25,525 bases of DNA from a virus (taxonomy: Duplodnaviria; Caudoviricetes): IMG/VR virus record IMGVR_UViG_3300049999_000312, positions 1 to 25,525 of that record; one strand, written 5' to 3'. The position numbers were made by a program, and so were the translations under genes. Positions 1 through 25,525 of this stretch are shown piece after piece (position 1 is the stretch's first letter; the number at the start of each line of letters is the position of its first letter). The notes under the pieces were generated by a model. It saw only the letters and a program-made list of their open reading frames with translations. It was not told where the DNA came from and searched no databases.

Positions 1-39
1 GGCAGGGATATAATCATCCCCCTCGTATTGCCATTCCAT
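1..39 (-). CDS. 5' end of a gene running off the window (MEWQYEGDDYIPA...); possibly the GIY-YIG-like conserved protein of T4-like phages
   Basis: ATG at 39 preceded by AAGGA SD 6 nt upstream; W-x-Y-x-G start resembles T4-like 'MWxYxG...GFVY' proteins; only 13 codons visible. Confidence 0.5.
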   Translation of the reverse strand, partial: MEWQYEGDDYIPA

Positions 40-57
40 AATTTATCCTTATGTCTG

Positions 58-1257
58 TTAGTCATATACCTCCCCCCAGACTCCCTTTAAAGATCCAACT
101 TCATATTCAGTTACACGATTTTCAAAGAAATTCGTATGATCAGGTGCATTTAATACCCAATCCAACCACGGTAAAGGATTGTCCTTTACTTTAAAATTAG
201 GTTTGAATCCTAATTGCAGAAGTCTTCGGTCTGCAATATGTCTTATATATAATTTAACATCTTCCTTTGACAATTGATCTATTTCATTAACGTTATCATA
301 AGCTAGTTCAATGAACTTATCTTCTAGTTCAACTGACTGTCTTAATAATGAATAAATTGCCAATTTAAATTCGTCTGTTACGATTTTTGGATGTTCTTCA
401 CAGAATCCACGAAATAATTGAGTCATCCCATCTACATGCATAGTCTCATCTCTAATAGACCATTCGACTACCTTACACATCCCTTTCATTTTACCGAATC
501 TTTGGAAGTTTAGTAGCATAACAAACGATGCAAATAAACTGATTCCCTCAGAGAATACAGATTTTGCAATCGCAGTTGCTAATTTAGAATAATTCGAATT
601 ATCATTATCTCTCATGAACTCAACTTTATCAGCCATTTCTTTATATTCCAAGAATGAGTGAAATTCTGATTCAGGTAATCCAAGAGTGTCATTCAATAGT
701 GCATATGCTCTCTGATGAACACCCTCTCTTGCTGCAAATGATCCCAACATATTACGGATCTCGTTATTCTTTAACTTAGGAATAAAAAAATCATAATAGT
801 TCTGACCAACTGCAACATCAGATTGTGTGAACAACCTGAGTACTTGTATTATAAAATCCTTTTCTATAGAACTTAATTTACCTTTCTTCCAATCCGCCAC
901 ATCATCTGATAGGTCAATCTCATCTTCAATCCAATGAGCTTGTTCATGTCGTTTGGTTAATTCTACTGCCCATGGATATCTAAATGGTTTATAAGATTCT
1001 GATGGGGTTGTCATGTTAACTGGTGTTTCGAAAAGAAACATTTCTTTATTAGACATTAATGTATCATAATTGCCCAAATATTTACCATCCACCACAATTT
1101 GTGGGACAGACCTTTGTCGAAATCTTAGAAACATTTCTAAATTATCATCAGATTCTGTGATATCGATAACCGTATATCTCACGGAATGTTTATCAAACCA
1201 TGCCTTTGCTTGATCACAAAAACTACATTGTGGTTTACTGTATAACTCTATTTTCAT
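58..1257 (-). CDS. nrdB: Ribonucleotide reductase class I beta subunit with N-terminal glutaredoxin domain
   Basis: First ~75 aa: YSKPQCSFC...SVPQI..DGKYLG (glutaredoxin). Remainder R2: YKPFRYPW, HW, FTQSD, EGVHQRAY (radical Tyr), SEG, IRDETMH, NFFENRVTEY. Confidence 0.96.
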   Translation of the reverse strand: MKIELYSKPQCSFCDQAKAWFDKHSVRYTVIDITESDDNLEMFLRFRQRSVPQIVVDGKYLGNYDTLMSNKEMFLFETPVNMTTPSESYKPFRYPWAVELTKRHEQAHWIEDEIDLSDDVADWKKGKLSSIEKDFIIQVLRLFTQSDVAVGQNYYDFFIPKLKNNEIRNMLGSFAAREGVHQRAYALLNDTLGLPESEFHSFLEYKEMADKVEFMRDNDNSNYSKLATAIAKSVFSEGISLFASFVMLLNFQRFGKMKGMCKVVEWSIRDETMHVDGMTQLFRGFCEEHPKIVTDEFKLAIYSLLRQSVELEDKFIELAYDNVNEIDQLSKEDVKLYIRHIADRRLLQLGFKPNFKVKDNPLPWLDWVLNAPDHTNFFENRVTEYEVGSLKGVWGEVYD

Positions 1258-1298
1258 TTATTTCCCCATTAATATAAATCACCTACATGTATATAGGT

Positions 1299-2657
1299 TT
1301 AAGCTGGCAATTCCACTAAATGTTCAATACCATGTTCTAACCATACTATTGTATCACATCTCAATACTAATTGCAAAGCAGTTTCCATAAAACCAAGATA
1401 AAAAGTCTTCTCAATTGCACAATTCTTTTCAAATGTCTCATCTGATAGTTTTAATGGACATGAACCAGAACATTGTTTACGAACTGGACATTTAAGACAT
1501 CCCCGAACTGGACTTTTTTTCCTGTCTATATCTAATCCTACAAGCATTACTTCTTGTATATTAGATATATGTCCAGATCTAACCCTTTTATCAGAATGCA
1601 CACAACTTAAAACATTCCCTCTCAGATCTACATCTAAACTTTTATCCCAATCAACTCCACAATTGGTAGATGTTTCATGACTTTGTGATGCAACATGTTG
1701 ATCTACAATCGTATTAACTATTGCAACTGTATCAGTTTTGAAATTTGTACAGTTAACTATACCCTCGATATAATTATAATCATAATTCATAGGTGAATCT
1801 TTGATCACTTTTAAAAATTTCCTATGCACTATCCCAAATTGTTTCAATTCGTTACCTGATAAAATCAATTCATCAGATTGTGAATAATGATGATCGACCT
1901 CTAAGACATCTGTATACAATCTACCAACCTGATAATGCCACTGTGTAGATAATGCATCCAACCCTTTGAATACATCATAAAACCATTCAGACATTTCAAA
2001 AATATTATAATTGGATTTAGTCACAACTGTATTAACTGACCAACTTACATTATCAACCTCTTTGATATATTGCAATACTTCACGAACTCTAGGTTTATCG
2101 AAAATCTCTTCGCCTCTAAGTTCTTCTTGGCCTGGCCCGTCATGTGAAATCCCTATTTGGATACGACTTTTCATCCTTTTGAAAAAGTCGATATGTTTTT
2201 TATGGAGTGTTGATCCATTAGTAGATATGTACCAAGTCATCCCTGGCTTATCAAAAAACTCAAATAGTTTTTTCATATCTTTCCAATAAAGGAAAGGTTC
2301 CCCACCCCAAGGTTCAATATGATTCAATTTAGATATATCAAACTTTTTCATATTATGGAAAAACATATCCATGAAAGGTGATTCTCTTCTTTCTAACGGA
2401 GATCCAATATCTTTCTGGAAACAATATGAACAATCATAATTACAAGCTTGACCTAACTGGATCCGCATGCGTCTAGGGGCATTAGATTTTTTTATGGATC
2501 CAGTTATCCTCGAATCATATTTATCATCAATATCCCCCATATATGCATTATCACCCAATCTGTCCTGAAGTGGGTTTTTGTCCCCATCAAATAATGCATT
2601 AGTTCTGTTACAAATATAATATTCGGATCCATCATCTATTTTAAATTTGCTGTACAT
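1299..2657 (-). CDS. Radical SAM protein with C-terminal SPASM domain
   Basis: CNYDCSYC (CxxxCxxC), WGGEP, STNG, ISHDG; 7-Cys SPASM motif C-x13-G-x4-C ... Cx2Cx5Cx3C-x12-C. Start moved from 2735 to ATG 2657 (AAGGA SD, just past the nrdA stop). Confidence 0.92.
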   Translation of the reverse strand: MYSKFKIDDGSEYYICNRTNALFDGDKNPLQDRLGDNAYMGDIDDKYDSRITGSIKKSNAPRRMRIQLGQACNYDCSYCFQKDIGSPLERRESPFMDMFFHNMKKFDISKLNHIEPWGGEPFLYWKDMKKLFEFFDKPGMTWYISTNGSTLHKKHIDFFKRMKSRIQIGISHDGPGQEELRGEEIFDKPRVREVLQYIKEVDNVSWSVNTVVTKSNYNIFEMSEWFYDVFKGLDALSTQWHYQVGRLYTDVLEVDHHYSQSDELILSGNELKQFGIVHRKFLKVIKDSPMNYDYNYIEGIVNCTNFKTDTVAIVNTIVDQHVASQSHETSTNCGVDWDKSLDVDLRGNVLSCVHSDKRVRSGHISNIQEVMLVGLDIDRKKSPVRGCLKCPVRKQCSGSCPLKLSDETFEKNCAIEKTFYLGFMETALQLVLRCDTIVWLEHGIEHLVELPA

Positions 2658-2661
2658 ATTT

Positions 2662-4425
2662 TTATCCTTGACATGATGCACAGTCATCTTGTGAGTCGAA
2701 TGAACCTGATACTGGTTCTGATATATCTTGACCACTTGGAGTTTCTGAATAATCCTTCATTGTCTGTTGTTCAACCTTATTAGATAACAACTCAGCCTTA
2801 TTAGATGATTCAGTTCTCAGATAATATAATGATTTATTTCCATATTTCCATGCATTGTAATGTACATCATGTAGATATTTCCTATCAACCCCTGCAGGAA
2901 AGAATATATTAAGTGATTGAGATTGACAGATATATTTTGCTCTTTGTCCACCAAGACGGACAATTGCATTCTGATCGATCTCAATTGCAGTTTTGTATAC
3001 TGACTTTTCATGTAAAGACAAAAAATCCAAATGTTGAATTGATCCATTATTACCGATAATAGAATTCCAAATTTCATCCGTATCTTGACCGTATACTTCT
3101 AATAGATCAGAAAGAAGTGAATTTTTAATTAAGTGTGATCCTGCACGCGTTCTATGAACAAATGCATTTGCCTTAATAGGTTCAACTGATGGACTAGTAC
3201 CAGCAATACTAGAAGAATTTGCATTAGGTGCAATTGCAAGTAAGTTTGCATTTCTTCTTCCAGTACCAATCATATCCGGACATTCACCACGTTCTTTTCC
3301 CAAAACCAAAGACATTTTTACTGCTTCATCTTTAATATAAGAGAATACTTCTTCGTTAAGTTCACTTGCAGCCTGTGATTCAAATGGTATAGATTTCTTC
3401 ATTAATAGATTATGCCAACCCATTGCACCAATACCAATTGATCTTTCTTGAGTTGCAGAATACTTTGCTTTTGATATTTCAACAGGTGCATTATCGATAA
3501 AATATTGTAGAACATTATCAAGGAAAATAGTAAGATCTTGTACCAGACTAGTACCTTTCCATTCATCGTATTTCTCTAGATTCAATGAACTCAGACAACA
3601 AACTGCAGTTCTTTCTTCATTGGTTGGTAGAGTGATTTCAATACATAAATTAGATCCTCTTGAGATTAATCCTTTATCCTTTTGTGTTTGTGGATATGCA
3701 TCATTGGCTTTATCAATGAAATAGATATATGGTTCACCTGTACGATAACGGGTTTCTAATAGAGTCTCCCATAGTTCACGTGCATCTACTGTCTCAACAG
3801 ATTCATCAGTTTTTGGATCGATTAGATCCCATGATTTATTATTCCCCACTGCTTCCATAAAGGCATCAGGAACATTAACCCCATGATGTAAGTTTAAACA
3901 TTTTCTATTAACATCACCAGTAGGAATTCTAAGTGACATAAATTCCATGATGTCAGGATGAGAGATATCTAGATATGCAGCATAAGATCCCTTTCTAGTA
4001 ATACCTTGTTTATATGCAGTCATATCTGCATCAACCGTATGAAGAAATGGGATTGGGCCAGGAGCAATATCAGACACAGATCTAACATCAGACCAATGAC
4101 CACCGACACCACCACCCTTAACTGACAACCATCTTAGTTCGGATGTGTGTTCAATAAGACCCTCTAATGTATCCGGAACATATCCCAAGAAACAAGAGAT
4201 AGGCAGTCCTTTAACCTTTTCATCTGGTTCTGGTGCATTGGATAGAATAGGTGATGAAAACATAAACCAGTTTTTATCTATATAATTATAGATTCTCTCT
4301 GCTAGTTCGGTATTACCTCCGGAAAATGCGATCGCAGTTCTTTTAAATGCATCTGATGGATCTTTTTCATATTCCCTCATGTAATAATCTTTTAATAATT
4401 TATATGCTTGTTCAGTAAGATTCAT
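2662..4425 (-). CDS. nrdA: Ribonucleotide reductase class I alpha subunit, short form without ATP-cone
   Basis: SSP, PISCF, GGGVG, SNLCIEI (thiyl Cys), AVCCLSS, APNANSS, CQSQSLN, SLYYLR, C-terminal CASC; in-frame starts at 4431/4428/4425, GAGG SD fits 4425 best. Confidence 0.96.
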   Translation of the reverse strand: MNLTEQAYKLLKDYYMREYEKDPSDAFKRTAIAFSGGNTELAERIYNYIDKNWFMFSSPILSNAPEPDEKVKGLPISCFLGYVPDTLEGLIEHTSELRWLSVKGGGVGGHWSDVRSVSDIAPGPIPFLHTVDADMTAYKQGITRKGSYAAYLDISHPDIMEFMSLRIPTGDVNRKCLNLHHGVNVPDAFMEAVGNNKSWDLIDPKTDESVETVDARELWETLLETRYRTGEPYIYFIDKANDAYPQTQKDKGLISRGSNLCIEITLPTNEERTAVCCLSSLNLEKYDEWKGTSLVQDLTIFLDNVLQYFIDNAPVEISKAKYSATQERSIGIGAMGWHNLLMKKSIPFESQAASELNEEVFSYIKDEAVKMSLVLGKERGECPDMIGTGRRNANLLAIAPNANSSSIAGTSPSVEPIKANAFVHRTRAGSHLIKNSLLSDLLEVYGQDTDEIWNSIIGNNGSIQHLDFLSLHEKSVYKTAIEIDQNAIVRLGGQRAKYICQSQSLNIFFPAGVDRKYLHDVHYNAWKYGNKSLYYLRTESSNKAELLSNKVEQQTMKDYSETPSGQDISEPVSGSFDSQDDCASCQG

Positions 4426-4452
4426 CATCACCTCTTCTAATTGTTTATTTTT

Positions 4453-4599
4453 TTATTTTTTGACTTCGGTTTCAGTTTCTGGCCATAATGCATTTTCCCT
4501 TACTAGTTGTTCTGCATTATCCCATTCTAAGTCTTTAATTTTCTTTTCTAAATCTTTTTTCTCAAATTCCAATACTTCAATTACATCTTTATTATCCAT
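4453..4599 (-). CDS. Small 48-aa coiled-coil-like protein (MDNKDVIEVLEFEKKDLEKKIKDLEWDNAEQLVRENALWPETETEVKK), absent from ORF track
   Basis: GGAG SD, ATG overlapping the gp59 end, fills the gap before nrdA. Confidence 0.75.
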   Translation of the reverse strand: MDNKDVIEVLEFEKKDLEKKIKDLEWDNAEQLVRENALWPETETEVKK

Positions 4600-5230
4600 T
4601 TTTAATTTCTCCAATCAGATAATCACGATATTCGGATCTATTATAGTTAGTGATCCATTTTATGTATGTTTCATATTTCTTTATTTTATAATCGAATGAC
4701 CTCCATAGATAATCATCTTTCAGTTTCACATTAAACACATCAACAAAATTGGTAAGACTATTGATTATAGATATAGTCTCCATTGTACATCTTTCGGTAA
4801 GTATTTTTGGATCATCTGGGTCAAATAATTCCTCAAAGGTATTGCCATCTAATAACCTAACAACATCATTTTTGAAATTATACATAAGTGATCCCATAGA
4901 ACCTATCAATTTTTGTAGATAAGATCTATCTAGTTGATCTGGTTGTAAACCTTGGGCACCTTGTGCAGAAGAAGTATTATATATAATATTACCCACCACC
5001 AATTTCACAAACTCATCCCTACTATATGTATTTGCGGCTTTCTCATAATGCCACATATTCATTCTATTTTGGAATGTCGTATATGAATGGTGGTTTAAAT
5101 AATTTATCCTTTTATTATGCATTATATCAATGAAATTAAAATCTCCCGACTTTTTTCTGAAATGCATTTTAATACCCATCAAATATAGATCTGCACGATA
5201 TCCATCCCATTCATCTAAGGTTCTACCCAT
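4592..5230 (-). CDS. 59: gp59-like helicase loader
   Basis: DGYRADLYLMGIKMHF and FQNR..M..YEK resemble the T4 gp59 N-terminus; ~210 aa; directly downstream of gp33. Confidence 0.75.
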   Translation of the reverse strand: MGRTLDEWDGYRADLYLMGIKMHFRKKSGDFNFIDIMHNKRINYLNHHSYTTFQNRMNMWHYEKAANTYSRDEFVKLVVGNIIYNTSSAQGAQGLQPDQLDRSYLQKLIGSMGSLMYNFKNDVVRLLDGNTFEELFDPDDPKILTERCTMETISIINSLTNFVDVFNVKLKDDYLWRSFDYKIKKYETYIKWITNYNRSEYRDYLIGEIKNG

Positions 5231-5490
5231 TAGATAGGTAGAATTGGTCGTGTCACACCCCTATCAATCACATGATTTTTATATGCATCCATATACATTT
5301 TTTCTTTGATATTCGGAGTTAATAATTTTGCAGCAGATTCAATTTCCATTTCATATTCTTCACAATACCATAGTATGGTATCCAAGATAGACATAGAATG
5401 TTCATTAGCTTTAACTTCGATTATCTCTGAAAATTTCTTTTTAGTTAAAAGAATTTCCGATGTTTTTTTACTTGTATCAATTGCAATCAT
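5230..5490 (-). CDS. 33: gp33-like late transcription coactivator
   Basis: KKFSEIIE...SILDTILWYCEEYEMEIESAAKLL..NIKEK...LPI; gp33-gp59 synteny. Confidence 0.85.
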   Translation of the reverse strand: MIAIDTSKKTSEILLTKKKFSEIIEVKANEHSMSILDTILWYCEEYEMEIESAAKLLTPNIKEKMYMDAYKNHVIDRGVTRPILPI

Positions 5491-5521
5491 TAATTTTCAC
5501 CTTTCACCAAATTATGTATAT

Positions 5522-5550
5522 ATTATAACAAAGATAATCACATTTGTCCA
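5522..5550 (-). promoter_or_regulatory. sigma70-type promoter for gp33/gp59/nrd genes
   Basis: TGGACA-17bp-TATAAT with TGn extended -10. Confidence 0.7.
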
Positions 5551-5553
5551 GTA

Positions 5554-6243
5554 CTAATGTCCAGAATTTAATTTTGCAATCAAATAAGACTTAACAAATC
5601 CAGATCTAACAATATCATTCAACCCAAATTCAACTATATCAAATTCTTTCATATCCGTAATAATGGACAGGAATTTAGTGAACCCCTCTGCTTCACGATA
5701 AGAAAGGTCTGATTGATCGATATCCCCAGAAAATATAATTTTACAATTCTCTCCTACTCTAGTGATTATTGAGTTTAATTCCCAAAATGATAAATTCTGA
5801 GATTCATCTACAATAATCACTGCATTATCAATAGTAATGCCTCTAATATAAGAAGTAGTGATAAATTTAATAGTTCCCTGATCCACAAGTCTATTATACA
5901 GGGAATCGAAATCATCTGAATTATTTTGTTCGAACATATACCCAACCATCCCACGATATGGTGCCTGATATAGTTCAGTTTTTTCTTCAACATTACCAGG
6001 CATAAATCCGATATCCCTAGTAGGTACTGCACTTCTTACAATGAACACTGTTTTCTTATCCGATAAAGATTCCTCTAATGCTTTATACAGTGATATGAAT
6101 GTTTTACCGGTTCCTGCTGCACCATAAAGAAACAGACTTTGACCTGAATCATATGATTTGAATGTTGTCTTTTGTGCATCTGTTACCGGTTCTATCTTAA
6201 CTAGATTTTCTTTCTTGACAGTCATTTTCTTTTTACTCGCCAA
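5554..6243 (-). CDS. phoH: PhoH family ATPase
   Basis: GAAGTGKT Walker A, RSAV..R.IGFMPG, RGIT, IVDESQN, TRVGENCKIIFSGD..Q.D, DIVRSG; TTG start. Confidence 0.95.
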   Translation of the reverse strand: MASKKKMTVKKENLVKIEPVTDAQKTTFKSYDSGQSLFLYGAAGTGKTFISLYKALEESLSDKKTVFIVRSAVPTRDIGFMPGNVEEKTELYQAPYRGMVGYMFEQNNSDDFDSLYNRLVDQGTIKFITTSYIRGITIDNAVIIVDESQNLSFWELNSIITRVGENCKIIFSGDIDQSDLSYREAEGFTKFLSIITDMKEFDIVEFGLNDIVRSGFVKSYLIAKLNSGH

Positions 6244-6258
6244 TTTCCGTAATTCCTT

Positions 6259-6489
6259 TTAATTTATTTCCATTGTTGCATGTGGTGATTTATCTTTCAC
6301 ATTTCTTAAAACATCTTTAAATGCATCTGGGGTTTTACTTAATGGATTCCCCACACCTGATACAATATGAGGTGCTCCAACAATTTGTGACCAAACCCCA
6401 GAGCCAGTCAATTCTTCCATTTTTGAAATAGTTAATACCTTTTCTACTATTTCCCCAGTTTCATTATTCTTCAGATCGTATAATGGCAT
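6259..6489 (-). CDS. FmdB-like small protein (Cys-less variant common in T4-like phages)
   Basis: MPLYDLKNNETGE start, IVSG, FKDVL..VK; sits before phoH. Confidence 0.7.
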   Translation of the reverse strand: MPLYDLKNNETGEIVEKVLTISKMEELTGSGVWSQIVGAPHIVSGVGNPLSKTPDAFKDVLRNVKDKSPHATMEIN

Positions 6490-6494
6490 ATTAA

Positions 6495-6941
6495 TCAAAC
6501 ATTTCGAAAATATTCATCATTCCAATCCATTGCAGCCTTTACAACTTTATCAGATAATTTATAATCCACATCAACAGATCTATTTTTTGCAGAGATTAAT
6601 AATAATGCTTCTGATTCATGAAGAGCCTCAAGGGTTTGTACAAACCTATTCTCTCTCTGAAATTGTTTCAATGTTTCATCCCCGTTCTCGACAAACGACA
6701 ATAAAATTTTAATATCATGTTGTAAAAATTTATGACCATCACCCAGAGGTGATTCTGATGGTGTGTATGGTACTTCCCCATCTGGTAATAACCATTTGAT
6801 CTTAGGATCATATGCAGCCTTTAAAAACATTCTCATTGCTGGAATGTCAAATTTCTTAAGTTCCTCGACCTTTGCTTTGAAACTTTTCTTTTTACCTGCT
6901 GATTGAATCATTTCAACCATTGTCATATCTTCAATTTTCAT
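6495..6941 (-). CDS. Conserved T4-like hypothetical protein
   Basis: AYDP.IKW.LPDGEVPY...RENRFVQ.LE.LH.SEA.LL pattern typical of the protein found after rnh in marine T4-like phages. Confidence 0.75.
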   Translation of the reverse strand: MKIEDMTMVEMIQSAGKKKSFKAKVEELKKFDIPAMRMFLKAAYDPKIKWLLPDGEVPYTPSESPLGDGHKFLQHDIKILLSFVENGDETLKQFQRENRFVQTLEALHESEALLLISAKNRSVDVDYKLSDKVVKAAMDWNDEYFRNV

Positions 6942-6944
6942 AAT

Positions 6945-7802
6945 TTAGAAATCCTCTATATCGGTAATTAATTCTTTATATTTGTTCTTTACAAGATAAC
7001 TCAATAAGTCCATTTTATTTCCGACTTTGTTATCTTCTGCATACATAGTATGTATATGTTTGCTTATATCTACTGGTATTTTTTCAAATGAAATCAATAG
7101 TTCATTTCTATGAAAATTTCTCATCATCCCCTCATCACAAAACTCTTCCGGAGGTTTTCCGTTCCATTCTGCAAGTTTCTTTTTTGTTATCGGTGACTGT
7201 CGAACATTAGATATCAAAGCATTATCAGGACTAAGGAAATTTGGTATACCATCACCACGATCCCCTCTAAGAATATGTTCCCTCAAATAGGTCTTTGCAT
7301 CTATACTGGGAGCAACCATTTTCTTTTGAAGAGGTGAATATTGTCTAACCATCTTATTTTCATGAAGTTGAAAATAATCTTTATCTGCAGATAATATCAA
7401 AATCTTTTCAGATGTACCTTTATACATAAGTGCAACCACACCTATTATATCATCTGCTTCAGTATTATTACAATCCATTACTTTCCATGGAAAATACTGT
7501 TTTAAATCTTCCTTCACCGAATCAATTCCTGCATAGATGGCTTTCCAATCATGTTTGACATCTGTAGCTTTGGTTTTTCTTCTAGTTGCTTTGTAGTGCT
7601 CAAATCTATCATATCTCCATGATCTTTTATCATCCATGCAGAGTATCATTTCCCCATATCTACGTTGATGTTTCAATTTATACTCAAGTAAAGATGAGTA
7701 TACCATATGTTTGAATGTTGGTACATTCAATTTATTATCATTATATTTTAAGTTAACCATAGCATTTGCTATGAAAACTTGACTGCAATCAACTAAAATC
7801 AT
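6945..7802 (-). CDS. rnh: T4-type RNase H (5'-3' exonuclease, FEN family)
   Basis: MILVD, SWR...YKATR, EADDII, ILSADKDYFQL, GDRGDGIPN. Confidence 0.93.
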   Translation of the reverse strand: MILVDCSQVFIANAMVNLKYNDNKLNVPTFKHMVYSSLLEYKLKHQRRYGEMILCMDDKRSWRYDRFEHYKATRRKTKATDVKHDWKAIYAGIDSVKEDLKQYFPWKVMDCNNTEADDIIGVVALMYKGTSEKILILSADKDYFQLHENKMVRQYSPLQKKMVAPSIDAKTYLREHILRGDRGDGIPNFLSPDNALISNVRQSPITKKKLAEWNGKPPEEFCDEGMMRNFHRNELLISFEKIPVDISKHIHTMYAEDNKVGNKMDLLSYLVKNKYKELITDIEDF

Positions 7803-7807
7803 ATTAT

Positions 7808-7981
7808 CTAAAAGTCCTCCTCATCATCTTGAAAATAAAAGGTATCACCCTCTTCCAACTCTAATTCATCCCCACAAAATGGGCAGCATCGTATACTATA
7901 TGCATTATCATTCATCGAATGAATAATCTTAAATGATGCTTCACATGATGTACACAATACCGTTAAACTTACATCTTCCAT
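7808..7981 (-). CDS. Small zinc-ribbon protein with acidic tail
   Basis: CTSC...CPFCG; ATG overlaps the primase stop (TAATG); alternative start at 7996. Confidence 0.75.
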   Translation of the reverse strand: MEDVSLTVLCTSCEASFKIIHSMNDNAYSIRCCPFCGDELELEEGDTFYFQDDEEDF

Positions 7982-9006
7982 TAAATTCGTTTCCATTCCA
8001 TTAGTTTCATTTTGGCAATAATACCAGAATGATTGTTATTTTTTATAATTTTCATTATCTCATCACATGTTGTCCCGTTAATTATATATTCATTAATATC
8101 TTTACCATTCAATGAATCTGGTAATAAACACACAGTAAACCCCATATCTATAAACTTATATATATTGTTTATAATTACTTTATTTCTCGGTTCCTTATCT
8201 GGTATTAAAATACAGATATCTCTATCGATAACACTACACACCCTAGAAAGATTTGCATTGTTTACAGCAATTGCATTATCGAGAAACATTGAATCGAATG
8301 CACCCTCTACCACATAAACCGGTTTATTATGATCAATGATATCCAATCCATAAAATGACTGTTCATCTGATAATGACACATTTATATACCTAAGTCCGGA
8401 ATCACCAATTGCCCTACCTGTAAATCCTACTAATATTCCATCTTTATTATAATAAGGGACTATCAATCTAGGCTCACTGACCAACTTACGTTTCTTATCT
8501 AGAATTGAAAAATCGTCAATATAATATAATCTTTTTGCATGTTTGATCGGTATTTTACGATTAATAATATATTGCACAGCTGGATGATCTGGTGTCAGAG
8601 TTTCCAGTTTTACTGCTTCACGTTGAAGAATATTCTTCGGAGGTGTTGTAAATGTTGGTGTGAATGAGAATGGATAAACCGTAGGTGGCTCGACCGTCTC
8701 ATTTAAGTCAGGATGAATCTCTGCCGAAGTAAATTTTTCTTTGAATTTCTCAAAATAATACTCCCTTGCATCATTCTCTGAAACAGTTTTCAGAAAGGAA
8801 TATAAATTTAATGACGATGAACAATTAAAACAATAAAAGAAGGTTTTATCTTTTTTTGATATTAAATGCGCACGTGCTTTTGATTGCGATTTTTCAGAGT
8901 CACCACAGATAGGACATCTGAAGTTATACTCATCTCTCGTTTTTTGTTTGAACCTATGCAGCTTATGTGCAACTTGGTTAATATATTTTCTATCAATGTA
9001 ATCCAT
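7981..9006 (-). CDS. 61: DNA primase (gp61)
   Basis: Zinc finger NFRCPICGDS...YCFNC, RLIVP, GR, TOPRIM VVEGAFDSMF, DKEPRN, KDINE. Confidence 0.95.
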   Translation of the reverse strand: MDYIDRKYINQVAHKLHRFKQKTRDEYNFRCPICGDSEKSQSKARAHLISKKDKTFFYCFNCSSSLNLYSFLKTVSENDAREYYFEKFKEKFTSAEIHPDLNETVEPPTVYPFSFTPTFTTPPKNILQREAVKLETLTPDHPAVQYIINRKIPIKHAKRLYYIDDFSILDKKRKLVSEPRLIVPYYNKDGILVGFTGRAIGDSGLRYINVSLSDEQSFYGLDIIDHNKPVYVVEGAFDSMFLDNAIAVNNANLSRVCSVIDRDICILIPDKEPRNKVIINNIYKFIDMGFTVCLLPDSLNGKDINEYIINGTTCDEIMKIIKNNNHSGIIAKMKLMEWKRI

Positions 9007-9011
9007 AATGT

Positions 9012-9040
9012 ATTATACCCTATAATAAAACTCAAGTCAA
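9012..9040 (-). promoter_or_regulatory. sigma70-type promoter immediately before the primase ATG
   Basis: TTGACT-17bp-TATAAT, only 5 nt (ACATT) before the ATG. Confidence 0.75.
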
Positions 9041-9046
9041 GTTATT

Positions 9047-9484
9047 TCATGGTTTAGATTTTGATCCTATTAATGCAGATCCAAAATAGAATATTGAAAC
9101 CGCAAGTGCCATGTTTCCAAGTTGATCAACAACCATCATGATATGTTCTGCCCATTCGGGCCCAAATCGAATATCACTAGTATCAGATGGAAATGGTATT
9201 GCATAAACTATTGATGATAACAATATCAGTGCAAGAAATGAACCCATTATACTCCATGCAAGAATTCTTCTAGTAATAGATCTAATAGAATTCTCATGCA
9301 TAGTAGACTTAACCAACTCCTGATTCAGTCTGGCAAGCTCCATCTGTGCTTTTACCCTTTCTTCGGTGGTGAATTCCTGCTCATCAATAAACCCACCAAT
9401 ACCCCTAACAGAACTTGATATAAGGTCTATAGATTTTGATGCAGTTTCTCCACCACCAAACAAACTAGTCAACATTCCAATCAT
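9047..9484 (-). CDS. Membrane protein, 3TM holin-like (GTA-type)
   Basis: Amphipathic N-terminus, IDE.EFT.EER, SITRR.LA followed by a hydrophobic helix, terminal FYFGS motif. Confidence 0.6.
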   Translation of the reverse strand: MIGMLTSLFGGGETASKSIDLISSSVRGIGGFIDEQEFTTEERVKAQMELARLNQELVKSTMHENSIRSITRRILAWSIMGSFLALILLSSIVYAIPFPSDTSDIRFGPEWAEHIMMVVDQLGNMALAVSIFYFGSALIGSKSKP

Positions 9485-9738
9485 TTTAATAATATGGCTT
9501 TAATAGTTTCAGTTATTCCAAATGCATTTAATACCAACAATGACAATGCACCAACACAAAAATATTTAATTTGTGTTAATGTTTCAGCGATAGTTGTCAG
9601 ACTTGATGATAAAACTTCAACTTGTTTTTCAATTCTCTGAATATCCTTATCATGGGATTCCAAGACCCATGCATGTCTATCCATTCGATTATCCGGACAT
9701 CGACCAATCGTTCCATGATCGGTATTAATATTTTCCAT
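9481..9738 (-). CDS. Small coiled-coil plus C-terminal TM protein (XhlA-like)
   Basis: Heptad region (IQRIEKQVEVLSSSL..IAETLTQIK) then hydrophobic YFCVGALSLLVLNAFGI. Confidence 0.55.
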   Translation of the reverse strand: MENINTDHGTIGRCPDNRMDRHAWVLESHDKDIQRIEKQVEVLSSSLTTIAETLTQIKYFCVGALSLLVLNAFGITETIKAILLK

Positions 9739-9743
9739 AATGG

Positions 9744-10379
9744 TTATTCCTTTGAGATGTCTATACCCATTTTTAAGAGTTTTTCTTTTATAGCATTATC
9801 AATCTTTTTCTGATTTCTCTCTTTGATTCTTTTTATTGCAGATCTGAAAGCTTTAGTACGGGCATCAACTCTAGTAATAGGTTTATTTTTTAATGGTAAA
9901 TCTCTCATTGCAACTTCACCTGATCCTGCAACATTTACAATTTCTTCATAGAAGTCGATATCATCTAATATCATAATACCCATATCCTCATCGATCTGGT
10001 CAATAGTATCTATGATATCATAGGTGAATTCACCTGACTCCACAACACTTTCCAATAGAATTTCATATTCTCTACTTGGTAAATGTTCTTTTAATAAGAA
10101 AAGTGCAGCTGCATATGTTCCAAGTTTAGATTTAACTAAAGGCACTTTTGACAATACTCTCTTAAAATTAAATACTAATCTATGTACTAATGTATATGCA
10201 TCCTTTTCTTCAGATGTGGTCAATTTTTTAGATGTTATTCTTTTGCCATTTTCATCGATAATACCATGTTTAAAGGCAGGTTGCTCTGTCCAAGGTATAG
10301 TCAATATTCTTAGAAATCTATAGGCGACAAACATATCAACATATTTCCCCTCCTTTAGATCTACAATTCCATTGTTCAT
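9744..10379 (-). CDS. Conserved T4-like hypothetical protein (61.1-like)
   Basis: YRFLRIL..PW....AFK.GIIDENG...AYT..HRLVFN.KR....YAAALFLLKE motif; upstream of gp61. Confidence 0.75.
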   Translation of the reverse strand: MNNGIVDLKEGKYVDMFVAYRFLRILTIPWTEQPAFKHGIIDENGKRITSKKLTTSEEKDAYTLVHRLVFNFKRVLSKVPLVKSKLGTYAAALFLLKEHLPSREYEILLESVVESGEFTYDIIDTIDQIDEDMGIMILDDIDFYEEIVNVAGSGEVAMRDLPLKNKPITRVDARTKAFRSAIKRIKERNQKKIDNAIKEKLLKMGIDISKE

Positions 10380-10729
10380 ATAATTTTCTCCAAGTGTATC
10401 ATCAAATCATCATCATTGATGACACTTAACATTTCGGTAGGTGACATATAATCGAGATATATTACCACACTTTTAAGTTTAGAATAGTACAGACTATCTG
10501 TATGATAAAACAATAATGCAACAGTTGCTTCTACCCCAAATACATTCTGTAATAATATTACAGTATTAATCAATAATCTCCAATTGATATTCTGACTTTT
10601 GAATAACCTATTAATCAATTTGAACTTCTTATAATCAGTATTAAATTCTTCCTCACCAGAGATTGCAGGGTTCATATAATGCTGTATTCCAAACATTATA
10701 TGATTGCTCCTATTAAGATGTTCAAACAT
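10376..10729 (-). CDS. Conserved T4-like hypothetical protein
   Basis: HYMNP....EEF..D.K.FK.I.RL...RLLIN..I.L.NVFG pattern; ATGA overlap with the next gene. Confidence 0.75.
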   Translation of the reverse strand: MFEHLNRSNHIMFGIQHYMNPAISGEEEFNTDYKKFKLINRLFKSQNINWRLLINTVILLQNVFGVEATVALLFYHTDSLYYSKLKSVVIYLDYMSPTEMLSVINDDDLMIHLEKII

Positions 10730-10736
10730 ATTTTAC

Positions 10737-11225
10737 CTATGTAATTGTTACATTATATGAAGATAAAATTTGCCACTTTAAGCCATCGAATAATAACGAT
10801 AATGTACCACCACTACCTACAAACAGAACCTGAGTATTCCCACAACAAAACCCAGTTGATGCAGTAACTACATTATACACAGTATTTGGACTGGTATAAC
10901 TATCGACATTTACCACAATATTAACCAATTGACCATCAACTGCGGTAGTTGGTAATGTAAATACATCTGGAGAGCTTTGTGTGCCGGTAATACTTTCAAT
11001 TCTGATATATGACACATCATTATTAATAATATTCTGTGAAACATTAGAAATAATAGACTTACCTGCCAATACCAATTTTGATGGTATTGATGCAAACAAT
11101 GCTGCAAGTGTAATACGTTTGTTAACATGACCGTTAATAGAATCGTAATCCACTATATGTAATAGATCTTCTGATGATGTAGATATACCTAGATCGGTAA
11201 GACTTGATATTTTTTTATTTGCCAT
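10737..11225 (-). CDS. Putative virion structural protein
   Basis: MANKKISSLTDL N-terminus typical of phage tail/virion proteins; beta-rich C-terminus TLP...DGQ...L.FDG.KW; GGAGG SD; downstream of a late promoter. Confidence 0.6.
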   Translation of the reverse strand: MANKKISSLTDLGISTSSEDLLHIVDYDSINGHVNKRITLAALFASIPSKLVLAGKSIISNVSQNIINNDVSYIRIESITGTQSSPDVFTLPTTAVDGQLVNIVVNVDSYTSPNTVYNVVTASTGFCCGNTQVLFVGSGGTLSLLFDGLKWQILSSYNVTIT

Positions 11226-11277
11226 TCTTTAAACCCTCCAAAGGGAATTATTATGCTGGGACTCAGCTCAATGAAAC

Positions 11278-11442
11278 TTATTTTTTATTTTTTAAACTTT
11301 TCTTGTTTGGTGTAGGTTTAACTACAGGTGTGATTTCTAATGTGGTATCACATACATATACTTCATTAGTGACTGGATCTTGCCAACCCAATTTAGTTGC
11401 AACTGCATTTGGACACCAAAATGGTGCTTCTTGATTAGACAT
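11278..11442 (-). CDS. 54-aa protein (MSNQEAPFWCPNAVATKLGWQDPVTNEVYVCD...KKSLKNKK), absent from ORF track
   Basis: AAGGA SD; P.WCPNA.AT..GW.DP.T.E motif; first gene after the TATAAATA promoter. Confidence 0.8.
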   Translation of the reverse strand: MSNQEAPFWCPNAVATKLGWQDPVTNEVYVCDTTLEITPVVKPTPNKKSLKNKK

Positions 11443-11467
11443 TTGTTTTTCCTTTTTTGATTGATAT

Positions 11468-11475
11468 TATTTATA
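11468..11475 (-). promoter_or_regulatory. T4-type late promoter
   Basis: TATAAATA overlapping the stop of the upstream gene. Confidence 0.7.
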
Positions 11476-12064
11476 TAAAATCATTAAACGATTCTAAAAT
11501 TCCCATTTCTTTTTTGAGAAGTTCGAATAATTCTTCTGACTGTTTAAATCCTTTAGGCAAACCCTTTGCAAACGATTTAAAATCTTTATCCACTACTGCT
11601 GCTCTCATCTTGGATGCAGACATACCTTCTACACCCTCGGAATCTGGATCACGATCCCCTGCAGATTTAACAGAGATTTGTTTGAAATCATAAAACCCAT
11701 GTCGTGCTTCAGTTCCATTATATTTATTAATCATTGTTTCGAATTCACTGACCCTATCAGATCCGACTACCATACAGATATAACCATATCCCTCATCATG
11801 GAGTTTTACCAATATATCAAATATTGTATTAATTTTAGCATCATCCATTATATATAATGAATGTTTAGGATTCATCAATCGTGCATATTTAACTTTATCT
11901 TTAAATGATAATGGATTCTTTTTACGGTCATGTGATCTAGATAGGTACATTCTATACTCTGCACCTTTAGATTCTTTTTTTAATGCATCAAGTAATTTAG
12001 TGTGACCGACTGTCGGGGGATTCAATCTACCGAAAGAGAATGTCATTTTTTTCATTTCTGCCAA
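11471..12064 (-). CDS. HIGH-superfamily nucleotidyltransferase (phage 'cytidyltransferase')
   Basis: FGRLNPPTVGH, KNPL, VVGSDRV, SAGDRDPD, MSASKMR. Confidence 0.88.
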   Translation of the reverse strand: MAEMKKMTFSFGRLNPPTVGHTKLLDALKKESKGAEYRMYLSRSHDRKKNPLSFKDKVKYARLMNPKHSLYIMDDAKINTIFDILVKLHDEGYGYICMVVGSDRVSEFETMINKYNGTEARHGFYDFKQISVKSAGDRDPDSEGVEGMSASKMRAAVVDKDFKSFAKGLPKGFKQSEELFELLKKEMGILESFNDFI

Positions 12065-13284
12065 CCTTTAATTATATCTTTTGAAAAGTTATTTGATGAG
12101 AATTCCATTCTATCAACTAATTTTACCGCTGAACCATCTGTATCAATTGCAACAAATCCCTCAGATCCTGATGTTTTGAATCCATCAATTGTTTTAACAA
12201 AAGTGTTTATATCTGATACTTTATCCAATTGATCAATTAGAATCTCTTTTGCAGCAACCAAATGATTCTGTAGATCGAACATCAATTTAAGATTGGCTTT
12301 ATTATCATCTGAAAAGAAACTGAGTACATCATCACGAACACCACGTTTTCTATCTTTACCTTTATCAGTTTTTAGTTTGTCAATTTCCTTTTGATATCTA
12401 ATATTAATCCATGATATCAGATCTTCAGTATGACTCTTGGTATTAGTTATTTTCTCTTGTGATCTAACCTTAGTGTTATTAAAGGTATTAATCATTTGAT
12501 TGATGATAGAATTATCTGATACTTCTTTTAATGTTGATGATGATATTTTTCTGAAAATCTTACCAGCATTCGATAAATTCTTGGTAACGGTTTCTGTTTC
12601 GGATTTAGTCATGGTTGCAGTACCAGATAAATCTTGAAGATCTGCAGTCCTCATCCATACAGATCTAGATTTTTTTAAGGAATTAATAGATATATCAAAT
12701 GATGCAGACATACTTTCAAATGAAGTTCCTGTATATTTTGTATGCCAAACAACCCCAATTTTAGATGCAATAACATCAGTTGCTTGATCTACCGGTATTG
12801 CATAAACAATTGTATTAGGATGAAATGTTATATACTTCTGACCGTCAATTGTTTCTTTTTTGAGATCAGGTTTAATATACATGATATCACCTTGCAACAC
12901 ACCTTTAATATTAAGTTTTTTAAATTCTGTGTAAGCAATCTTCAATTTAACCGATAGTTCTCCTGATGTATCTGCATCAATATCATCGAATGATTTATAG
13001 ACTTTAGGATTCTTATTAAATATACCTTTCTTTGCAACAAAAAACACACCATCACTTGGATCGATTCCAGCAAATACCGCAGGAGCTCCATCCCATTTTA
13101 CAGTGACATTATGGGAAGTGTTAGAGCTCCCACCAAGCATATCCCGTAAACTCCTCAATGCATTAATAGCACTTCTTGTCCCATCAACACCACCATCTAG
13201 AACTAAGTCTTCGATATGTGTCATATGGGTATTCTTTGCTTCTGTTATTGTTTTTATGGAAGTGAAGTTATTAAATGTTATCAT
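12052..13284 (-). CDS. Conserved T4-like protein (DUF6267-like) with covalent nucleotidyltransferase/ligase-like motifs
   Basis: KNTHMTHIED, TVKWDGAPA (KxDG), LQGDIM, F.PNTI.Y, EGFV, VKLVDR.EFS; paired with the cytidyltransferase. Confidence 0.75.
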   Translation of the reverse strand: MITFNNFTSIKTITEAKNTHMTHIEDLVLDGGVDGTRSAINALRSLRDMLGGSSNTSHNVTVKWDGAPAVFAGIDPSDGVFFVAKKGIFNKNPKVYKSFDDIDADTSGELSVKLKIAYTEFKKLNIKGVLQGDIMYIKPDLKKETIDGQKYITFHPNTIVYAIPVDQATDVIASKIGVVWHTKYTGTSFESMSASFDISINSLKKSRSVWMRTADLQDLSGTATMTKSETETVTKNLSNAGKIFRKISSSTLKEVSDNSIINQMINTFNNTKVRSQEKITNTKSHTEDLISWINIRYQKEIDKLKTDKGKDRKRGVRDDVLSFFSDDNKANLKLMFDLQNHLVAAKEILIDQLDKVSDINTFVKTIDGFKTSGSEGFVAIDTDGSAVKLVDRMEFSSNNFSKDIIKGWQK

Positions 13285-13329
13285 TGGTTTGACCAGTTCG
13301 ATTAAAGGGTTTCTATCAAGTACAGGACT

Positions 13330-13358
13330 AGTATATCAAACCGTGACTTCCTTGTCAA
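13330..13358 (-). promoter_or_regulatory. sigma70-type promoter
   Basis: TTGACA-17bp-TATACT with TGn extension. Confidence 0.75.
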
Positions 13359-13380
13359 CGTATATTAGTACTAATTATAT

Positions 13381-13388
13381 TATTTATA
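13381..13388 (-). promoter_or_regulatory. T4-type late promoter
   Basis: TATAAATA overlapping the helicase stop codon. Confidence 0.7.
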
Positions 13389-14766
13389 CTATTAAAGATC
13401 GATAGGTCTTTTCTGCAGTGTTTGCAAATTTAGATTCAAAACCTTTTGCTGGTTGACCACCACCAGAGATTGGTGTTATACCGGATTGTGCAGAAGTATC
13501 AAGATCATAGAGTCTCATCTTAGGTCTATCTATCCCCACAACAAACCGTTTAAAACTGGATAGATCGTTATATCTATTTTTCAACTGTTTAATCATTAAT
13601 TGATTCTGTCCCTCTAGTTCCTCAGTTGATATTAATGCTAACATAAGATCGACTGTAGCAGGCAACCCGAAAGACTCTGCAGTATTGGTAAGATCTAAAT
13701 CCGGATCATCTGCACCAGATCTATTAACCTGTGTTGCAGTAACTAGTGGAACATTCTGTGTCACGGATAATCCTCGTAATTCCTCTGCAATCGATTTAAT
13801 CATTGTATAAGAGTTCACACCATTTGCATTCTTTAACCGTCTAGATGTACATAAGTTAATATAATCGATGAATATGATATCTGGTTTGAAGTTCTTCTTT
13901 ATCTTAAGTTCATCTAATAAATGTTCAAAATTACCTGCATGTGCAGTAGATGTTGGATATTCCTTAATTATCAGTTTTCCATGACATCGTTTTTTGATGT
14001 TAGATATTTTATTTTGGAATTGACGTTTATCAAGTTTATCAATTTTCCTAATATCTACATCCATCAGATTTGCATCAATCCTTTCTGCAATTCTTTCTTC
14101 CGACATCTCTAATGTGATATACAATACATTCCTACCCATTGACATTGCAGCTGCAGCCTGATGACACATCACAAGAGATTTACCGACCCCTGTGGATGCC
14201 AACCAACACATGATAGACTTATTCGGTAATCCACCATTAGTCACCTTATTAAGAAGGTCAATATCAAACGGAATCCTTTCTTCATCTCTGTGATAGAACT
14301 CATATCTATCATCTGCATTATCATAATAACTATGACCAATATTCGAATCAAAACTAACACTCAAAGCTTCAGATAATATCTGTGGTAATGCTTGTGGGGT
14401 TAAATCATCTTCCTTCCCATCGATAATTGAAATCGATTTCAGAACTGCATTATATATAGATCTATCTTGACAAAACTTTTCAGTCTCATCACAAAGCCAG
14501 TCAATATTTTCCTCAACTGGTTTATATGATTCTAAAGATCTTTTTGCAGTATCAAACATATCCTGTGACAAACTTTTATCAGTTTCCAATGCAACCAATA
14601 AAATATCTACTGATGGATTTTTTGCATAATTTGATACATAACTCTCAATTGTTCGGAATATAGTCTTATTGCAATGATCTTGAAAATATTCCTCCTTAAT
14701 AAATGGTATTACCTTTCTCAAAAATTGAGTATTATGTACCAACTGTGTTAGTATCATGTTTTCCAC
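13384..14766 (-). CDS. 41: Replicative DNA helicase (gp41, DnaB-like)
   Basis: ASTGVGKS Walker A, ITLEMSEE, IKEYPT, IFIDYIN, ATQVNR, ESFGLPATVD, KQLKNRY. Confidence 0.96.
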   Translation of the reverse strand: MENMILTQLVHNTQFLRKVIPFIKEEYFQDHCNKTIFRTIESYVSNYAKNPSVDILLVALETDKSLSQDMFDTAKRSLESYKPVEENIDWLCDETEKFCQDRSIYNAVLKSISIIDGKEDDLTPQALPQILSEALSVSFDSNIGHSYYDNADDRYEFYHRDEERIPFDIDLLNKVTNGGLPNKSIMCWLASTGVGKSLVMCHQAAAAMSMGRNVLYITLEMSEERIAERIDANLMDVDIRKIDKLDKRQFQNKISNIKKRCHGKLIIKEYPTSTAHAGNFEHLLDELKIKKNFKPDIIFIDYINLCTSRRLKNANGVNSYTMIKSIAEELRGLSVTQNVPLVTATQVNRSGADDPDLDLTNTAESFGLPATVDLMLALISTEELEGQNQLMIKQLKNRYNDLSSFKRFVVGIDRPKMRLYDLDTSAQSGITPISGGGQPAKGFESKFANTAEKTYRSLIV

Positions 14767-15076
14767 TTGTTTGCTCCGTGATAACAGTCATTAAAAGATC
14801 TCCTAAGTACTTGAGTGGAACGTTAATCCCCGTGGGATTAACTGCCAACTTATACTTGAAGCTTAGAGTTGGAACATCATTTTCCACATCATTTTCTGAT
14901 TCAAATTCAAACCAAAAGTCTTCATATAACACTATTATACCAGAATATTCAAGATCATGCAAATAAAGTGCTAGAGTATTTGGATATTTGTCATTGAATA
15001 CATATTCATAATCTTTCGTTGGTATATCAACTTTCTTTATATCACTCATTACATCACTCATTATATCATCTCTCAT
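14732..15076 (-). CDS. Hypothetical protein between uvsX and gp41 (position of T4 gp40)
   Basis: ATGA overlap with the uvsX stop; 114-aa acidic ORF; start uncertain. Confidence 0.6.
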   Translation of the reverse strand: MRDDIMSDVMSDIKKVDIPTKDYEYVFNDKYPNTLALYLHDLEYSGIIVLYEDFWFEFESENDVENDVPTLSFKYKLAVNPTGINVPLKYLGDLLMTVITEQTSGKHDTNTVGT

Positions 15077-16089
15077 GATTGCATTGAAACATAACCAATT
15101 TTAAATTTCTCTTCTACATATTCACTGAAATTGGTATCATTGAAAATTGGATCCCAGAATTCTTTATTCATAGTATCCTTTTCACGGTAATTTTTATCAT
15201 CTGTAACAGTCGGTCTAGTATACCAACCAACTTTTGGTTTTACCACGAACCCAGATTCGACTGCAATTTCTAGTAGACCAGACCATTTTTCTATACCACC
15301 TTCCCATGAAACCGAAATAGGAATCTTACTTTTTTCTTTAACGAATCTAGATTTTTCAACATTAATAATAAAATCATATCCCTTGATTTCTTTTCCAACT
15401 TTATCCTGTCTTCTACCAATAATGAAGATAGTGTTTGCAGAATATACAACACCCGTACCACCTGAAACGACTTGTTTAGAAAACATTTCTTGTGTTTCGT
15501 ATGTGTGATTGATTGCAATCAATGGAATATCATTAAGTGTTAGGTATGGAGTGACCATACGAAATAAAGATTTCATTTGTTTGGCTCTAGTCATATCTGC
15601 AACAGATTTAGAATCACGTGCATCATCAACCTCTTTCTTTGATGCTAGGTTTCCAATCGAATCTATTAAAACAAAGACTTTTTCTTTTGCATTAATTCCT
15701 TCCAGTTGAGTAACCAGATCAAATTTAAGTTCTTCCACATTCTTAATAGGAACATGTAGAACTCTAGTCATATCAATACCGAATGAATCCCAATATGCCT
15801 GAGGTGATCCAAACTCGGAATCATAAAATAAACATACAGATTCAGGAAACTTATCCTGATATGCTTTTAACATCAATAACCCGAATGATGTTTTATAATG
15901 TTTACTTGGGCCTGCAAGAACTGTCAATCCAGAAGTAATACCCCCATCAAAAGATCCAGATAATGCAACGTTCATCATAGGGACTGAAGTTGGTATTGGG
16001 GCTGATTGTTTCAGGATTTTAGATTCAGTCATTATTGCAGACTGTTTTATTTTAGATGTTGATTTCATTCGTTCAAGTAAACTACTCAT
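15073..16089 (-). CDS. uvsX: UvsX RecA-like recombinase
   Basis: AGPSKHYKT, FYDSEFG, IDSIGNLASKKE, DMTRAK, NHTY, SGGTG. Confidence 0.96.
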   Translation of the reverse strand: MSSLLERMKSTSKIKQSAIMTESKILKQSAPIPTSVPMMNVALSGSFDGGITSGLTVLAGPSKHYKTSFGLLMLKAYQDKFPESVCLFYDSEFGSPQAYWDSFGIDMTRVLHVPIKNVEELKFDLVTQLEGINAKEKVFVLIDSIGNLASKKEVDDARDSKSVADMTRAKQMKSLFRMVTPYLTLNDIPLIAINHTYETQEMFSKQVVSGGTGVVYSANTIFIIGRRQDKVGKEIKGYDFIINVEKSRFVKEKSKIPISVSWEGGIEKWSGLLEIAVESGFVVKPKVGWYTRPTVTDDKNYREKDTMNKEFWDPIFNDTNFSEYVEEKFKIGYVSMQS

Positions 16090-16115
16090 TTTTCATTCTC
16101 CATAATTAAGTTCAT

Positions 16116-16144
16116 ATTATATAACATTTACCAGTGAATGTCAA
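16116..16144 (-). promoter_or_regulatory. Consensus sigma70 promoter for uvsX
   Basis: TTGACA-17bp-TATAAT; -35 overlaps the gp43 TGA stop. Confidence 0.8.
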
Positions 16145-18636
16145 TCAACAAAAAAACTTGCAAGTGAAATAGTTTTCTTGTGATTCCATCCAATAATTTT
16201 AAGCATTGTCTGTACAGGTTGGAGGAAAGATTTCTCGAATTGTAGATCATAATCGATATATTTCTCCAGATCAAGTTCCGGTGGCAACACACTTGGTATT
16301 GCAATTACATTAGATTGTAATGTGTTCGGCATTCTCATATAACAAAATTTAATCTTATCACCATTCTCTACAGATTCATATCTATCACCGAGTCCAGCTT
16401 TATATATTGCATGATTATACACAATAGATCCACGTACATGAATCGGTGTCCCTTTCCTGTATAATGTTACTGGATCAAAAAACTTATCAATATTATTTGC
16501 AGTTCTAGGAAATGAAATATTCAAGAAATCGGTTTTATTAAATTTTTGTTTAAAGTCCGAATAATAATCTTGTGCTTCCTTTTCAGTTCCATTCAGAATG
16601 ATTTTAATAAATTCCTTAAGTGCATCACGACATACGGATGGTGTTGATGATCTAACCGCTTCAATCCCCATCATTTTAATTTTAGGATCCTTATATCGAA
16701 CCCCCTCATTATCAATGACATTCATGATATATCGTTTCTTTGCAAAGAAAACTGAACTATCTGCAATTGCTTCACGATCCATATCCATTTTTTGTTCATA
16801 TGCATTAGTATAGATATACAATTCCTCATATGCATCATTTATCACTTTCTGTATCTGATTGGATCCAATCTTATCTAAGAAATCAGTTTTCTCTTGAACC
16901 CCTTGTTCTGGTTTCCATGTGATAGAGTCCATAATTTTCTCGAATGATACATATACAGAATCCGTATCAACTGCAATAATATAATCTTCCTCTTTATCAC
17001 TCTTTAGAACCGAATTCATATATTTGTTAATTGCACGTTCAACCCATCGAATACTTAACTGTCCTGCAGTAGTAATAGATTCTGCCATATCAACATCAAA
17101 GTGACGGAAATACTTATTACCCAATGCACCATATAAACTATTAAGAAGAATTTTAAGTGCCATTTGTTCCACTTGCAATTTATTTTCTAGATCGGAATCC
17201 CCATCCTTTGCAGCTTGAATCATTCGACCTTTAACTGCCTTCCTATCTGTAAAATATCGATCCATTAACGATGGAATAAATCCACGTTCAGAAGTAGTAT
17301 ATAATGTTCCATTCGGTGTCACACAATCAGTTCCACCAACAAGATCATCAACAACTTCAGACCCATGTTCTTTATTAAGAAGTGAATCTATAGTGACTTT
17401 ATCATTCAACTTACCATTAATTTTCTCAGGTGAAATATTATATTGCATAATAAGATGTGGATATAGTGATGCCAAATCGAACGACATTACCCATTTATGT
17501 CTACCTACTTGAGGATCTTTAACATAACCACCAACAAAATCCCTAGAATCTGATACATGATTGGATCCAACTATAATATTCTGTTCACGTAGATAATTAT
17601 AACATATTACATCCCATATCCTAATAGTTCCTAATGTATCTGCAAAGTTACATTTAGCCATATAAGCCATAGAATACACTAAACTTAAAAGATTTAATTT
17701 TTCATCAAGTCTCTTAACTAGTTCAACATCTTTAATGTTATAATCAATGAACAACTCATAATTCTTTTCATATAGATTATGTAGATTCGAATATTCTGCA
17801 TAATCAATCTTTTTCTCACCTAGTTCGGCATGAGAAATAAAATTCAATGAGTAGGATTCTTGTTGATTGTATGTAAACTTTTTATATAATGCAGAATAAT
17901 CCAGACATGTGACACCTCTGATATCATATGTTTCTCTGGTTTTTCCGAATTGTTCTGATGTTTTTTTGAACAGATCATTCCAAGGTGATAGACTTTTTGC
18001 AACATCCATCATCCCTAAGTTATCCATTCGATTGACGATATATGGAATATCAAAGAATTCAATATTCCATCCCGTCATTACATCAGGACTGATAAAGTTC
18101 CACATCCCGACAAACTTCCGAAGAAGATCCCGTTCATCTATACATTGGAGATATTTTACATTTGAATTTTTTGGAGTGTATTTACCACAACCAAAAACAT
18201 AATATATATTCTCAGATTCTAAACAGATGGCATTAACTTCACCATTTGCATTTTCTGGATAAGGGAATCCACCCTCTGGTGGTGGTAATACCTCAATATC
18301 AAAGTTGGCAACTCTAATCAGATTAGGATCATAGTTAACCTTTTCTTTAAACCATTCTTGAGATATATATTGATATTGATGTGGAAAGTCTCCGAAGATT
18401 TCGGATCGACCCTCCACACCTTTATACTGATTGACGTACTCTTTAGAAGCTTTAATAGAATGAAATTCTCTACCACTCAACTCTCTACCATCAAGAGTCT
18501 TATAATATCCTTCATTCAACTCATAAAGAGATGGTCTGAAATTGGTTTTTCTGAAGTATTGTTTACCCTCGGAATAACCTCTTGTGTAAATCTTTCCACG
18601 ACTTACAATAGCATTTGTATAAAAATCTGAATTCAC
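16141..18636 (-). CDS. 43: Family B DNA polymerase (gp43)
   Basis: Exo FDIEV, GWN..FFDIPY, YNIKDV; pol DLASLYP, KILLNSLYG, DTDS, KKRY; C-terminal SLASFF clamp-binding motif; GTG start with GGGAG SD. Confidence 0.97.
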   Translation of the reverse strand: MNSDFYTNAIVSRGKIYTRGYSEGKQYFRKTNFRPSLYELNEGYYKTLDGRELSGREFHSIKASKEYVNQYKGVEGRSEIFGDFPHQYQYISQEWFKEKVNYDPNLIRVANFDIEVLPPPEGGFPYPENANGEVNAICLESENIYYVFGCGKYTPKNSNVKYLQCIDERDLLRKFVGMWNFISPDVMTGWNIEFFDIPYIVNRMDNLGMMDVAKSLSPWNDLFKKTSEQFGKTRETYDIRGVTCLDYSALYKKFTYNQQESYSLNFISHAELGEKKIDYAEYSNLHNLYEKNYELFIDYNIKDVELVKRLDEKLNLLSLVYSMAYMAKCNFADTLGTIRIWDVICYNYLREQNIIVGSNHVSDSRDFVGGYVKDPQVGRHKWVMSFDLASLYPHLIMQYNISPEKINGKLNDKVTIDSLLNKEHGSEVVDDLVGGTDCVTPNGTLYTTSERGFIPSLMDRYFTDRKAVKGRMIQAAKDGDSDLENKLQVEQMALKILLNSLYGALGNKYFRHFDVDMAESITTAGQLSIRWVERAINKYMNSVLKSDKEEDYIIAVDTDSVYVSFEKIMDSITWKPEQGVQEKTDFLDKIGSNQIQKVINDAYEELYIYTNAYEQKMDMDREAIADSSVFFAKKRYIMNVIDNEGVRYKDPKIKMMGIEAVRSSTPSVCRDALKEFIKIILNGTEKEAQDYYSDFKQKFNKTDFLNISFPRTANNIDKFFDPVTLYRKGTPIHVRGSIVYNHAIYKAGLGDRYESVENGDKIKFCYMRMPNTLQSNVIAIPSVLPPELDLEKYIDYDLQFEKSFLQPVQTMLKIIGWNHKKTISLASFFVD

Positions 18637-18662
18637 TTAACAACTCCCATAATCTAAATAAT

Positions 18663-18692
18663 ATTATACCACTATCACATCATCTTTGTCAA
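18663..18692 (-). promoter_or_regulatory. sigma70-type promoter for gp43
   Basis: TTGACA-18bp-TATAAT with TGG extension. Confidence 0.75.
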
Positions 18693-18701
18693 GATTTTAT
18701 T

Positions 18702-19031
18702 TTAGTTTTTACTTTTTCTATCTATTTCTGCATATATTTTACGCAGAGATTTCGTTCTATTGTCCAAACTCTCATATTTCGATCTTGTCGGATCTTGTTC
18801 TTTTTTCTTTTTTTTTCTTCTTTCCTTTTGATCTTCATATGATATAGAGGATCCACCCGATCCATAACCACCAGCACCAGGCGTATTCCAATCTCGGTCG
18901 AATACTGGATTATATCTATTTGCTTTTTTTTCTAACCGGCGTTTTTCTTCTCGGGCTTCTTTCTTTTTTGCAAATTCCATCATCAAACGTTTTTCATGTT
19001 TTTCAAATTCTTCTTTGCGTTTATTTCTCAT
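18702..19031 (-). CDS. Highly charged Lys/Arg-rich hypothetical protein
   Basis: 109-aa ORF filling the gap on the coding strand; basic helices flanking a GAGGYGSGG linker. Confidence 0.65.
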   Translation of the reverse strand: MRNKRKEEFEKHEKRLMMEFAKKKEAREEKRRLEKKANRYNPVFDRDWNTPGAGGYGSGGSSISYEDQKERRKKKKKEQDPTRSKYESLDNRTKSLRKIYAEIDRKSKN

Positions 19032-19038
19032 AATTAAG

Positions 19039-19338
19039 TTAATTTAATATAATTTTTTTCTCTGGTGTGAATATTAAACCATACATCTGAGAATATGATG
19101 CTTGCATCTGTTCAGACGGTTGACCTTTTGTCACTAACCATTCAGTCTTAAGGTCAAATGTTTCTGTTGCCGAATATGGCATCCACGGAGACAAACCCAT
19201 AGTTACTACACCATCATCACCCCTAGAAGTTGGAATGATAACTGCTGGATTTTCAATTACAATCAAACCGTCTACCTCAGATTTGATGTCACAAATAATA
19301 TCTTCACCGGATTTCAATCTTAAAATTTCAATACTCAT
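19039..19338 (-). CDS. Conserved T4-like hypothetical protein (Sm-like fold suspected)
   Basis: I.RLKSGEDII...IENP.....L.PWMPYS pattern usually found just upstream of gp43; start taken at MSIEIL (19338) rather than 19374. Confidence 0.7.
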   Translation of the reverse strand: MSIEILRLKSGEDIICDIKSEVDGLIVIENPAVIIPTSRGDDGVVTMGLSPWMPYSATETFDLKTEWLVTKGQPSEQMQASYSQMYGLIFTPEKKIILN

Positions 19339-19357
19339 TTCTTCACTCGCCTGTATG

Positions 19358-19747
19358 TTATGATGACTTCCCACCTAAATTATATTTGGGAACTAATTCC
19401 CAATTTTCTTTTTCTTTAAATGATATAATCTTTATTTGATTCATTGGTGCAAAATCATGAACAGGTGTTAGAATATCCATCAAACCCCATTCTGATAAAA
19501 GCCTTGCAATTGAATTCCTACGTGTTATATCATTATCACTTATATCTGTTTCCTTACCATCTAAAAGAAATAATTCTTTAAAATGTACAATGTAATATTT
19601 ACCTTGTTTATGGAGTATATGACAAGATTGGAATAATTTATTATCCCGTCTACTTGCAACTCCAATTCTAGTTAAGGTTTCTTTTATTTTAAGGAAATTA
19701 TCAGGTTCCTCAAACTTCACTTCTAAAAAATCATGATCAATGTCCAT
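19358..19747 (-). CDS. regA: RegA translational repressor
   Basis: DNFLKIKETLTRIGVA, LFQSCHILHKQGKYYIVHFKELFLLDG, WELVPKY. Confidence 0.96.
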   Translation of the reverse strand: MDIDHDFLEVKFEEPDNFLKIKETLTRIGVASRRDNKLFQSCHILHKQGKYYIVHFKELFLLDGKETDISDNDITRRNSIARLLSEWGLMDILTPVHDFAPMNQIKIISFKEKENWELVPKYNLGGKSS

Positions 19748-19777
19748 GCCTCAGTCCTTTGCTTCAATACAAATATG

Positions 19778-19785
19778 TATTTATA
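19778..19785 (-). promoter_or_regulatory. T4-type late promoter upstream of regA
   Basis: TATAAATA overlapping the gp62 stop. Confidence 0.55.
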
Positions 19786-20245
19786 ATTTTTGATTATATA
19801 GATCAATTATGTATTCTAACCGGTTTTCACCAATCAGATCTATAATTTCCTCTGCTCGTTTATCCGAATAATTATAATGATCCTTTATTGCATTGATTGC
19901 ATGTGTTTTTTCTTTTTTCTTGATATATGGTGCAAACCGTCTTTTCTTAGTTACCGAATGGCGCAGAAAATCATAATGCAATCTCTTTGACATATTACCA
20001 TACATATTAGTAAATTGAACTTCAAACAGACAATCAATAGATCCAGACAGAATTTTATTAATTACAAATGGGATATATCCAGATTCATTTTCTGGATCCA
20101 TTAAGTTCTTTTTAGTATAATTAATTGATTCTAACCAACCTTTCATTGGAATTTTTGTTCTTTTCCAATTAGATTCATCTGCATCATATTCAGATTGTTT
20201 ATCTTTTGCAATTTGAATATCATTTACAAATTCAATGATACTCAT
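19781..20245 (-). CDS. 62: Clamp loader small subunit (gp62)
   Basis: SIN..K, Y.PFVINK.LS, HYDFL...V.KKRRF, YNYS..RA; 44-62-regA synteny. Confidence 0.88.
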   Translation of the reverse strand: MSIIEFVNDIQIAKDKQSEYDADESNWKRTKIPMKGWLESINYTKKNLMDPENESGYIPFVINKILSGSIDCLFEVQFTNMYGNMSKRLHYDFLRHSVTKKRRFAPYIKKKEKTHAINAIKDHYNYSDKRAEEIIDLIGENRLEYIIDLYNQKL

Positions 20246-21177
20246 TTGAAATCACACTTCAACATTAATTCAGTAAGACATGCAAGTGTATTGATTTCCT
20301 GATCTGCAACAAAAGCAGACTTATATTGATATTCAGAAATAATAATTACCGCTTCTGGTATTGATGCAGATTGTAAAGAATCGTATAATGAATCATACAC
20401 TTGTCTAAAAACACCTGTTTGATTATCATTTTGATTCTGCACAACCCATTCCCTAACTTTAGAAAATTGTTTCTTACTCAATGACTCTACCAATGTCTCA
20501 ATAGATCCGGATTCATCCCCAAGAATACCAATATCAATTGATCCAGAAGTACCATATCTTTGAAGTTCATTCAACAGTCTTCGCATATCCGGATAATGTC
20601 GAATGATCATTTTCACCACAACCGCAGGTTCGAATTGGACTTTTTCCTCTGATAGGATAAAACAAACCCGTTCAAAAAACAAGGAAGACATTCGTTCCAT
20701 ATTTTTCTTTTTGATTGTGAAATCGATGACCGAACACCTAGAATGAATTGGTGGTAATAGTTTATTAGGAAAATTACATGTAAGAATAAACCGACATGTT
20801 TCATGAAATTCCTCAAATACTCCCCGTAATATCTTCTGGGCATCTGTGGTCATATTATCAGCCTCATCCAAAATCACAACCTTTTTTTCATTGGTTAATG
20901 ACATAGATGATGCATATTCACGAATTTTTAAACGAACAGTATCAATACCACGATCATCGGATGCATTAATTAAAACATAATCCATTCCCATTTCGGTACA
21001 AATTGCACGTGCAACTGTAGTTTTACCACAACCAGCATTACCTGTTAATATAAGATTTGGTAAACTTTTCTTTTCAATAAAATCAAAGAATGTTTTTTTG
21101 ATCTGAGGATCTAAAACTGCTTCATTGATAGATCTTGGTCTATACTTTTCTACCCAAAGTGATTCACTATTACTCAT
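20242..21177 (-). CDS. 44: Clamp loader large subunit (gp44)
   Basis: LWVEKYRP, GNAGCGKTT, INASD, ILDEAD, FILTCN, HSRC, D.RR..NELQ. Confidence 0.96.
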   Translation of the reverse strand: MSNSESLWVEKYRPRSINEAVLDPQIKKTFFDFIEKKSLPNLILTGNAGCGKTTVARAICTEMGMDYVLINASDDRGIDTVRLKIREYASSMSLTNEKKVVILDEADNMTTDAQKILRGVFEEFHETCRFILTCNFPNKLLPPIHSRCSVIDFTIKKKNMERMSSLFFERVCFILSEEKVQFEPAVVVKMIIRHYPDMRRLLNELQRYGTSGSIDIGILGDESGSIETLVESLSKKQFSKVREWVVQNQNDNQTGVFRQVYDSLYDSLQSASIPEAVIIISEYQYKSAFVADQEINTLACLTELMLKCDFK

Positions 21178-21192
21178 AATATATTTCCCAAA

Positions 21193-21528
21193 TTAATGTA
21201 AAATTCTGTCAGGTGATAAATCCCCAACTTCTCGCCCATCTTCATCCCCCATTGCAACATCCTCTTTTGATAAATCAGATATTGCAACCAGAGAATCGAA
21301 TAATATTTGTGAATCGATTCCCATTTTACCACATTCTGTGAATGATTTATGCATCAATGCAAACCAGATGGATGGACTATCATACCCGAACTCTTGAGCA
21401 TAATGTTCATCCATCTCATCAATCACATGACACAATCTAGAATCGATTGCACGCATTAATGTTATATAAATTTCCAATGCATCCGCATCAGATTCTTCTT
21501 CTATGTTATCAGGTTGTTTTTGTTCCAT
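21193..21528 (-). CDS. Acidic hypothetical protein inserted between gp45 and gp44
   Basis: 111-aa ORF overlapping the gp45 end; GGAGG SD upstream. Confidence 0.65.
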   Translation of the reverse strand: MEQKQPDNIEEESDADALEIYITLMRAIDSRLCHVIDEMDEHYAQEFGYDSPSIWFALMHKSFTECGKMGIDSQILFDSLVAISDLSKEDVAMGDEDGREVGDLSPDRILH

Positions 21529-22210
21529 GTGTTGAGTCCGCCTCCATTGCTATCCAGTACTCGACTGAATTTGACCCTTTAAAGTGTGCCACACCATTTT
21601 CAGAAAATGCAATTTCATAATCCATTGGTAACAGTTTTAAATTCTCTTTAAGAAAATAAAATTCAAAATCAATTGAACTATCTGCACCATCAATTGTTGT
21701 GAAATTTTCTGCACCTGATAGGCCTGTTTTATCAAAAACCCCAATCTCTACCGATTCCCCGTCACATCGAAATACAATATCTTCAACCCCTAATGTATTA
21801 GAAGTTGCAAGAATTGACTTAATTCTTGCAGCAGATAATGATAATGTTGCACATGGATCAGGAAGATCTAGATCTTTAATACCGGTTGATGTCAGAATCT
21901 CTTTACTAGCAAGATCCCATTTTGTCACTGATGGATTCCCCAACGAATCAAATCCACTCATCACGACTTTTTTTGGTTCAAATGAAATTTCTAATGAATT
22001 CTTAATAGTGCTCAATGCACCAAGAAATCCAGATAAATCATAAATTCCAAATTCTGGAAAGTCAACATCAACTTCTGCTTTGGATAAAATATTCTTTAAT
22101 ACAGAAATAGTTTGAAGAGTGTTTCCACCAGAACAATAAAAATTCGAATTGATAGTTGAAAAGTTTTTTAAAATTTCAATTGTTCTTCCGTCAAGTTTAA
22201 TTGTAGCCAT
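21509..22210 (-). CDS. 45: Sliding clamp (gp45)
   Basis: TIEILKNFSTIN, FGIYDL..FL, ENLKLLP.DY, YWIAME. Confidence 0.93.
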   Translation of the reverse strand: MATIKLDGRTIEILKNFSTINSNFYCSGGNTLQTISVLKNILSKAEVDVDFPEFGIYDLSGFLGALSTIKNSLEISFEPKKVVMSGFDSLGNPSVTKWDLASKEILTSTGIKDLDLPDPCATLSLSAARIKSILATSNTLGVEDIVFRCDGESVEIGVFDKTGLSGAENFTTIDGADSSIDFEFYFLKENLKLLPMDYEIAFSENGVAHFKGSNSVEYWIAMEADSTHGTKTT

Positions 22211-22252
22211 TATTTATTCACCTTTTAAATTATAATTAGATTCAAGATTGTT

Positions 22253-22281
22253 ATTATACACCAATCATGAATATATGTCAA
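22253..22281 (-). promoter_or_regulatory. Consensus sigma70 promoter for the gp45 operon
   Basis: TTGACA-17bp-TATAAT. Confidence 0.8.
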
Positions 22282-22282
22282 G

Positions 22283-22453
22283 TCACCTATAATCATCCCA
22301 ATCCGGATCATTCGAACATCTAGATTGATCAAAATTATATTCAATAACACTCTCACAAAAGGAATATCCAACATCATTATTCCTATATGAATAGTAACTA
22401 TGAACAACAATAAAAAAAAGTATAGACCATGTGACAATAGTGCCAATACCCAT
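22283..22453 (-). CDS. 56-aa membrane-anchored protein (MGIGTIVTWSILFFIVVHSYYSYRNNDVGYSFCESVIEYNFDQSRCSNDPDWDDYR)
   Basis: Perfect AGGAGG SD 8 nt before the ATG; N-terminal hydrophobic helix; different frame from the ORF-track 73-aa call. Confidence 0.75.
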   Translation of the reverse strand: MGIGTIVTWSILFFIVVHSYYSYRNNDVGYSFCESVIEYNFDQSRCSNDPDWDDYR

Positions 22454-22484
22454 ATATCAATCCTCCTATGAAAGTTTACATCTA

Positions 22485-22492
22485 TATTTATA
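22485..22492 (-). promoter_or_regulatory. T4-type late promoter
   Basis: TATAAATA ~30 nt upstream of the 56-aa ORF. Confidence 0.55.
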
Positions 22493-22562
22493 CTACATTC
22501 AACAATATTTCTGATGCATACACAATTGCAAATCCAACTATTACTATTTGAAGATTATACAT
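22488..22562 (-). CDS. Putative 24-aa hydrophobic micro-protein (MYNLQIVIVGFAIVYASEILLNVV)
   Basis: GGTG SD, ATG overlapping the upstream gene end, exactly fills the gap. Confidence 0.45.
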   Translation of the reverse strand: MYNLQIVIVGFAIVYASEILLNVV

Positions 22563-22914
22563 TTTTTTCACCATCACTATTAAAAAATTGTTTATCAATT
22601 TTAATTATTTCCAAATTGGCTTCATGATATTTCACAGTTCTACCATTGGTATTTTCGAACATAACCCTTAAGATGTAATTTTCATCTTCCAGTATTATAC
22701 CACGTTGACCATAAAAATCATCATTTTTACTTTTAGGTGTTGCCAATTGACCAACCTGACCCTCTATCAGAAACCTGCCAACACCAACAACCTCCATCCA
22801 CATTTCAAATTCATCATCATCATATACCTCATCGGGTTTATATTCTTCATATTCAGGTTCATAGGATTTCCATTCTAAAGATTTTAAAAATTTATTATAC
22901 ATATCTCTAATCAT
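22555..22914 (-). CDS. Hypothetical protein (possible SH3/KOW-like beta C-terminus)
   Basis: 119-aa ORF on the coding strand; acidic N-terminus. Confidence 0.65.
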   Translation of the reverse strand: MIRDMYNKFLKSLEWKSYEPEYEEYKPDEVYDDDEFEMWMEVVGVGRFLIEGQVGQLATPKSKNDDFYGQRGIILEDENYILRVMFENTNGRTVKYHEANLEIIKIDKQFFNSDGEKNV

Positions 22915-22967
22915 TTTTTATTTCCATTTTGGTTATTTCCATTTTAGTTGATTGGGATGTTAGTTTT

Positions 22968-24125
22968 TTATACTTCAGGGACATTGTCAGGTACAATAGA
23001 AGCATCGAACTTAGTATAAAGTTCCTTGAAAGTGTTTTTAGTTTCTTCATCAAAACGTGAAATTGCAAGATCAATTGATTTCATACGTTCTTCAAAAATT
23101 GCATAAGTTTGGACAATGTGACCTAAGCGACGTGTTGAAATAACATCATCGACACCATCATCATAATAAGTCTTACGAATACCATCTGCCCATGATACTA
23201 ATAACTTTGCAAATTCAACATCAACTTTACCAAATGCATTCATGTGGTTAATTAATATTTTTTCTTCAGTTGCAATTGTTGGGAATGGTTGTTCTATTGC
23301 AATCGTGAAACGTTCTAAGAATGCTTCATCAATGATGGTTGCAGCAGAGAATTTACCAGAATCAGAACCCTGACCCTTAGTATTTGCAGTTGCAATAACA
23401 TTAAATCCTTTTTTCGGATATACAATTTCTCCAGTTTTTTTGATTACAATGGGTTTACCCTCTAAAACACCTTGTAGTGCCATAATTTTATTAGAGCCAC
23501 GATCAATCTCATCGATTAATAAAATTGCACCTAATTCCATTGCCTTAACAACAGGGCCTTTCTCGAATACGGTATTGCCATCAACTAAACGGAACCCACC
23601 AATCAAATCATCTTGATCAGTTTCAGGGGAGATTTGAACACGAATAAATTCACGTTTTGCATTAGCTGCAGCTTGTTCAACCATCATGGTTTTACCATTA
23701 CCAGATAATCCAGTAATGAAAATAGGATAGAAAAAATCAGTCTTAAGAATCTTTAAAACATCTTTATATGCTCCCCACTTAACAAATAATGGATCTATCT
23801 CAGGGATATATGAAGTCTTATAAACATTACGAATTACTGGTTTTATTTCTACCACATTTTGAACTGTTGCAACCTTAACATTCGGTATTGTCGGTGGTTT
23901 GGAAAGTACACCTTGTACATTAAATTCATAAACATTATAAACCCCGTGGGATGCTTTGACCATTAAAGTAGTAATATCACCTACCATTTGCTCCCTACCT
24001 ACAATCTTAGACCATGTATCTTTGATTTCTTTTCTAGTAAACTGGGACTTGCCTGGAAAATCTTCTTCTAGACTTGCAATAATTTGATCATATTTACTTT
24101 GTAAAAAATTGGTAATTGGTTTCAT
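22968..24125 (-). CDS. CobS/MoxR-like AAA+ ATPase of T4-like phages
   Basis: GLSGNGKT Walker A, ETD.DDLIGGFRL, GPV, LLIDEID Walker B, ATANTKG.G, EAFLERF, ISTRRL. Confidence 0.92.
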   Translation of the reverse strand: MKPITNFLQSKYDQIIASLEEDFPGKSQFTRKEIKDTWSKIVGREQMVGDITTLMVKASHGVYNVYEFNVQGVLSKPPTIPNVKVATVQNVVEIKPVIRNVYKTSYIPEIDPLFVKWGAYKDVLKILKTDFFYPIFITGLSGNGKTMMVEQAAANAKREFIRVQISPETDQDDLIGGFRLVDGNTVFEKGPVVKAMELGAILLIDEIDRGSNKIMALQGVLEGKPIVIKKTGEIVYPKKGFNVIATANTKGQGSDSGKFSAATIIDEAFLERFTIAIEQPFPTIATEEKILINHMNAFGKVDVEFAKLLVSWADGIRKTYYDDGVDDVISTRRLGHIVQTYAIFEERMKSIDLAISRFDEETKNTFKELYTKFDASIVPDNVPEV

Positions 24126-24171
24126 AATTCTCTCTCTTTAATAATATAGTTAAATCTCAATTTGTACAGCT

Positions 24172-24200
24172 AGTATACCACACCTTTTACCTCATGTAAA
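24172..24200 (-). promoter_or_regulatory. sigma70-type early promoter for the AAA+ ATPase
   Basis: TTTACA-17bp-TATACT with TGG extension. Confidence 0.7.
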
Positions 24201-24491
24201 GGCTTTTCTCAATTTTATTTTTGTAATAAATTCATCATATTCACGTTTGATAGTATTTTTATAATTTGTTTCATAATTACTATAAGGGTAAATTGCAAAT
24301 GTTTCTGCATTTTCTTTATTACAGAATGATGGGTTTCTCTTATATGTCTTAGTAGATCTACCACGATATTTAATAGAAAATTCTCTGGTCATCATTAAAT
24401 TCTGAACTTCATCACACATTCTCAATGACATCGGAATACCCTTGAATACAGATCTCTCATTTTCAGGACTTAAATATTCATTCAATAACAT
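24192..24491 (-). CDS. Hypothetical early protein
   Basis: GAGG SD, own promoter; FKGIP...KYRG.S...C.K.NA..FAIY. Confidence 0.75.
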   Translation of the reverse strand: MLLNEYLSPENERSVFKGIPMSLRMCDEVQNLMMTREFSIKYRGRSTKTYKRNPSFCNKENAETFAIYPYSNYETNYKNTIKREYDEFITKIKLRKAFT

Positions 24492-24507
24492 AATTACCTC
24501 TCAAAGT

Positions 24508-24571
24508 TTTCGGTCAGAACCCCAACCCACAATAGATATTATACAGAAGTCGCATGACTATGTCAAGACTT
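24508..24571 (-). repeat. Promoter/stem-loop repeat, copy 1
   Basis: 64 bp, 5 mismatches to 24862-24925; contains TTGACA(24566-24561)-17-TATAAT(24543-24538) and hairpin GGTTGG-GGTT-CTGACC. Confidence 0.92.
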
Positions 24572-24842
24572 ATTTACTTTTATTTGCAGCAATCTTAGAT
24601 GCTCTCCATTCATCAGATCTTCTTCTTTGGTATTCTTTAGGAGAGTTTTTGTTGAAGTCTTGAAGGATCTTAAATGCTACATTGTAACTTCTTTTTGCAG
24701 ACATGAATTCAGGACTGAATTTAACTTCATCTGATAACAGTCCCCCTAAAACAGCAGGTTTGAACTCTTTCAAAGCAAGTGATGCAACATCAGCAGACTC
24801 ATTAACAACTTCATACATTGAAAACCATTTATTGTAATTCAT
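24570..24842 (-). CDS. Hypothetical early protein (90 aa, MNYNKWF...)
   Basis: ATG 24842 after an AGAGAGAGAG leader; the track's GTG at 24884 lies inside the repeat; GLL.D.VKFSPEF..AK..Y.VAF..LQ.FN. Confidence 0.75.
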   Translation of the reverse strand: MNYNKWFSMYEVVNESADVASLALKEFKPAVLGGLLSDEVKFSPEFMSAKRSYNVAFKILQDFNKNSPKEYQRRRSDEWRASKIAANKSK

Positions 24843-24861
24843 ATCTCTCTCTCTCTTATAA

Positions 24862-24925
24862 TTTCGGTTAGAACCCCAACCCACAATAGATATTATACAG
24901 AAGTTGCCATACTATGTCAAGACTT
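24862..24925 (-). repeat. Promoter/stem-loop repeat, copy 2
   Basis: TTGACA(24920-24915)-17-TATAAT(24897-24892) followed by hairpin GGTTGG-GGTT-CTAACC. Confidence 0.92.
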
Positions 24926-24930
24926 TATTT

Positions 24931-25407
24931 TCATTTTTTTTCAATAATATGATACTTTTCTTTAGCAACTTGGTATGCTTTTGCCGCATCTTCTTTTAAG
25001 TCAAATGAACCTAGATGCTTCTGCACACCATTAATCATTATGAATGCACCCCATTTTGACTGACGTTTATGCCAAGAATAACCTTTTGCAGAGGTATTAA
25101 ATGCATTCTCTTGATTAGTAACAACTCTCAAGTTTTCAATACGGTTATCAGTTTTTATACGATTTTCGTGGTCAATGAACTTATTTTTAGGAATGTCACC
25201 ATTATGCATAATCCAAATCAATCTATGTGCATATTGTTGTTTCCCATCAACCTTTAGTCTTCTATACCCATCTGTAGTTTTACCACCAGACTCCATGCCC
25301 ATCCTTGCCATTGAGGCCCTATTAGTTTTATTATACAACTTACCATCTCTGTATTCAAATAGTTCATGCAGTCTTTCTTGATCCGGATGTATTCCAATTT
25401 GACTCAT
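24931..25407 (-). CDS. HNH homing endonuclease with C-terminal AP2-like DNA-binding domain
   Basis: GY, AHRLIW.MHNG.IP, IDHENRIKTDNRIENLR...EN..N; KG.SW...KW.A.I..NG..KHLG.F....AA.AY; AGGAG SD. Confidence 0.9.
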   Translation of the reverse strand: MSQIGIHPDQERLHELFEYRDGKLYNKTNRASMARMGMESGGKTTDGYRRLKVDGKQQYAHRLIWIMHNGDIPKNKFIDHENRIKTDNRIENLRVVTNQENAFNTSAKGYSWHKRQSKWGAFIMINGVQKHLGSFDLKEDAAKAYQVAKEKYHIIEKK

Positions 25408-25417
25408 CACTTATCTC

Positions 25418-25525
25418 CTATTCTGCAATCACCTGATTAATACCACTCCAATTTTTAACACGGACTGCATCTCCATCATAATCTGCATTGTGATCGTGTG
25501 CCATTAAAATTCCGGTCAATCCCAT
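25418..25525 (-). CDS. 3' end of an upstream gene, probably a HAD-like nucleotidase (T4 30.2-like)
   Basis: ...MGLTGILMAHDHNADYDGDAVRVKNWSGINQVIAE*; GL..ILM.H.HN...RV.NW..I is typical of HAD/5'(3')-nucleotidase C-termini. Confidence 0.55.
   Translation of the reverse strand: MGLTGILMAHDHNADYDGDAVRVKNWSGINQVIAE

Follow-up and report, generated by a model that had tools for sequence, protein, structure and literature searches.

The radical SAM (rSAM)/SPASM gene that separates nrdA from nrdB in this T4-like phage is probably a displaced accessory maturase gene in a variable slot, and its product would modify a fibre or adhesin protein with Cys-x-Cys (CxC) repeats encoded elsewhere; its position between the two nrd genes is very probably incidental. 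The window, which here means the whole stretch of 25,525 nucleotides analysed, is a 25.5-kb fragment of the replication region (gp43, gp41, uvsX, gp61, gp59, gp33 and PhoH), and 12 hydrothermal-vent metagenome runs contain at least half of its words. A first, sequence-only reading had described a 452-aa rSAM enzyme with a CxxxCxxC motif and seven SPASM cysteines that begins 4 nt past nrdA and ends about 40 nt ahead of the glutaredoxin (Grx)-nrdB fusion, and this description was confirmed, the second gap measuring 41 nt (Table 1). An in-frame GTG at 2735, overlapping nrdA, lies upstream of the ATG at 2657; the latter was taken as the start because homologues begin there.

Table 1. Coordinates of the features in and around the nrdA-nrdB slot of the window
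Feature	Position	Strand	Basis and remarks
Grx-nrdB fusion	58..1257	-	Grx CSFC, aa 3-60; metal ligands and radical Tyr motif intact; slot flank
Radical SAM/SPASM enzyme, 452 aa, phrog_1802-like	1299..2657	-	PF04055, phrog_1802 match, predicted fold
SPASM domain, seven invariant Cys (aa 333-413)	1419..1661	-	Alignment; TIGR04085 25.7 bits, cut-off 27
CNYDCSYC radical SAM cluster motif (aa 72-79)	2421..2444	-	Sequence and alignment
N-terminal three-stranded sheet (aa 1-30) at the CteB peptide-recognition position	2568..2657	-	Predicted model
Class I NrdA without ATP cone	2662..4428 (ATG; GTG 4431)	-	NF006577/PRK09102 above cut-off; slot flank
48-aa ORF preceding nrdA	4453..4599	-	No PHROG match; no cysteine

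The gene arrangement is real and no assembly artefact, since an IMG/VR contig (L001/L165, possibly from the same sample) is 100% identical and both junctions are bridged in other runs, that between the rSAM gene and nrdB by a contig covering 921-1502 in 4/4 runs examined and that between nrdA and the rSAM gene by a contig covering 2360-2717 in run X12. As had been noted at the outset, there is no obvious promoter or terminator between the genes. Within positions 1-6000 the coding strand showed no terminator-like site, and sigma70-like matches are no more numerous than expected by chance (38 versus 32.7 +/- 6.0), the best of them (11/12) lying at 5550-5522, ahead of the gp33 gene. The sequence TATAAATA, which we take to be the T4 late promoter consensus, is absent from the same positions, and a small hairpin ahead of nrdB does not stand out from shuffled sequences (z 0.41). 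Co-transcription of nrdA, the rSAM gene and nrdB is plausible, given that no coding-strand terminator intervenes and that promoter-like matches do not exceed chance. The 48-aa ORF ahead of nrdA, where most close relatives of the window phage have an ORF of similar size, was considered as a substrate of the enzyme and rejected, as it contains no cysteine.

The enzyme belongs to the radical SAM superfamily (PF04055, 44 bits against a cut-off of 29.5) and to its SPASM subclass, the seven SPASM cysteines (aa 333, 352, 387, 390, 396, 400 and 413) being invariant and the fold matching SPASM enzymes, with TIGR04085 just under its cut-off. All ten cluster cysteines are invariant in a 62-row homologue alignment, and a GGEP motif is found at aa 118. 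The match to phrog_1802 (E 9e-43) and full-length homologues of 31-57% identity place it in a phrog_1802-like, CxC-associated family of phage rSAM enzymes. GC, GC3 and codon fit are core-like (rSAM gene 0.696; 13 core genes 0.661-0.736). The search against SPASM subfamilies that the sequence-only reading had suggested yielded CteB as the best fold and no maturase model at cut-off. The predicted model (pLDDT 83) is closest to CteB (5wgg; Z 22.1, rmsd 4.5, 365 aligned, model 1..431 to chain 3..450), followed by anSME (Z 20.7) and ChlB (Z 20.2), and Foldseek likewise ranked anSME and CteB first, with the top E-value for anSME 4k38. The N-terminal strands E2-7, E12-16 and E22-24 align into the CteB N-terminal region, but the aa 33-50 that follow have a pLDDT below 50, and no helices are modelled. 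The enzyme resembles CteB and PapB in its radical SAM core, its seven-Cys SPASM domain and a predicted N-terminal element in the RRE position, although it is 16% identical to CteB and scores 48.3 with the PapB model NF047865 (cut-off 340). Among the 25 NCBIfam models shown, no maturase model reaches its cut-off, which speaks against the maturase reading. Two other identities were rejected. NrdG is a small activase without SPASM that partners NrdD; the window protein has 452 aa with SPASM, next to class I NrdA and NrdB. A prokaryotic viperin does not fit a score of 63.8 bits against a cut-off of 180 (NF038283) and a fold Z of at most 14.5.

As judged from gene neighbourhoods, this enzyme family travels with Cys-x-Cys repeat fibre or adhesin proteins. 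We surveyed 79 non-self IMG/VR loci, taken from the best 80 of 252 matches, and clustered homologues at 90% identity into 51 groups, the IMG/VR part of which has the same scope, as it has in the counts of this paragraph. A CxC-type motif, defined post hoc from homologue loci already inspected, occurs in an ORF at 65/81 homologue loci versus 2/146 nrd control loci. A CxC-repeat protein is encoded nearby in 46/51 groups and at the sister locus L232, much as ranthipeptide and sactipeptide synthases (CteB, PapB, CrpC) have an adjacent Cys-rich leader precursor; the window copy has none. Of the five remaining groups, two are truncated upstream, a variant peptide occurs in one, and the available DNA of the other two (L008/L009 and L010/L011) contains no CxC ORF; a search of the L008-L011 contigs for a more distant CxC adhesin found none, these contigs being fragments 2-24% complete, including a 42-kb contig that is 24% complete. 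Homologues in prokaryote genomes (24-36% identical) have the CxC motif at 33/69 loci, a few of them chance-looking. In a first setting (57/84 loci) the enzyme comes last among the rSAMs of a cassette that also encodes fibre-tip-like proteins of 130 and 68 aa, a 320-aa ORF and three further rSAMs, with a DUF3050 protein in 36 cassette loci. Both fibre-tip-like proteins carry HxH (42/42 and 46/46), the smaller one ends in C-x-C-x-C-x-C..RG, and the repeated cysteines of the larger cassette have Asn, Asp, Glu or Gln spacers. In a second setting (21 loci, L045/L047 being included through a spurious cluster link) a single rSAM lies among tail genes, accompanied by Phage_tail_APC and by a GP38-like adhesin that is encoded in two separate ORFs; the second of these opens with a short leader, then CGAC(AC), CACACAC, CVCAC or CQCQCQCQC, then poly-Gly. 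Seven loci have genes for a TonB-dependent receptor or TctA in the vicinity, and several phages of the family also encode TonB-dependent receptors.

The same pairing of rSAM and Cys repeats is found in the cultured phages RP12, JWF and RSP15. JWF has a fibre with NCNCDCNCNCSC, and the fibre of RSP15 has the C-terminus NCQCGN. RP12 ORF79 is a 31%-identical homologue of the window enzyme and, unlike the lone window copy, forms part of a cassette adjoining virion genes (ORF76-80) that comprises four rSAMs, DUF3050 and an unannotated 65-aa CNCNCAC peptide; in the part of the RP12 paper available, ORF79 is named only 'molybdenum cofactor biosynthesis protein A' (PMC5468394). A Vibrio nt-1 match near nrd genes was rejected as a family member, being weak, partial and distant, on a very long branch. 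The family context consists of fibre genes, not DNA-modification genes. We consider it likely that the family modifies CxC fibre proteins, a view drawn from gene context, although co-occurrence by itself is no proof that these proteins are substrates. The sequence-only reading had offered a post-translational or a nucleotide-modifying activity; the former gains from the CxC fibre proteins and the CteB-like predicted fold, and the latter is less supported.

In order to describe the slot itself, related nrd loci were collected by searches with nrdB and nrdA, giving 147 loci (146 non-self), many of them short. Both nrd genes are present in 98/146, of which 16 are close (at least 74%) and 82 distant. 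The nrdA-nrdB gap spans 248-3990 nt in the close relatives, while in the distant loci the two genes mostly abut or have few small ORFs between them; in one long contig they are about 10.5 kb apart. The 13 slot ORFs scanned, which were picked by eye, include Hsp70 (DnaK), acyl-CoA dehydrogenase, isocitrate lyase, N6/N4 methylases, FeoC, a hydrolase, NT5C and Phage_tail_APC (tail-assembly chaperone) ORFs, the last, one of them broken, in L085, L174, L181 and L086. Comparison of these loci shows that vent T4-like phages of this kind have a variable cargo slot between nrdA and nrdB, and the unrelated cargo of relatives supports the earlier suggestion that the gene is an accessory one using an insertion hotspot. 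Scattered genes between phage nrdA and nrdB have been described already, according to the available part of PMC3653736. The closest parallel is T4 mobE, reported in the accessible text to lie in the same gap and to be co-transcribed with nrdA without a promoter of its own (PMC2790892); both are foreign genes in the same intergenic slot, but mobE is a homing nuclease whereas the window cargo is a putative maturase and that of relatives consists of metabolic and chaperone genes.

The gene has also persisted in the slot. A P0001-like allele (86% aa, the identity of this allele type having been read by hand from one loose end in X10) directly follows the nrdA stop in contigs from two runs, X5 and X9; therefore the gene stayed there long enough to diverge. 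No joint skipping the whole rSAM gene was found in 8 runs examined, and one X10 contig continues differently past the nrdA stop, a single and weak loose end. Contig depth over the rSAM gene is below that over the nrd genes, a difference that was given no weight because depth there sums the nrd genes of other phages.

A quick maximum-likelihood tree of 69 rows, from which fragments below 330 aa and duplicates were left out, groups the window enzyme with P0001 and L232 in a clade with 100% support, nested in a clade with 98% support that comprises single-rSAM copies associated with adhesins, and the branch to the window clade is long (0.94). The closest homologue with known context, P0003 at locus L232 (57% identical), lies in a tail-fibre block with the order fibre-like ORF, Thr-rich ORF, Thr-rich ORF with leader and CDCQCACQCDCQC, tail-assembly chaperone, 386-aa ORF and rSAM, followed by TctA and TonB receptor genes. 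The Cys run of its leader protein reads CxCxCxCxCxCxC; relatives of this protein amounted to one low-complexity match in one search and none in another. With P0003 as query, L017/L018 only were returned. Elsewhere in the clade, the enzyme of L010/L011 stands by itself, flanked by a lysozyme-like gene and gp43, and the complete module of L012 lies within a replication region, so relocation happened more than once. The first 32 bases of the window have no exact match in any viral contig searched, and a degenerate pattern that singles out the close clade matched the self contig only. No family member was found in five longer contigs from related phages (16-64% complete), which were searched with no positive control, and their TGY-repeat matches (3/10 loci inspected) were reverse-strand Gln/Thr-type or off-frame rather than CxC ORFs.

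We think it likely that the enzyme of the window still acts in trans on a substrate, which would be encoded outside the 25.5-kb fragment. Against this, there is no CxC-repeat ORF in the window, nor in the available DNA of L008/L009 and L010/L011, which share its 8-row clade. The enzyme could instead be a passenger stranded from a fibre-maturation module, its substrate lost, with no role left or an unrelated new one; the long branch, the solitary enzyme of L010/L011 and the tail-chaperone ORFs in the slot of relatives, which indicate that scraps of such modules do land there, agree with this. We regard it nevertheless as unlikely, as the gene is full length with ten intact cluster cysteines and core-like codon usage, a second allele occupies the same place, and a missing substrate is expected in a fragment that has no tail genes.

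For a maturase acting in trans, the following mechanism may be proposed. The N-terminal sheet would bind a short leader of the form basic residue-Leu-x-small that precedes the Cys run, a SAM-derived 5'-deoxyadenosyl radical would abstract a hydrogen from a residue beside a cysteine whose thiol is held by an auxiliary cluster, and the resulting thioethers, -2 Da each, would staple the fibre tip. Thioether formation is the chemistry that we favour by a narrow measure of confidence. The proposal is drawn by analogy with CrpC of Methanococcus voltae, a SPASM enzyme with three clusters and an RRE that is reported to install ranthionine links into the Cys-rich protein CrpA (PMC13692751), and with PapB, described as acting via RRE-leader docking (PMC12373016), both as given in the available parts of these papers. 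CrpC/CrpA resembles the proposed system in that the substrate is a Cys-rich protein and not a short peptide, and differs in being archaeal, in its C-x-x-D/Q-type motifs and in that the enzyme adjoins its substrate; the word 'phage' does not occur in its main text (PMC13692751). Like the homologue family, CteB and PapB have Cys-repeat partners with a leader, although their substrate is a secreted peptide and the family partner a virion fibre or adhesin protein with C-x-C spacing. The spacing in CteB and PapB peptide substrates is CX3D. The spacers in the window's clade are often Ala, Gly or Val and not the Asp/Glu acceptors of PapB and QhpD, which counts against a thioether, and the N-terminal element has strands but not the confident helical half of an RRE, which counts against the leader-binding step. 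Complex prediction of the enzyme with the L232 leader-CxC stretch, using two alignments, scored 0.01; the controls were not folded either.

A different radical chemistry on the CxC fibre protein, whether formation of thioaldehyde or formylglycine as by anSME, epimerisation or linking of the split-adhesin halves, is improbable in our view. The anSME enzymes (PDB 4k36-4k39) share the seven-Cys SPASM domain and act on protein cysteine, anSME has the top Foldseek E-value and lies within about 1.4 Z of CteB, many spacers are Ala or Gly, and in the single-rSAM group it is the second of the two gp38-like adhesin ORFs that opens with the Cys motif. However, the N-terminal extension aligning to CteB is missing from anSME, the anSME model TIGR03942 is far below cut-off (51.5 versus 349), no sulfatase was found among the 30 window ORFs scanned, and the cysteines of the larger cassette with their Asn/Asp/Glu/Gln spacers resemble ranthipeptide cores.

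The position of the gene, its likely co-transcription and the allele kept at the same place could also suggest that the enzyme acts on NrdA/NrdB, by modification or activation, or draws on the fused glutaredoxin, yet we hold this for highly improbable, all the more as genes scattered between nrdA and nrdB are no novelty in phages (PMC3653736, available part). NrdA and NrdB retain all class I catalytic motifs, with the catalytic Cys, Asn and Glu, the YY pair and the C-terminal CxxC of NrdA all present if residue roles are taken, as we assume, from E. coli NrdA; therefore the reductase needs no activase, in line with the sequence-only reading. NrdB is above cut-off with NF007186 and at 550 against a cut-off of 649 with NF009398. 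The link to the reductase did not hold in the survey of homologue neighbourhoods that had been put forward as its test. Homologues sit in unrelated contexts, with nrd genes within 8 kb at 2/79 IMG/VR loci (L017/L018, one phage, where they are 21-24% identical and about 4 kb from the enzyme) and near 1/51 groups, in both cases among the best 80 of 252 matches, while the 69 prokaryote-genome loci gave no clear nrd gene and one weak 95-aa match. Conversely, the enzyme-family HMM found the self locus only among the 147 nrd loci (0/146 non-self). The glutaredoxin is not a partner of the enzyme either, as had been imagined, because the Grx-nrdB fusion is general to the phage group and occurs in relatives without the rSAM. 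Equally remote is a viperin-like or MoaA-like enzyme acting on nucleotides or DNA and expressed with dNTP synthesis: the viperin model has the top NCBIfam score and MoaA models match weakly, but that score is far below cut-off, the full seven-Cys SPASM is present, fold Z reaches at most 14.5 for viperins and 12.8 for MoaA versus 22.1 for CteB, and the neighbours of the family are fibre genes. Viperins are not known to have a SPASM domain.

No published description of rSAM modification of phage fibre proteins was found in a search that stopped short of subscription papers and supplements; the available part of PMC12801897 mentions a cyanophage rSAM that is unrelated. New here are the displaced nrdA-nrdB copy of the enzyme and the split adhesin whose second half opens on a Cys motif. 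A more speculative and rather doubtful extension is that the virion tip carries a structure like that of a peptide natural product: the enzyme would staple the CxC run of the split adhesin, or join its chains, and thereby form a loop that binds metal, imitates a metallophore and so opens TonB-dependent receptors, with the window maturase working in trans from the replication operon. The Ferrojan-horse idea forms the background to this reading.

Altogether, the analysis removes a tempting false lead, that of a radical SAM helper for a class I reductase, and the window's own contribution is only a displaced copy without an adjacent substrate. The simplest enzyme-partner pairs are the single-rSAM modules L232, L012 and L084. 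The enzyme family is widespread in phages and, to go by its sequences and partners, probably carries out RiPP-type chemistry at the tips of tail fibres; if this is true, virions would have receptor-binding parts that enzymes have cross-linked, and host range would depend in part on a layer that is invisible from sequence.

Several ORFs that directly follow nrdA in close relatives share the Phage_tail_APC Pfam with the gene adjoining the radical SAM (rSAM) gene in its home module, where a single rSAM lies among tail genes; one of these ORFs has a fused Bfd-like start and another is broken. In related phages the slot between nrdA and nrdB carries cargo such as isocitrate lyase, acyl-CoA dehydrogenase and DnaK. 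It can also receive the DUF6267 and cytidyltransferase-like pair, as observed in relatives L184-L194.

Coordinates of features in the window and at loci of rSAM or nrd homologues (L-numbers)
Feature	Position
Phage_tail_APC (tail-assembly-chaperone) ORFs after nrdA	L085:257-601; L174:6853-7080; L181:1403-1621; L086:7220-7315
Slot cargo, isocitrate lyase	L191:9786-11063
Slot cargo, acyl-CoA dehydrogenase	L172:4125-6326
Slot cargo, DnaK	L089:2273-4159
DUF6267 + cytidyltransferase-like pair	window 11471-13284
Free-standing HNH endonuclease, window end	window 24931-25410
GP38-like adhesin as two ORFs, few bases between	L084:6896-7902; L060:5964-7096; L026:2221-3279; L012:6999-7965; L073:4310-5020
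Phage TonB-dependent receptor, TctA, binding-protein-like genes	L232:5431-11232; also L006, L008, L012, L084
Cassette: two HxH fibre-tip-like proteins, 68-aa CxCxCxC..RG peptide, four rSAMs, DUF3050 protein	L013:1777-10041; L002:4406-11976 (Ralstonia phage RP12)
ORF of the CxCxCxC..RG peptide, RP12 cassette	L002:4867-5064
JWF gp28, tail fibre	L004:5679-7130

At all the tabulated loci with a split GP38-like adhesin, a single rSAM is found close by. The first ORF has a poly-Gly end, while the second starts with a K/R-R-L-I/V-A leader and CGAC(AC), followed by poly-Gly. Phage-encoded genes for a TonB-dependent receptor, TctA and binding-protein-like products were seen after the rSAM/adhesin module at seven IMG/VR loci and in the L232 tail block.

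In the multi-rSAM cassette, the CxCxCxC..RG peptide is missing from the RP12 annotation, and its ORF is tabulated here; a B12-binding rSAM is located near the cassette at 15 loci. Distant rSAM homologues also occur in cellular genomes of Rhodobacteraceae (L251-L271) and Bradyrhizobium (L273-L274), where they may be of phage, GTA or host origin, and the ORF upstream of them has an NCNCNCRC end. Finally, in gp28 of Achromobacter phage JWF a Hint domain directly follows the NCNCDCNCNCSC run, an arrangement that would leave the Cys run at a processed end.
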